A DNA stretch of 64,000 nt from an uncultured Verrucomicrobiae bacterium. GTDB taxonomy: Bacteria > Verrucomicrobiota > Verrucomicrobiia > Chthoniobacterales > JAFAMB01. Shown piece after piece: positions 1 to 64,000 of the stretch. The notes below the pieces were generated by a model, which saw nothing but the letters and a program-made list of their open reading frames with translations, did no database searches and had not been told where the DNA came from. The translations under genes were made by a program, and so were the position numbers. The stretch lies in assembly GCA_963762565.1 (NCBI GenBank), contig CAVXLD010000012.1, forward strand, positions 192,001-256,000. Direction: 5' to 3'. Within the stretch, counting starts at the first letter, position 1; the number at the start of each line of letters is the position of its first letter.

Positions 1-435
1 GGCGAACGTGCGACCATAGAGCTCCGCCCGCTGCAAGATGTCTTCAACGCGCTTTTTTTCGTAGCGATCGGGATGCTATTCGATCCTGGTATCCTGCTGC
101 GCGAACCGTTCGCTGAGCTGGCCATCGTTGCTGTTATTGTGCTGGGTAAATCTGCGGCCTCGTTTCTGATTGTCGTCCTGTTGCGCTACCCAATCGGTAC
201 AGCGCTGATCGTTGCCGCCGGCTTGGCGCAGATCGGTGAGTTCTCTTTCATCCTGGCGGAACTCGGCATCGAGCTGCATCTGCTCCCGGCGGATGCGCAG
301 AGCTTGATTGTAGCAGGAGCTCTAATCTCAATTGCGTTGAACTCGTTTCTGCTGCGAGCAGCCCGGGCTGTCCAATCCAGGCGTGAAACACCGGTGGTTT
401 CCGCTGAATCGACCCCGGAGTCGCCAGTTGGTTGA
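1..435 (+). CDS. CPA2-family cation:proton antiporter (YbaL/RosB-like), 3' part; gene starts before the window
   Basis: Frame open from base 1 (LRPLQDVFNALFFVAIGMLFDP); contains the CPA2 motif GLAQIGEFSFILA and hydrophobic TM segments. Confidence 0.85.
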   Translation, partial: GERATIELRPLQDVFNALFFVAIGMLFDPGILLREPFAELAIVAVIVLGKSAASFLIVVLLRYPIGTALIVAAGLAQIGEFSFILAELGIELHLLPADAQSLIVAGALISIALNSFLLRAARAVQSRRETPVVSAESTPESPVG

Positions 436-448
436 GGCCGTTTTTTGG

Positions 449-733
449 TCAAACGAGATCAGCTAATGACGGATGGAATGATTTGGGCTGGAATTCGATG
501 ACCTCGTAATCCGCGATCTTTTCCTGGTAGAATGGATCCGCGTGGATCAGTTGGTCGACTTCCTCCCGGGTTTTGACCCGAGCTACAATTAGCCCTCCGG
601 TTCTTGGCACCTGCGGACCCGATACCAGTAGTTTCTCGTCACGATATGCTTGTTCCAGAAACGCGCGGTGGGCTGGAGCGACCCGGTCCACTTCTTCGAT
701 TGAGACCTTGTATTTCAGAATCAGGATATACAT
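449..733 (-). CDS. YciI family protein
   Basis: MYILILKY...AHRAFL...SGPQVPRTGGLIVA...DPFY pattern; ATG at 733 preferred over the track start 832. Confidence 0.8.
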   Translation of the reverse strand: MYILILKYKVSIEEVDRVAPAHRAFLEQAYRDEKLLVSGPQVPRTGGLIVARVKTREEVDQLIHADPFYQEKIADYEVIEFQPKSFHPSLADLV

Positions 734-834
734 GGGATTGAAAGAGGCTCGCTCGTAGCTCTTTTCTGACGCTATGACAATCGTTTTTTGTGAACGTTCT
801 CGGGAATCGAAATCGGAGACCGTTACAGCCAAGT

Positions 835-2091
835 CTATTTCAACCCCAACCGATGGTCATGCTCGATCTGGAGTAAGCGATTATACTTCGCTAAACGCTC
901 GGATTGCGTGATCGAGCCGACCTTGATGAAATCTCCGGCCCAACCCACCGCGAGATCAGCTAGCCAGTTATCTTCGGTCTCGCCGCTGCGCGCACTAATC
1001 GAGACCTGCCATCCTACGGATCGAGCAAGTTCATAACTATGCTTGGCTTCGGTTAATGTACCGATCTGGTTGACCTTCAACAGTAGCGCATTCGCCGCCC
1101 GCCGGTCGATCGCCCGTCGAATCCGCGCGGGATTCGTGCACGTTAAGTCGTCAGCCAGAGTTAAGCATCGATCGCCGAGGTGTTGTCGTAGCGCTGGCCA
1201 ATGATCCCAATCTTCCTCGGCCAACCCGTCCTCAACGCTGACCATTGGATAACGCCTCGCCCATGAGCTAACGGTCTCGATGAGTTCTGAAGGTGAAAGC
1301 GTTTTATCGTCTAGCTGATACAGACCGTCCGGATTGATAAAGTGGCTGGCAGCGACGTCTACGGCAAGAGCGACTTGATATCCCGGTGCGTAGCCCGCAG
1401 CTTCGATCGCTTCCACGGCGGTATCGAGCATTTCTGAGCTACTTGCAAAAGGAGGGGCTAATCCGCCTTCGTCTGCGGTTAGCGCTGGAGTCGAATACCT
1501 TTTTCTTATTATCTCAGCAGCTTGTTGATAAATGTCGTACATCTGGGCCAGGCGTTCCGAGATACTTAAGCCGGACTGCGGGACAATCAGCACGTCCTGA
1601 ATGGCGACCTGGCCGAAGGCATGTTTGCCGCCGCTAAAGAGGTTAATGGTTAATCCCGGCAAGCGAGGAGAAGCCGGAGATAACAATGACGCAAAATATT
1701 CGAAGAGCTCTACGTGCTGGTGAGCGGCGGCTGCGCGGGCAAATGCTAACGAGACAGCGAGGATAGCGTTGGCTCCGAGGCGGGATTTATCTGGGGTTCC
1801 GTCGAGTTCCAGGAGTCGAGTATCCAGCTGCTCCTGATCAGCGAACGACTCATGCTTTAAGGCAGCTGCAATCGGCCCTCGAATATTGCCAACCGCCTGT
1901 TGGCAGCCCAAGCCGCGGAAGCGTCTCCCGCCGTCGCGGATTTCTTTGGCTTCTGCCCGGCCGGTCGACGCACCTGATGGAATCGAAACATTAACCATCG
2001 CTCCGTCCTCTAGTTTCACCGCAGCCGCTACGGTTGGACGGCCGCGACTATCCAAAATCTCCCAGGCATCAACCGTCTCGACTTTGATCAT
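835..2091 (-). CDS. Enolase paralogue (phosphopyruvate hydratase family, divergent active site)
   Basis: EILDSRGRPTV, PSGASTG, LGANAILAVS, DEGG, EDG, DDL, LLKVNQIGT and SERLAKYNRLL motifs; SARSGET replaces SHRSGET. Confidence 0.9.
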   Translation of the reverse strand: MIKVETVDAWEILDSRGRPTVAAAVKLEDGAMVNVSIPSGASTGRAEAKEIRDGGRRFRGLGCQQAVGNIRGPIAAALKHESFADQEQLDTRLLELDGTPDKSRLGANAILAVSLAFARAAAAHQHVELFEYFASLLSPASPRLPGLTINLFSGGKHAFGQVAIQDVLIVPQSGLSISERLAQMYDIYQQAAEIIRKRYSTPALTADEGGLAPPFASSSEMLDTAVEAIEAAGYAPGYQVALAVDVAASHFINPDGLYQLDDKTLSPSELIETVSSWARRYPMVSVEDGLAEEDWDHWPALRQHLGDRCLTLADDLTCTNPARIRRAIDRRAANALLLKVNQIGTLTEAKHSYELARSVGWQVSISARSGETEDNWLADLAVGWAGDFIKVGSITQSERLAKYNRLLQIEHDHRLGLK

Positions 2092-3146
2092 ACGTCGATC
2101 TTCCAGGCGAATTCTTCCACCAACGCCGGCAGAGAATCAGGACGATGCCTAAGTAGATAGAGTGCAGCCTCTTTCTGTCGGCAGCGTTCATCATCGGAAA
2201 GATATTCGAGCGGCGACCGGCCTGACGTTCGGGCGAGGAGACAGGCGATGGTATTGCTTATTGCCCGGGTTTCGACTCCGTTGAACCATTGTGCCGATCC
2301 GGTTTCTGATTTGTACACTTTCCAATACTCGATTGCAGCATCTAGGAATGCCGACCGATGCTCTTTAAGGTGGAAGCCTTTGCTTAATAAGTGAGTCAGA
2401 CTGAATCCAAGATCAAACGCTGGATCACCGATGTGCACGACTTCGTGATCGAGTAGGATCAAGCGACCCTCGAAAACTAGAATATTCTTCGGACTGTAAT
2501 CCCCGTGTACGACTGTAACGCAATGGGTGCGGTTTGCTGCAATCACATCGCGTAAGAACGAGGCTGCTTCGGGAACTCTTTCTCCGGTGAATTGATAGTA
2601 GGGCTCCAACCTTAGCGTCTCAAAAAACACCCGGTCTTCAAAAGTGGGAAAAAGCTCCTTACGCAGTTCATAGCCTTTGCCATGGATACTCGCCAGCAGC
2701 CGACCGAACTGGCTGACGAAATCCCGATCAAGTCGGCCGCTGAGAAGTCGCTCTTTCCAGTTCTCGTGGGGTTCGGGTACCGCTTCCATCGTGAGCAGGT
2801 ATTGCTCTGGGTCTTCGAAAAGCAGCTTTGGAATGGTGTTTGCCGGAGTGACTAGTGGAAGATAACGCAACGCGTTGGCTTCCACTCGGATCCGGGACGG
2901 ATCACTGAACCAATCGGCTTGAACTCGTAGCTTGGACAGTGCTTGCTTTAGCACCCAGCGAGTCCCATCCGGACGCCGGAGCAGAACGGTTTTGTTTGAG
3001 ACCCCTCCGCGAAGCGCACAAAAAGTTGGGGTTTCCTGCTCCCCGATCCGTTCGTTCTCGCGCAAGTATCTCAGCAGATCATCCGCATTCTCGATATCAA
3101 GGGGCAAGGTTTGGGGTAAACGGGATGAATCTAAAGACGAGAGCAT
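2088..3146 (-). CDS. APH/choline-kinase-like phosphotransferase (5-methylthioribose kinase-like)
   Basis: GGVSN P-loop, VLKQAL, HGDYSPKNIL catalytic loop, LLDHE and GDPAFDLG; 4-nt overlap with the enolase gene. Confidence 0.85.
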   Translation of the reverse strand: MLSSLDSSRLPQTLPLDIENADDLLRYLRENERIGEQETPTFCALRGGVSNKTVLLRRPDGTRWVLKQALSKLRVQADWFSDPSRIRVEANALRYLPLVTPANTIPKLLFEDPEQYLLTMEAVPEPHENWKERLLSGRLDRDFVSQFGRLLASIHGKGYELRKELFPTFEDRVFFETLRLEPYYQFTGERVPEAASFLRDVIAANRTHCVTVVHGDYSPKNILVFEGRLILLDHEVVHIGDPAFDLGFSLTHLLSKGFHLKEHRSAFLDAAIEYWKVYKSETGSAQWFNGVETRAISNTIACLLARTSGRSPLEYLSDDERCRQKEAALYLLRHRPDSLPALVEEFAWKIDV

Positions 3147-3333
3147 GGTCGCGCCAAGAGAAAAACCTCGTTAGGAAACGGCTCCCTAGGAGACAGATCC
3201 TACAACGCCGGCATCGCTGACATCGCCGGAAACGCTCCCTGAGTTTGTGACTATCTTCCGCGCTAGCTCACGACGTACAGAAACGCGTTCAGCTCTGTAG
3301 AAGAGATATCTAATTTGGAACATTGGTCGCCCG

Positions 3334-3466
3334 CTAGAGCGCTCTATGAAATCGTTTCAAGACGCTTGAATTCGGCCTTTTTCCGGTTATGCATGTGTAT
3401 CAGCTTCTGCATATTTGTGCAGCAGCCCGGCTTCGTTCACCCAAACCCCTCAGACATGAGTCTTCG
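3334..3466 (+). promoter_or_regulatory. Upstream regulatory block of the malK-eltD operon (LacI-like site TGAAATCGTTTCA; near-palindrome CTGCATATTTGTGCAG); copy 1 of an inverted duplication
   Basis: Aligns with the reverse complement of 21150-21281 (25/27 and 30/35 identities in two blocks, with further similarity beyond). Confidence 0.7.
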
Positions 3467-3608
3467 CTGCAAAATGGGCAGGTCCGCCGCGGACGGATGT
3501 CGTTCGCTGCTCAAACAAAAGCTTGATCTCCCAAGTGAGCAGAAGTCCTTTGCAAATTAGCAACTCGTTCTAAGAAATTGGATTGATCCCCTGTCCTCTA
3601 AAAACCCA

Positions 3609-4751
3609 ATGGCTTACCTTGAGATCACTCAGCTGGACAAACACTACGACCGGTTTCAGGCGTTAAAGCAAATCAACCTGTCCGTTCAGAAAGAAGAATT
3701 CATTGTTTTTGTCGGTCCGTCCGGATGTGGGAAAACGACGCTTCTGCGAACGATCTCCGGGCTGGAAACACCCACCGTCGGCCAGATCACTTTGGATGGG
3801 CGAGACATTACCTATGTTCATCCATCGAAAAGGAACGTGGCGATGGTCTTCCAGAACTACGCACTTTTTCCACACCTGAGCGTCTTTGAAAATATCGCGT
3901 TTGGTCTGCGCTTGCATGGACTGTCCCGGCAAGAGATCGACCAGCGAGTGCAACGGGCAGCTAAATTGCTGCATCTCGAACCTTTACTGACGCGAAAGCC
4001 GAAACAGCTCTCCGGCGGCCAACGCCAACGGGTCGCAATCGGAAGGGCGATTGTGAAGCAGCCCAAGCTATTCTTGTTCGATGAGCCGTTGTCGAACCTT
4101 GATGCCAAGTTGCGGGTGCGGATGCGAGTCGAGCTCTTGAATCTGCATTACGAGACTCGGAATACGGCGGTCTACGTGACTCATGACCAGGTTGAAGCAA
4201 TGACGATGGCGGATCGGATCGTGATTCTAAACGACGGTCGAGTCGAGCAGGTCGGAACGCCGGTGGATCTCTACGAGCGGCCCACTAATAAATTCGTGGC
4301 CGGCTTTATCGGCTCACCGCAAATGAATTTCCTGGAGTTGACGGTAGAGACGCAACGCGAGAATGGGCTGGCGTGCGTAGCAGAAGGCCTGGGCAAGCTT
4401 ATGCTACCAATCCGAGCCGAAGCAGCAATTGACCAGAAGAAGGTTACTCTAGGAATAAGGCCCGAACACGTTCGGGTGGCCGCAACCGAGTCCAGTGTCC
4501 GGCTGCCTGCAGTCGTAAACATCGTGGAGAACCTCGGAAGCGAGAACCTTCTCCACGCCGAATTCGCCGATAACCAATTGTTGGTGGCAAAGATTGCCGG
4601 CGGCGTTGCTCCCGAGAGGAATCATCGGTTAACCCTCTTTCTGCCGGCTGAACATTTATATCTGTTCGATGAGCAGGAGAATGTGATTCCGGTTAGCCCT
4701 CTGGTCACGCCCGGAACCCCGCGTCCGCGGGAAAAGGCGAAAACCCCTTAA
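3609..4751 (+). CDS. Carbohydrate ABC transporter ATP-binding protein (MalK/UgpC family)
   Basis: Walker A GPSGCGKT, LSGGQRQR signature, FDEPLSNLDAKLR, YVTHDQ, C-terminal TOBE region (GIRPE). Confidence 0.95.
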   Translation: MAYLEITQLDKHYDRFQALKQINLSVQKEEFIVFVGPSGCGKTTLLRTISGLETPTVGQITLDGRDITYVHPSKRNVAMVFQNYALFPHLSVFENIAFGLRLHGLSRQEIDQRVQRAAKLLHLEPLLTRKPKQLSGGQRQRVAIGRAIVKQPKLFLFDEPLSNLDAKLRVRMRVELLNLHYETRNTAVYVTHDQVEAMTMADRIVILNDGRVEQVGTPVDLYERPTNKFVAGFIGSPQMNFLELTVETQRENGLACVAEGLGKLMLPIRAEAAIDQKKVTLGIRPEHVRVAATESSVRLPAVVNIVENLGSENLLHAEFADNQLLVAKIAGGVAPERNHRLTLFLPAEHLYLFDEQENVIPVSPLVTPGTPRPREKAKTP

Positions 4752-4785
4752 ACCAACTTAACCCAATCTAAGCGAGGAAATTGTT

Positions 4786-5880
4786 ATGAGTGCTGTTGCC
4801 GACAAGCTGCCAAAAACGATGGCGGTGATCATGTGTCACGGGCCCAAGGATTATCGACTTGAAGAACGGGCCGTACCCAAACCCGGTCCGGGCGAGGTGG
4901 TGATTCGAGTTAAAAGTACTGGGATCTGTGCCAGTGATATCAAGTGCTACACTGGCGCGGCTCTCTTTTGGGGCGATGAACATCGAAAAGGCTATTGTCA
5001 GGCGCCAGTTACACCCGGACATGAGTTTGTCGGTGAGGTCGTGGCGTTGGGTGAGGGCGCTGCGGAAAAGTACAAACTGAAAATCGGCGACCGGGCTATC
5101 AGCGAACAGATCGTACCGTGCTGGGAATGCGAGTACTGCCGAATGGGCGCGTATTGGATGTGCGCCGTTCACGATATTTACGGTTTCCGCCAACGTACGT
5201 TTGGGTCATGGGCGGAGTACATGTTGTTCCCGGCGGGGTCGCTGAATTACAAGGTGCCGGAAACGATTCCTTGGCATCACGCGGTTTTCATTGAGCCGCT
5301 TGCTTGTTCCATTCATGCGGTCGAGCGCGGTGATATCAAATATCAGGATACGGTGGTTATCGCCGGTTGTGGACCGTTGGGTCTGGGAATGGTTGCGGCG
5401 GCCAAAATGAAAGGGCCGGAGCGAATCATTGCTTTGGATCTGAGCGATGAACGGTTGGAAGTCGCTAAGGGCTGCGGAGCGGATATCGGGATCAATCCGA
5501 AAAAGGGAGATGCCATCGAACAAGTGCGCGCACTGACCGGCGGGTACGGGTGCGATGTTTATATCGAGGCGACAGGGCATCCGAGTGCGGTTGAGCAAGG
5601 CCTGCACATGATTCGTAAACTAGGCACCTTTGTTGAATTTAGTGTGATGCGGGAAAAGGTGACGGTTGACTGGACGATCATCGGCGACACGAAAGAGCTC
5701 AACGTCCACGGGTCTCATCTAGGTCCTCATTGCTATCCGGTCGCGATCCGAATGATCGAACAAGGCCTGCTGCCGATGGATCAAATCGTAACTCATCGGC
5801 TGGGCATGGGCGATTACCAGAAGGGTATCGATATGGTTATTTCAGGGCTGACCTCAGTGAAAGTCACGCTAGAACCTTAA
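4786..5880 (+). CDS. Zinc-dependent polyol dehydrogenase, erythritol/L-threitol dehydrogenase (EltD)-like
   Basis: MDR motifs GICASD, PGHEFVG, structural-Zn CWECEYC..C, GCGPLG; EltD-like features FWGDE, SEQIVPCW, VTVDWTIIGDTKEL, HLGP recalled from mycobacterial EltD. Confidence 0.8.
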   Translation: MSAVADKLPKTMAVIMCHGPKDYRLEERAVPKPGPGEVVIRVKSTGICASDIKCYTGAALFWGDEHRKGYCQAPVTPGHEFVGEVVALGEGAAEKYKLKIGDRAISEQIVPCWECEYCRMGAYWMCAVHDIYGFRQRTFGSWAEYMLFPAGSLNYKVPETIPWHHAVFIEPLACSIHAVERGDIKYQDTVVIAGCGPLGLGMVAAAKMKGPERIIALDLSDERLEVAKGCGADIGINPKKGDAIEQVRALTGGYGCDVYIEATGHPSAVEQGLHMIRKLGTFVEFSVMREKVTVDWTIIGDTKELNVHGSHLGPHCYPVAIRMIEQGLLPMDQIVTHRLGMGDYQKGIDMVISGLTSVKVTLEP

Positions 5881-5921
5881 CAAACAACATCTGATCACGA
5901 TGTAAACTAAGGACAAAACAA

Positions 5922-6344
5922 ATGCCATCCCCGGACTTGCGTCAGCAACTAGACCTAGTTCGCTCTATTCAGCCGGCGCTCCATGTTACCCAAAACTGGA
6001 ACTACGAGAATCCAGAGCCTCTGTACAAGGCCTATATGCACCCGCCTCACGATGTGGGCGGTCAGTACGATGTCCCAGTGAATCACGAGGAAAAGGAAGA
6101 AGAGGAATGGGAACTGAATACTTACGTTACGTGCGAAGTCTTGGGCTGGAGAGGTGTATGGACCGCTGAGGAGCGAAGGCGCCGGGCGGATAACGATTTG
6201 GGTTATACGCTTTACCTGGGTATGCCGTATTACGCACGGTGGATTTGGGCGGCAGCCAAGATGCTGGTCGACAAAAAGCATATTTCGCTGGCCGAACTGC
6301 AGGAAAAAATTGCGGAGGTTAAGGCTCGTCATGAAAAAAAGTAA
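5922..6344 (+). CDS. scnB: Thiocyanate hydrolase beta subunit
   Basis: QPALH, PHDVGG, EKEEEEWELNT, WRGVWTAEERRR and YLGMPYY.RW as in Thiobacillus ScnB; RBS AAGGA. Confidence 0.9.
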   Translation: MPSPDLRQQLDLVRSIQPALHVTQNWNYENPEPLYKAYMHPPHDVGGQYDVPVNHEEKEEEEWELNTYVTCEVLGWRGVWTAEERRRRADNDLGYTLYLGMPYYARWIWAAAKMLVDKKHISLAELQEKIAEVKARHEKK

Positions 6345-6660
6345 GACTACGGACGGGCCCGGGAAAGCGCCTGGGACGCGGAGCCTTTATAAAGTCGGCG
6401 ATCAAGTCCGGGTGCGGGATATGCCGTACATGTTCTACACTCGTTCGCAACTGTATACGCGCGGTGTTTTGGGGACCATCGCCGCTCTCACCTACAAGGA
6501 CCTCATCCCCGAGGAGGAAGCCTTCAACTGGGATGGGCAGGTCGAACAGTATTATATTGTGCGATTTCGCCAGAAGGATCTTTGGCCGGAGTATCCTTTC
6601 GACAACGATACCTTACAGACGGAGTGCCCTCACCGTTGGCTCGAACCTGCAACCCGCTGA
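6331..6660 (+). CDS. scnA: Thiocyanate hydrolase alpha subunit (SH3-like; NHase beta C-terminal homologue)
   Basis: VGDQVRVRD..FYTR..YTRG..GTI, EEEAF, F.QKDLWPEY, NDTLQTE; ATG 6331 with upstream GGAGG overlaps the scnB stop. Confidence 0.9.
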   Translation: MKKSKTTDGPGKAPGTRSLYKVGDQVRVRDMPYMFYTRSQLYTRGVLGTIAALTYKDLIPEEEAFNWDGQVEQYYIVRFRQKDLWPEYPFDNDTLQTECPHRWLEPATR

Positions 6661-7415
6661 TGAGCCATAAAGAAAAGAATATGAGCCATACACATACTCA
6701 CGGAAATTCTGGTCATACCCCTCACAAAGCGGCTCCGATGGTGGAAGAAATAACCGACTACGAGGTTTTAGAAATTGCCGTACGGGAGCTTGCGATTGAG
6801 CACGGTCTCTTCACCGCAGAGGATCATCGCAGATTCACGGAGTGGGCAGAATCGATTGGACCAGCGGCGGGTTCTCGATTGGTGGCGAAAGCGTGGACCG
6901 ATCCCGCTTTCAAGGCCCGTGCCCTGAAAGACGGCGTCAAAGCTTGCAAGGAAGTCGGCGTCGATTGGGCGGAGCCGACGGGATTCGGCACTCCGAGCGA
7001 TTACATGGAATTTCATCTGCTTGAAGATACGCCAACCCTGCATCATGTGATTGTGTGTACGCTCTGCTCGTGTTATCCGCGCCCCTTGCTGGGAATGTCG
7101 CCGGAATGGTACCGCACCACTAATTACCGCCGCAGGTTAGTCCGCTGGCCCCGTCAAGTCCTGGCAGAGTTTGGGTTAATCCTTCCGCCCGAGGTGGAGG
7201 TACGCGTAGAGGACTCGAACCAGAAGTGCCGCTTTATGGTTCTTCCGATGCGACCCAAAGGGACCGAGAAATGGACCGAGAAGCAACTGGAGGCGATTGT
7301 CACACGTGATTGCATGATTGGAGTCGCGCTGCCAAAACCGGGACGAACAGCAGACGTTCACCCAATCCAAAAGGCTCGACGGCCTGTGAAGAGCTCGCAT
7401 CAGGAGGGCGCCTGA
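6660..7415 (+). CDS. scnC: Thiocyanate hydrolase gamma subunit (Co-binding catalytic subunit)
   Basis: Co-type metal motif VCTLCSCYPRP, His-rich N-terminus, APMVEE, FGTPSDY, SPEWYR..NYRRRLVRWPRQVLAEFGL; start 6660 (TGATG coupling) or 6681. Confidence 0.93.
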   Translation: MSHKEKNMSHTHTHGNSGHTPHKAAPMVEEITDYEVLEIAVRELAIEHGLFTAEDHRRFTEWAESIGPAAGSRLVAKAWTDPAFKARALKDGVKACKEVGVDWAEPTGFGTPSDYMEFHLLEDTPTLHHVIVCTLCSCYPRPLLGMSPEWYRTTNYRRRLVRWPRQVLAEFGLILPPEVEVRVEDSNQKCRFMVLPMRPKGTEKWTEKQLEAIVTRDCMIGVALPKPGRTADVHPIQKARRPVKSSHQEGA

Positions 7416-7750
7416 TGAATGCCGATCGGATTGCGCTCTTGGAGGCTACTCGCAATCAAGACAAGGCATGGGAGGTGCTGGCCCCGCGGTATGGGGTGAC
7501 TAACCTAAATCCACCTTGGAAAACGAGTCTTACCGCAATGTGTGACTGCCTTGCGGTCAGCGGAGCACTTCCGGCGCTGGACCGGCGGAAAGCTGAGGAT
7601 GCGCTGGCAGAGACCGTATATATGGACGTACCTTCGCCCGAACGTCAGTTGCTCGCACTTGTCCATACCATGGTCAGCCGCGGTCTGGTGACCGAGGCGG
7701 ATCTGGCGAGCCGAATGCGTACTATTCGAGCGCGGCTGGAAGCGGTTTAG
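7415..7750 (+). CDS. SCNase activator / metallochaperone (P15K-like, NHase accessory fold)
   Basis: 111 aa directly after scnC (AGGAGG RBS, TGATG coupling); NHase-beta-N-like pattern PPW...DRR..ED...Y..PE.QLLA...GLVTEADL..RM. Confidence 0.75.
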   Translation: MNADRIALLEATRNQDKAWEVLAPRYGVTNLNPPWKTSLTAMCDCLAVSGALPALDRRKAEDALAETVYMDVPSPERQLLALVHTMVSRGLVTEADLASRMRTIRARLEAV

Positions 7751-7814
7751 GGCAGCAATATCGCACTGGTCTGCAACCAAACCGCAATTTTGCGCGCACC
7801 GAGGCTGATATAGG

Positions 7815-8873
7815 ATGATTTGGAGGCAGTTTAGACGGGTTTTCAAGGACCGGGCAGCTGATCTCCGCGTTTCGATCATCGGTATCTATCTCATTCTTTT
7901 CGCGATGAATCTTGCCGCGTGGGCCTGGGCGTTTGCGGCTTTTTATTCGCATCCGGTGCTGTTAGGAACTTCGTTATTAGCCTACAGCTTTGGTCTTCGG
8001 CATGCCGTGGATGCGGACCACATCGCGGCGATCGACAACGTTACCAGGAAATTGATGAACGACGGAAAACGCCCGGTTTCCGTTGGCTTCTTTTTCTCGC
8101 TTGGTCATTCAACCGTGGTTTTACTCGCTTGCTTTGCCGTGGCTCTGACCACGAGCGCGTTGCAAAATCGTTTTGGCCCTCTTCAGCGGGTCGGTGGAAT
8201 AATTGGTACTTCTGTATCTGCGGGTGTCTTGTTCGCGTTAGCGTTCATGAACATCCTGATCATGACCAGGATTTGGCAGACGTTCCAGCGGGTACGGCAT
8301 GGAGGACGTTATGTCGACGAGGACATGGATATTATTCTGGCGCGAGGAGGTTTACTGGCCCGGATTTTCCGACCGCTCTTCAGGTTGATCACGAAAAGCC
8401 GGCACATGTATCCATTGGGTTTTTTGTTTGGGCTAGGATTTGAGACCGCCACAGAAGTGGCCCTTGTAGGTCTATCCGCCTCGGAAACCGCCAAAAACTT
8501 GCCGATTTGGTCAGTTCTCGTTTTTCCGGCTTTATTTACGGCCGGCATGTCGATGGTGGATACAACGGACGGGATTCTGATGCTGGGCGCTTACGGCTGG
8601 GCATTCTTAAACCCGTTGCGAAAGCTTTTTTACAATCTCACGGTCACAGCCGTCTCCGTGTTGGTGGCGGTACTGATCGGGGGAGTGGAGACCTTGGGCC
8701 TTATCGGTGATCAGCTCTCTTTTACCGGCTGGTTTTGGGATATTGTCCGCTCGGCCAACGACAATTTTGGCCTGATCGGTTACCTTATCATTGGGTTGTT
8801 CGTAGCGAGTTGGTTCCTGTCGCTGATTATCTATCGAATCAAGGGGTACGATAAGGTGGTGGTGTCAAATTAA
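7815..8873 (+). CDS. NiCoT (HoxN/HupN/NixA/NhlF family) high-affinity Ni/Co permease
   Basis: Signature GLRHAVDADHIAAIDNVTRK, FSLGHSTVV, GFLFGLGFETATE, DTTDG. Confidence 0.95.
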   Translation: MIWRQFRRVFKDRAADLRVSIIGIYLILFAMNLAAWAWAFAAFYSHPVLLGTSLLAYSFGLRHAVDADHIAAIDNVTRKLMNDGKRPVSVGFFFSLGHSTVVLLACFAVALTTSALQNRFGPLQRVGGIIGTSVSAGVLFALAFMNILIMTRIWQTFQRVRHGGRYVDEDMDIILARGGLLARIFRPLFRLITKSRHMYPLGFLFGLGFETATEVALVGLSASETAKNLPIWSVLVFPALFTAGMSMVDTTDGILMLGAYGWAFLNPLRKLFYNLTVTAVSVLVAVLIGGVETLGLIGDQLSFTGWFWDIVRSANDNFGLIGYLIIGLFVASWFLSLIIYRIKGYDKVVVSN

Positions 8874-8940
8874 ACGTAGTTGGCACCACTCGACCAAAGA
8901 CCGCCATTCTTGACCCGTGCCGGCACACTCACAAGGCACT

Positions 8941-9110
8941 TCGTTCTCGTCCTCGTCGTCGTCCTTCCGACTTCGCCAACGCCTGGTTGTGGAGCGCGCC
9001 TCGCTTGCGAGGCCGAGTTCGAGCGGTTGGCAACATAGAGCATAGGCTTCGTCGGACAGGCTGTCCTCGAATCCGGCCACGCGGAGTGATGTAGTGTTGG
9101 AGTACTGCGC
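8941..9110 (+). repeat. Composite (nested) dispersed intergenic repeat, copy 1
   Basis: Highly similar to the reverse complement of 54378-54590 over about 150 bp. Confidence 0.85.
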
Positions 9111-9177
9111 CAAGTCCGAAAAGCATCCGCCTTGGCGGATTGGAGATGCTGAATGGTTCTCAGTTTTTTTTGTGCGT

Positions 9178-9204
9178 TGTCGAATTGAAGCGCGACCGTT
9201 CGAC
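9178..9204 (+). promoter_or_regulatory. Putative ECF42-type promoter (TGTCGA-N17-CGAC)
   Basis: Matches the described ECF42 -35 TGTCGA / -10 CG(A/T)C; lies 60 nt upstream of the DGPF-ECF42 operon. Confidence 0.65.
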
Positions 9205-9263
9205 TAGATTACTGAAAACTGGTTAGAATCAAATCAACCCAACTACCTAGGAGAAAATCTATT

Positions 9264-9602
9264 ATGCAATACTTGCTATTGATCTATGAGAACGAAAAAC
9301 GTTTCGCTACCGGTTACGACCCGGCAGAAATGAAAGAGTATATGGCCTTCGGCGAGACGTACGGGAAAGCTATTAAAGGTGGGAACGCGCTTCGAGCGAC
9401 AACCACAGCCACCACCGTCCGAGTCCGTGACGGCAAGCGTCTGACCACGGACGGGCCGTTTGCGGAGACCAAAGAACAGTTAGGTGGGTTTTATTTAGTC
9501 GAGGCGGACGACCTTGACCATGCCATCGAGATGGCCGGGAAAATCCCGGGCGCCCGCCACGGCTCTGTCGAAGTCCGGCCGATCGAGACATTCGGGCAGT
9601 GA
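9264..9602 (+). CDS. YciI-family DGPF-domain protein
   Basis: TTDGPFAETKEQLGGFY motif. Confidence 0.9.
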   Translation: MQYLLLIYENEKRFATGYDPAEMKEYMAFGETYGKAIKGGNALRATTTATTVRVRDGKRLTTDGPFAETKEQLGGFYLVEADDLDHAIEMAGKIPGARHGSVEVRPIETFGQ

Positions 9603-10828
9603 GAGAACTAGAGGACGTCTTCCGTAATGAATGGGGGCGGATATTGTCCGCCCTCATTTCTGCGCTGGGTGACTTCGATCTTGCAGAAGAGGTGCTGCAG
9701 GAGGCTTTCTCTTCCGCCGTTGTCCAATGGTCTACGGGTGCACCCCAAAATCCGCGGGCCTGGCTCTACGCAACGGCCAAACATAAAGCGATCGATATCA
9801 TCCGGCGCCGGACTAACTTTGCCGAAAAGCAGGCAGAGTTGGTGATACGGGAAGAATGCGGCCGCACCGACGCTATTGATGGCGAAGAGGACTCTGTTGT
9901 GCCTGACGAACGATTACGATTGATTTTTACTTGTTGCCATCCCGCGTTGCCACCAGAAGCGCAAGCTGCCTTAACCCTGCGTACGCTATGCGGGCTGACA
10001 ACGGAAGAGATCGCCCACGCTTTTTTGTTGCCGACCGCTACCATTGCCCAACGGTTGGTGCGCGCGAAAACCAAGATTCGAAACGCAGGCATCCCTTATC
10101 GGGTTCCCTCTGCCCCGGACGTATCCGCTCGGCTATCCGTAGTGATGGCGGTGATTTACCTCGTATTTAACGAAGGGTACTCAGCGGCACTCGGCGATAC
10201 CCTGGTGCGTCACGAGCTTTGCGCTGAGGCTATTCGGCTGGCGCGATTGTTGCGACTGCTCTTACCAGAGCCGGAACCAGAATTAGACGCGTTGTTGGCT
10301 TTGATGCTGTTGCATGACTCTCGCCGAGGCGCTCGCGAAGATGCTAATGGCGATCTGGTTCTTCTGGCCGACCAGGATCGTACCCGTTGGAACCGCTCAC
10401 AAATCGACGAAGGGTGTGCCTTGGTGCAATCGGTGTTTCAGCAGGGTCCAATCGGACCCTATGCCATCGAGGCGGCCATCGCAGCTTTGCATGCAAGTGC
10501 CCCCTGCGCTGAGGAGACTGATTGGAAACAGATCAGTGCGCTCTATGGGCGGCTGTTTGCGCTACACCATTCGCCGGTAGTTGCCCTCAACCGCGCGGCA
10601 GCGATGTCGATGGCAGAAGGGCCAGAAGCGGCATTACCGCTGGTTAATGCTCTAGAGTCGTCGCTTGAAGATTACCATTTGTGGCACGCTACACGTGCCG
10701 ATTTGCTGCGACGACTCGGGCGTAAAGCAGAGGCCGCCGTTGCTTATCGGCGTGCTCTGGAACTGACGGAGAATGCGGTAGAGCGACGCTTTCTCACGCG
10801 CCGCCTGGAGGCACTTTCAGACAATTGA
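9599..10828 (+). CDS. ECF sigma factor with C-terminal TPR-like extension (ECF42 group)
   Basis: DFDLAEEVLQEAF, RLRLIFTCCHPAL, GLTTEEIAHAF, IYLVFNEGY, SPVVALNRA; coupled to the DGPF gene. Confidence 0.9.
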   Translation: MRELEDVFRNEWGRILSALISALGDFDLAEEVLQEAFSSAVVQWSTGAPQNPRAWLYATAKHKAIDIIRRRTNFAEKQAELVIREECGRTDAIDGEEDSVVPDERLRLIFTCCHPALPPEAQAALTLRTLCGLTTEEIAHAFLLPTATIAQRLVRAKTKIRNAGIPYRVPSAPDVSARLSVVMAVIYLVFNEGYSAALGDTLVRHELCAEAIRLARLLRLLLPEPEPELDALLALMLLHDSRRGAREDANGDLVLLADQDRTRWNRSQIDEGCALVQSVFQQGPIGPYAIEAAIAALHASAPCAEETDWKQISALYGRLFALHHSPVVALNRAAAMSMAEGPEAALPLVNALESSLEDYHLWHATRADLLRRLGRKAEAAVAYRRALELTENAVERRFLTRRLEALSDN

Positions 10829-10882
10829 TTTAAGCGATTCTACAATCGTCACCGGTCTTTCTCGAAACGCCTCCCCAGATTT

Positions 10883-11290
10883 TCACCACGACGTGACGAC
10901 TTTCGGATTTTGGCCGCCTTTTTTCTTGCAGTCTCTGATGGCTGCCTGCTCCTGGTCATGTTTTGGGTCGCCCACATTCACAATGTGATGACCGGGCAGC
11001 GAAAAGCTAAAACCGACAATCGTTCCAGCGCCGTTGTCTGAGACCGCGACTGCTCCGTTGGCCGCCTTAATAAAGGTTCCGGCTATTTTAGCGTCTGCTC
11101 CGCCGCGGGCCTTGCATTTCTGGATCGCTTGCGCGCAAACCGCTGTCGTATCTGTAAGACTACTATCGTGCGCAATCGCCCACTTGCCGTTACTCGCGAC
11201 GGCGATCGCGAGAGCAGCAGTGAGGCTTTGCGTAGGGAAGAAACTCGATCCGAATAGGATCGACATAATCGTCAGCTGTCGTTTTATCAT
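10883..11290 (-). CDS. Secreted small Cys-containing protein, DUF4189-like
   Basis: Signal peptide; duplicated motif AIQKCKARGG / AIRDCKKKGG. Confidence 0.55.
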   Translation of the reverse strand: MIKRQLTIMSILFGSSFFPTQSLTAALAIAVASNGKWAIAHDSSLTDTTAVCAQAIQKCKARGGADAKIAGTFIKAANGAVAVSDNGAGTIVGFSFSLPGHHIVNVGDPKHDQEQAAIRDCKKKGGQNPKVVTSW

Positions 11291-11509
11291 TTTGGGTCTG
11301 TCTTGATAACCCGTCCCTGGAATAGGTTGCTAGCTCGCCAATCAATATTCATGCCTCTGCACGTTTCGGTCTGAGCATAGCGAGTCATGCCTTAGGCAGT
11401 AAAACGGAAGAAAACGGCAACTGTTTCAGGAAAAGGAAACTGCGCCGATGAGACAATATGCTTCCCATCAAACAAATAGTGCCGGTTTCGAGAGATCCTC
11501 GATTGAGAG

Positions 11510-12757
11510 TCAGCGTTCCGGTCGACGCGAACCATTGGCAGAAAGTCCGCTCTGCCAAATCGCGTCGGGCATAAGCCAAGCACCGCAAAAGCCGAGAAAG
11601 ATCACCGCAGCGACTGGCTGGATAGTCAGAATCCAAAGAGCCTTTTGGCTGGGCAAAAAGCTGGTGCGAGCCACGGCGAAGACCATCAGGAGATAAACCA
11701 GTAGCATCCCCATACGCAACCAACTGGGCCGGGAACTCAGGAACACGTCGACGAACGTTAATACCATAGCGGGAGCGAGCAGCACGTAAGTCTGAAGTTC
11801 TGTGGCGGGACCGCAAAGTGTCATCCAGATGCAAGCGAACGCCAGTATCCCTGCTAACAGCCGATCCTTTGGCCAATCTTTCCAAACGCCAAACAAACAG
11901 AAAACGGCGATTAGACCCCCGCTCAGGATCTGAAAGGCGGTGTAAACGAAGCCGGGAATCGGGAGATGGCCGAAACGCACCAGGAGAAACCAAAGGTCCA
12001 ATGGCACATCCTTTATCGGGTAAAGGCGGCGGTCATCGGCTGAACGAGTTGAGATCCAGTCGTGATATTGCTGTGATACGTAAGCCCAGTGCTGAAAAAG
12101 AAAGGGCAGGATTCCAAGGAGGAGTAATGCCAGTAGCAGTCGCCAGCCCAGTCTCCGAGGCGCTATCAGCAAGAGAACGAGGCCGACCGCGAAGGGATAA
12201 ATCTTAATATAAGTCGCCGCGGCAATGCAAAGAGCTGCCACAGCCCAACGTTCAGCTGGCGCCGCTGCCACCGCGAGAAGTACGAGGCCGATCACGGTAG
12301 GATTAGCCTGGCCCGTATCCAGATTGCCGAGTACCAACGGCACTAGCAAAAGGTAGACGATACCGTGATATCCCGGCTTTATCCCTGAATAGGTGCCGCT
12401 ACCCAAGAGAGCCCAGACGCCGGCAAGAAATATCCCGGCGTTGAACCAGGTCCAGCAGAGATTGCCCAAACCGGGCGGAAGCAATGCAAACGGGGTAAAA
12501 AAGACGGCTGCTAACGGGCTGTAGACAAATCCTCTCCAGTCTCCATACAGATGTTGGGCACTTAGCCAATGTGACCCGGCAAGACGATAGACGGTGAACG
12601 CGGTGGCGCGATGGGGATTGCCAAGTGTGCGCACCGCCAACCCCAAGAAAACGATAGCCCATACCGCCAACGCACCGATGTTCCACCCGCCGAAGGTCTT
12701 AACCCAACCCTGCAGCCCGGCGGAACGACCCTCCGAGACCGTGCTCATGGGAGACAA
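11510..12757 (-). CDS. Glycosyltransferase family 87 (DUF2029) membrane protein
   Basis: Multi-TM; FVYSPLAA, GQAN and IKIYP motifs. Confidence 0.8.
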   Translation of the reverse strand: MSPMSTVSEGRSAGLQGWVKTFGGWNIGALAVWAIVFLGLAVRTLGNPHRATAFTVYRLAGSHWLSAQHLYGDWRGFVYSPLAAVFFTPFALLPPGLGNLCWTWFNAGIFLAGVWALLGSGTYSGIKPGYHGIVYLLLVPLVLGNLDTGQANPTVIGLVLLAVAAAPAERWAVAALCIAAATYIKIYPFAVGLVLLLIAPRRLGWRLLLALLLLGILPFLFQHWAYVSQQYHDWISTRSADDRRLYPIKDVPLDLWFLLVRFGHLPIPGFVYTAFQILSGGLIAVFCLFGVWKDWPKDRLLAGILAFACIWMTLCGPATELQTYVLLAPAMVLTFVDVFLSSRPSWLRMGMLLVYLLMVFAVARTSFLPSQKALWILTIQPVAAVIFLGFCGAWLMPDAIWQSGLSANGSRRPER

Positions 12758-12934
12758 ATCGCTGCCTGAATTCTATCTGCCGGGCTGACAGACGGCAAAA
12801 CGCATGCTATTTCCGGGACACGATACGAGTGACTGGTCGATAAGGCGTGCGAACTAAGAAAAGCGTGAAACATTTTATCTTCGGGAAGCCGATACCGTGG
12901 GCGGGAGCTGGTATCGGAAGAAAGCCCTGCATAA

Positions 12935-14209
12935 ATGGCTCTTAAACTCGATACTGGCAAGCTCCAGATTATTGACCGAATTGTTGGTGTTCCGCTCTGC
13001 GCCGTTTTTACCCTGCTGCGGCGACTGAAGGGCGACCGGTTTGTGCCGGAGAGAGTCGAGCTTCCGCGCAACGTGCTCTTCGTCAAATTGGCGGAGCAAG
13101 GTTCGACGGTTCTGGCCTATCCTGCCATCTCGCGGGCTCTGCAGCTCGTTGGCCGCGAAAACGTGTTCTTCCTAGTTTTTGAGGAGAACCGATTCATCCT
13201 CGATGCGATGGGTCTTATCCCGGCCGAAAATGTAATCACGATTCGTCATAAAAATCCGTTCGAGCTCGCCTGGCAGGCTCTCCAGGCCGTGATGCGTATC
13301 CGCCGACAACGTCTGGATGCTGCGGTGGATCTGGAATTTTTCTCTCGCGGATCCGCGCTGCTTACGTTCCTATCCGGCGCGCGGCAACGCGTAGGGTTTC
13401 ACACCTTTTTTGGAGATGGACCCTATCGGGGCGACCTGATGACGCACCGGCTATCGTACAATCCGTATCTACACACGAGTCAAACGTTCTTGCTCATGGT
13501 GGTGGCTCTGGAACAACCGGTGCCTCGCTCAGGTAAATTATCAGTCCAGGTACCCCAAATTGAGAAATGGGTACCGGATTTTGAGCCTCTAGCGAGTGAA
13601 CAGGATGAAATACGCACTCTGCTTCAACGGGAGACCCGTAGTGAGACCGATCCCCCCATTGTATTGCTGAATCCGAATGCAAGCGACCTATTGCCGCTGC
13701 GTAAATGGCCGGAGGATCGGTACGTCTCACTTGCGCGACGTCTGCTGGATGCGTTTCCCGAGATCTATATAGGACTGACCGGTGCCCCCGACGAGGCGGG
13801 ACCGATCGAAGCCATGGTTCAGGAAATCGGATCGCCTCGCTGTTTTTCGCTCGCGGGAAAAACGACGTTGCGCCAGCTCCTGGTGCTTTACACGCTCTCG
13901 GAGCTTTTGATTACCAACGACAGCGGGCCTGCGCATTTTGCAGCAATGACTCAGATCCACACGTTGACGTTGTTTGGCCCGGAAACGCCCGCTCTTTTTG
14001 GCGCACGGACTCCTCGAGCCGTCACGATTTGGCAGGGGCTGGCCTGTAGCCCCTGCGTTAATGCTTATAATAATCGTCAAAGCTCCTGCACGAACAACGT
14101 GTGTATGCAGAAAATCATAGTCGACCGTGTCTTCGACGAAGCCAGCAAAGTGTATCTTGCGCGGGCAAGGAAGCAGGAGATCTCTGCAATTGGGCATGTG
14201 CCCGGTTAG
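12935..14209 (+). CDS. Glycosyltransferase family 9 (heptosyltransferase-like)
   Basis: LRKWP, LAGKTTLRQL, LLITNDSGPAHFAA, LFGP, CSPC...CM. Confidence 0.9.
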   Translation: MALKLDTGKLQIIDRIVGVPLCAVFTLLRRLKGDRFVPERVELPRNVLFVKLAEQGSTVLAYPAISRALQLVGRENVFFLVFEENRFILDAMGLIPAENVITIRHKNPFELAWQALQAVMRIRRQRLDAAVDLEFFSRGSALLTFLSGARQRVGFHTFFGDGPYRGDLMTHRLSYNPYLHTSQTFLLMVVALEQPVPRSGKLSVQVPQIEKWVPDFEPLASEQDEIRTLLQRETRSETDPPIVLLNPNASDLLPLRKWPEDRYVSLARRLLDAFPEIYIGLTGAPDEAGPIEAMVQEIGSPRCFSLAGKTTLRQLLVLYTLSELLITNDSGPAHFAAMTQIHTLTLFGPETPALFGARTPRAVTIWQGLACSPCVNAYNNRQSSCTNNVCMQKIIVDRVFDEASKVYLARARKQEISAIGHVPG

Positions 14210-14253
14210 ACGCTACTTGATCCCAGCCGCCCTCATTATTATCGGGCCGTACG

Positions 14254-14799
14254 TCAATGCGTGCGAAAGTCCTGCCCTTTGACTGCCCCTTCGCTAAAGC
14301 CGCCGCGACTGACCTGACTAGGAGCGCCAGTGAAGGTTAAGATGTAATCGAACCCGACGTGTTGTTGACTCGAAAAAGTTAACTCGCCAGTGACCGCAAG
14401 GCGCTTGTTATCTAACCAGTTCCCAAGAGTTCGTAAATCCTTCACTACCCGGCCTGATGACCCCGCTTGTCTCGCTAAATCATCGTATAGAGACGGAGGA
14501 TCTACTTCCAGAGTCCTCTGCCACTTTCCGTCTTGCAAATAGGCAGCATAAACGTAAGTGCCCCTCACGAAGTCGGTGGCCACGACCACCCGAGATGAGT
14601 CGGGTGACCATTTGACATCCAAGCGCTTCACTCCTTGCATGTCTTCGACCACTGTAAATATCGCGGTACCGTGCTCTACAATCTTTGCGGTGGTGCCGCC
14701 CATCAATACATACTGACCATTCGGCGACGCCACATCTTGGGCGATGCCACTACCGACCGACAACAATAACATGGCTAACTGAAGGCTCTGGATTTTCAT
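14254..14799 (-). CDS. Secreted hypothetical protein
   Basis: Signal peptide; SPNG and WSPDS beta-rich motifs; same-strand neighbour only 2 nt away. Confidence 0.7.
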   Translation of the reverse strand: MKIQSLQLAMLLLSVGSGIAQDVASPNGQYVLMGGTTAKIVEHGTAIFTVVEDMQGVKRLDVKWSPDSSRVVVATDFVRGTYVYAAYLQDGKWQRTLEVDPPSLYDDLARQAGSSGRVVKDLRTLGNWLDNKRLAVTGELTFSSQQHVGFDYILTFTGAPSQVSRGGFSEGAVKGQDFRTH

Positions 14800-14801
14800 A
14801 A

Positions 14802-15422
14802 TTAGTTTCCAGGAATTGAACCGCTATGCGCGTACGCTTGAACGGTGACCATCGGATTTCCGATAGTATTGGAGTTTTGTTGGAATTGGATACCGACCGC
14901 AGTGGCGGCGGCCTCCGAAATTTCGCCTGCAGGCGCGTCTGCCGGGCCGTTATCCTCGACTCTCGCCCAAACTTGTTGGCCGGTGTCCACATTGGTAACT
15001 AACGCCCAGTCACCAATCTGGACGCCGGCCGCGGCCATGGCCGCATCCCGAACCACGTATGCGTATTGCGATGAATCAACCGGTTGCCCGTTTATCGTTC
15101 CCGATGTCTCCGGGTTGTAATCAGGGTCGTAGGCCGTGCTCTCGTTCGGGTCACCATCGGTGTCAATACGAGCTACTTGAGTACTGGACGAAAAGGAAGG
15201 ATCACCCAATTCGTCCTGCGGTGTGCCAAACCCGGTACCCTCTGCATTGGTAACGGACTGGGTCCCAGAGACTGCGTTCCCTATTTGCTGACCTTGCGAT
15301 AAATCGTTTTGCGTTGGAGTACCGGACGCCCCGCCGCTCGGCTGACTGATGCTATCATCGCATCCGGAGAGACCCGCGATGAGTAGCATAACGAAGCTCC
15401 AGCGAGGGATAGTTCGCGCCAT
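14802..15422 (-). CDS. Lipoprotein with GH75-chitosanase/RlpA-like double-psi barrel domain
   Basis: Lipobox LSGC; IDTDG, YAYVV, GVQIGDWALVTN, VEDNGP..GEISEAAATAVG. Confidence 0.6.
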   Translation of the reverse strand: MARTIPRWSFVMLLIAGLSGCDDSISQPSGGASGTPTQNDLSQGQQIGNAVSGTQSVTNAEGTGFGTPQDELGDPSFSSSTQVARIDTDGDPNESTAYDPDYNPETSGTINGQPVDSSQYAYVVRDAAMAAAGVQIGDWALVTNVDTGQQVWARVEDNGPADAPAGEISEAAATAVGIQFQQNSNTIGNPMVTVQAYAHSGSIPGN

Positions 15423-15436
15423 ATGGCTTCCAGCGC

Positions 15437-16183
15437 CTACGTCGAGGTCCGTTCAGGGCGCGCTCGCAGGAGGAATCCGAATACCTGATTGGTCGCGCCA
15501 TACTTCTCGATCCACGTCTCCACTTTCCCAAAACAATTCCAGTTTTTGCCCTTTCCAATATCGAGGCCGTACACCTGGCGATCCGACCCAAGGATAACGA
15601 CTGCCCCTAACGATACGGGACCGGTCGCAGAGTAGACACTTGGCCACACCAAAATCGACCCGGCGGGCGCCGCGCTAGGATCAACCGGGATCGCGTCAGA
15701 CTGTTGGAGCTCTCGGAGAATTCCTAAGGTGCTATTAGATCTGAATGTGAACCCGGTAATCGGGCCTAACACTGTGTTAAGCGCGGCCCCTATAGGACAA
15801 ATATCTTCACCGGGTGCGATGGTTCTCTGCTGGCTTGACGGCGATCCGGTCACTCCCAGCAGAACGCAGAACCGGGAAAGTACTTCTGATGGGATCAGAC
15901 TCTGATCGCGAGCAAAGTCGAGAGAGGTATCGGCAAAGAGGACCTGGTAAGATTTAACGGACGGATCGGTAGACCCGTTGGCTATCACCAAGGCGCCACG
16001 GCTTGTTTCCTGTTGCAGAACAAACAAATCGTATCTGGTTGCGCTGGTCTGTACTTCTCCGTAAAAGACGATCCGACCCTGGGGAACCGCATTCTGAACG
16101 AAGTTAGGCAATTGTTGGTCGAGACCGTCGGCCATTGCTGTTGAGGCAGTGAGCAAGAACAGGAATGGGAGATATAATAACAT
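15437..16183 (-). CDS. Secreted hypothetical protein (C-terminus resembles a degenerate NlpC/P60-CHAP fold)
   Basis: Signal peptide; 248-aa ORF in a tight three-gene cluster; the fold guess is an inference. Confidence 0.6.
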   Translation of the reverse strand: MLLYLPFLFLLTASTAMADGLDQQLPNFVQNAVPQGRIVFYGEVQTSATRYDLFVLQQETSRGALVIANGSTDPSVKSYQVLFADTSLDFARDQSLIPSEVLSRFCVLLGVTGSPSSQQRTIAPGEDICPIGAALNTVLGPITGFTFRSNSTLGILRELQQSDAIPVDPSAAPAGSILVWPSVYSATGPVSLGAVVILGSDRQVYGLDIGKGKNWNCFGKVETWIEKYGATNQVFGFLLRARPERTST

Positions 16184-16269
16184 TATTACAGAGTGTATGC
16201 CACGTCTAAACCATAGTCAATAACAGCTATATTAGATGTTATTATGCAGGACGCTACGAGTACCCAGAA

Positions 16270-16463
16270 CCTGGAGGGGGGCCGCTTTGTAGGCTAGCAG
16301 CTCTGTAAGTTGGCGGCTCCCGGGCACGGTCCAGCGCTAGCCAGTTCTGTAGGCGGCTTCCAAATCGGCGGGTTCTGCCACCCCGTCCTTCTTGAATGGC
16401 TGACGCTGGGTAATTCCCGGGAGCCGCCTGTCTAACCCCGAAGGCTTTCGGTGGCTGCCGCCC
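16270..16463. repeat. REP/REPIN-like repeat related to 34888-35154
   Basis: CCTGGAGGGG(G/A)GCCGCTT shared; 16416-16463 is near-identical to the reverse complement of 34926-34975. Confidence 0.7.
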
Positions 16464-16479
16464 AGAGAGCGCGGCGATC

Positions 16480-17343
16480 CTACTTGATCGCGCCCATGGT
16501 CAACCCACGGACCAATTGCCGCGAAACGATGATACTGAAAATGATAACCGGAAGGGCAATCATGGTTCCGGTCGCCATGATCTGTCCCCAGGGCAGGTCA
16601 TAGCCGCTCATGAAGCTGGTTGCTACGACCGGAGCAGTTTGAGCGTATTTTCGAGTGAGAACCAACGCGTAGAGCAGCTCGTTCCAGGAGAAGATAAAGC
16701 TGAAGATCGCGGAGACCGCAATACCGGGCGCAGCCAGCGGCAGACCGATCTTCCAAAAGATGGCAAACGAATTGTATCCCTCCAAAGTCGCAGCTTCATC
16801 GAGCTCCTTCGGAATATTGCGGAACTGATCGGCGCAGATCCAAATCACGATGGGAACATTAAAAGTGAGATAGATCAGGATCAGGACGAGTTGCGTATCC
16901 AAAAGCTTTAGATTGCGAGCTAGAATGAAGAAGGGTAACGCTAGCACGATTGGGCTTAGCATCCGGTTCGTAATAAACCAGAACCAGAGGTCTTTTTTGC
17001 CTTTAAACTCGAATCTAGCGATGGCATAGGCAGCCGGAGTGCCCAGCAGCAAAGAAAGCGCCGTTGTACTAAGGGCTACGATCAAGGAGTTTTCCAGGCT
17101 CAGAGCGACGTCGAATTTCCTTACTGCCCGCTGATAGTTTTCCAACGTTGGCGAGAACAGAAATTTCGGGACGGGCGACAGAATATCCTGCTGATTTTTA
17201 AAGGAGGTCACCACCATCCAGTAAAAAGGAAAAACGCAGAACACGATGATCGCCAGCAAAACGACGAAGTGCCAGATCTGCAGCTTCGGTCGATACCGAA
17301 GTACGCCATTCTTCGCGGTAGAAATAGAGCTCTCAGACTTCAC
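16480..17343 (-). CDS. Carbohydrate ABC transporter permease (MalG-type)
   Basis: EAA loop IPKELDEAATLEG, FIFSWNEL, LVRGLTMGAIK; likely GTG start at 17343 overlapping the upstream stop. Confidence 0.92.
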   Translation of the reverse strand: MKSESSISTAKNGVLRYRPKLQIWHFVVLLAIIVFCVFPFYWMVVTSFKNQQDILSPVPKFLFSPTLENYQRAVRKFDVALSLENSLIVALSTTALSLLLGTPAAYAIARFEFKGKKDLWFWFITNRMLSPIVLALPFFILARNLKLLDTQLVLILIYLTFNVPIVIWICADQFRNIPKELDEAATLEGYNSFAIFWKIGLPLAAPGIAVSAIFSFIFSWNELLYALVLTRKYAQTAPVVATSFMSGYDLPWGQIMATGTMIALPVIIFSIIVSRQLVRGLTMGAIK

Positions 17344-18250
17344 GATAAATAAACCGAATATAAATTCGGGATAGTATGATGGTGATAACCAGGAGAATAA
17401 TCGCTTCAGCGGAAGCCATACCTTGTTCAAACGACCGGAAACCGATCCGCTGGATGTAAATGCTGATCAACTCGGTGGCAGCCCCAGGTCCCCCGCGAGT
17501 CATAATAAAGACCACGTCGAACATCTTGAGGATATCGGCGGTTCTAAGGATCAAAATTGCGGTAAGTCCAGGCAGCAGAAAAGGCAACTGAACCTTACGC
17601 AATACGTGCCACCATTTATCGGTTTCCAGCTTAGCTGCCTCCTCGATTTCGACCGGGACCATGGTGAGGCTCGAATATAAAACCAGGGCGCAGAATGGGG
17701 TCCATTGCCAGCAATCCATGATCGAAATGCTGAGAAATGCCAGATTCGGATCGGCCAACCATTCCATCTTGTGGCCGAACACCAGGTTCCAAAAGAAATT
17801 GTTGATCCCAAAATCGCCGTTGAAAACCAGGCGTCCGATCAGCCCGACCACGGCAAATGTCGTTGCCATGGGGATGACCAGGGCGATCCGGGTGACATTC
17901 TTCAGCCATTCGTTACCTGGCCTGTGTAGAAGCAGGGCGATGGTCAGGCCGAGGACCACCTGAATCGGTAAGTTTACAATCAGGAACAGGAACGAGCGGC
18001 CGAGTGCGTTACGAAAAGATTCATCGAAGAGCAGGTCGCGGTAGTTCGAAAACCAAACAAAAGGGGCATCGAAAATCGGCCAGATACCAAGAAAAGCGCC
18101 CTTAAAATGGACCTTCGTTAAAATGAACTGCTGAAGCGATGTCCAAAGGGCGAAGAGCAAAGGGATAATGCCCACCAACAGGAGGACAATCATCGCGGGG
18201 GCTACGAACCAGAACACTCCCGTTGAATAGCTTTTCTTAGCAGTGGCCAT
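17333..18250 (-). CDS. Carbohydrate ABC transporter permease (MalF-type)
   Basis: WQWTPF, EIEEAAKLE, KMFDVVFIMTRGGPG. Confidence 0.93.
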   Translation of the reverse strand: MATAKKSYSTGVFWFVAPAMIVLLLVGIIPLLFALWTSLQQFILTKVHFKGAFLGIWPIFDAPFVWFSNYRDLLFDESFRNALGRSFLFLIVNLPIQVVLGLTIALLLHRPGNEWLKNVTRIALVIPMATTFAVVGLIGRLVFNGDFGINNFFWNLVFGHKMEWLADPNLAFLSISIMDCWQWTPFCALVLYSSLTMVPVEIEEAAKLETDKWWHVLRKVQLPFLLPGLTAILILRTADILKMFDVVFIMTRGGPGAATELISIYIQRIGFRSFEQGMASAEAIILLVITIILSRIYIRFIYREV

Positions 18251-18318
18251 CGTTGGTTTTCATGGTTGATGCAATTTCATGGGCAACACGAGCCATTGGT
18301 ACACGCGCATTACCGGGC

Positions 18319-18415
18319 ATGACAAATGACAGGTGAAAAATGACAAATCACCTGCAGTCGGGCCACCCTACGGGAAGTCTCTGATCTGTCATCTGTCATT
18401 TGTAATTTGTCATTT
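18319..18415. repeat. Heptamer (ATGACAA / TTGTCAT) tandem-repeat hairpin
   Basis: Tandem ATGACA(A/G) units followed by complementary (T/C)TGTCAT units; second copy at 45682-45756. Confidence 0.75.
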
Positions 18416-18454
18416 TGGGCTGGCCCCGGTGGGGCCGGGGCCAGCAGTGAGCTC

Positions 18455-19789
18455 CTATTGCGCTAACTTCTTTTTGCCGTCGTAGTAGCCGGCTTTCGAA
18501 AGCACGTCTTCGACTCGTTTTCCGATTTCTTCCGAGCCTTGCTTAACCGAGACACTTCCGGTCATCATGTTGGTGCCGACTTCCGCGACGATTTCGGAAA
18601 GCTGAGGCCATTCGGCAAATCGCGGGCGGAATTCGGGAACACCCTGTTGCCAGGATTCAACCATCGGCGAGACGAAAGGATACTTCTTAACCAGCTCAGG
18701 ATCCTTATAGACCGATTGGCGGGCCGGGATTCCACCATTCTCAAAGTATTCTTTGGCGGTTTCCTTGGAAGTTGCCCACTGAATAAAAAGCCAGGAAGCG
18801 GCCTTTTGATTATCGTTGGCTTGCTTGGCGACAGCTAAGCAAAAACCTCCCAGAGCGGGTTTGCGTCCCGCCGGTCCTTTTGGCTCGGGTGCAACGCCTA
18901 GGTCGTTAACGATCTTGGACGACTTCGGATCGACCAACGTGGAATAGAACGCTGACCACTCGGTGATCATCGCCACCTGACCTTGGGCTAGCGCATTCAC
19001 GGCTTCGATGTGGTCGAAATCCACGATCCCGGGCGGCATGTATTTGATCAGATCCTGCCGAAAGTTAAGACCTGCCTGCGATTCAGGGCTCAGCAGGTTT
19101 GATTTGAACTTGGCGTCTAACAACGAGCCGCCCCACGGCCAAATGAACCGCATAAAACTGTCACAGGATTGGGTTTCTCCGCGTCTAGACTGAAGGGCGT
19201 AACCGTATTTGCCGTTTTTGGTGAGCTTGGCGGCGTATGCCTTGAGCTCATCCCAGGTTCCCGGTGGTTTATCGAATCCGGCGTCCTTCAGCATTTTCTT
19301 GTTGTAGTAAAGAAGACCCGAGTAGTTATCGAAGGGTGGTCCGTAAACAACACCGTTCCAAGAGCCGAAAGCGTTCAGCAGGAGCGGGAAGAAGTCGGAC
19401 ATGTCATAGTTAGGATCGAAGATATTTGGGAACTGCTTCTTCAGATCATCGATCGGAACGATGTAGTCCGAATCGGCGAAGGTGCCGATCCACACTAAGT
19501 CGACCAAGGCAATGGTGAGATCACCGTTGGATGAGAAGTCGCGGACCTCTTTTTCCAGGGTACTCTCATACGGTACGATCTCGTAGTTTACCTTAATGCC
19601 GGTTTTTTGTTCGAAATCGGGAAGCATTTTCTCGATCGCTCGATAACCAGGCCGGTCGAGAAATATCACCGAGATTTGGGTTCCTTTATAAGGCTTTGCA
19701 GCCTCTTCCAGGCTCCAAGCACCGGCGACACCGGCGCTGAGCGCGAAACAGGTCGCACCAAGCACCAATTGACGGATGAATCTTATCAT
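18455..19789 (-). CDS. Carbohydrate/polyol ABC transporter substrate-binding protein
   Basis: Signal peptide; FEQKTGIKV, LLYYNK, PPGTWDEL, PALGG; family-1 SBP. Confidence 0.93.
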   Translation of the reverse strand: MIRFIRQLVLGATCFALSAGVAGAWSLEEAAKPYKGTQISVIFLDRPGYRAIEKMLPDFEQKTGIKVNYEIVPYESTLEKEVRDFSSNGDLTIALVDLVWIGTFADSDYIVPIDDLKKQFPNIFDPNYDMSDFFPLLLNAFGSWNGVVYGPPFDNYSGLLYYNKKMLKDAGFDKPPGTWDELKAYAAKLTKNGKYGYALQSRRGETQSCDSFMRFIWPWGGSLLDAKFKSNLLSPESQAGLNFRQDLIKYMPPGIVDFDHIEAVNALAQGQVAMITEWSAFYSTLVDPKSSKIVNDLGVAPEPKGPAGRKPALGGFCLAVAKQANDNQKAASWLFIQWATSKETAKEYFENGGIPARQSVYKDPELVKKYPFVSPMVESWQQGVPEFRPRFAEWPQLSEIVAEVGTNMMTGSVSVKQGSEEIGKRVEDVLSKAGYYDGKKKLAQ

Positions 19790-19977
19790 ATGGGTGGGAG
19801 AAGGGATTTAAGATGAACGTTTCCGGGAGTCCGTTTTTCAAAAAAACGGAAAGTCCGAAATGGGATTTCAAGACTTCAAGGGACGATGGTCCGCTGCCGC
19901 CTTCCGCCTTGGCTAAAGCTATGGCGGACAAATCGTCCCTCGTTCCCGAACGGTGGCGGACAAGATGCCGCGCTGGG

Positions 19978-21072
19978 CTAGCGCCGCTTCGTGGTTGATT
20001 TGGTTTGGGAGACCGGTTTAGATTTTTTTGGCAGGCGAGCATCGATCGCTCGACCATCTACACCTCCTTTCTCTAAGGGGGCGGTTGACCCGCGAATTTT
20101 GAGGCTTGGAGCCAGAATCACATTTTTTTTCTCTGGCCCGGTCGCAGCTTCGGCCTGCACCAGGTTGACCAGAAGCTCGACGGCTTTGGCGCCGATCTCT
20201 CGGTAAGGCTGAGCGATCGTGGTGAGCGGCGGAACCAGAAAACGGCTGATCGCGATATCGTCGAAACCCATGATCGAAATGTCGCGCGGGATACTAAACC
20301 CGGATTCAACCAGCTTCCGCCAGGCGCCGATGGCTACGATGTCGTTTGTGGCGAATATCGCAGTCGGCCGCGGTTCCAGCTGCAAGAGATCTGTAATCCG
20401 AAGCCCGAGTTGTAAGTCCTGACGTCCTTTGGCTATGTACGCTTCCGGGACTTCGAGCCCGAACCGCTGCAATTCCTGCTGAAAACCTTTGATCCGTTCG
20501 ACCACATTCTGGACACTCGGCTCGCCGCACAACACCCCGATTACTCGATGACCTAATGTGGCCAGATGGCGCGCAGCCAATCTGCCGCCAAGAAAATTAT
20601 CGGTGCAAATCGAGTACTGATCGGGAACGCGACGGTCAACGAACACGATTGGCACCGAAATGTCTTTCAAAGTTTCGGCTACCCGGCTTTTTTGTGAGCA
20701 ATAGACAAGCAGAATCCCATCGACTTGGCGGCTGACAAGGTGAGCGACCTGGGATAATTCCCTTTCCGGGCTGCGTTCCGAGATACAAAGCAAGGTTTGG
20801 AACCCGCGTTCCCACAACTTGTTCTCCATGACTGCCGCGATCTCACCGAAGAAGGGGGACGTGATGTTAGGAATCACCACCCCGATAGAATTGGTCTTTC
20901 GCAACCGTAAGCTGCGGGCGCCCAGGTTGACCCGATAATTTAGCGCAGCAATTGCTTGTTCGACACTCTCGGCGGTCGCCGCAGAGAGTGTCGCCGTTTG
21001 GTTGAGATAATGCGAGACGGTACTAGGGGCGACGCCGGCAAGTTTAGCGACACTCCTAATAGTGGGTTTCAT
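19978..21072 (-). CDS. LacI-family transcriptional regulator
   Basis: N-terminal HTH TIRSVAKLAGVAPSTVSHYLN, hinge ARSL, FATND, GFDDI, PPLTTIAQP. Confidence 0.95.
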   Translation of the reverse strand: MKPTIRSVAKLAGVAPSTVSHYLNQTATLSAATAESVEQAIAALNYRVNLGARSLRLRKTNSIGVVIPNITSPFFGEIAAVMENKLWERGFQTLLCISERSPERELSQVAHLVSRQVDGILLVYCSQKSRVAETLKDISVPIVFVDRRVPDQYSICTDNFLGGRLAARHLATLGHRVIGVLCGEPSVQNVVERIKGFQQELQRFGLEVPEAYIAKGRQDLQLGLRITDLLQLEPRPTAIFATNDIVAIGAWRKLVESGFSIPRDISIMGFDDIAISRFLVPPLTTIAQPYREIGAKAVELLVNLVQAEAATGPEKKNVILAPSLKIRGSTAPLEKGGVDGRAIDARLPKKSKPVSQTKSTTKRR

Positions 21073-21105
21073 ACTGGGGGGAAGGAGGGTGACGACCTAA
21101 GAGTG

Positions 21106-21119
21106 TTGAATCGATTCAA
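21106..21119. promoter_or_regulatory. Perfect palindrome TTGAATCGATTCAA, likely LacI-family operator
   Basis: 14-bp palindrome with central CG, 34 nt upstream of the LacI start. Confidence 0.65.
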
Positions 21120-21149
21120 TCAGACTCGACAGAAGTGGGCCGGGTGAAA

Positions 21150-21281
21150 CGAATTTTCATGTCCGAGGGGGGGTTGGAGTGAACGAGGCCACTGCACAAT
21201 TATGCAGGAGTTGATACGTATGCATAGTGGTAAAAAGGTCAAATGCAAGCCTTTTTGAAACGATTTCATGGAACGCTCTAG
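21150..21281 (-). promoter_or_regulatory. Upstream regulatory block of the lacI-SBP-permease operon; copy 2 of the inverted duplication
   Basis: Reverse complement aligns with 3334-3466. Confidence 0.7.
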
Positions 21282-21354
21282 TTCCAGTTGTTTTATGGGC
21301 GAAGCCGTGGAGCGCCACCTCGCTTGCGAGGCCGTCGCGAACAGGGCGATATCA

Positions 21355-23289
21355 CTAGTCCTTCAGCTTGGCCTGGCCAACCGCGGTCGCGCTCTTTAAC
21401 CGATGAAAGGATTCGACGGCTTCGTACTCGGCCAGTCCGAGGCGGTCGTACTGTTTTGCTGTCGCTCGATTGATCTGTTCCGCTTGTTGCCAGTCTTCAC
21501 CTGCTTGCGTCTCCGTAAAAGGAGTTTGGCTGCGTTGTGAGCGGTGATGGTAAAGGCAATCTAGTTTGATCGCGAGCTCGGCTGGACTGAGTGGCACGGC
21601 CATATCAATCTCATGTGGCGGCCAAGGACGTTCATTCGAGGCGTAAAGCCAGATCTGGCAACTCGACAGCCAAGGTTCATCGCGGCAGATCTCTAGAGCG
21701 GCCGAGACCAATTGAAATGTTATCCCGGTGACACTGCTAGGATCGGCGCCGGCGCCGGTTAAATAAATCTGGTGCGGTTTGCGTGAGCGAATTAAAGCCG
21801 TGACCAATTCTACGTCTGCCGAATCCCAACGAAATTGGCGGTACCTGCCTTGTTCGTAAAAGGGTAAGTCAAGGAAACTGACGTGATCCAAGGGTAGCGC
21901 AAGAATTTGGCAAGAGGCGCGAGCTTCGGCTCTGCGAATCAATCCTTTGAACTGCCGGAGGTCTCTGCTGTCCTCGTCAAAAGGTGCTTTGCTGTCGGTT
22001 TCTTTGGCCAACTTATCCAGTTGGATTCGAGAACCGGAGCCGGAGACCGCGAGCTCATGTAAAAGACTGAACGCCATCCTGGCTTCCGCGTCCGGTACAC
22101 TGAGATTACCGGAAGTCATGTAGGCCAAGGTGACTTCATGACGTTGGTTAACTAACCGATGAATGGTTCCAGCCATCCCAATCTCGGCGTCTAACGGTTC
22201 TGGACTCAGTATCAGCACCCGTTTGAACGACGGTTCGGCTGGGACCGGACGATTGGTATCATCCGCGTTGGGCTTTCCTCCCGGCCAGCCTGTGATGGTG
22301 TGTTGGAGCTCGTTAAAGATTCTAATGTTGAGGCTGTAAGCGGAACCTGTCTCTACCAACAGCGGCGCCAGCGCATTCTCAGTGTAGTCCTCGTCCTGGA
22401 GCCGTAAGACCGGCTTTTGCCGGTTCTCGGCTAACCAGCTAACAGCTTTTCGAGTTAGCTGCCGGCCCCAACTGACCGGGCCTACCTTCCAAGGTGTCCG
22501 GAACCGAGTGAGGTCATTCGCTGCTGCCTGGTCGATATAAGCCGCGCAATCCGGATGATGTTGCAGAAAACTGGCGGGGACGCTGTCGGTCTCCGGTCCT
22601 TCAATTGCGGCGCGGAGGATCGACGCCTTGGATTCACCCCAAGCGATTAGTCGAATCTGGCGCGCTTGGAGAATCGTCCCGATTCCCATGGTAATCGCGT
22701 AGGCGGGGACATTTGCTTCTCCACGAAAATCACGGGCCGCATCTCGCCGCGTCAATCGATCGAGCGCGACCATTCTGGTCCGCGAGTCCCGGGTCGAACC
22801 CGGTTCGTTAAATCCAATGTGTCCGGTGCGGCCAATGCCCACGATCTGGATGTCGATTCCACCGGCCTGCGTGATCTGGGCTTCGTAGCGCGCACAATAT
22901 TCGAAAACTTTATCTCGTTCCACTAATCCATCCGGTACGTGGACCTGGTCAGCAGGTAGGTCGACGTGCCGAAAGAGTTGAACCTCCATGAAATGGCGAT
23001 AGCTCTCCGGGTGGGTCGGGGCGAGACCGTAGTATTCGTCGAGGTTAAACGTAATAACGTTCTTGAAGGAGAGCCCCTCTTCCCGATGTAGCCGGATCAG
23101 CTCTTGATACAGTTTTACTGGGGTTGAGCCGGTAGCTAGCCCCAAAACCGCTGGTTGATTCTTCGTTTGGCGTTGCCGAAGAAAATCGGCGATGCCGGCG
23201 GCCAACTCACGGACTGCCGTTTGGGAGTCTGCGAATACCTTCGTTCGGAGCTTCTCGAATTGTTCAGCTTCAATTGCGAGGCTAGGCAT
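21355..23289 (-). CDS. nagB: Glucosamine-6-phosphate deaminase, long form fused to a PIG-L/LmbE-like domain
   Basis: VLGLATGSTP, TFNLDEY, GIGRTGHIGFNEPGS, AITMGIGTI; linker LQHTITGWPGGKP typical of long NagB. Confidence 0.92.
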   Translation of the reverse strand: MPSLAIEAEQFEKLRTKVFADSQTAVRELAAGIADFLRQRQTKNQPAVLGLATGSTPVKLYQELIRLHREEGLSFKNVITFNLDEYYGLAPTHPESYRHFMEVQLFRHVDLPADQVHVPDGLVERDKVFEYCARYEAQITQAGGIDIQIVGIGRTGHIGFNEPGSTRDSRTRMVALDRLTRRDAARDFRGEANVPAYAITMGIGTILQARQIRLIAWGESKASILRAAIEGPETDSVPASFLQHHPDCAAYIDQAAANDLTRFRTPWKVGPVSWGRQLTRKAVSWLAENRQKPVLRLQDEDYTENALAPLLVETGSAYSLNIRIFNELQHTITGWPGGKPNADDTNRPVPAEPSFKRVLILSPEPLDAEIGMAGTIHRLVNQRHEVTLAYMTSGNLSVPDAEARMAFSLLHELAVSGSGSRIQLDKLAKETDSKAPFDEDSRDLRQFKGLIRRAEARASCQILALPLDHVSFLDLPFYEQGRYRQFRWDSADVELVTALIRSRKPHQIYLTGAGADPSSVTGITFQLVSAALEICRDEPWLSSCQIWLYASNERPWPPHEIDMAVPLSPAELAIKLDCLYHHRSQRSQTPFTETQAGEDWQQAEQINRATAKQYDRLGLAEYEAVESFHRLKSATAVGQAKLKD

Positions 23290-23387
23290 GGGGAAACTCT
23301 AATCTGGACCCGGGTGTTAACGGCGGCAACGGCGATAGGTTCAGCTTAGCTGTTCACCTTGCGAAAATTCTGCGACCAAACCGGAGC

Positions 23388-23417
23388 CCGCCTCCGCCAA
23401 GCCTACGGCGCGGCAGG
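23388..23417 (+). repeat. Short REP-like repeat CCGCCTCCGCCAAGCCTACGGCGCGGCAGG
   Basis: Related copies at 42744-42772 (minus) and, tandemly, at 48855-48913. Confidence 0.7.
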
Positions 23418-23450
23418 CCCTCACCCCACCAAGTTTGCGCTCGCGCTTGT

Positions 23451-24263
23451 TCATAGGGTGGTCAGCTTCATCCGCCGTTCTATATATTCAGGCTCGAGCT
23501 TGTCGAATGCGTCCAGGAAGCGAACTCTGAAACTGCCAGGTCCCTCGGTTCGGGAATGGTCGGCTGCGATTTCACCTGCCAAATCCATCACGACCATTGC
23601 CGAGACTGCGGCCGAGATCGGAGGAGAGCTTACCGGTAGAAAAGCAGCAATTACGGCCGTTGCGACACATCCGGAGCCCGTTGTTCGAGCCATTAATGGA
23701 TGCCCGTTCTCGATCGCGATGACGGTGGTTCCGTCAGACACATAATCAGTTGCACCGCTGGCCACGACGATGGTCCCGGTTTGCTTAGCCAGTTGGCGAA
23801 CCACGCCAGGAGCTTGCTCCAGGTTTCCGACTGCATCGACCCCCCGCGCAACCGAGGAAAGACCGGCAAGGGCCGCGATTTCCGCTTGATTCCCCCGAAT
23901 GACGGTCGGGGTGGCGATGGTCATTAGCCGGTCCACCAGTTTCCGTCTCATCTGGGTGGCGCCGACCGCTACCGGGTCCAGAGCAATCGGAATCCCTTTG
24001 GCCTTTGCGGCCGCGGCAGCTAAGGCCATCGCTTCGGCGCTTCGCGGAGTCGGTGTGCCGATGTTCAAGTTTAGCGCGCCCACGATTCCTACCAGCTCGC
24101 CGATCTCTTCGAATGCGTCCGACATAATCGGAGAGGCTCCCAAAGCAAGCAGCGCGTTCGCGGTGAAGTCCCGGACCACGGAATTGGTCAAAGAAAGCAC
24201 CAAAGGAGTCATCTCCCGCAGCGTTCGAAAATCGACCCAGATACGATCGGCGGAAATGTCCAT
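23451..24263 (-). CDS. thiM: Hydroxyethylthiazole kinase
   Basis: PLV.SLTNSVV.DFTANALLALGASPIM, LNIGT, LDPVAVGAT, IRGN, TGSGC, GPGSF. Confidence 0.93.
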   Translation of the reverse strand: MDISADRIWVDFRTLREMTPLVLSLTNSVVRDFTANALLALGASPIMSDAFEEIGELVGIVGALNLNIGTPTPRSAEAMALAAAAAKAKGIPIALDPVAVGATQMRRKLVDRLMTIATPTVIRGNQAEIAALAGLSSVARGVDAVGNLEQAPGVVRQLAKQTGTIVVASGATDYVSDGTTVIAIENGHPLMARTTGSGCVATAVIAAFLPVSSPPISAAVSAMVVMDLAGEIAADHSRTEGPGSFRVRFLDAFDKLEPEYIERRMKLTTL

Positions 24264-24277
24264 GCTCAGTGCGCTTG

Positions 24278-24344
24278 GTTCTCGTCCTCGTCCTCGAACC
24301 CGGCGCGTGGAGTGATGGAGTACTGGAGTATTGGAGCACTGCGC
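24278..24344 (+). repeat. Empty (un-nested) form of the composite repeat at 8941 and 54378
   Basis: TCTCGTCCTCG|TCCTCGAA-CCGG-GCG-GGAGTGAT-GGAGTACTG matches the two outer arms of 8941-9110. Confidence 0.65.
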
Positions 24345-24472
24345 TCTGGCGGTATTGCATCTGCCTTGGCAGATTTGGAAACCGTCAGGGCAACGGGCGG
24401 GAGCAAGCGAGAGTTACCGGGGGGGCTTTTTTCCCGCTCGTTGTGAGCGTTGTCCGATGCTCGTTACACCGT

Positions 24473-24853
24473 TTATTTGGCGTGCTGGATTAGTTCGATT
24501 TCGTAACCCTCGGGGGCGTCGACAAAGGCGATCATTCCGCCCGACCCGGTCTTCGTGGGTCCATCGCTGAGGGGGTAGCCTTTAGCGGCGGCATGTTTTG
24601 CGAACGCTTCGAGATCATCAACCTCGAAGGCTAGATGAGTGATGTCGGACCCCACATTTACCGGGCCGCTCTCATCAAATTTGCAAAGCTCAATTTCTTC
24701 CTCGCTGCCGGGTGTTTGCAGGAACACCAATTGTGAACCGCGCGGGGATGTGTGCCGGCGTACTTCCTTCAGCCCAAGGACATCCTTGTAAAACGAAACC
24801 GTCTTTTCCAGGTCGGAAACGCGATAACGGGTATGGAGAAGCTTCTTAACCAT
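24473..24853 (-). CDS. gloA: Lactoylglutathione lyase / VOC family
   Basis: LLHTRYRVSDLEKTVSFY, EIEL, HLAFEVDD, AFVDAPEGYEIELI. Confidence 0.8.
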   Translation of the reverse strand: MVKKLLHTRYRVSDLEKTVSFYKDVLGLKEVRRHTSPRGSQLVFLQTPGSEEEIELCKFDESGPVNVGSDITHLAFEVDDLEAFAKHAAAKGYPLSDGPTKTGSGGMIAFVDAPEGYEIELIQHAK

Positions 24854-24966
24854 AGATTTTCCGAAGCCTGCCACAGACCGGGCGTTTCAGCTACAAAACG
24901 GTGATAATTTCACGCGAGCTGAGAGTGTACGATTAGGGCTATCTGTGGCAGGCTTCGGAAATCTCT

Positions 24967-26466
24967 ATGGTTTACATCGGCATCGATAGTGGAACGCAGA
25001 GCACGAAATCGATCGTGGTTGACGCAGAGAGCGGCGAAATCCTGGCTTCCGCTCAACAGAAGTACGACCTCATTCCGAATCTCCCTCCAGGTCATATGGA
25101 GCAGGATCCCCAGGAATGGCTCGACGCAACGGACGCCACTATCCAGGACTGCATTAAAAAAATTGGGAGCCGCGCAGACGAGATAGAGGCGATCGGCGTT
25201 AGTGGGCAGCAACACGGATTAGTTGTCCTTAATGCTTCTAACGAGGTAATCCGCGCCGCGAAGCTCTGGTGCGATACCTCTACCGCCGACCAGTGTCAGG
25301 AAATCATCGATGAGTTCAGTGGCGACGCTTCACTGATTAAGCTTCTCGGAAATACAATGTTACCGGGCTGGACTGCCCCGAAGATTCTCTGGCTTAAGCA
25401 ACACGAACCGGAGAATTACGAGTCTGTCTCCAGTATCTTACTTCCGCACGATTACATCAATTTCTGGCTGACCGGCGAAAAACGGATGGAGTACGGAGAC
25501 GCGTCGGGTACGGGACTGATGGACGTAAGAACTCGGCGCTGGTGTGAACCGGTTGTGGAATTTATCGATCCGGCATTGGAAGAGAGGTTACCGTCCCTCG
25601 GGTCTTCTCGACAAGCGGTTGGGCTGCTGAGAGAAAATCTCCGGCAGAAATGGGGTCTGAAAAAGTCGCCTGTGGTTTCAGCGGGAGGTGGGGACAACAT
25701 GATGGGCGCAGTTGGCACCGGAAACGTAAAACCGGGGGTAGTCACGGCCAGTCTCGGAACTTCGGGAACCATTTACGCGTTTTCGACTGCTCCTGTGATT
25801 GATTCCCAGGGTGAGGTTGCCGCTTTTTGCGACAGTACGGATAATTGGTTGCCGTTGGTTTGCACCATGAATGTCACGGTGGCTACCGAGCACGTCCGCC
25901 AGCTATTCGGATGGGATATCGCTAAATACAATGAAATCGTCGGAGCTGCGCCGGTTGGCAGCGAAGGGATTGTTTTCCTTCCTTATTTGAATGGGGAACG
26001 CACCCCGAATCTGCCCGCTGGTACCGGAGTCTTTCACGGGCTAACCGCTTCGAATTTTACTCCAGCCAACCTGGCTCGCTCCGCGATGGAGGGTGCGACT
26101 CTTGGTTTGGTTTACGGGCTCAACCGGTTCCGCAGCCTAGGAATTAAGCCTGCCGAGATTCGATTGACGGGCGGTGGCAGCCAAAGTGGAGCATGGAGAC
26201 AAGTCTGTGCAGACGCTTTCCGCGTACCAGTTGTTTGTTTGGCCACAGCGGAAGGAGCCGCCTTGGGCGCTGCGTTGCACAGCGCCTGGGTACATAGTCT
26301 CGTGAACAACAAGTCCAGTAATCTACAAGACCTGGTTTCTCGAGCGGTAAAGATCGATGAGAAATCGCGGGCGCTGCCGAATAAGGAAAACGCAGACCGA
26401 TATGAGGAGTTGTTTGGCCGCTTCAACGGCCTGACCCAACGCTTGGCCACAGGAGGTTACCTGTGA
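24967..26466 (+). CDS. xylB: Xylulokinase (FGGY family)
   Basis: IGIDSGTQSTK, GVSGQQHG, AKLWCD, GDASGTG, GGGDN, SLGTSGT, PYLNGERTP. Confidence 0.9.
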   Translation: MVYIGIDSGTQSTKSIVVDAESGEILASAQQKYDLIPNLPPGHMEQDPQEWLDATDATIQDCIKKIGSRADEIEAIGVSGQQHGLVVLNASNEVIRAAKLWCDTSTADQCQEIIDEFSGDASLIKLLGNTMLPGWTAPKILWLKQHEPENYESVSSILLPHDYINFWLTGEKRMEYGDASGTGLMDVRTRRWCEPVVEFIDPALEERLPSLGSSRQAVGLLRENLRQKWGLKKSPVVSAGGGDNMMGAVGTGNVKPGVVTASLGTSGTIYAFSTAPVIDSQGEVAAFCDSTDNWLPLVCTMNVTVATEHVRQLFGWDIAKYNEIVGAAPVGSEGIVFLPYLNGERTPNLPAGTGVFHGLTASNFTPANLARSAMEGATLGLVYGLNRFRSLGIKPAEIRLTGGGSQSGAWRQVCADAFRVPVVCLATAEGAALGAALHSAWVHSLVNNKSSNLQDLVSRAVKIDEKSRALPNKENADRYEELFGRFNGLTQRLATGGYL

Positions 26467-26596
26467 ACGACTTCACAGTTATCGGTTTGCGGCTAGGGGT
26501 TTGCAGTTTGGCTTTTCCGATAGGTGTTCCCGACGCTCTCGCCTTGTCCGCCGCAGCTAGGATGGCGAAGGACGATCGTTCTGGCTCGTTTCCTTT

Positions 26597-27148
26597 ATGA
26601 ATCTGGTGATAGCGGCCACTGGTGCGAGTGGCATGATCTACTTGCAGCGGCTGCTGGATCAAATCGATTGCCGACAAAACGAGGTCCACCTTGTTCTAAG
26701 CGGCTATGCGAAACAGGTGGTCACCGACGAGATAGGTAAACTGGAGGTGCCGGCTGGTGTACGGGAACATCCTGAACGAAGCATGAATGCGCCGTTTGCC
26801 AGCGGTTCGGCGCTATTTGACGCGATGGTTGTGGTGCCTTGTTCCATGGGCACACTCGGTCGAATCGCTGCGGGCAGCGGTGAGACCTTGATCCTCCGAG
26901 CAGCTGATGTGTTCTTAAAAGAGAGACGAAAACTTATCTTAGTTCCTAGAGAGATGCCTTGGAACCTGATTCATGCCAGAAACTGCTGTACCCTGTTGGA
27001 AGCAGGAGCGGTCCTGCTTCCAGCCTGCCCGGCCTTTTACGGCCGGCCCGAAACCTTAGCGCAGGTCGCGGACACAGTAGTGCATCGGATTATGGACCAA
27101 TTAGGTTTGTCTGTACCGAACACCTATCGTTGGCCCGCGGACCCGTAG
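26597..27148 (+). CDS. ubiX: Flavin prenyltransferase
   Basis: ATGASG, ASGS, PCSMGTL, RAADVFLKERRKLILVPREMP, PAFY. Confidence 0.93.
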   Translation: MNLVIAATGASGMIYLQRLLDQIDCRQNEVHLVLSGYAKQVVTDEIGKLEVPAGVREHPERSMNAPFASGSALFDAMVVVPCSMGTLGRIAAGSGETLILRAADVFLKERRKLILVPREMPWNLIHARNCCTLLEAGAVLLPACPAFYGRPETLAQVADTVVHRIMDQLGLSVPNTYRWPADP

Positions 27149-27265
27149 GCGCTGCTTTAAGGTTTTGTGGTTACAAGGGCCGCTGAGCATGGCCACCGAT
27201 TAGATTTTCCCGGACCGTTCTTGCTACGGTTGACTGGCTAAAGGTCCTGTAGAACGGTTGGCAAC

Positions 27266-28327
27266 TTGAGCGCGCGCAGTGATTGTTGTGACCCCGTCGA
27301 TTTGCATGTCCATCTCATCGGCAACGGTCTGAGAGGTTCGGGGTGCCGCGTGCAGCACGTCTGGTGGCAAGAACCGTTCGTGCTGACTATGTCTCACAGT
27401 ATCGGGCTAGCCGTGGATCCTCGAAGTCCCGATCTCGATGAGGCTTATGTGCAGCGGCTTCGTGCGTGGCTCGATCAGTCGTCGTTGGCGGCCGTCGTAT
27501 TGCTTGCCTGCGACGAGGTCTACCAAGAGGATGGTACACCGCTCCCAGATCTTTCTCGTATCTATGTGCCGAATCAATACGTCTTCGAGATCGCCCGCCG
27601 GGACGCTAGGTTTCTTCCGGCGATATCAGTGCATCCTGCTCGAAAAGATGCGATCGAAGCTCTGGAGGCCGGAGTAGAGGCGGGTGCAGTTCTCTTGAAA
27701 TTGTTGCCGTGCGTTCAGGTCGTTGATCCCGGGCTGGCACGCTATCGTCCTTTTTGGAAAAGGATGGCAGACCTTCAGTTGCCTTTATTAGCTCATACCG
27801 GCGGCGAATTTTCGTTGCCGACACTTCGTCCGGACCTGTGTGACCCGCTTAGCCTTCGGCCGGTCTTGGAACAAGGGGTTACGGTCATCGCTGCACATTG
27901 CGGAGCGCCGGCTTTGCCGTGGCATCGTGATTTCTCCGGAGATTTTATGGAACTCAGGGATGCGTTTCCAAATTTGTACGGAGATATCTCGGCTCTTTGC
28001 CAACCCGTTCATTTTAAAACCCTTACGAGGGTGCGAGAGGATCCTGAACGAATCCTATACGGGAGCGATTACCCGGTCGTGCCTTCAGTTTTCTGGTCGC
28101 GCGCTTTTGGCTGGATTTCATCGCAAGATGCGCAAAGGATTTGGAAAATCCGCAACCCCCTCGAACGGAAAATCGAGCTTACCCGGGTGCTTGGTTTCCC
28201 TGACACGATCTTTTCTGGGGTGTACGATGTGCTTCGCCAGACACCTGCGCTAGCCAAAGTTCGGGCTGGGGCAGGCACAGCCCGGCCGCAGCGCACATTG
28301 CGCCGCAGCCCTGGCTCTGGTGTTTAA
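27266..28327 (+). CDS. Amidohydrolase-2 family metallo-dependent hydrolase
   Basis: DLHVH, SVHP, LLAHTG, IAAHCG, YGDISA, LYGSDYP. Confidence 0.85.
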   Translation: MSARSDCCDPVDLHVHLIGNGLRGSGCRVQHVWWQEPFVLTMSHSIGLAVDPRSPDLDEAYVQRLRAWLDQSSLAAVVLLACDEVYQEDGTPLPDLSRIYVPNQYVFEIARRDARFLPAISVHPARKDAIEALEAGVEAGAVLLKLLPCVQVVDPGLARYRPFWKRMADLQLPLLAHTGGEFSLPTLRPDLCDPLSLRPVLEQGVTVIAAHCGAPALPWHRDFSGDFMELRDAFPNLYGDISALCQPVHFKTLTRVREDPERILYGSDYPVVPSVFWSRAFGWISSQDAQRIWKIRNPLERKIELTRVLGFPDTIFSGVYDVLRQTPALAKVRAGAGTARPQRTLRRSPGSGV

Positions 28328-28381
28328 CGGATCCAGTTCAGGAGCGAAATCGCGGTGCCTCGAAATAATCTAAAATTCCGT

Positions 28382-28409
28382 TTGCGTCGCCGGTTAAGGC
28401 TGCTAATTT
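28382..28409 (+). promoter_or_regulatory. Putative rrn P1 promoter (TTGCGT-N16-TAATTT, extended -10)
   Basis: Sigma70-like hexamers upstream of the rRNA operon. Confidence 0.45.
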
Positions 28410-28665
28410 CGTCGCCCGCCCGGGATTGTAGGAGAAGGAAAAGGGAGGCTTACCGGCCTTGAAATTGCCCGGGGATTTGCTTAAGCGAATTGGCTTAGAA
28501 TTGGTTCTTAGGGTTGATGTACTTGGGGTTCATGGATGGTGTAGGATGGTTGATGTAGGATGGTGTAAGAACCTGGCTGGTTCGAGAGCATTGCATGAGT
28601 GTTTGCTCTTAGCCTGTCGGACGGGCCCGGAAAAAGAAAACGGCGTAAAAGTTACTGAAATTAAC

Positions 28666-28693
28666 TTGACCGTTTGGAAAGAAAGATTAAGGT
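28666..28693 (+). promoter_or_regulatory. Putative rrn P2 promoter (TTGACC-N16-TAAGGT) with A-rich upstream tract
   Basis: Hexamer match with a 16-nt spacer, typical of rrn promoters. Confidence 0.55.
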
Positions 28694-28856
28694 GAATTTC
28701 TCCGGCGAAACGGGGGACGCACAAAAGGGTGCGGTTGTTCTTCCAGTTTAAGGGACTTCAAATTGACTCAATTTTGTCCCGGTTGAATAGAAGCAAGACT
28801 GCCTGTTTGGCCGGACACAGATTGAGTTTTTTTGTCGTCATAAACCGAGACGACAA

Positions 28857-28869
28857 TGGTTCTTTGATA
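28857..28869 (+). promoter_or_regulatory. rrn leader boxA antitermination element
   Basis: TGGTTCTTTGATA; similar copy GGGTTCTTTGACA in the 16S-23S spacer. Confidence 0.6.
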
Positions 28870-29092
28870 GTTTGGTTCTGAGTTTATCAGGGTTGATAAA
28901 CACTCAGAATGGTGATGTCAGCGAAGACTGTGTTGTGCGTTAAAACGTCAACATTTTAGTTTTAATAGTTTTCATTGACCGACAACACTTACGCTCTCCG
29001 GAGAAATTCGGATGAGTGCGAAGAACGAATTGGTCAGAATCTTTTATGTTCGGCAAAGCCGCCGAACACCTAGCTCACGTTAGGAGATACTT

Positions 29093-30621
<1,529 letters not shown>

Positions 30622-30804
30622 TACCTTCCTCGGATTTTTCGAGGATGGAGGTCGACAGCTAAATCGATTGCTGGGGTAACCGATGTTTGGTAACCGGCGG
30701 TCGACATGCTGTAAGCCCTGCAGAGCGAAAGCGAACGCAGGCCTAAGATGTTGAAACGACTAACGCACAACTCAGTTTTTGCTGATAATTACGAAGCCCT
30801 TGGC

Positions 30805-30883
30805 AACGCCGAGAACGCCGGGATTGCCGACAACGCCGTGAACCGTGTATCTGTTGTCGGCGTTGTCGCTCGATAACGGCGTT
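30805..30883 (+). repeat. rrn spacer hairpin element, copy 1
   Basis: AACGCC...GGCGTT closing stem; 3' 33 nt match copy 2 at 29/33. Confidence 0.7.
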
Positions 30884-30895
30884 AAGAAGTTCCAA

Positions 30896-30968
30896 GGGGG
30901 TATAGCTCAGCTGGTAGAGCGGTAGCTTTGCAAGCTATAGGTCAGGGGTTCGAGTCCCCTTACCTCCA
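30896..30968 (+). tRNA. tRNA-Ala (TGC), CCA not encoded
   Basis: Acceptor GGGGGTA/TACCTCC, anticodon loop TTTGCAA, T-loop GTTCGAG. Confidence 0.97.
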
Positions 30969-30974
30969 ATAACA

Positions 30975-31061
30975 AACGCCGCGAGCGCTCCGGCAACCGC
31001 CGGACCAGCAAGGCCGTGAACGGAGATGCCGTTGCCGGCGATGACGCTCGATACCGGCGTT
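30975..31061 (+). repeat. rrn spacer hairpin element, copy 2
   Basis: Same ends and 3' arm as 30805-30883. Confidence 0.7.
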
Positions 31062-31074
31062 AAACGTTTTTTTC

Positions 31075-31148
31075 GGGCCTGTAGCTCAGTTGGTTAGAGC
31101 ATGCGCTTGATAAGCGCAGGGTCACTGGTTCGAGCCCAGTCAGGCCCA
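31075..31148 (+). tRNA. tRNA-Ile (GAT), CCA not encoded
   Basis: Acceptor GGGCCTG/CAGGCCC, anticodon loop TTGATAA, T-loop GTTCGAG. Confidence 0.97.
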
Positions 31149-31324
31149 TATTTGAGCCTGGCTATAGTGGTCGGATGACACTTCGTAATTTTAGCAAGAA
31201 CACACCATTTTTAGTGTTTGGCAGTTCATGGTGGCGAAAGCTGCTGTGACATTGAGCCTGAGAACTCAAGCCAGACCATCTCCGCCTTCAGACATGAAGG
31301 TCCCGCGGAAGCGGGAGTGAGGGA

Positions 31325-31337
31325 GGGTTCTTTGACA
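31325..31337 (+). promoter_or_regulatory. Spacer boxA
   Basis: GGGTTCTTTGACA upstream of 23S. Confidence 0.6.
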
Positions 31338-31484
31338 TCTGCATATAGGGTAGAGAATACAACTTTAGTAAGAAACGGAGATGATATGCTTCGTTTCAGA
31401 TATGGCGCTGAGTCTGAAGTGCGGAAATGAAGGGCAACCTTTGTTTCCTGAGAACTTCAGTTATCACACAAATACAGATCGAAA

Positions 31485-34333
<2,849 letters not shown>

Positions 34334-34435
34334 ATCTATTTGTAAAGCTAAGATCTGTTTTGTGCTTAGCGCCAGTCTCTACCCTTATATGCAGGTATCA
34401 GAGAACCCTGTGAGTTCTTTTAAATAGTGAACAAC

Positions 34436-34530
34436 AACGCAGTTGGTAATGCCCTGACTCCGGCAACACGCAGATACGGTTACGATAGATCGTTCCCGGC
34501 GTTGACGGCGCTCGCGGTGTTTCCGGCGTT
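34436..34530 (+). repeat. rrn spacer hairpin element, degenerate copy 3 (23S-5S spacer)
   Basis: AACGC...CTCCGGCAAC...CCGGCGTTGAC...GCTCG...CCGGCGTT. Confidence 0.5.
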
Positions 34531-34675
34531 GAATTAGAGTGGTTAGCTTCTGCTGATCCATGTTGATCCGCAGCCCCTAACCACATTTTAATTACTTTGG
34601 TCGTCAGATTTTCTGGTGAAGTTGAGGGTGAGACCGCCCCCATCCCCCTCGGGCTAACTTCGACTTCGCCAGCTT

Positions 34676-34790
34676 TCTGGTGATCCTAGCGCAGTGGTCC
34701 CACCCGTTCCCATTCCGAACACGGAAGTGAAACGCTGCAGCCCCGATGGTAGTGCTTCTATAGGTTGTGCGAGAGTAGGACATTGCCAGA
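34676..34790 (+). rRNA. rrf: 5S rRNA
   Basis: TCTGGTGA...CCCATTCCGAACACGGAAGTGAAAC...CGATGGTAGT...GAGAGTAGGACATTGCCAGA. Confidence 0.97.
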
Positions 34791-34795
34791 GTTAT

Positions 34796-34833
34796 GAACC
34801 CCAGGTTCCGAAAGGAATCTGGGGTTCTTTTTT
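34796..34833 (+). terminator. Rho-independent terminator of the rrn operon
   Basis: GAACCCCAGGTTCC-GAAA-GGAATCTGGGGTTC followed by a T run. Confidence 0.9.
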
Positions 34834-34887
34834 CCCGTAATCGTCCTCCTCTTTCTAATGAACAGTGCGGTGGTGCAGCCCCAGCGC

Positions 34888-35154
34888 CCTGGAGGGGAGC
34901 CGCTTCGCAGGGTTGCAGCTCTATCGGCTGGCAGCCACCGAAAGCCTCCGGGGGTAGACAGGCGGCTCCCGGGAACGTCTCATCGTCTGCCATCACTCAT
35001 CGCTTCCGGATCCAGACACGGTACAACGCTGGGTGATCAGGTCGTGGGCTATTCGCGGGAGCCGCTTGCTTGTGTGGATTTACAGCGGCGATGATCCAGC
35101 GGCTCCGGTTATCCTTAGCGGCCCGACGATGCGTAAAAGCGGCTCCCCTCCAGG
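34888..35154. repeat. REPIN/MITE-like element bounded by perfect 18-bp inverted repeats
   Basis: CCTGGAGGGGAGCCGCTT (34888-34905) and AAGCGGCTCCCCTCCAGG (35137-35154). Confidence 0.75.
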
Positions 35155-35238
35155 CTTGGGGCGCTTCGACGATCGCAGGTGTTGTAACCGCTAATCATCC
35201 TCGTCCTTGCTGCTGGGAGGCGCAGCACCCCGCCTCAG

Positions 35239-35730
35239 TCAGGCCACACTTACTTTCTGAATAACCACGTCTTCTTTTGGCACATCCTGATGTCCGCCCG
35301 AGCTACCGGTGCCGACCTTCCTGATTTCATCAACCACGTCCATGCCCTCGGTAACCTTGGCGAATACGCAATACCCCCAGCCGTCGCGACTTGGGGACTT
35401 AAAGTTGAGAAAGCCATTGTCGACCACGTTGATAAAGAACTGAGCCGTCGCCGAGTGCGGATCACTCGTGCGTGCCATGGCTAACGTCCCCCGATCGTTT
35501 TTCAGTCCGTTATCCGCCTCGTTCTTAATCGTTTTGTTGGTCGGTTTTTGATTCATTCCTGGTTCAAATCCCCCACCCTGAATCATGAATCCCTTTATAA
35601 CCCGATGAAAAATGGTGTTGTCGTAGAAGCCAGATCGGCAATAGTCCAGAAAATTCTGCACCGTTACCGGCGCTTTCTCATCAAAAGTCTCAATAACGAT
35701 ATCGCCGTGATTTGTATGCAAAGTGACCAT
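35239..35730 (-). CDS. ppiB: Cyclophilin-type peptidyl-prolyl cis-trans isomerase B
   Basis: [47 protein letters not shown]. Confidence 0.95.
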
Positions 35731-35862
35731 TGCTGACCCCTACGGTGCGAAATCTACTGGGTCAATGGGCGGCACCGCTTCAGAGGTGCTTATCTCTAAC
35801 TACTCAAACGAAGTTCAAGACCGGAGTGGTTCGTGTTCCTCTTTTCCAGGCCAACCAACCGA

Positions 35863-36741
35863 TTATCCGCAGACAGAAATTCCTAGATCCGGATCCAAAC
35901 TGGCAACCGTGCCGTGCCGAAACGCAACATTTCTGCTCCCATGTCCGACCGGCAACCCCCAAAGCACGGGGATTGAAAGGGGTTCCAGCATTTCCCTGAC
36001 GGCGTTTTTCAGCCAATCTTCGTTTTCATCGTAGCGACCACAGCCTTTCAGCTCGCCGACTCCAAGCCCGATGGCTCCGGTTAAGCAACCACTTTGGATG
36101 AGCTGCCATAGGCATCGCTCGATTTTGTAGGTCGGCTCGTTGATATCCTCTAGTACTACAATCGCACCGTGCGCGTTCATCGCGTGCCTGGTACCTGCCA
36201 AGCTCGCGATCACGGTCAGGTTTCCGCCGATTAAAGGGCCCTGTGCGATCTTGGCGGGCCCGCACAAGAGCTGCCCTGTCAGGGTAGTGTTCCTGCCTTC
36301 GTACAGTAACGATCGAAGTGCGTCCCAGCTGAATTCATCTACTGATTGATCGTCAGTTCCCAAACTGGCCAGGCCCGGTCCATGCACTGACGTGAGGCCC
36401 GCGTTAAACAGTGAAATATGCAGAGCAGTCGCATCCGAAAAGCCGACCACGAGCCGCTGTTCCATAGTGTCCCACGGAATATCGGAAAGCAATTGCACAG
36501 TCCCGGAACCGCCTCTCGCGAACCACACTGCGTCGATGTCAGGTGCGGTCAGCGCCCACATCAAGTCGATGAGGCGCGCGTCTCGAGATCCGGCGTAATA
36601 GCGATGCTGATCATAGATGTGCTGGCCGAGAACATATTCCCAGCCGCAGTCGCGCAGACGCGAAAGTGGGAAACGCAGTTTTTCCGGATCAACGCGTCCG
36701 GCCGGCGCCACAATGGCTATCTTAGCTCCTGGTTTCAGCAT
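35863..36741 (-). CDS. LD-carboxypeptidase (peptidase S66)
   Basis: IVAPAG, ARGGSG, GFSDAT (catalytic Ser), GGNL, LEDINE, PVGHG. Confidence 0.92.
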   Translation of the reverse strand: MLKPGAKIAIVAPAGRVDPEKLRFPLSRLRDCGWEYVLGQHIYDQHRYYAGSRDARLIDLMWALTAPDIDAVWFARGGSGTVQLLSDIPWDTMEQRLVVGFSDATALHISLFNAGLTSVHGPGLASLGTDDQSVDEFSWDALRSLLYEGRNTTLTGQLLCGPAKIAQGPLIGGNLTVIASLAGTRHAMNAHGAIVVLEDINEPTYKIERCLWQLIQSGCLTGAIGLGVGELKGCGRYDENEDWLKNAVREMLEPLSIPVLWGLPVGHGSRNVAFRHGTVASLDPDLGISVCG

Positions 36742-36970
36742 CTGGATTGTGTGAAGGACTCCGAAATTGCTGTCGTAAACGCCGGAAACGGCTCTCGTAA
36801 ACCCAATCGTAAAGTTGCATTTTTTCTGGAAACAACTGCATGGCCTGAGTCCTCAGGCGGAGCCGCTCGACATCGATTTCCCGATCCGAACAGGTCGTAG
36901 CGACGATTAAGAAGCACAGACGATCGACGCGCTGCTGAAAACGGCTATAGGATGCCTCTCCGGATAGCAT
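36722..36970 (-). CDS. Small hypothetical protein (82 aa)
   Basis: Fills the gap between same-strand genes; protein-like helical pattern RVDRLC.LI...LFP...LYDWVYESRFRRL. Confidence 0.6.
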   Translation of the reverse strand: MLSGEASYSRFQQRVDRLCFLIVATTCSDREIDVERLRLRTQAMQLFPEKMQLYDWVYESRFRRLRQQFRSPSHNPDAETRS

Positions 36971-37015
36971 GGTCGAATGAAGACCGAGGCTCGATGTCAC
37001 ACAAGGCGTGATTCC

Positions 37016-38125
37016 TCAGGTACCGGCTTGCTTGCTGAGAACAATGATCCTGACCAGGTTATCCGCCGGTGCCGGGTGACTGACCATCCGGGCTCTCAGA
37101 CCGTCTTCGAGAGCGGCGAGAAATCCCAGCCGCTCTTGGTGGTGACGATCCGGCCCGAGTGCTTCGGCCAAAGATGGCGCAAAGATCGCGCGAAAGAAAC
37201 CCGCTCGCTTCTTGGCCAAGGCTTCCGCGTCCTTGTCGCGCATATATTCTTCCCAGACTGTGTCGGGTACCGGGAATGTGACGCAATGGTCGACGATTAG
37301 GCCGTGGAATTGGCCATCTCCTGAAAACGGCGCAAGCAAGTCAGATTCGCTCCGTGGATAGATCGCTACGGCCATCTGTTCTCGCTCTTCAGTCCTGATA
37401 ACTTTCCTGGCCACCAGGTCTGACAAAACAGCGTTCGCTTGGTTCATCAGGATAGCGAATCCGGGCGGCTTACTTTCGGCGAGCGCTGGAAGCGCCACCA
37501 CCAAGCGGGCGGTCGGACGCAACTCGGTAGCGCGGAACGACAGGAACGCCTCCCAATCCATTGCTGCCTGACGCGCGAACTCAGCTCGTACCGAGCTAGT
37601 GCTACCGAGAGCGAAGAAATGATCCGGGACTCTGCATGGGATCCGGCTCAGCCATATCGCAGCGTATGAGCTCCACGCTAGATCAACATGATTGCGTGGC
37701 AATATGCGCTGATAGAAGGACCGGCCAACGGCGCTCGGGAAGACGTTTTGCTCGTCTCGCAGATAACTATCCGGATGACTGTGCAATACCTGAAAAAGCG
37801 AGCTGAAGTCATTGCTCGGAAGATCTGTGTGGTAAACGAAAATCGGTTGCTGCTGACCGACGCGAGCCCGCAAAACTCGGATGGCAGCTCGCATCGGCGC
37901 GAGCGAATTTAGGCCTTCGGAAGACCCATAGTCAGCCAGCACGATCGGCTGCTGCCCAACGCCGAGCTGGATCATTTTCGCGGCCTCTTCCAACAGTGGT
38001 AAGGCTAGAGCGCCCCCCGCCGCAGGGATCGCGGAGTGTTTGTTGTAAAAGCCTTTGCCCTCCATCGCGGCAATAGATGTCTTAGGCTCACCCGATTTAC
38101 CCGAGAAACTGCTTTGGGCGTTCAT
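37016..38125 (-). CDS. SAM-dependent carboxyl methyltransferase (SABATH/Methyltransf_7-like)
   Basis: MEGKGFYNKHS, LADYGSSEG.NS, TDLPSNDFSSLF, GRSFYQRILP, WSSYAAIWLS. Confidence 0.85.
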   Translation of the reverse strand: MNAQSSFSGKSGEPKTSIAAMEGKGFYNKHSAIPAAGGALALPLLEEAAKMIQLGVGQQPIVLADYGSSEGLNSLAPMRAAIRVLRARVGQQQPIFVYHTDLPSNDFSSLFQVLHSHPDSYLRDEQNVFPSAVGRSFYQRILPRNHVDLAWSSYAAIWLSRIPCRVPDHFFALGSTSSVRAEFARQAAMDWEAFLSFRATELRPTARLVVALPALAESKPPGFAILMNQANAVLSDLVARKVIRTEEREQMAVAIYPRSESDLLAPFSGDGQFHGLIVDHCVTFPVPDTVWEEYMRDKDAEALAKKRAGFFRAIFAPSLAEALGPDRHHQERLGFLAALEDGLRARMVSHPAPADNLVRIIVLSKQAGT

Positions 38126-38243
38126 ACGGCCGCGACGATAGTATCCCTGTTCTATTTGATGAATAAAAGAACCAAGGACTTAAGTTTCACTCCGTAAGCA
38201 AGTTTCTCTCTTTATCACTTTGCGCGGGACCCCGCCGGCGCAT

Positions 38244-38726
38244 TCAATCCTTGGTAACAGCAATTGCGTCGACCTCAACCAGCAGATCCGGACGGAACAA
38301 CTGCTTCACCACGACCAACGTGCTGGCCGGCGGATGCTCCCGATTTACATAAACGTCGCGGACATCGCGAACCGTTTGAGGATTGGTTGAATCAAGCAGG
38401 TAGAAGCTCAATTTCACGACGTCATTGAATGATGCGCCGGCTTCATCGAGACGAGCCTTCAAATTTGCGAACACCTGCTTAACTTGAGCGGTGAAGTCGC
38501 CCGAGCCCACTACCTGACCCGACTCGTCGAGGGCTACTTGGCCCGAAATATAAAGTGTGCGCCCGCCACGTACCTCGACAACCTGGGAGTAACCCGCCGG
38601 CGCTCGATTCAAAAAACGGATTTGCGGTTCATTCATCGATTTAGCGTCTTTCGCCTGCTCGTCCGCAATAATCCAGCCTGGAGTTACCAGGAGGGCAATC
38701 AGAGTAGCTATCGTTGATTTTTCCAT
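38244..38726 (-). CDS. RidA/YjgF-family protein with N-terminal signal-like extension
   Basis: GYSQ, LYISGQV, FANL, PPASTLV, LLVEVDAIA. Confidence 0.88.
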   Translation of the reverse strand: MEKSTIATLIALLVTPGWIIADEQAKDAKSMNEPQIRFLNRAPAGYSQVVEVRGGRTLYISGQVALDESGQVVGSGDFTAQVKQVFANLKARLDEAGASFNDVVKLSFYLLDSTNPQTVRDVRDVYVNREHPPASTLVVVKQLFRPDLLVEVDAIAVTKD

Positions 38727-38828
38727 TCAAAAATGAAGTTAGAAGCAATTACTAAGGCGCGGGGTTTGACAGATTTGATTCAGGTTCTGTCTGTCCTGCG
38801 GCGACTTTGCCCGACCAGTAAGAATCTG

Positions 38829-39950
38829 CTACTCTGCCTTTCGAATAGTGATGACCGCGGGATCTTTTTCGGGCCGGTACATCGATAGGCCGTAGCAAAT
38901 GGCTGCGCTTTCCTTGTGTGCGTAACGGACTTCCGGTTGACCATCGCAGATAGACTCCTCCTCTTCCGTTTCCTGATAACATTTCCCATGGAGATTGGCG
39001 CTCCATCGCTCCACATAGGAACAGTTCGCCGTCTTCGAGCTACCGGGAATCGCGACGTAACGATTTTCTGTAAGTGTGAGAAATGCCGTCTCTCCAGGAA
39101 GAGGAATCGGAGTCGCCCAATTTGGCGATAGTTTAACGAGTTTTCGCTTATTGAAATCGAACGCCACGACGGTATCTCCGTCGGTGCTGTTAAGATGTGA
39201 GTTAAAAAATACTAGTCGTAGTGGCCCCTCGAAAAGGAATTGTCGATCTTTGCCGGACGGGAGTTGCAAAGGTTCGAACGACGGAAATCCGGGGAGCCGG
39301 CTAATTTCGGTGTCGCTCCCCGATTTTGAGTCATGGAACCACATAATCCAATCCAGTGGATCTGTTTTATCTTTACCTTTGCGCCAGAAGATTTCGCCAG
39401 ATCCATCCGGAGCGTCGATCTTTGCAGGCGGCTGATCTTCGGCGCGAACGACTGCGTCCAGCGCTGTACCAGTCGGATGCTGCGTCTGTTGGATCTCGGG
39501 TGAAGCAGAAGCGGAAGGGGATTCTTCCGCTGACGGTGTAGGAGAAGGGGCCTCGGATTCCTGTTCTTCCGCGTCCGTGAAAAACGGTGAATTTTTCGTG
39601 GACGCGTACCAGTCCGGCGCCTTGTCGAGTTGTTTCAAGTTTGTCCCACGCGGTTCAATGCTCCAAAACTCGTGTTGATCGTTAACCTTCTCCCGAGTGA
39701 ACACGATGGTCGCTCCATCGGCCGAGAAAATCGAGTCGACGTCCTGCCCGGAATTGTCGTTCGTCAATTGCCGCAGCAGCCTCCCGTCCTCGCGATAAAG
39801 ATAAAGATGGGAATGGCTAGTACCGGTCGCTTGGAGATAACGAATGGCAATCACAATCTCAGAATCGCCATGCGCAACAGATGCAAACGCTGTCGCCAAA
39901 TACCCGATGATTAGGCTACTAAGCAAATTGAGATTGAATTGTGTCTTCAC
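38829..39950 (-). CDS. Secreted hypothetical protein with TolB/PD40-like repeat and Ser/Pro-rich linker
   Basis: Signal peptide; LRQLTND..D...FSADG.TIVF; SPTPSAEESPSASASP. Confidence 0.65.
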   Translation of the reverse strand: MKTQFNLNLLSSLIIGYLATAFASVAHGDSEIVIAIRYLQATGTSHSHLYLYREDGRLLRQLTNDNSGQDVDSIFSADGATIVFTREKVNDQHEFWSIEPRGTNLKQLDKAPDWYASTKNSPFFTDAEEQESEAPSPTPSAEESPSASASPEIQQTQHPTGTALDAVVRAEDQPPAKIDAPDGSGEIFWRKGKDKTDPLDWIMWFHDSKSGSDTEISRLPGFPSFEPLQLPSGKDRQFLFEGPLRLVFFNSHLNSTDGDTVVAFDFNKRKLVKLSPNWATPIPLPGETAFLTLTENRYVAIPGSSKTANCSYVERWSANLHGKCYQETEEEESICDGQPEVRYAHKESAAICYGLSMYRPEKDPAVITIRKAE

Positions 39951-40044
39951 GCAAACGTCTTTCAGCGATTTGAGCCAATCCGATACGAAGAAGCAGATCA
40001 GCCATCGAAATAGGCTAGTGAATTGCGGCTTCGGCGTCGAATGT

Positions 40045-40623
40045 TTAAAAGAGATAGGGAATTAGCGCCGCGGTTCTGGCTTGATACTCCTTGTACACCG
40101 AGCCGAACGTCTCCCGCATGAAGCGTTCTTCAAGCGTCAGCTTGCGCCAGAAGGATTCAAAAGCGATCAGCACCCCGAGGATCCCGCACCAATCGCCGTT
40201 TACTATAGCGGTGCCCAAAAAAGCCACCAGTATACCGGTGTAAATCGGGTGGCGCACCAATCGGTACGGTCCAGTACAAATCAGCTGATGATCCTGCTTT
40301 ACCTGAACAGTTCCACTCCAGTTGCGACCGAGATGTTGGCGAGCCCAGACGCTGAAACCTAGACCTGCAGCGATTAACATCACTCCCGACCAGTACGCGT
40401 CAGTTCCTTGTAGTAGAAAACGCGAAAGTAGGAATCCTCCTCCGGGAATCGTAGGGATAGAAAGCAGGATCGACGCGATCGCGATCGGTATGCTATAGCT
40501 CGCGCGCGCCCCGGCCGACTCACGGCGAACGGCCAGCTTCACACCTGCTGCCGACAATCGCCAATAAACCAACCACGGGATCCATAGAAGCAGCACGATC
40601 CCTGCGCGTGTAAGATACAACAT
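40045..40623 (-). CDS. Isoprenylcysteine carboxyl methyltransferase (ICMT/Ste14) family membrane protein
   Basis: WARQHLGRNWS, HQLICTGPYRLVRHPIYTG, EERFM..FG..Y..Y. Confidence 0.9.
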   Translation of the reverse strand: MLYLTRAGIVLLLWIPWLVYWRLSAAGVKLAVRRESAGARASYSIPIAIASILLSIPTIPGGGFLLSRFLLQGTDAYWSGVMLIAAGLGFSVWARQHLGRNWSGTVQVKQDHQLICTGPYRLVRHPIYTGILVAFLGTAIVNGDWCGILGVLIAFESFWRKLTLEERFMRETFGSVYKEYQARTAALIPYLF

Positions 40624-40663
40624 GGCTGGGACCCTATTCGCGGCCAATTGCATTCGTCAACCC

Positions 40664-40937
40664 AGTGTCCTGTCCCATAAATAACATGGCTTTCGCCGGG
40701 GGCCAGTTGGCTGCTTTTCAAGGCGCGAGCGAAGGGCCCATATCTGTTCATACGGGTCGAGCGAGCAACGCGGAAAAACAGCCAACTGGCCACGGCCCAG
40801 AGGGTTGCGATGAAAATGGGTCGGCGGCTGCGTTGCTCTTCGGTTACGTATCGATTCAGATATGCGCCCTCCTCGCGCCTTGCATGCGGCCCATTTTGAT
40901 CGCAACGAAAGCCATGCTATTTATGGGACAGGACACT
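40664..40937. mobile_element. MITE-like non-autonomous element, 274 bp, 32-bp terminal inverted repeats
   Basis: AGTGTCCTGTCCCATAAATA(A/G)CATGGCTTTCG at both ends (31/32); two internal inverted CAAGGCGCGAG...GAGCAACGC units. Confidence 0.8.
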
Positions 40938-41116
40938 AACAAAGACGCGCGGAAATTGTAAATACTGCCTGCTGAATCCAGCTTTTCAGCATGCAGGCGC
41001 TATCCACAGCACGGATGCTGCAATCGTGCCCCAATGTGGTCCCGTTAAATCGCCCGAAAATGGTTCTTTCTATCTCGTTCGATTGGGCTACTTGGTGACA
41101 AAGCAAAGCGAACACG

Positions 41117-41920
41117 ATGCCGAGATTCCTTTGTACAGCCTGCGGGGTTCAATATCCCGATAGCGCCATCGCGCCGTCTCGATGTGTAATTTGCGATGAC
41201 CCCCGGCAATTCGTCCCGAAATCGGGGCAAGGGTGGACGACGTCAGAGAAGTTAGGTGTTGATCACTTCAACGCGTTCCGAAAAGTCGCGCCGGATCTGT
41301 TTGCGTTCTCGACCATGCCGCGGTTCGGTATCGGACAACGCGCCTTCCTGATAATCACACATTCCGGCAATGTGCTGTGGGATTGTGTTAGTTTTTTGGA
41401 CAGCGCCACCATTGATATCGTACGGTTGTTAGGCGGGCTCAAGGCGATCGCCATCTCGCATCCTCATTTCTACAGTGCGATCGCGACTTGGGGTCAGACC
41501 TTCGAGTGCCCGGTCTTTGTTCACGACGCGGACAAGGAATGGGTGGTCGATCCGGACTCTAGCATTTCGTTTTGGACGGGAGAAACGAAGGATATCCTTC
41601 CTGGAATCACAATTCACCAGCTGGGCGGCCATTTCCCCGGGAGTGCGGTCCTTCATTGGATTGATCGCCAGGCCTTGTTTCCGGGTGACACCTTCCTGGT
41701 CGCGTTCGACCGCAAACATGTGTCATTCATGTGGTCGTATCCGAATAACGTCCCGTTACCGGCAGCCGATTTGGACCGGATCGCGAGCCGTCTTCGAGCG
41801 CTGGAATTTGATTCGATTTACTCGCCCTTTTGGGAGCGAGGAGAGATTGACCGGAACGCGAAAGAAGCGGTTGAACGATCCATACGACGACAGCTCAAGG
41901 GTCCAGAGGCGGCGAAATAA
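41117..41920 (+). CDS. Metallo-beta-lactamase-fold hydrolase with N-terminal CxxC..CxxC
   Basis: CTACG..CVICDD, IGQRAFL, AIAISHPHFY, GGHFPG. Confidence 0.85.
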   Translation: MPRFLCTACGVQYPDSAIAPSRCVICDDPRQFVPKSGQGWTTSEKLGVDHFNAFRKVAPDLFAFSTMPRFGIGQRAFLIITHSGNVLWDCVSFLDSATIDIVRLLGGLKAIAISHPHFYSAIATWGQTFECPVFVHDADKEWVVDPDSSISFWTGETKDILPGITIHQLGGHFPGSAVLHWIDRQALFPGDTFLVAFDRKHVSFMWSYPNNVPLPAADLDRIASRLRALEFDSIYSPFWERGEIDRNAKEAVERSIRRQLKGPEAAK

Positions 41921-41930
41921 AATTGGGGTT

Positions 41931-42017
41931 CTGCCGCGAAGCGGCTAAACATGATAGCCCAGGGCTTTAGCCCTGGGTGGCCGTACCATGACATGCGCCC
42001 TCACGAGTGGCGCCCGA
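41931..42017 (+). repeat. REP-like repeat (AGCCCAGGGCTTTAGCCCTGGG...GCCCTCACGAGTGGCGCCCGA), intact copy
   Basis: Homologous to 63148-63233 and to the IS-interrupted copy at 63327-63345. Confidence 0.8.
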
Positions 42018-42075
42018 GCGAGATGTTACGATGTTGGAGCATTTAATTCCGCAAGTCGCGCCAACATCCGCTGCC

Positions 42076-42720
42076 CTAGGATTTGCGCTCAAGCGCCAGA
42101 CGCGCACCGAACAAAATAAAGACGCCTCCGGTTATTCGATTGAGCACCGTCGTAGTCCTGGCATCCCGCAGCCAGCGAGCCAGTGGTCGGGTTACAAAAA
42201 TCAAAGCCGCAAACCAGAGGATACCTTCGACATCGTGGACCAGTGCGAGCAAAACGCTAAAGCCGATCACATTTACGTGACTCGGGATGAACTGTGGCAG
42301 GAACGTGACGTAGAATACTCCAACCTTCGGGTTCAATAGATTGGTTAACAGACCGCGAATGAACCAGCGCAAGCTACCCCGTGATGATGCCGCTTCGCCG
42401 GTCGAATCTAGCAGGACCGGCTTCGCGCGCTGGAACAGCAAACGAAGACCTAGATAAAAAAGATAGATAGCGCCCGCGATTCTCACGATCTGGTAAGCGA
42501 GATTCGAGACTGCAAAAACGGCGCCAAGACCTGCGGAAACTAGAATCCCCCAAGCCAGACAGCCGGTGCAAACGCCTAACCCGGCAAACATGGCGCGCCT
42601 TGGGCCTTCAACCGTAGCCGTTCGTAACACCAGCAGCGTATCGAGTCCCGGCACAATCGTTAGAAGTCCGGCAGCGCCGGCGAACGCGATTAACGCAGTC
42701 CAGATAGTAAGGTCGGCCAT
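42076..42720 (-). CDS. LysE/RhtB family translocator
   Basis: IVPGLD, GAIYLFYLG, GLLTNLLNPKVGVFY..FLPQF. Confidence 0.92.
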   Translation of the reverse strand: MADLTIWTALIAFAGAAGLLTIVPGLDTLLVLRTATVEGPRRAMFAGLGVCTGCLAWGILVSAGLGAVFAVSNLAYQIVRIAGAIYLFYLGLRLLFQRAKPVLLDSTGEAASSRGSLRWFIRGLLTNLLNPKVGVFYVTFLPQFIPSHVNVIGFSVLLALVHDVEGILWFAALIFVTRPLARWLRDARTTTVLNRITGGVFILFGARLALERKS

Positions 42721-42930
42721 AGGTGAGAGTCAGAATAGCAAAACCCGTCGCGCCATAGCTTGCGGAGGCGGGATGGCAGATAGCAAATAGCAAATGTTTT
42801 GGCACCGGTTGGCCGAACGCTTTGCAACTCGCCATCGGTTTGCAACCCGTAGCTTGCAGCATGGGTTTGTTCTGTCACTGTGCTAGACCCTTCATCATAC
42901 TGGGTTCGCACGGTTATCCCCCCGGCATTT

Positions 42931-43860
42931 ATGGATTTGATTCTACTGTCGCTGGTTCCGCTGGCGTTCGTCATTCTTTTAGGCTGGTTCGCCGGTTGGC
43001 GCAAAATTGTTGACCCGGCGCACAGCTCCAGCTTGGCAACCTACGTAATGAGTTTCAGTTTTCCTTGCCTTCTTTTTGCCAAAACGGCTACCACCTCGTT
43101 ACAGAACTTAATTAATTATCGTTTTATCACAGGTCTAGGTCTTGGCTTGCTCGGGATGTATCTGGTGGTGTTTCTCTTCAACCGCTACGTTCTACGAAAA
43201 TCCTTAGCCGACAGCTGCCAAACTGCATTTGTTTCTTCATTTCCGGATATGGCTTTCATGGGCATCCCGATTTTCCTGGTGCTGTTCGGCGAAGAATCCC
43301 TGATTTCGATCGTGATAGGAAATCTGATAACCAGTTTGATCATGATACCGGTGACCGTTTCACTCCTGGAAATAGCGGCGGCTTCGGAGGTCAAAACCAA
43401 TATCCTGTTTTTGGTGCTGAAAGTATTTAAGAAACCTTTAGTTCTGGCCCCGGTCATCGGCGCTATCTTTTCAGCTTTAGGGCTCCACCTACCAAAACTG
43501 GCGCTCCAGTCGTTAGAATTAATCGGCGGAACTACTTCAGGCGTTTCGTTGTTCGCCTTAGGCCTAATCATGTCTCAGGATAAGGTGACCATCAGCAAGC
43601 CGGTTCTGTTAAATGTGTTTAACAAGACCGTAGTGCATCCTCTGATCATGTTCGGAGTGGTTATTACTTTTGGCATTACCGGAGCGTTGGCCAGAGAAGC
43701 GATTTTACTATGTGCACTACCGCCAGCAATTATGACCACGATGTTCGCGGCCAAGTACAACGTGCTGAGGCGTGAATCGAGCAGCAGTACGGTCTTTGGA
43801 ACGGTTATTTCGTTAGTGACGCTGGCAATAATCATGCGGGTGTTAGCGATCGGGTCGTAA
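42931..43860 (+). CDS. AEC (auxin efflux carrier) family transporter
   Basis: FSFPCLLF, SFPDMAFMGIPI, KPLVLAP, LFALGL, K..VHPL; ATG 42931. Confidence 0.88.
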   Translation: MDLILLSLVPLAFVILLGWFAGWRKIVDPAHSSSLATYVMSFSFPCLLFAKTATTSLQNLINYRFITGLGLGLLGMYLVVFLFNRYVLRKSLADSCQTAFVSSFPDMAFMGIPIFLVLFGEESLISIVIGNLITSLIMIPVTVSLLEIAAASEVKTNILFLVLKVFKKPLVLAPVIGAIFSALGLHLPKLALQSLELIGGTTSGVSLFALGLIMSQDKVTISKPVLLNVFNKTVVHPLIMFGVVITFGITGALAREAILLCALPPAIMTTMFAAKYNVLRRESSSSTVFGTVISLVTLAIIMRVLAIGS

Positions 43861-43874
43861 GGCTCAACGCTGCA

Positions 43875-44363
43875 CTAGGGAAACTCATTTTGCCATTCAA
43901 TGATGGACTCGGGCCGGGCGAAAACGTGTGTCGTGGCCTTCCAGGTCCCGTCCTCTTGCCGCAGTATTTCGAACCAGTGTCCAGTTATGGTCTTGCCGTT
44001 GGCATCGACCGAGTAGTCACCCGTGATTACCCCTTTCGCGTTACCGTCCGGCTCCGCCTCCGTAATCTTTTGATTAAAGTTGGCAGCACCGGCATCAAAA
44101 AGCTGTTGGTAGTGCTTTTGGATTTCGGCTTTTCCGTGCACTACGGTGAGCCTCGGCAGAAGTTCCACAAAAACAGCGTCTTCCGTGAACTGAGCCGCAA
44201 TGCCCGCCGCGTCCTTCTGGTTGTACAATTGGGTGCGCTGTACGATGATCGCTGCAGCCGCCGTCTTAAAGTCTTGCGTACTGTTCTGCTGCGCTGCGGC
44301 TGGCAGTGCTGACACTATGGCCGCGATGGAAAGCAGGAATTGCTTCACTGAGGCCACACTCAT
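43875..44363 (-). CDS. Secreted NTF2-like (SnoaL/DUF4440) protein
   Basis: Signal peptide; YNQKDAAGIAAQFTEDAV, G.AEI, DGTWK. Confidence 0.75.
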   Translation of the reverse strand: MSVASVKQFLLSIAAIVSALPAAAQQNSTQDFKTAAAAIIVQRTQLYNQKDAAGIAAQFTEDAVFVELLPRLTVVHGKAEIQKHYQQLFDAGAANFNQKITEAEPDGNAKGVITGDYSVDANGKTITGHWFEILRQEDGTWKATTHVFARPESIIEWQNEFP

Positions 44364-44525
44364 CGCCCGGGATAAGTCGATCATAAAAGAAGAAACCAAT
44401 TATAGTGCGTACGTCGTAAACCGAAAAGCATTGTTAATATCTCCCAGATTTTCAGGGCGTGTCTTGCACAGAGGCACAGAATAAACGTGAGTTCAGAACG
44501 AAAAAGAATGCAATCTCAGGCTGGC

Positions 44526-45180
44526 ATGGGCGACCTTTTCACCGAGGTTAGCCCGGCAGTTGAAACGGAAAAACTGGCTGACGGCGCGTTTCTTTTTTCG
44601 ACGATTTGCTGCCGAAAGCGCTAAGTCTCTGGTGGAGCTGGTTTGGCGAATGGCAAAGGTTTCACCGTTTCGGTACTTGGTGACACCGGGCGGGTACCGG
44701 ATGTCTGTGGCCATGACGAATTGTGGATTGGCCGGCTGGACTTCCGATCGTCAAGGGTATCGCTATGCGAAGATTGATCCCGAGACCGGCGCGGCCTGGC
44801 CGCCGATGCCGGTAGAATTTCAACGGCTGGCCGAGACGGCCGCGGAGCGAGCCGGTTTCCCCGGCTTTAAACCTGAATGTTGTCTAATCAATCGCTATGA
44901 ACCCGGCGCAAAATTGTCTTTGCATCAGGACCGAGACGAGAAGCATTACGAATTCCCCATCGTATCGGTTTCTCTCGGGCTACCGGCAAAGTTCCTTTTT
45001 GGCGGTTTGATGCGAACGGAGCGTCCGAGACGGTTTTGTCTCGAAAACGGGGATGTCGTCGTATGGGGCGGATCATCTAGGCTAGCGTTCCATGGAGTTG
45101 ATACCCTGGCAGATGGTGAGCACCCGTTGACCGGGCGATGCCGGTTGAACCTGACTTTTCGGCAGGGCCTGGCCGGATGA
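44526..45180 (+). CDS. alkB: DNA oxidative demethylase AlkB; apparent 1-nt frameshift in the T6 run at 44593-44598
   Basis: TPGG..MSVAMTNCG..GW.SD..GYRY, CLINRY, LHQDRDE, FHGV, RLNLTFR; AlkB-like N-terminus MGDLF..E.LADGA.L lies in another frame. Confidence 0.9.
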
Positions 45181-45328
45181 CGACCGGTAGGACCTAAACC
45201 GAGCCCGCCGAGGTCCGCCTAATGATTGGCTCCGTTCGGCAGGTTTCGAGGACGAGGACGACGACGAGGACGAGTACGATCGAGGCTGGTAAACCAAGGT
45301 GGAATAGCTGGTTTGTCGAAGTACTGCC

Positions 45329-45661
45329 ATGCTGCCCGTAATGAAGACAGCAGTACTCGTTAACAGCGGTTATGCTGGTTCGTGCCAGCAAACCATCCCC
45401 CTTGTCCTTCAGCCGGCACGCAAGGGCCGCCGGACTGCAACCCGCGACACACGAGCGGGTGCAAGCCGGCAAGCTCCGAAGGCAAAGCGAGTTGTCGTTC
45501 CGTTTTATGGTTCGAAACCGCGTCTAGAGGCTGCGGATGGGCGAATCTACGTGCCGAAACCAGTCTTGTGGGAATCGCTAGAACTTGGATTCGTTATGGT
45601 GCTATTATCGTCGGCGTTCGCCCTAATTTCCCTGTCGGTGGCTGCAGGCGGAAACCTGTAA
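45329..45661 (+). CDS. Hypothetical protein with C-terminal TM helix
   Basis: 110-aa ORF in an otherwise empty gap; hydrophobic C-terminus. Confidence 0.35.
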   Translation: MLPVMKTAVLVNSGYAGSCQQTIPLVLQPARKGRRTATRDTRAGASRQAPKAKRVVVPFYGSKPRLEAADGRIYVPKPVLWESLELGFVMVLLSSAFALISLSVAAGGNL

Positions 45662-45681
45662 CCAGGAAACCATAAACACAG

Positions 45682-48600
45682 ATGACAAATAGCCGCCCCT
45701 TACAAAACCCTCAAGGAGGGCTCTGTATTTGTCATTTGTCATCTGTCATTTGTCATATTCGATCGCTGATTAGCCGATACGCGATTCCGGCGCCGCTAAC
45801 CCTATGTCGGACAAGTTTAATCGGCCTGCTCCTGCTAATGCTGCATTCGGTCTCGGCAGCCCTAGATGAGGTGGACGAGACGGGGGTTAGTGGGTCTTCG
45901 GTTGAAGCTGAATTGGGGCAACGGGTCCGGGAGCTAGGGCGACCTCTGTATCGGACTTTCACCAGAAAAGACGAAGGAATCGTAAACAAGATCCTAACCG
46001 GTGTTCAGGATCCACGCGGGTTAATGATCTTCGGCAGTGTGAATTGCGTATTGGAATACGATGGCCAACACTGGACGTCGATCCCGATCCCGAATAGTGG
46101 TTACATTGTTTCGCTGGCCTGTGACAAGTCAGGGACGATATACGTTGGCGGTGAAAGCGAGCTGGGTGCGCTGGTTCCGGATGGCGGCACCTATCGGTAT
46201 AAATCGTACAAATCGCTCCTGCCCGCATCAGAGTCACATTTTGGAGAAATCAGAGGTGTGGCCGTTCACGGAGACGCTGTCTACTTCCTTGCAGAAAAGA
46301 GCTTGCTGCGTTGGGATGGCCAACAGTTCTCTGTAATTCACCTTCCGTACGAAGTTGGTAGCTCGTGGTATCTCTCATCTTTTTCCGGGCGCGTTTTCGT
46401 CCACGCTAAACACCAACCCTATTCCGAGGTGGTTGGCGATCATCTCGAACCAGTCTTGGACGACCCTGTGCTTCGGGAAACTACAGTCACCGGCGCGATC
46501 GAGCTAGCAAAGGACAAGACCCTGCTGGTAACAAAGGAGAAAGGGATCTTTGAGCTCCATGATTCCGATCCGCTGGGAGTTCGGAGTGGAGGTGGATGGA
46601 GCAGATCGTTCCATTTAAGACCGACGCGGACGATTTATTTACGCGTCAATCCTATGTCGAACACGCTCAGCCCATAAGTCGAGGGATCTTCGTGGTTGGG
46701 GTTGAAGGACGCGGGCTTGTGTTTCTTAATGCTGATGGACGGATCCAGCAAACGTTCCTAGAAGAGGATGGTTTACCGAGCGGAGCATTGTACGATTTGC
46801 GTCGCGACCGCAACGGCGGTCTCTGGGTGTTCGGTGAAAATGGTCTAACCAGAGTTGATACCAATCGAAGCATTTCAGTATTTGATCATGACAACGGACT
46901 GCCCAAGACTGATGTCGCTTCCACTATAAGGTTCGCCGGGTCGTTATATGCGTTGACGGGGTACGGTCTTTACCGCTTGGAGTCCGGCGGAGGTGGGCTG
47001 GCTTCTTCGCAATTTCGCAAGGTTCCGGGTGTGACTGATGAGCTCTGGCACGCGCTGGTGGCACCGCCCCATGGTTTAATTCTGACTGGCGACAAAGGCG
47101 TGTATCTTTTCGACGGCAGCCGTTTCCAAGTTATTACGAACGCGCCAGAAACCTACGCGCTCGCGCGATCGGGGAAGGATCCGGATTTACTTTTCTTAGG
47201 CAGCCACACGGGTTTGCGAGCGGTCAGGTTCACAGACGGTCGTTGGGTCGACCAAGGAACTATGCCACGCTCTGAACAGGGTGTAGGTTCAATCGCAGAG
47301 ACTGCCAACGGCGATCTCCTAATCGATACAGAGGAAGGCTTTTTTCAGGTCAAAGTTGGCCCGGATCCGCATACGCCATTCAAAGATGCACGCTGGGAAG
47401 CGCTACCCAACGCTCCGCCAGTCACCACAATGTGTCGGATCCAGCCTTGGGGTAAACTGTTTCTGTTTACTAACGACCAAAACGTATTTTTGTTCCAGGA
47501 CTCTGATCGTTCCTTTTGCCGAGCGGATCTTCTCCCGAGACAGATGATGGGCCGCGAAATCCACATGGTGCAAGCTACGCCTTCTGACGCCGATCATCTC
47601 TGGCTCGAAACGATCATTGGAGAACTTGGTTCAGTTCAAACCCAAGAGATCGGACGATTGGATGCAGACGGAAGCTATCACTCCTTACCTCGTTCGATTT
47701 CAGCAGTTCTCGGCGGGGTTAAGTCGTTTTACGAGGAGTATTTTCGAGACGAATCGACCCTCTGGATATCCGGAGAGTATGGCGCAATTGCGCGGATTGA
47801 TCTTGGCCGTTCACCTCAACATCACCCCCTAAAACTCTACTTACGGGAGGCAACAGCTGACTGGGATGAACAAGTCCGACTGCCGCAGAATGGCGCCGCT
47901 TTAGAATTGCCTTTCGAGAAACGGGATCTCCGGCTCCGGTTTGCAACTGATGATTATGATGGGCCGGACGAAGTCCGCTATCGGACAAAACTCGAAGGAC
48001 TGAACGCCGATTGGACCTCGTTCATGGAGGAGCCAACCTGGCAATCGGGTTCCTTGAGCGAGGGAAGATATCTGTTACACGTACAGGCCCGAGACAGCGG
48101 GGGTGTGGATAGCAATGAGGTTAGCGTTGCGATCACTATCTTCCCGCCCTGGTATCGCACTCCCTGGATGTACGCCGTTTATCTCGGCGGAGGTATTTTG
48201 TTGGTTTTCGGCCTGGTGCGTTGGCGGTTATGGCAAATGCGAGCCCGGGAAAAGGAGCTGGTCGCGGTGGTCGACCATCGGACTCGAGAGCTACGTGAGA
48301 GCGAAGAGCGTTTACGCCAGCACTATGAGGAGCTGCGCCAGAGCAAAAAGCGTTTGCAGGAAGCCAAGAACAACGCTGAAGCGGCTAACCGCGCTAAGAC
48401 CGCTTTCCTGGCGAATATGAGTCATGAAGTGCGTACACCGTTGAACAGCATTCTCGGATATGCCCAGTTGCTGCTGCGCGGTTGCGAAAACGTCAAGGAT
48501 CCGCGCCCAAAACTGCAGTCAATTATCGACAGTGGCACCCATCTTCTGGGGATGATGAATGAGCTGCTCGATTTGGCGCGAGTCGAATCGGGTAAGTTGG

Positions 48601-49979
48601 CCATCAATCCTGAACCGCTTAATCTTCCTTCTTTCCTGCAATCGCTAGTTGCCGAATTTGAAATTCGCGCTCGGCAAAGCGGCTTAAAATTTGAATTCTC
48701 CGTGGAACGGGCCTTGCCCCAATGGATCGAAACCGATCCGCTCCGGCTCCGGCAGATAGTCTATAATCTGGTTGGGAACGCGTTCAAATTCACGCACGCC
48801 GGTTCCGTGTCGCTCCAAGTATCCGAATGTGCGGAAGATACCTGGCGACCCGGCTCCGCCTCCGCAGACTACGGCGCGACAGGTTCCGCCTCCGCAGGCA
48901 ACGGCGCGACAGGGTCAGACTCGGCCGAGCCTGGGTCGGGATCCAAGGCTGATTCGAGATTATTACTAGTCGTTTCTGACACTGGGAGAGGAATTGCCGA
49001 GTCGGATCTACCTCATCTGTTTAAGCCCTTCTACCAGGCAGTAAATAATGAGCAGTGCGCGGAGGGAATCGGTCTGGGACTCTATATTACCCATAAGATT
49101 GTGCACCTCCTTGGCGGCCAGATTAATGCGGCTAGCGTGCTCGGACAGGGGAGCAAATTCTCGGTGGAGTTGCCACTGAATTTAGTTATGAAAGCGCAGG
49201 AGGTATGTGCCGATTCAGAAGTGATCGGCTATGAAGGCCAGCCTCGAGAGCTTTTGTTGGTCGACGATGATCCCTTGAATCGGGACGTCCTCAAACAGTT
49301 TCTTTCCACAGTCGGATTTTGTGTACAGGAAGCCGATTCGGGGGATTCAGCGCTCAGAATCATCCGTTCTCATCGTTTCGATGGGGTCATTAGCGATATT
49401 CGAATGACCGGCAAAGACGGGAATGCTTTCTGCAGAGAGGTCCGATCGGACGAGACGCTAGCCGGGATCGTGATGATTGCGTCTTCGGCCAGTGTTTACG
49501 ATGGGGATCGACAGGCGGCCGAGTCCGCCGGGTTCAACGATTTCCTAGCAAAACCGGTAAAGGAACGAGAGCTTTTCCGGCTTCTGGGACAGCATTTGGG
49601 GCTCAAGTGGATTGTCAGGCGCGACGGAGGCGTTAACGGCTCGGCTGCGAAGCAGAGAGTGCAACCGGATATCGACCGTATCCTGATAACGGGGCGGGAC
49701 GTACCAGCCGAAGAGTTGCAGCTGCTACTGAAACTGGCTGGTGAAGGCGATGTAGTGGCTCTCCGCCAATCGCTCCAGGATCTTGTGGAGACCGACCCAA
49801 CGCACGCGCAGTTCGCCGAGCAGTTAGGCATGCTCGTTTCTGCCTATCGGATCGACGAGGTTGAAACCTTACTGCAGCAACTCCTCTGTGAAGCAACTGA
49901 GTCGATCCGTGCGTCAACTTTTGAGAAGCGAGAGAAGCGAGAGGAGTTCAGGAGTTCAGGAGTTGCAGGAGTTCAGTAG
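45682..49979 (+). CDS. Hybrid sensor histidine kinase/response regulator with periplasmic beta-propeller and Y_Y_Y domain; split by a frameshift at about 46563-46600
   Basis: Propeller repeats in both ORFs; [10 protein letters not shown] entry, [15 protein letters not shown]-box, [25 protein letters not shown] (LLVDDD, ISDIRM, FLAKP); true start uncertain. Confidence 0.88.
48855..48913 (+). repeat. Tandem pair of 30-bp REP-like units inserted in frame in the kinase gene
   Basis: TCCGCCTCCGCAG(ACT/GCA)ACGGCGCGACAGG x2, encoding [10 protein letters not shown] / [10 protein letters not shown]. Confidence 0.8.
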
Positions 49980-50094
49980 ATGGCAATCAGAAGACTCGAG
50001 CTCAAAAAAAAGGGCGCCGAACCGACTGCAGTGTTCGCAATTCTTTTCTCTTGGCATTCATAAACTCCTGCAACTTCTGAACTCCTGTAACTCC
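49943..50094. repeat. GGAGTT(C/GC)A tandem-repeat hairpin overlapping the kinase 3' end
   Basis: GGAGTTCAGGAGTTCAGGAGTTGCAGGAGTTCAG, complementary to AACTCCTGCAACTTCTGAACTCCTGTAACTCC. Confidence 0.75.
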
Positions 50095-50140
50095 ATCGCA
50101 TCAAATACATTACCAATGCAAAACTTCCTGTCTTTTCCCG

Positions 50141-51097
50141 ATGAATACAATTCTAGTCGTCGACGATGTTCCCGCTAACGCTGACGTTGTCCTAAATCAT
50201 CTCACAGCGGGCGGCTTTCGCGTGCTATATGCGGGAAGCGGGGCCCGAGCCCTTAAACAGTTGGAGTACTCGATTCCCGACCTCATTCTCCTGGACATAA
50301 AAATGCCTGGACTAGATGGAATCGAGACGTGCCGGCTGATCAAGCAGCGCCCGGAATGGCGGAACATTCCGGTCATTTTCATTACCGGCGCCGATGAGCT
50401 TTCTCAAAAGCTAGCCGCCTTCGAGGCGGGCGGCGTCGACTTTGTAACCAAGCCAATTCTTCCGGAAGAAGTAGAAGCACGGGTTCGAACTCATTTGCGC
50501 CTCCGGGAACTGCAAGCCGAGTTGGAACAGAAGAATCAGGCTCTCATTGAGGAAATCGAGTTGAGGTTAGATGCAGAAAAGCAACTTGAAGCGAGACTTG
50601 ATCAGGCGTTCGTGATTGCCAGTTACGAAGGCGGCGTCCATTTCTCGACTCGTCAGGCCGGCATTTTGCTGCAGGCGTTTTTCCCGAGCACTTCGATGAC
50701 GACGCTGCCGGAAGCCGTTGTTCGCTGGCTGGTCTCGGCCGAGAGACAAAGGCCCCTGGTCGTCCAGAATTCCCAAAAAGGCGACTTGCAGATTGAACAC
50801 CTAGCCTCATCGGATTCTACAAATCTAGCCCTATTGCGACTGGAGCAACGTAACAGTTGTTGGGGACCTAAGGCCCTCCAGACTCTCGGACTCACGCCCC
50901 GCGAAGCGGAGGTTCTTTATTGGATAACAGAGGGAAAAACCAACCCGGAGATTGCCACAATCCTGGATACAACGCTGCACACGGTCAAAAAGCATAACAA
51001 CAAACTCTTCGCTAAGCTCGGCGTTGAGACCCGTATGGCGGCTGCACGGCTGGCAATGAGTGTGTTGGCCGGGTCCACGGAAGAGATCAGGGCCTGA
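50141..51097 (+). CDS. Response regulator, REC plus LuxR HTH
   Basis: ILVVDD, LLDIKMPGLDG, FVTKP; LTPREAEVLYWITEGKTNPEIA. Confidence 0.93.
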   Translation: MNTILVVDDVPANADVVLNHLTAGGFRVLYAGSGARALKQLEYSIPDLILLDIKMPGLDGIETCRLIKQRPEWRNIPVIFITGADELSQKLAAFEAGGVDFVTKPILPEEVEARVRTHLRLRELQAELEQKNQALIEEIELRLDAEKQLEARLDQAFVIASYEGGVHFSTRQAGILLQAFFPSTSMTTLPEAVVRWLVSAERQRPLVVQNSQKGDLQIEHLASSDSTNLALLRLEQRNSCWGPKALQTLGLTPREAEVLYWITEGKTNPEIATILDTTLHTVKKHNNKLFAKLGVETRMAAARLAMSVLAGSTEEIRA

Positions 51098-51297
51098 TGC
51101 TGGCAAGGTGATGAGGCCGGGTGCTCATTCAGGGCTTTCCTCTTCAAGGGCGTTCTATCCATTGGCGCGGCTTGTTGCGTTTACTCCGCCTACTTCCATT
51201 TCTTAATCACCTCGGTCAGCCTGCTGTTCCCCCCCCTCTACCGGCGAGGAATTCACTCAGATTGCGAGTTCAGTCACGCTAGAATAGGGTAGCTGGC

Positions 51298-52161
51298 GTG
51301 ACCCAGGGCCGAATCATCAGCAAATCAGGGGGCCCAGTTCCCGGTGGTTACTGGCAAAGTTTCCGTTGGATGCCTCATCCCGAGCTGGCGCTGCATGTTC
51401 GCGGGTACAATGGATATTTCGAAAACTCATCTCAACGGGTTCGACGCCGCGAGCTGCCGTCTGGTGAAGTCGCCTTGATCATTTCGTTGGGGCCGCAATG
51501 GTGGTCGATCGATCCGGCAACCGGGATTCCAATCGGTACTCTACGTACGTTTGTTGCCGGTCTCGATGACACCTACAGCCTGGTTGACTCGGAGACGCCA
51601 GGTGCTGCCATCCAGGTCGACTTTACACCAATCGGCGCGCGTCAACTTTTACAACTTCCGATGCACCTGGTTTCAAAACGAACCACGGAGCTGATTGACC
51701 TGTTAGGCAGTAAAGCAGATCGCCTGGTTGAACAGCTCGCCGAAACAGCGGATTGGCTGAGCAGGTTTGTAATTTTAGACAATTTTTTGCTCTCAAGAAT
51801 TCGGGGAGCTAGAAAGCCGGCCAGAGAACTCGATTGGGCTTGGCGACAACTTGATCTCTCGCGCGGTTCTATTCGCGTTGAGAAAATCACGGAGCAGCTA
51901 GGATGGAGTCGCAAGCGGTTGGTCAATACCTTCCGGGATGAAATTGGTATACCACCAAAAGCCCTCGCTCGGATTTTACGTTTTCGAATGACGCTAGCAG
52001 AGCTCAACGCCCGACAAATCGTCAACTTTTCGGAAGTCGCCGTGGAATGCGGGTATAGCGATCAAGCGCATATGATCCGCGATTTCAAAGATTTCTCTGG
52101 CTTGACGCCGGTGGAGCTGGTGCGGGTCTATTCCTCGGAAGCAGGAACTATCGAGCGATAA
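51298..52161 (+). CDS. AraC-family transcriptional regulator
   Basis: LGWSRKRL..F..EIG.PPK..ARILRF; CGYSDQAHMIRDFK.FSGLTP. Confidence 0.92.
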   Translation: MTQGRIISKSGGPVPGGYWQSFRWMPHPELALHVRGYNGYFENSSQRVRRRELPSGEVALIISLGPQWWSIDPATGIPIGTLRTFVAGLDDTYSLVDSETPGAAIQVDFTPIGARQLLQLPMHLVSKRTTELIDLLGSKADRLVEQLAETADWLSRFVILDNFLLSRIRGARKPARELDWAWRQLDLSRGSIRVEKITEQLGWSRKRLVNTFRDEIGIPPKALARILRFRMTLAELNARQIVNFSEVAVECGYSDQAHMIRDFKDFSGLTPVELVRVYSSEAGTIER

Positions 52162-52170
52162 TGCCCGCAT

Positions 52171-52295
52171 GGGGAGGGCGCGCGTCCCCGCGCGACATGA
52201 AGACGTTCCAACAGCCCTAGACGAATTTAATCGCTGGATCTACCAACGCGTGTGGCTCGGCGAATAACGTATCGCGAGGACGCGATCCCTCCCCA
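52171..52295. repeat. REP-doublet-like inverted pair
   Basis: GGGGAGGGCGCGCGTCCCCGCG ... CGCGAGGACGCGATCCCTCCCC. Confidence 0.6.
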
Positions 52296-52406
52296 GGCTG
52301 CGCAACGAGCGACAAAAACGCACCAGAGAAACATTTCTTCAATACGGACGGTCGCTGTGGTTTTACCGTTTCGCGTCAATCAACCGTAACTAGAAAGAAA
52401 TCACCT

Positions 52407-52832
52407 ATGTCTAACCCAACTAAAGAAGGACCGTCGACAATCATCCCCGCCATGCGATATCGAAATGCGCCAGCGGCAATAGAATGGCTCTGCGAGGCGT
52501 TCGGATTCGAGAAACATTTGGTCTGCCCAGGAGAGAACGGCACTATTGCTCATGCCGAACTCACTTTGGGCAATGGGATGATGATGCTCGGCTCCGTTCT
52601 CGACAACGATTTCGCAAAGCTGATTAAGCAACCAGATGAGCTCAATGGCTTTGAAACCCAGTGCTCATATGTTGTCGTGAAAGACGCGGATGCTCACTAT
52701 GCTCTGGCGGTAGCGGCGGGAGCGAAGATCGTCCGCGAGATTGAAGATGCGAGCTATGGTGGCCGCGGCTATTCCTGCCGAGATTTAGAGGGCCATCTCT
52801 GGAGCTTTGGGAGCTACGATCCCTGGTGCTAG
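52407..52832 (+). CDS. VOC (glyoxalase/bleomycin resistance) family protein
   Basis: YRNAPAAIEWL..AFGF, IAHAEL, YGGRGYSCRDLEGHLWSFG. Confidence 0.9.
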   Translation: MSNPTKEGPSTIIPAMRYRNAPAAIEWLCEAFGFEKHLVCPGENGTIAHAELTLGNGMMMLGSVLDNDFAKLIKQPDELNGFETQCSYVVVKDADAHYALAVAAGAKIVREIEDASYGGRGYSCRDLEGHLWSFGSYDPWC

Positions 52833-52852
52833 CCGAAGTCGCCAAATGCTCG

Positions 52853-52960
52853 TTCGGAATAGCAAATAGAAAATAGTAGATAGCAAATTGAGTCTTGAAC
52901 CGTCCGGCGCGGTTTGGTGACTCTATTTGCTATTTGCGATGTGCTATTTTCTATTCCGAA
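52853..52960. repeat. TAGCAAA / TTTGCTA heptamer hairpin between convergent genes
   Basis: TTCGGAATAGCAAATAG ... CTATTTGCTATTTGC...CTATTCCGAA; related units at 42735-42795. Confidence 0.65.
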
Positions 52961-53346
52961 CGAGCTTTTGGCGCGTTCAACGGCTCTGGTTTTGGCGCAA
53001 TTTTTATGTTGTAGGCTTTAGCGTTTCGCTTGCCCCAAAGTCCCATCGCTGTCAGCACGGATTCGAGGCTGTGTCCGCGTTGGGTGAGAGAATACTCCAC
53101 CTTTGGTGGTACTTGTTGATACACCTTGCGGCGCACCAGGCCGTCCCTTTCCAACTCACGTAGTTGCTGGGTCAGCATTTTCTTGCTGGCGTTCTTCACG
53201 ATTCGACGCAACTGGCCGAAACGGAGTATGCCGTCCTGCTGGAGGTAGTAGAGCAGAAGCGGCTTATATTTTCCGCCGATTACCGCCAACGTGACCTCCA
53301 CCGGACAAAGGCAGACGGATTGCTTTGGATCTTCGGTTTCCAACAA
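52951..53346 (-). CDS. HxlR-family transcriptional regulator
   Basis: CPVEVTL.VIGGKYK, KMLTQQLRELE.DGLV.R.VY.QVPPKVEYSLT. Confidence 0.93.
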   Translation of the reverse strand: MLETEDPKQSVCLCPVEVTLAVIGGKYKPLLLYYLQQDGILRFGQLRRIVKNASKKMLTQQLRELERDGLVRRKVYQQVPPKVEYSLTQRGHSLESVLTAMGLWGKRNAKAYNIKIAPKPEPLNAPKARSE

Positions 53347-53432
53347 GGCTATAGGTTACAAAAAGGTGCCTAGTTGTCAAAATGTACCTTCGATGCCACG
53401 ATCAGCGCCAGTGACTGTTGACTTAAAAAATC

Positions 53433-54236
53433 ATGAAGAACGTGCTGATTGTTTACGCGCATCCGGAACCTACGTCCTTGACCCGCCAACTCGTTGAAGT
53501 TTCTGTGGAGACGCTGCAGGAGCAGGGACACCGAGTCCTGTTGTCGGATCTTTGCGGCATGCGGTGGAAGGCGGTCTTTGATGAACACGACTTTCCGTAC
53601 CGGGCTAATCCTGACCGGCTCTCTTTCGTAAAGGAGTCGGGACATGCTTACTCAACTGGCCAGCAAACGGCGGATGTGGAAGCCGAGCAGGAGAAACTGC
53701 TTAGCACTGACGCCGTAATATTTCAGTTCCCGCTTTGGTGGTTCAGCATGCCAGCCATCCTCAAGGGATGGGTGGACAGGGTGTTCGCTTACGGGCTTGC
53801 CTATGGCTACAAGGGCGAAGGTAATCGCTATCGGTACGGCGACGGCGGCTTGAAGGGTAGACGTGCGCTTTTGTCAGTGACCCTCGGAGGGCCGGCGGCT
53901 GACTACTCGCCTCGGGGCATCAATGGCCCGCTGGATCAGCTGCTTTTTCCCATTACTCACGGCATGCTATTTTTCGCCGGCATGGATGTGCTGCCCACCT
54001 ACGCGGTCTATGGAACGGGCAGCATAACGGCGGCTGGCGTAGAGGCGGCGAAACAAGCTTGGCGTGCCCGTGTCGAGAACCTGTTCCAGGACGCGCCGAT
54101 TCCATTTCGGCGTCAAAACGGCGGCGATTATCCCGACAGTCACATCCTGGCAGGCGATGTGGCGGTTGGACAGACAGGATTGACGGCTCACGTCTCTGAG
54201 GAGCGTGAATCTCCGGAGGTTTTGGTTCCAGCGTAA
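53433..54236 (+). CDS. NAD(P)H quinone oxidoreductase (flavodoxin-2 family)
   Basis: AHPEPTS, FQFPLWWFSMPAILKGWVDRVF; divergent from hxlR. Confidence 0.92.
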   Translation: MKNVLIVYAHPEPTSLTRQLVEVSVETLQEQGHRVLLSDLCGMRWKAVFDEHDFPYRANPDRLSFVKESGHAYSTGQQTADVEAEQEKLLSTDAVIFQFPLWWFSMPAILKGWVDRVFAYGLAYGYKGEGNRYRYGDGGLKGRRALLSVTLGGPAADYSPRGINGPLDQLLFPITHGMLFFAGMDVLPTYAVYGTGSITAAGVEAAKQAWRARVENLFQDAPIPFRRQNGGDYPDSHILAGDVAVGQTGLTAHVSEERESPEVLVPA

Positions 54237-54377
54237 AGCGATGGCGAGGGCCAGGGCGCAAGCTCCAGCTTGGGCTTCTAAAGCCGATTCGAGAACAGCT
54301 GGTGCGTAAGGCAGGGGTTGGCTTGGCTGAAGCGGAAAACAGAATGTAGCTGGGTTCCACGTACGGCACCCGGCAAT

Positions 54378-54590
54378 GCGCAATACTCCAGTACTCCAAA
54401 ACTCCCGCCCGCAACGCTTCGCGTAGCGATGCGGCGCGGCCATCACTCCGCTCGCCAGGATTCGAGGACAGCCTGTCCGCCGTAGCCCAGGCTCTATGTT
54501 GCCAACAGCTCGCAGTCGGCCTCGCAAGCGAGGCGCGCTCCACAAACCAAGGAGTCGGCGAAGGCGGAAGGACGACGACGAAGAATACGA
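54378..54590 (-). repeat. Composite nested repeat, copy 2 (with an additional insert)
   Basis: Reverse complement matches 8941-9110, plus an extra CGCATCGCTACGCGAAGCGTTGCGGGCGG unit. Confidence 0.85.
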
Positions 54591-54601
54591 AGCCCCTTAC
54601 A

Positions 54602-55291
54602 TCACCCTCGTCCCAAAGCAGTCCAGCCAAACTTGAGGAGCGGGAGTCCTTCGGACGCAAAGAGAGTGAGTTTGGAAGGCAGCTCCGGGGAGCGCAGATC
54701 GGTTTCAGTGAGTTGGCGCGAAACGATGAACGACTTGTATTTCAGGTATTCGGCGCACTCGGCGTCCGCGAATGATTCAAACCCTCGAGGTACGCGTTTG
54801 AGTGAGTCGCTGTCTCGAAGTGTTAGGCCGGCGCGATCGAGCCGATTAATCACCGATTTAAACTCTTTCCAACGGTCGGCAATTGCTTCTCGGATGCGGG
54901 TCAACCCCGGCTGGTCTGGTTGATAGAAGCCAAGCGCTTCGAACGAGGCTTTCGGCTCCACATGAACGTACAACACTCCCGAACCTGGCTTTCCTCCCGT
55001 ATTGAAGACTGCTCCCAGGTTTGTCTTGTATGGTCGTTTGTCCGCGCTAAAACGCGTGTCCCGATAGATTCGGAAAATCGCTCTCTGCGGTTCTGTGGAT
55101 AGGGGGATTTTCGTCTTAGCCAACGCTGCAGACGTTGACCAAACCAGCCGGCGCAATTCTTCTTCGACCGTTTCCTTGTAGAAGGCCTTCCGTTCGTTGA
55201 ACCATTCACGCCGGTTATTCTTGTCGAGCTCGACGAGAAAACGCAGGGTCCCGTCTGAGAAACCAGCAAATTGCGGGGAGCTTGTTGGCAT
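54602..55291 (-). CDS. DUF2461 (TIGR02453) family protein
   Basis: L..NN.REWF, IFRIYRDTRFSADKRPYKT, LKRVPRGF. Confidence 0.9.
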   Translation of the reverse strand: MPTSSPQFAGFSDGTLRFLVELDKNNRREWFNERKAFYKETVEEELRRLVWSTSAALAKTKIPLSTEPQRAIFRIYRDTRFSADKRPYKTNLGAVFNTGGKPGSGVLYVHVEPKASFEALGFYQPDQPGLTRIREAIADRWKEFKSVINRLDRAGLTLRDSDSLKRVPRGFESFADAECAEYLKYKSFIVSRQLTETDLRSPELPSKLTLFASEGLPLLKFGWTALGRG

Positions 55292-55398
55292 GGTCTTCTC
55301 CTCGGGAAATAAGAACAGGTACGGCCGGTGGCGGGCAACCGAAAAATTGATTTACCAGACAAAAGGAATGAGGGCGGTAGCGGACTGGCTGTGCGCTT

Positions 55399-55869
55399 CT
55401 AGTTTAGGTCAGGGTTCGCAGCGTAATATTTCAAGGCCCGCTCGTAGCGTTTGATATGAACGTCGGTAGCGCTATCCGCTACCAGCTTTAGAAGTAGTGA
55501 GATCGCCCCTCGAAACCGTTCCTCAGAGTACAAAGTTAACGCTAAGAAAGCCGGAAACTCAGAGGTATCGCCATAGTCTTCGATGCCTTTTCGAAGCAAC
55601 TCTTCCGAACGCCCGAATTCTTTGAGATTCCGGTATGTGCTCCCGGCGCCAAGTAATGCACCTCTCAGGTTCTCTCCGCTTAGTCCCAATGCCAAGGCCT
55701 TTTCATAGTGACCTAAGGCGTCTGCTTCCGACCCTTGGGCGTCTCGAATCCACCCCGCAAAGTAGTGAGCGACGGCAACGTTCGGCTCACGCTTCAGCCA
55801 GTCGTCAGCCAGGGCTTGCGCGAGCGCATAATCCTTATTTGCTAGAGCGCTTCGAATTTGGTCTTCCAT
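55399..55869 (-). CDS. Tetratricopeptide-repeat protein
   Basis: D..G.E..A...YEKALALGL..E.LRGALLG.GSTYRNL. Confidence 0.8.
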   Translation of the reverse strand: MEDQIRSALANKDYALAQALADDWLKREPNVAVAHYFAGWIRDAQGSEADALGHYEKALALGLSGENLRGALLGAGSTYRNLKEFGRSEELLRKGIEDYGDTSEFPAFLALTLYSEERFRGAISLLLKLVADSATDVHIKRYERALKYYAANPDLN

Positions 55870-56066
55870 ATGGATAAAATGAAGTCGGCAGACGGTTTCG
55901 AGATGATTTGGCAGGGATGCGGGGCGAAGCTTGGTTCCGGTTCTACTGATTAACTCAAATGGCTACTGCCTTCCGCAGATACGTCGCCTTCTTACGAGCG
56001 GTCAATGGCGGACAAGTTAACACGATCCTCAAGGGAGATCTCCGATAGGTTCCCTAAACAATCAGC

Positions 56067-57017
56067 ATGAAAATCCATCTAGACACCGATTTGGGCGGCG
56101 ACATCGATGATCTTTGCGCGTTGGCCATGTTGCTTAACTGGCCCGGGGTCGAATTGATCGGCGTGACGACGGTAGCTGAGCATCAGGGAAAGCGAGCAGG
56201 TTATACCCGCTACGCTCTGGCACTGACGGGCCGGGATCAGGTCCCGGTTGCGGCGGGTGCTGATGTTTCTCTGGGTTGCTATCGGTCTACCCCAGGTCTT
56301 CCAGACGAAGCACGCTACTGGCCGGAACCTGTATTATCGAAAGCGAGCCCCGCGGAACAAGCGCTCGATCTGCTGGAGAAGAGTATTCGGGAAGACGCTA
56401 TTATCGCGGCAGTCGGTCCCTACACGAATTTGGCTCTGCTAGAGAAACGGGCGCCCGGCATTTTATCCCAAGCGCGACTTTTTCTTATGGGTGGATACAT
56501 CTTCCCCGTCCGAAGCGGTTTCCCAGCTTGGGATGGTGAAGTGGATTTCAATGTGCAGATCGATGTGGAATCGGCGAACCTCGTCTTTGAAGCTTCCAAC
56601 CCCACGCTGGTTCCACTATCGGTGACGCTCGAGACCTCTCTTCGTAGGGCCTATTTACCTCGGTTACAACAGTCGGGACCATTGGGCCAACTCATCGCCC
56701 GACAAGCGGAAGCCTTTGCTGAAGATCTGAAGTATGAAGCGCTTTTTGGCCGGACGTGTGGGGGATTGCCCGCCGACACGATCAATTTCCAACATGATCC
56801 GTTAACCTGCGCGATTGCGCTGGGCTGGGATCAAGGCGTGGTGATTGAGAAAATTCCAGTCAGCTCGACCATCGTAGATGGATGGATGCAGCAAAAAATC
56901 GTGCCCGGCGGAAAAATGACCGGCGTGGTCAGCGCAGTGGACGGTCCGGCATTTAGCGAGTTCTGGGTTAAGGTTGTGACGTCGAGAGAAAGCAAGGAGC
57001 AAGGAGCTAGAATCTAG
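56067..57017 (+). CDS. Nucleoside hydrolase (IU-NH family)
   Basis: LDTDLGGDIDD, GPYTNLA, MGG, DFN, HDPL. Confidence 0.9.
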   Translation: MKIHLDTDLGGDIDDLCALAMLLNWPGVELIGVTTVAEHQGKRAGYTRYALALTGRDQVPVAAGADVSLGCYRSTPGLPDEARYWPEPVLSKASPAEQALDLLEKSIREDAIIAAVGPYTNLALLEKRAPGILSQARLFLMGGYIFPVRSGFPAWDGEVDFNVQIDVESANLVFEASNPTLVPLSVTLETSLRRAYLPRLQQSGPLGQLIARQAEAFAEDLKYEALFGRTCGGLPADTINFQHDPLTCAIALGWDQGVVIEKIPVSSTIVDGWMQQKIVPGGKMTGVVSAVDGPAFSEFWVKVVTSRESKEQGARI

Positions 57018-57045
57018 GAGCTAGGAGCTAGGAGCGCGCGTGCGG

Positions 57046-57780
57046 CTATACAGCTTTTTTTGCCCACAACAAAAGGTACCGGCTGATCGATGGAATTGGT
57101 CCTTTGGTGAAATCTGTCTCCAGACGTTCTAAGCCGCGCTGAAATGCGTCCTCAGATAGCAGACGTAAGCAGGAAAAGGCTTTGGCGCGATAAGGCGCGA
57201 GGTCGCTGAGCAAGGCAACTGCACGGACCTCTTCCTGGCGCAGGTCAACCAGGCCGGCGTCGCGCAATTCACTTTCGAGGGTGTCTGTCCGAGGATACCG
57301 GGCGAGCTCGATTTCTATGGTTTCCGGCCAATAGACCGACAGGGGCGTTCGGTTTCGAATGATTTCTTCCGAGTCAGTCGCGATAGCGAACAGCCCTCCC
57401 TTCGATAGGAGCCGATCTGTTTCCTGAAAAGCTCGTGAACGATCACAGAAATGGTGAATGGCATCAACGGTGAAAACGAAGTCAAATTGGCCATCCGCGA
57501 ACCCAGTCTCCTCGGCCGGAGCACAAATCCAGGTCACCTGCGCTCCGTGAGATCGGGCCCTACGGAGCATCTCATCTGATGGGTCGATACCATAGGCGAT
57601 GCAGCCAGTCTCGGCCTGGAGAGCGCTGATATAATTCCCGGTACCACAACCCACCTCCAGCACCGTGGATCTTCTTTGGATACCGGCTCCCGCAAAAAGA
57701 GCCGCCAACGCTGGGCGATGAATCTGCCTGAACCGCGCGTATTCTTGTGAGGTCTTTTCGTCGTAGGTCATTGGTCTCAA
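57046..57780 (-). CDS. Class I SAM-dependent methyltransferase
   Basis: VLEVGCGTG, GIDPS.EML, AEE..F.DG.FD. Confidence 0.88.
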   Translation of the reverse strand: MRPMTYDEKTSQEYARFRQIHRPALAALFAGAGIQRRSTVLEVGCGTGNYISALQAETGCIAYGIDPSDEMLRRARSHGAQVTWICAPAEETGFADGQFDFVFTVDAIHHFCDRSRAFQETDRLLSKGGLFAIATDSEEIIRNRTPLSVYWPETIEIELARYPRTDTLESELRDAGLVDLRQEEVRAVALLSDLAPYRAKAFSCLRLLSEDAFQRGLERLETDFTKGPIPSISRYLLLWAKKAV

Positions 57781-57823
57781 CTACTCTTGTTCCACAAACT
57801 AATCAGCCTAGTCGGCGGTACCG

Positions 57824-58294
57824 TTAGATCCATCTGTGCACCCGATTCTTATAGTGTATCCAGTTCTCGCCGAAATCCCTTTCCAGCTGCTTCTCTTCTC
57901 TTCTGATAAACAGGTCCACCAGAGGTAGATGAAGGACCGTAATCAGCAGACCCATGAGCGATCCTATCCACAAAGCTGCTCCAAAAAATACGAATACATT
58001 GCCGCCAAGATAAAGCGGGTTACGGGAGAAGCGATAAGGCCCGGAGGTAAAAAGGATCTTCTGTGGCTGCAGAGAGATCACTTTGAGGTGGTGGGCGTAG
58101 AAGTAGAATGCCGCCCATACACGTAAGAGAAATCCAGCACTAATGAGTAACCAGCCTGCCAGTGTTGCCAAGGCGGAGTGAAAACCGTGGATCCCCAGGA
58201 GGCGGTCTAGCGTCGTACCGAGGAAAGCAACGCAGGACCCCACCAGCACGACCGAGATGTTGTGAAGAATGCTTTTGAATAAATACCGTACCAT
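57824..58294 (-). CDS. ICMT/PEMT-family membrane methyltransferase
   Basis: TSGPYRFSRNPLYLG, REEKQL..FG..W..Y...V.RW. Confidence 0.85.
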   Translation of the reverse strand: MVRYLFKSILHNISVVLVGSCVAFLGTTLDRLLGIHGFHSALATLAGWLLISAGFLLRVWAAFYFYAHHLKVISLQPQKILFTSGPYRFSRNPLYLGGNVFVFFGAALWIGSLMGLLITVLHLPLVDLFIRREEKQLERDFGENWIHYKNRVHRWI

Positions 58295-59120
58295 CAGATT
58301 CCTTCTCAGGTTGGCTCCAGGGACCTTAACGCAGAATTCGCTCGCGGGAATATCCACTAAAGATGCCACCGCCGCGGGGCTGCCGCTGCGCTCTTCAATG
58401 CGCCAGTGTGTGTATGAGGGGTTATGATCATAACCCGCTTAACCTGTCAAAAAATGGGGTGCAGCCAATGCCCCGTGCGTCGAAACCATTTTCAACAACC
58501 TCCGCGGGTAGCCGGAGAAGGTCTAGGTTAAAGCCTGGTGGCCTCGCAAGGGGCAGCGCTCCACAATCATACGTTCCGCGCATTTTCCTGGGAAAACTGC
58601 CAGGACTTCCAGCAATCGCAGGTTAGTCAGTTAGCAATAACTCACACTTAAGATCTCTAATACCAGTCGAGCATGTTATTGCGATAGGTGTTCATGATGA
58701 ATCAGAACTTCGATCGCGTGTCCTCTTCTAACCATTCTTCTGCTGACTACGAAAACGATTGAAGACGTTAAGCGTTGATACTTTGGCTACTGGAGCACGC
58801 AAGGCATCTTTAACTAATCGAGCGAGAAGAAGATCGCTGTATGAGACAAATTTGAGTTTTATGAAATGAAATTATTTTAATAGGAAGCCTGATAATCATA
58901 CTAATCTAGTAGGTATAACCGGCGATATCAGATATATGACGAAGAAACGTAATCTGCGTCTGCAGAGCCATTTACAGCTCTTGTGAATGTTCGCCTTTCT
59001 CGAGAAATCTTGCAAAACGCACTGGTTACGGCTAGTCAGTTTTACCAACCGATCGGTGTAGAAAGATTCTCAAAATATTTTTCTTCTATTCGTGTTAAGT
59101 ACTTTGTTACCTTGTTACAA

Positions 59121-60574
59121 ATGAACTTGCCCTCCTTTACCCGGTCGGCATTAGTCACGGGTCTTTACTCACTAGTGTTTGCTGTATCTGCGTATGCAGT
59201 TCCGTTTCTTGATATCAAATCCAACTGCCGATTGTGGTTGGTTCCGCGGTATCGGGAGCCGCTGCACATTTAAACAACGATCTGTATTATGCCGGTGGTA
59301 CAACTTCCGCCGGCGCTGTAACCAATGCGTTTACACAAGTTAACCTGTTCAACCAGGCTGTCACTCCCCTTGCTCCGATGCCGACCGCGCGAGCCGGTCT
59401 CGGGCTGGTTGGGTTCTTTTACAATCAGAGTGGTACAGTCGATGCGCTCCTGGCGGTAGGTGGAACCAATGGCTCCACAGCGGTAGGTAACGTTGAGCTA
59501 TACAATCCGGTTACTGGAACCTGGAGTGAGTTGGCCCCGATACCGACCCCACGCGCATATCTGACCGTGGTGGCTGGAGTGGACCAAAGAGTCTACGCGA
59601 TCGGCGGCGTGAATTCGAGCGGTCAGGCCGTGGGTACAGTAGAAATCTACAATCCGGCCAAGAATACCTGGGCAGAAGGACCATCGTTAAATACGGCCCG
59701 GGCACACCACGCTTCGGTCATGAGCTTTTGACGATGTGATTTTTGTGGCAGGCGGCGTGGATGTGAATGGCAACGTCTTGAACTCAACGGAAGTGTACAA
59801 CCTGTCGAACACCACTCCATCCTGGTTCACGGGAGTCCCAATGCTCAGTCCTCGTTCAGATTTCGGGATCGCCTGGCCGCGGATGGATACCTGCATGCGT
59901 TCGGGGGCCTAACAACGGGCGGTACGCAACTTAAAACCATCGAGGGATACCAATTCAGTACCGGTAAGTGGACGAAGGAGCCGCACGCATTGCCGGAACC
60001 GCTGTCTGGGATTGCGGTTACAGAGACTTTGAACGGCGCCGATTTTATAGTAGGCGGTCAGAGCGGGTCTACGATCGAAACAACAGCGATACGGGCCAAG
60101 TCACCAAAAACGCCGTCCATACGGTGACATTCTTCGTGCACACGGATGATCAGCCTTATGTACATGGCAATCAGGCGATGGACCAAATACCGCCGTTAAA
60201 TACGGTTGGTCTTCTGTCGCTTGGTCTTCTGAGCACGACAAACTTCACGAGTTCCGGGTATTGCGGGTACGATCGAGGCGGGCGGCAGTCTTACTGTCGA
60301 CATTCCAGGTACGATCATTGTGGGCGCCATCAATACGGTGACCGTCACCGCTGAGAACCAAGACGGGACTGATCCGGTAACGATTGGTTCGGTCAATTCA
60401 CTGCTTGGACTTAGCGGGGATGTCACTGTCCCGATTACGCCTCCGGTGGTGCTGAAGAACAAGGCGTTGGTATTGAGCCTATCTACTCTCCTCGGAGTGG
60501 ATCTTAATCTTTCGGGTGGCGTCGTGACCGTTAAGATCCAGGGCTTGGACGGAAGACCAAGCGATCCTCAATAA
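59121..60574 (+). pseudogene. Secreted kelch-repeat beta-propeller protein with C-terminal beta-rich domain; about 5 frameshifts (pseudogene or assembly errors)
   Basis: Signal peptide at 59121; kelch units (YYAGG, LAVGG..VELYNP..W, VYAIGG..VEIYNP..W, FVAGG..TEVYN..W, HAFGG..IEGY..W, FIVGG) continue across frames. Confidence 0.75.
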
Positions 60575-60651
60575 TAATACGGGCTCGGCAGAGCTTCGGC
60601 TCAAGCCGGTGTCCTAAAGCAGAATTACAAAACAAAATATTCTAAAACCCG

Positions 60652-60684
60652 CCCCCGGGCCCTTTGGTCCGGGGGTTTCTTTTT
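60652..60684 (+). terminator. Rho-independent terminator
   Basis: CCCCCGGGCC / GGTCCGGGGG stem followed by TTTCTTTTT. Confidence 0.7.
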
Positions 60685-60858
60685 GATCAGCGGGCCCGGC
60701 TTAAGAATGCCTTGCGTTTTTCTGAATTCGCCCGAGTTTAGCGCTCCGATAGTTCTAGTTTATTGCCCGGTGGATCGTCAGGTGGGGTTTCCTCAGTGGT
60801 GATTTGAAACCCGGTGTTCGGGAACGGCTGTGTGACTTGATACATCGTAATTGTTGAT

Positions 60859-61170
60859 ATGAAATTATTTGTTGGAAATCTTCCCTTCTCGACTGTGGAA
60901 GACGATCTGCGCGATTTATTCTCCCAATACGGCACTGTAACCGACGTGTTTGTGGCGACGGACCGGGTTAGTGGACGCTCACGTGGGTTTGGCTTCGTGA
61001 CCATGGGAAATGAAGCCGAAGGCCAAGCGGCGATCAGCGCACTGGAGGGCCACGCCCTGGATAATCGTAATTTGACCGTGAACGAAGCGCGCCCGAAAGA
61101 AGAGGGCGGCGGCGGCCGACCGCGATCATTTGGCGGCAATAAACGCCCGTTCAGCGACCGCCGGCGTTAA
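60859..61170 (+). CDS. RRM-domain RNA-binding protein with Gly/Arg tail
   Basis: RNP2 LFVGNL, RNP1 RGFGFVTM, LTVNEARP. Confidence 0.95.
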   Translation: MKLFVGNLPFSTVEDDLRDLFSQYGTVTDVFVATDRVSGRSRGFGFVTMGNEAEGQAAISALEGHALDNRNLTVNEARPKEEGGGGRPRSFGGNKRPFSDRRR

Positions 61171-61370
61171 GCCAGCACGGGCAAGACGAACTGCTTAGGT
61201 CTTCGCGGTTTGTGCGGGACCTATCGGCGTCTTTTAGAAGCAGGCTGTCCCGGTTGGATGCCTGGTAAGCGGCTTGGGAGCCGTCCTTTTGCAGGCGAGG
61301 TACTACCTCGCCTGTTCTGCCAGAACGAACCAGTGTTTTAATCTCAACCACAATCTATTGCGCGTTCACA

Positions 61371-61589
61371 ATGCCGACCGAGGACTCCATTGTCACTGAA
61401 GGAAAAATTGTTACGGTGCTGCCCGGGACGATGTTCCGGGTTGAACTCTCCAACCAACATCTGGTTCTGGCCCACATCTCAGGCAAAATGCGAAAAAAGT
61501 TCATCCGGCTTACGGTCGGCGATCGGGTGAAGCTGGAAATGTCGCCGTACGACCTGGGCAAAGCGCGCATCGTTTATCGGTTGGGATAA
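61371..61589 (+). CDS. infA: Translation initiation factor IF-1
   Basis: [24 protein letters not shown]...GDRV..EMSPYDL.KARI.YR. Confidence 0.97.
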
Positions 61590-61613
61590 CCTAAAACTTA
61601 TCGCGTCTGGCTA

Positions 61614-62177
61614 GTGTTCCATTGGACCGACATACTGGCTCTCGGATACCTCGGCTTTGAACTTTTCCTTGTAGCTACCCGCCGGGGAAAGCTAAAGGCT
61701 AAGTCGGTTGACCGCGGGACCATTATCGCTGCTTGGATTCTGATCCTCGGCAGTTGCATCACTGGCTTTTTCGTGACTCGCCGCATCACGGTCCTCAATT
61801 GGCCTGCGCATTCGCCGGGTATTATCTGCGTGGCTGTCTTATTTTTGGTCGGTGGTGTCGCGCTGCGCATCTGGGCCATCCGGCATCTAGGAAGATTTTT
61901 CACGGTTAATGTCGGTATTCAACAAGGACACCAAGTAATTCAGGATGGTCCCTATCGATTTGTGCGGCATCCTTCCTATACCGGCTCAGTGCTAGCGCTG
62001 ACTGGGCTTGGGTTTCTCACTTTCAACTGGCTTGGATTGGTCCTGATTGTAACCTGCACGTGGTTGGCATATGCGCTGCGGATTCCAGTAGAAGAAAAGG
62101 TGCTGATGGCGCAGTTCGGGCGCGAATATGTGGAATATGCGGCGCACACTAAGAAGTTGATACCCTGGATCTATTGA
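61614..62177 (+). CDS. ICMT/Ste14-family membrane methyltransferase
   Basis: LRIWAIRHLGRFFT, GPYRFVRHPSYTG, RI.VEE..L...FG. Confidence 0.9.
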   Translation: MFHWTDILALGYLGFELFLVATRRGKLKAKSVDRGTIIAAWILILGSCITGFFVTRRITVLNWPAHSPGIICVAVLFLVGGVALRIWAIRHLGRFFTVNVGIQQGHQVIQDGPYRFVRHPSYTGSVLALTGLGFLTFNWLGLVLIVTCTWLAYALRIPVEEKVLMAQFGREYVEYAAHTKKLIPWIY

Positions 62178-62352
62178 TGGCTCGCGAGTGAGGCGCTTTC
62201 GTTCTCCCGACTTCGCTCTCTGACAGATCTGCCAACCGATGAAGATAAAAGCTTCGTCGGGCAAGCTGTCCGCCAGTCGTCCTGGACTTCATGCGCGAAG
62301 TGATAAGCGGCTCCCCTCCGGCACTCAATATGCGGACCTTGTGACTAAGGAT

Positions 62353-63132
62353 ATGATCATCACGCTGCTCACCGATTTTGGTCTAAACGACTACTACGTT
62401 GCGGCGATGAAGGGCGTGATTCTTTCGCGTTGCCGCGAAGCTCGCTTGATCGACATCAGCCATGGGATCGCCCCGCAAAATGTCCTTTCTGCTGCGTACG
62501 TGTTGCTGGGCGCCTATGCGCAATTTCCTGCTGGGAGCATTCACCTGGCAGTGGTTGATCCGGGCGTGGGATCGAAGCGGCGTGGTATTATCTTGCGAAG
62601 CGATCGCTATCTTTTCGTAGGTCCAGATAACGGTCTATTCTCATTGGTTGTACCCGAAACAGTTGAAGCGTTCGAGATTCAGCCATCTGCTTACCTGCCA
62701 GCAACGATCAGCAACACGTTTCACGGGCGCGATATTTTTGCGCCGGCGGCGGCTGGTCTAGCTGCAGGTATTAAGCCAGAGGAACTCGGCGTCTCCATTC
62801 GCGATGCAAAAAGGCTGGCGCCGCTCTCCGTAGTCCTCGGCTCAAGAATTAAGTCTCAGATTATCCATATCGATCGATTTGGTAACGCTGTGACTGGCAT
62901 TGAACGTCGCCATCTTCAGTCCGAGTTGCTGCCCCCATCATTCGTCCTTCGGGCCGGACAAACCGATATTCGTGTACAGAAGCGGTTTTATGCAGAAGAA
63001 CCTGTGGCCTCCGGTGAGCCTTTTGTGATTTGGGGCAGCCTTAATTTCTTGGAGATATCGGTCACGAACGGTTCCGCGGCGGAGTCAGTCAGCGTGTCCT
63101 GTGGTCAGGAGATTACGCTGGAGCTTGGGTAG
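62353..63132 (+). CDS. SAM hydroxide adenosyltransferase (DUF62 family)
   Basis: ITLLTDFG, VVDPGVGS.RR, GPDNG, SNTFHGRDIFAP, IDRFGN; ATG 62353. Confidence 0.9.
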   Translation: MIITLLTDFGLNDYYVAAMKGVILSRCREARLIDISHGIAPQNVLSAAYVLLGAYAQFPAGSIHLAVVDPGVGSKRRGIILRSDRYLFVGPDNGLFSLVVPETVEAFEIQPSAYLPATISNTFHGRDIFAPAAAGLAAGIKPEELGVSIRDAKRLAPLSVVLGSRIKSQIIHIDRFGNAVTGIERRHLQSELLPPSFVLRAGQTDIRVQKRFYAEEPVASGEPFVIWGSLNFLEISVTNGSAAESVSVSCGQEITLELG

Positions 63133-63147
63133 GGTCTGAATTCGATT

Positions 63148-63233
63148 TTACCGCGCAGCCGTTACAGAACATAGCCCAGGGCTTCAGCCCTGGGTTAATC
63201 GCATAAGTGACACGCCCTGAAAGTGGCGTCCGA
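63148..63233 (+). repeat. REP-like repeat (same family as 41931-42017)
   Basis: ATAGCCCAGGGCTTCAGCCCTGGGT...CGCCCTGAAAGTGGCGTCCGA. Confidence 0.8.
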
Positions 63234-63342
63234 AGGACGATGATCCAGGTGTAAACGTAGTGCGATCTAGCGCCATTTTCGGATGACCGATTTAGTCAAT
63301 ACAATTGGGCTTTGAAACACATTTCGTCGGGCGCCACTCGTG

Positions 63343-64000
63343 AGGAACATGGTGGAGCTACCCACGACCCGCTGAGCAAGAGGAGGTACTTTTTCATGCT
63401 GCGACTGGAGTAAGTTGATAACCCATCTGACGAGCGGAAGCCGCCAGGCGTTTGAGCCTGGCGTTGGTCATTGAGCTTTTCCTGCTCAGCGAAGAGGCTC
63501 AGATCAAAAGGGACCTGTCGGGTAATGAGAGTCCAAATGATTCTGGCTAATTGATGAGCCATGGCAGTGATGGCTTTGGGAGGACTCAGTCTAGCCCGTA
63601 AGCGGCGGTATTTATCGCCTAAGTAGCTTTTGTTGTGGTGGAGAGAAGAGGCGGCCATGCGTAAGGCTTGTCGCACTCGGTTTTGGCTGCGGCGGGTACG
63701 GCGGCGCAGTATCTTACTAGCACTGGTTTCATTGTCTGGGCATAGACACAGCCAGGAAGCAAAATGATGCTGGGTTTTGAAGGCGTTTAACTCATTGCCT
63801 AGCTCGGTCATGAGCGTCAGTCCGGTCAGAACGCTGATACCAGGAATGACGGTTAGATCCACCCCAAAGAAGCGCTCCAGCTCTTGTTGCCAGGGACCCT
63901 CAGGTTGATTCTTGCTGGTCTTCCTGCAGGCCTTCTTTTTAGGCCGTGGGCTACTTACCGGCTCAGCACCCAATAATTCGGCCTTTAAGCGCACCACTTT
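63343..64000 (-). mobile_element. IS110-family element, right end and 3' part; continues beyond the window
   Basis: Transposase homology; short right end joining the REP-like sequence at CCT (63343-63345). Confidence 0.8.
63394..64000 (-). CDS. IS110-family transposase/recombinase, C-terminal Tnp domain; apparent 1-nt frameshift near 63460
   Basis: GVDLT.IPGI, F....HFASWL.LCP.N..S, ALRMAA, YRRLRAR...KAITA.AH.LARII; natural tail LKRLAASARQMGYQL is in the adjacent frame. Confidence 0.9.

Follow-up and report, generated by a model that had tools for sequence, protein, structure and literature searches.

Five intact open reading frames on the forward strand form a cassette at 5922..8873 of the window (the whole stretch of 64,000 nucleotides that was analysed), with the coordinates given in the first-pass annotation (Table 1). 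Their predicted products are the three subunits of a cobalt-dependent thiocyanate hydrolase (SCNase, EC 3.5.5.8) in the order beta, alpha, gamma, a P15K-like activator and a NiCoT permease, and both the coordinates and the family matches agree with the gene order and accessory genes initially proposed. The subunit genes had also been described as translationally coupled. This holds for scnB and scnA, which overlap by 14 bp, whereas scnA and scnC are coupled (TGATG) only if translation of scnC begins at an alternative in-frame ATG at 6660, which overlaps the scnA stop and gives a 251-aa protein; a start at 6681 leaves a gap of 20 bp. The scnC/P15K-like junction is again TGATG, and the NiCoT gene follows, uncoupled, after 64 bp.

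Table 1. Features of the cassette and its surroundings (window positions)
Feature	Position	Strand	Remarks
MalK-like ATPase gene	3609..4751		precedes the alcohol/polyol dehydrogenase gene
Zn-dependent alcohol/polyol dehydrogenase gene	4786..5880	+	left flank, outside the cassette
scnB	5922..6344	+	140 aa; beta subunit of SCNase, corresponding to the N-terminal half of an NHase beta chain; PF21006
scnA	6331..6660	+	109 aa; alpha subunit of SCNase, corresponding to the C-terminal half of an NHase beta chain; PF02211
scnC	6681..7415	+	catalytic gamma subunit, 244 aa; TIGR03887
P15K-like activator gene	7415..7750	+	111 aa; weak similarity to ScnB
NiCoT (HoxN/NixA/NhlF-type) Ni/Co permease gene	7815..8873	+	TIGR00802; HAVDADH and GLGFETATE motifs
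Dispersed repeat	8925..9155	.	between NiCoT and right flank
YciI-like gene	9264..9602		right flank; putative label, for the right-flank pair in part via PF20239 on the L001 orthologue
Sigma-factor-like gene	9599..10828		right flank; putative label, for the right-flank pair in part via PF20239 on the L001 orthologue
16S rRNA gene	29093..30613	+	host marker in the first-pass annotation; collinearity with G402:C26 ties it to the site of the cassette

The dehydrogenase gene ends 41 bp before scnB (the spacer is ~377 bp in the related locus L001), read-through from it into scnB is possible, and expression of the cassette may follow the sugar/polyol operon. No sigma-70-like promoter was found in the 41-bp spacer, regular-expression scans detected no sigma-54 or NtrC-like motif in any of the 350-bp regions upstream of scnB that were scanned, and Rfam searches showed no riboswitch in 14 loci and none near the cassette in the window. 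One RNA run (X1, 7% of words) contained short contig pieces only; one of these, 200 bases long, lay over scnC and showed 3 differences at a depth of 2. The run provided no evidence of expression or habitat. Downstream, the dispersed repeat has 234 BLAST pieces across the genome and is absent from this site in L001; a significant fold was sought in it and none was found (z 0.7).

Host and genomic setting

The host belongs to the Chthoniobacterales, where SCNase is rare (4/401 genomes). A contig of the same genus, G402:C26, is collinear with the window from the left flank to the start of the 16S rRNA gene and has an empty site at the position of the cassette, while G405 carries the same cassette between the same flanks. 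Entry into the genus was at one fixed site, and some species carry the cassette and others do not. These two genomes also bear out the assignment of this copy to Verrucomicrobiota, originally made through the rRNA operon, and by synteny they rule out a chimeric contig; in addition, GC and GC3 of the cassette resemble those of the flanks. The closest relatives outside the genus come from Alphaproteobacteria and Binatota, as might be expected if the contig were chimeric or if, as in Thiobacillus, the host gained energy from thiocyanate. However, the synteny argues against the former, and against the latter we found no match to SoxB, DsrA or RuBisCO in the host genome, so that either reading is extremely improbable. 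The same search is consistent with the earlier proposal of a heterotrophic host. It should be noted that the genome is 93.7% complete and absences in it are therefore not proofs. Urease and cyanase genes are present, the latter on a different contig from the cassette.

Assignment of the enzyme and its accessory proteins

ScnC passed the SCNase equivalog model TIGR03887 (380.9 bits, cut-off 291.45) and failed the Co-type nitrile hydratase (NHase) alpha model TIGR01323 (212.3, cut-off 249.85), and the beta halves ScnB and ScnA both failed the NHase beta model TIGR03888 (41.7 and 42.4, cut-off 152.2). The best solved relative of each subunit was the corresponding chain of the T. thioparus SCNase: 2dd4_B for ScnB (E-value 6e-45, ~53% identity), 2dd4_A for ScnA (2e-27, ~52%) and 2dd4_C for ScnC (2e-103, ~62%), the identities being hand counts on the alignments. 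These E-values exclude chance similarity. Accordingly, the first-pass assignment to the cobalt SCNase family and its description of an NHase beta chain split in two (PF21006 and PF02211) were both confirmed, and the comparison of ScnC with SCNase and NHase models that it had proposed came out on the SCNase side.

The metal motif VCTLCSCYPRP occupies ScnC residues 125-135 (C126, C129, S130, C131 and R134), its VCTLCSCY part being identical to that of 2dd4_C, and AEERRRR lies at ScnB 82-88. The counterparts of T. thioparus beta R90/R91 and Y108 in the alignments are R85/R86 and Y103 of ScnB, that of gamma R136 is R134 of ScnC, and the arginine of the YTR motif (R38) is kept in ScnA; every active-site residue checked was the same as in the T. 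thioparus enzyme. We take beta R90, R91 and Y108 and gamma R136 to be residues of the SCNase pocket. In the solved variant 3vyg, a tryptophan occupies the position of R134. The arginines had been regarded as specific to SCNase, and both beta EERRR and gamma CYPRP are indeed present; however, CYPR is not exclusive to SCNases, as it also occurs in five relatives (46-50% identity) which score under the SCNase cut-off. A search of 50% representatives returned mostly fragments and NHase-like proteins and supplied only five comparison rows.

The host genome has a separate, ordinary Co-NHase (C1:1147.5-1149.1 kb). Such enzymes (TIGR01323/TIGR03888), including this copy, have the fold, metal motif and activator logic in common with the window's enzyme, but they have an unsplit beta chain and CYPWP and are devoid of the SCNase-specific insert before the metal motif, which the window's ScnC keeps. 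A plain NHase was ruled out by these differences together with the failed NHase models. The enzyme is, very probably, an SCNase, as judged from sequence. With dN/dS values of 0.05-0.16 (versus L001), all five cassette genes are under purifying selection.

According to PMC3511329, an SCNase activator is encoded directly downstream, is smaller than 17 kDa and weakly resembles the beta subunit. The P15K-like gene follows scnC directly in 78/79 related loci, and its product matches 2dd4_B (E 7e-6) and scores above the PF21006 cut-off. With 111 aa, coupling to scnC and likeness to ScnB, it fits this description as a putative activator. Its predicted model was of low confidence (pLDDT 74, pTM 0.47); a fold search with this model gave no match at E < 0.001, and the top four matches were SCNase beta chains (E 0.1-0.3). 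No real similarity was seen between this protein and the accessory protein of the genome's NHase. The permease passed TIGR00802 (400.9, cut-off 333.05) and has the NiCoT HAxDADH motif at residues 63-69.

Bare cassettes and full thiocyanate clusters

The clade that includes the window's copy consists of bare cassettes from several phyla. An importer, LysR regulator, cyanase or DsrE gene was found beside 0/55 of these, whereas an importer and LysR accompany scn in 19/19 full-cluster loci (L054-L073 without L070); in Beta/Gammaproteobacteria, the importer, regulator and cyanase adjoin SCNase. The hosts differ as well, SoxB being present in 1/50 with bare cassettes versus 13/19 with full clusters. 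The only genes that recur beside bare cassettes are for cobalt transport (16/55 loci, with transporters of four types), and L011 additionally has CbtA.

Compared with ScnBAC and P15K of T. thioparus THI115 (PDB 2DD4, 2DD5, 2DXB, 2DXC, 2ZZD, 3VYG), the window has the same three-subunit split, the B-A-C order followed by a small activator gene, the Co-type motif, and the pocket arginines and tyrosine. It differs in its host and in having no adjoining NitT/TauT importer, cyanase, DsrE, TusA or SQR, and in a cobalt supply via a NiCoT permease. In T. thioparus DSM 505 and Thioalkalivibrio thiocyanodenitrificans ARhD 1 (PMC5328954), the scn genes precede one for a small hypothetical protein, and the system for cobalt uptake that accompanies them is not the same in the two species, an arrangement like that of the window; their clusters also contain an ABC importer, sulfur relay, SQR and cyanase, whereas neither importer nor cyanase adjoins the window's genes. 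Other traits of the lithotrophic carbonyl sulfide (COS) pathway were likewise not found, neither LysR nor sulfur relay genes adjacent to the cassette nor a Sox/rDsr plus RuBisCO match in the host. A precedent in a heterotroph is M. smegmatis, whose annotated SCNase-type genes msmeg_6266/6267 are listed in PMC4617892 among nitrogen-limitation-responsive C-N hydrolases (3.68 and 3.42 in the chemostat table), although these copies belong to an actinobacterial clade with ~70% ScnC identity.

It is improbable that enzymes of the bare-cassette clade now act mainly on a different substrate, a small nitrile of anionic or polar nature such as selenocyanate, an organic thiocyanate or a cyano-acid, and hydrolyse SCN- only as a side activity. 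The loss of the entire SCN- uptake and sulfur module, identities of only 52-62% to the sole structurally characterised enzyme, and the occurrence of the gamma arginine in uncharacterised relatives would agree with such a shift. On the other hand, all mappable pocket residues are unchanged, the insert is kept, ScnC is 73% identical to that of L059, L062 and comparable full thiocyanate clusters, and neither an amidase gene nor any other catabolic gene is a recurring neighbour of the cassette.

Hundreds of public genomes from several phyla contain this cassette, and ammonia-oxidiser-family archaea carry the same enzyme. Cultured carriers of the bare form include the Mesorhizobium or Paraburkholderia isolates from which L045 and L047 derive. 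Verrucomicrobiota account, by record title, for 4 of the best 79 loci. We found no description in Verrucomicrobiota, Binatota or Nitrososphaeraceae in the literature searched, outside which most subscription papers lie. The copy nevertheless has counterparts in the phylum, and in JGI/NCBI records its close relatives bear the name 'thiocyanate hydrolase gamma subunit', so that the surprise initially implied does not hold. A single origin of all five Verrucomicrobiota copies was rejected by the AU test (p 0.0016; 30/59 rows, after removal of long and distant ones, with the group named from record titles), and one clade for the four copies other than L011 was not rejected (p 0.21). L011 is located close to the end of a contig of 9.4 kb and groups within Binatota, a position for which either recent transfer or mis-binning may account.

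Proposed role and fate of COS

We propose, with a probability of roughly 0.55 based on sequence comparisons, that this accessory cassette encodes a working cobalt SCNase which a non-sulfur-oxidising host uses for nitrogen, with release of COS. The permease, a NiCoT member by family, would import Co2+; the P15K-like protein would supply ScnC with the non-corrin cobalt typical of SCNase, two motif cysteines becoming oxidised as in the NHase/SCNase literature. SCN- would then bind in the arginine-lined pocket of ScnA, ScnB and ScnC, where residues are conserved, and be hydrolysed to NH3 and COS as by the T. thioparus enzyme. As there is no dedicated importer, SCN- presumably enters by unspecific anion routes or directly through the membrane. 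Since the host appears to be a non-sulfur-oxidising heterotroph, it would gain nitrogen in the form of ammonia, and detoxification would come as an added advantage. That nitrogen gain is the main role is somewhat favoured. The separate Co-NHase, urease and cyanase and the M. smegmatis precedent are among the points for the proposal as a whole, whereas the missing N-control motif, the short spacer and CYPR in non-SCNase relatives count against it.

The lack of importer, regulator, cyanase or DsrE beside any bare cassette is odd for scavenging of a dilute anion, and the absence of importer and regulator would suit a rather unlikely account in which SCN- from plant glucosinolates or cyanide sulfur-transfer enters unaided and is destroyed, mainly as detoxification, by a constitutively made enzyme. 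Consistent with this, no upstream motif conserved across the group was found, the spacer here is very short behind a housekeeping-like operon, and thiocyanates can be exuded by roots (PMC11039419). However, it presupposes toxic SCN- levels in ordinary soil, and purifying selection on a costly cobalt enzyme and a genome that gathers other C-N scavenging enzymes argue against it.

In the proposed nitrogen-scavenging role, COS would mostly be lost as gas or slowly hydrolysed by carbonic anhydrases of clades A/B/C, because the clade-D (COS-hydrolase-like) gene is a fragment in the assembly. PF00484 and motif-pattern screens missed this gene, which was found with a relative's gene as query; only the C-terminal half is present (residues 94-191 of a 194-aa orthologue), adjoining a 3.3-kb tandem duplication in the region C1:1198.0-1204.8 kb, and either a real deletion or an assembly fault may account for it. 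The first-pass annotation had seen no COS hydrolase in the window and advised a genome search: such a gene does exist elsewhere, as half a gene only, and the truncation, in this assembly, of the only clade-D enzyme lends some support to COS release. Alternatively, COS could be hydrolysed to H2S by carbonic anhydrase and fixed into cysteine, making thiocyanate a sulfur source. In agreement with this, the genome has three intact beta-carbonic anhydrases (clade A/B/C-like), and clade D was found in 13/50 bare-cassette hosts, including G683. Besides the truncation here, clade D was not found in G405 (81% complete) or G519, and in soils the consumption of COS followed clade D and correlated negatively with the expression of clade A (PMC6330096, where soil COS production is treated as putatively abiotic). 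A sulfur role is thus quite improbable.

The kind of enzyme is already known, and it is the carriers of its closest relatives that could matter. To our knowledge, work on SCNase has been confined almost entirely to sulfur-oxidising autotrophs. Where photosynthesis is traced with COS, production of the gas by soil is usually taken as abiotic. It is tempting, though tentative, to view the cassette as an importer-less unit that moves horizontally among soil bacteria which do not oxidise sulfur, from no fewer than five phyla (Verrucomicrobiota, Binatota, Acidobacteriota, Myxococcota-titled and Pseudomonadota), and into ammonia-oxidiser-family archaea. Its hosts, mostly without clade-D COS hydrolase, may then strip nitrogen from thiocyanate and vent COS as an unrecognised biological source in soil. 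The ScnC sequences found are direct targets for assay and metatranscriptome screens. If thiocyanate is indeed converted to ammonia with release of COS, cells with bare cassettes would be a biotic source of COS in soil.

Identity of the hydrolase genes

The five genes that the first-pass annotation had placed at 5922-8873 (three subunits of a cobalt-dependent thiocyanate hydrolase, a P15K-like activator and a NiCoT permease) were all found there intact. scnB and scnA overlap by 14 bp, and scnC starts either at the ATG at 6660, overlapping the scnA stop, or at 6681, 20 bp on. A TGATG couples scnC to the fourth gene; the fifth, a NiCoT permease by profile match, begins 64 bp after the fourth. GC and GC3 resemble those of the flanking genes, and the dN/dS values of the cassette genes, taken in order against L001, a same-genus copy, were 0.113, 0.079, 0.051, 0.156 and 0.068. 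The fourth product (111 aa) is small, encoded directly 3' of scnC and weakly beta-subunit-like; it fits the features by which part of PMC3511329 recognizes nitrile hydratase (NHase)-family activators (directly downstream, small, weakly similar to the beta subunit), and is a candidate activator. The spacer between the dehydrogenase stop and scnB is 41 bp in the window versus ~377 bp in L001, and a search of it revealed neither a sigma-70-like promoter nor a terminator. Transcription may therefore run on from the upstream operon and, given the shorter spacer, the cassette may have lost its own promoter region in this genome.

For each subunit, the closest solved relative was the corresponding chain of Thiobacillus thioparus thiocyanate hydrolase (SCNase), with E-values of 6e-45, 2e-27 and 2e-103 and ~53, 52 and 62% identity (hand count on alignments) for ScnB, ScnA and ScnC. 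ScnC passed TIGR03887 (380.9 bits, cut-off 291.45), whereas assignment as NHase alpha was rejected (212.3 bits on TIGR01323, cut-off 249.85). ScnC carries the metal motif VCTLCSCYPRP, in which R134 aligns with T. thioparus gamma R136, which is W in the solved variant 3vyg and in NHases, and ScnB R85, R86 and Y103 align with beta R90, R91 and Y108, residues that we take to be functional. The gamma CYPRP had been read as SCNase-specific. The arginine is present, but CYPR also occurs in five relatives (46-50% identical) scoring under the SCNase cut-off, so this residue alone is not diagnostic; the predicted identity is drawn instead from the score over the entire model and from the insert typical of SCNases. 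An ordinary Co-type NHase (CYPWP, unsplit beta, accessory protein) is encoded separately in the same genome.

Genomic site and fate of the products

The proposed unity of the scn locus and the rRNA operon was borne out. The same-genus genome G405, which contains the DNA of L001 (titled Chthoniobacterales bacterium), has the cassette between the same flanks, and one contig of G402, also of this genus, shares its gene order with the window between the MalK-like gene and the start of the 16S gene, with a ~250 bp gap after the dehydrogenase versus a 3.3-kb cassette region in the window. Thus, the window's contig is not chimeric. G401 has no cassette at this site either; within the genus, the cassette is therefore present in some genomes and absent from others.

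Other features of the window were also recorded. A dispersed repeat is hit by 234 BLAST pieces within this genome and has many copies in same-genus genomes as well; copies of its 28-bp core form short tandem arrays, spaced ~42 bp apart, and its RNA fold was not significant. A gene for a divergent-looking enolase, which scores above the TIGR01060 cut-off, is coupled to one for an APH-family phosphotransferase; the pair adjoins the sugar ABC ATPase and Zn-dehydrogenase genes, and the group looks like a sugar/polyol catabolic unit. An Acido-Lenti-1 RNA match scored above the Rfam cut-off.

SoxB, DsrA and RuBisCO had no match in the window's genome (93.7% complete), and the importer of Thiobacillus-type clusters had no close homologue there; urease and cyanase are encoded elsewhere. 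This host, devoid of lithotrophy markers, has intact SCNase-type genes under selection, together with an activator and a metal permease. Cobalt would be loaded via NiCoT and the activator, thiocyanate hydrolysed to ammonia and COS, the ammonia used by the cell and much of the COS lost. For a role in nitrogen supply, an M. smegmatis table of PMC4617892 offers a precedent; no supporting regulatory motifs were found in the cassette upstream regions and loci scanned, and the single RNA run provided no usable data on the cassette. Detoxification, sulfur scavenging and an enzyme with a shifted substrate are less likely alternatives.

That no COS hydrolase is visible held for the window; elsewhere in the genome, a clade-D COS-hydrolase-like gene occurs as its C-terminal half only (residues 94-191, 86% identical), without the N-terminal metal ligands. 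Three intact beta-carbonic anhydrases, presumably clade A, B and C-like by best PDB matches, are all distant from COS hydrolase 3vqj. The clade-D enzyme is intact in the same-genus G402, G403 and G404 (E 1e-25 to 3vqj) and in G683; the other two cassette carriers, G405 and G519, gave no match. Directly at the break lies a 3.3-kb tandem duplication (99% identical), which contains what we take to be a catalase-like gene, and the neighbours upstream of the G402 gene have no match in the window's genome; thus, the half gene reflects either a real deletion or rearrangement or an assembly fault. PMC6330096, in part, connects clade D with the uptake of COS by soil and regards COS production as putatively abiotic, and PMC7308577 in part reports clade-D homologues in some Verrucomicrobia.

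Distribution and two locus architectures

TIGR03887 scored above cut-off in 1/401 genomes of the phylum sample (the window's own), 4/401 of the order and 2/43 of the family. A contig scan gave at least 547 relatives. Among the best 79 of these, four were titled Verrucomicrobiota and the remainder were Alphaproteobacteria, Binatota, Acidobacteriota, Beta/Gammaproteobacteria, Actinomycetota and one archaeon; all 79 had C-T-L-C-S-C-Y-P-R-P, and 74 had all four genes in B-A-C-activator order, a few of them frameshifted. A protein search gave 852 clusters at E up to 1e-80 among 8000 scored, many bearing the JGI/NCBI name thiocyanate hydrolase gamma subunit. A tree of 59 rows was built from the four proteins (all near full length in 58 of the 79 loci); in it, the window fell inside a 24-row clade spanning five phylum labels. 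A single clade of the five verrucomicrobial copies was rejected (p-AU 0.0016); without L011 it was not (p 0.21). Repeated transfer is likely. PMC10098168 already describes SCNase-like genes as widespread and polyphyletic; Verrucomicrobia are named neither in its text nor in six of its supplementary files, and its tree figure may contain verrucomicrobial tips. L033 carries two tandem copies of scnA-scnC-activator and lacks scnB in this locus, and scn frameshifts in L014, L039, L051, L075 and L078 represent decay or read errors.

Loci were divided by rank and tree position ahead of neighbour counting. In the full-cluster group (L054-L073 minus L070, Beta/Gammaproteobacteria, n=19), an NrtA-type binding protein and LysR adjoined scn in 19/19, cyanase in 15/19 and DsrE in 12/19, resembling the cluster presented in part of PMC5328954, which shows these neighbours. 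In contrast, none of the four adjoined any of the 55 bare loci (L001-L053, L075, L078; flanks up to 6 kb, some contigs short). Their sole recurring neighbour was a cobalt transporter (16/55, plus a partial CbtA), which swaps among unrelated families, within Chthoniobacterales too. SoxB occurred in 1/50 bare-group hosts searched (L001-L050) versus 13/19 full-cluster hosts, and clade-D carbonic anhydrase in 13/50 bare-group hosts, counts that are descriptive because the MAGs are mostly incomplete and related. A CLC chloride channel (L046) and a SulP sulfate permease (L047) lie upstream of bare cassettes; as single cases, they are possible thiocyanate entry routes.

Locations of features and loci (G000, the window's genome)
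Feature	Location
Cyanase	G000:C1:1043.2-1043.6 kb
Urease	G000:C12:324.6-326.3 kb
Second NiCoT	G000:C1:1299.4-1300.4 kb
Ordinary Co-type NHase operon (L081)	G000:C1:1147.5-1149.1 kb
Clade-D half gene	G000:C1:1198266-1197973
Clade-D half gene with adjoining tandem duplication (L156)	G000:C1:1197973-1204772
Dehydrogenase-scnB spacer	window 5880-5922; L001:1090-1467
Dispersed repeat	window 8925-9155
Enolase/APH genes	window 835-3146
Acido-Lenti-1 RNA	window 41932-41977 (-); L001:6484-6529
NiCoT beside cassette	L001, L004, L009, L014, L033, L034, L040
CbtA beside cassette	L011 (partial), L032, L042, L047
HupE/UreJ beside cassette	L024, L028, L046
RcnA-like beside cassette	L005, L008, L017
Archaeal operon, L070	L070:5107-7077
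Further scn operons of archaeal family	L136, L137, L138 (G842, G816, G850)

Archaeal copies and significance

The operon of L070, titled Nitrososphaeraceae archaeon, is intact; it encodes ScnB and ScnA as a single fused protein (291 aa) and stands at 57% GC amid flanks of 35-40%. TIGR03887 scored above cut-off in 3/238 genomes of its family, and a fourth has a frameshifted copy, ~80% alike at the DNA level. Seven more genomes of the family (L139-L145) have an NHase-alpha-like gene of native GC, below the SCNase cut-off, with VCTLCSCYPRE (one CYPGE) and open frames up to ~340 aa. The genome of L070 (G792) contains amoA; for an ammonia oxidizer, ammonia released from thiocyanate would be an energy source. 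Judged by title or abstract start, no literature on SCNase in archaea of ammonia-oxidizer families was found.

In the literature searched, to which subscription papers and bioRxiv supplements did not belong, we found no description of SCNase in Verrucomicrobiota. Passages of PMC6064718, PMC8061750, PMC5458468, PMC7193024, PMC11039419 and 10.1101/2024.12.18.629290 deal with degraders of the Thiobacillus type or with general points; thiocyanate is not mentioned in PMC8262859, a paper on Binatota. The enzyme family, layout and annotation are already known and the host phylum is new; the bare-cassette pattern and the possible venting of COS make this system worth experiments.
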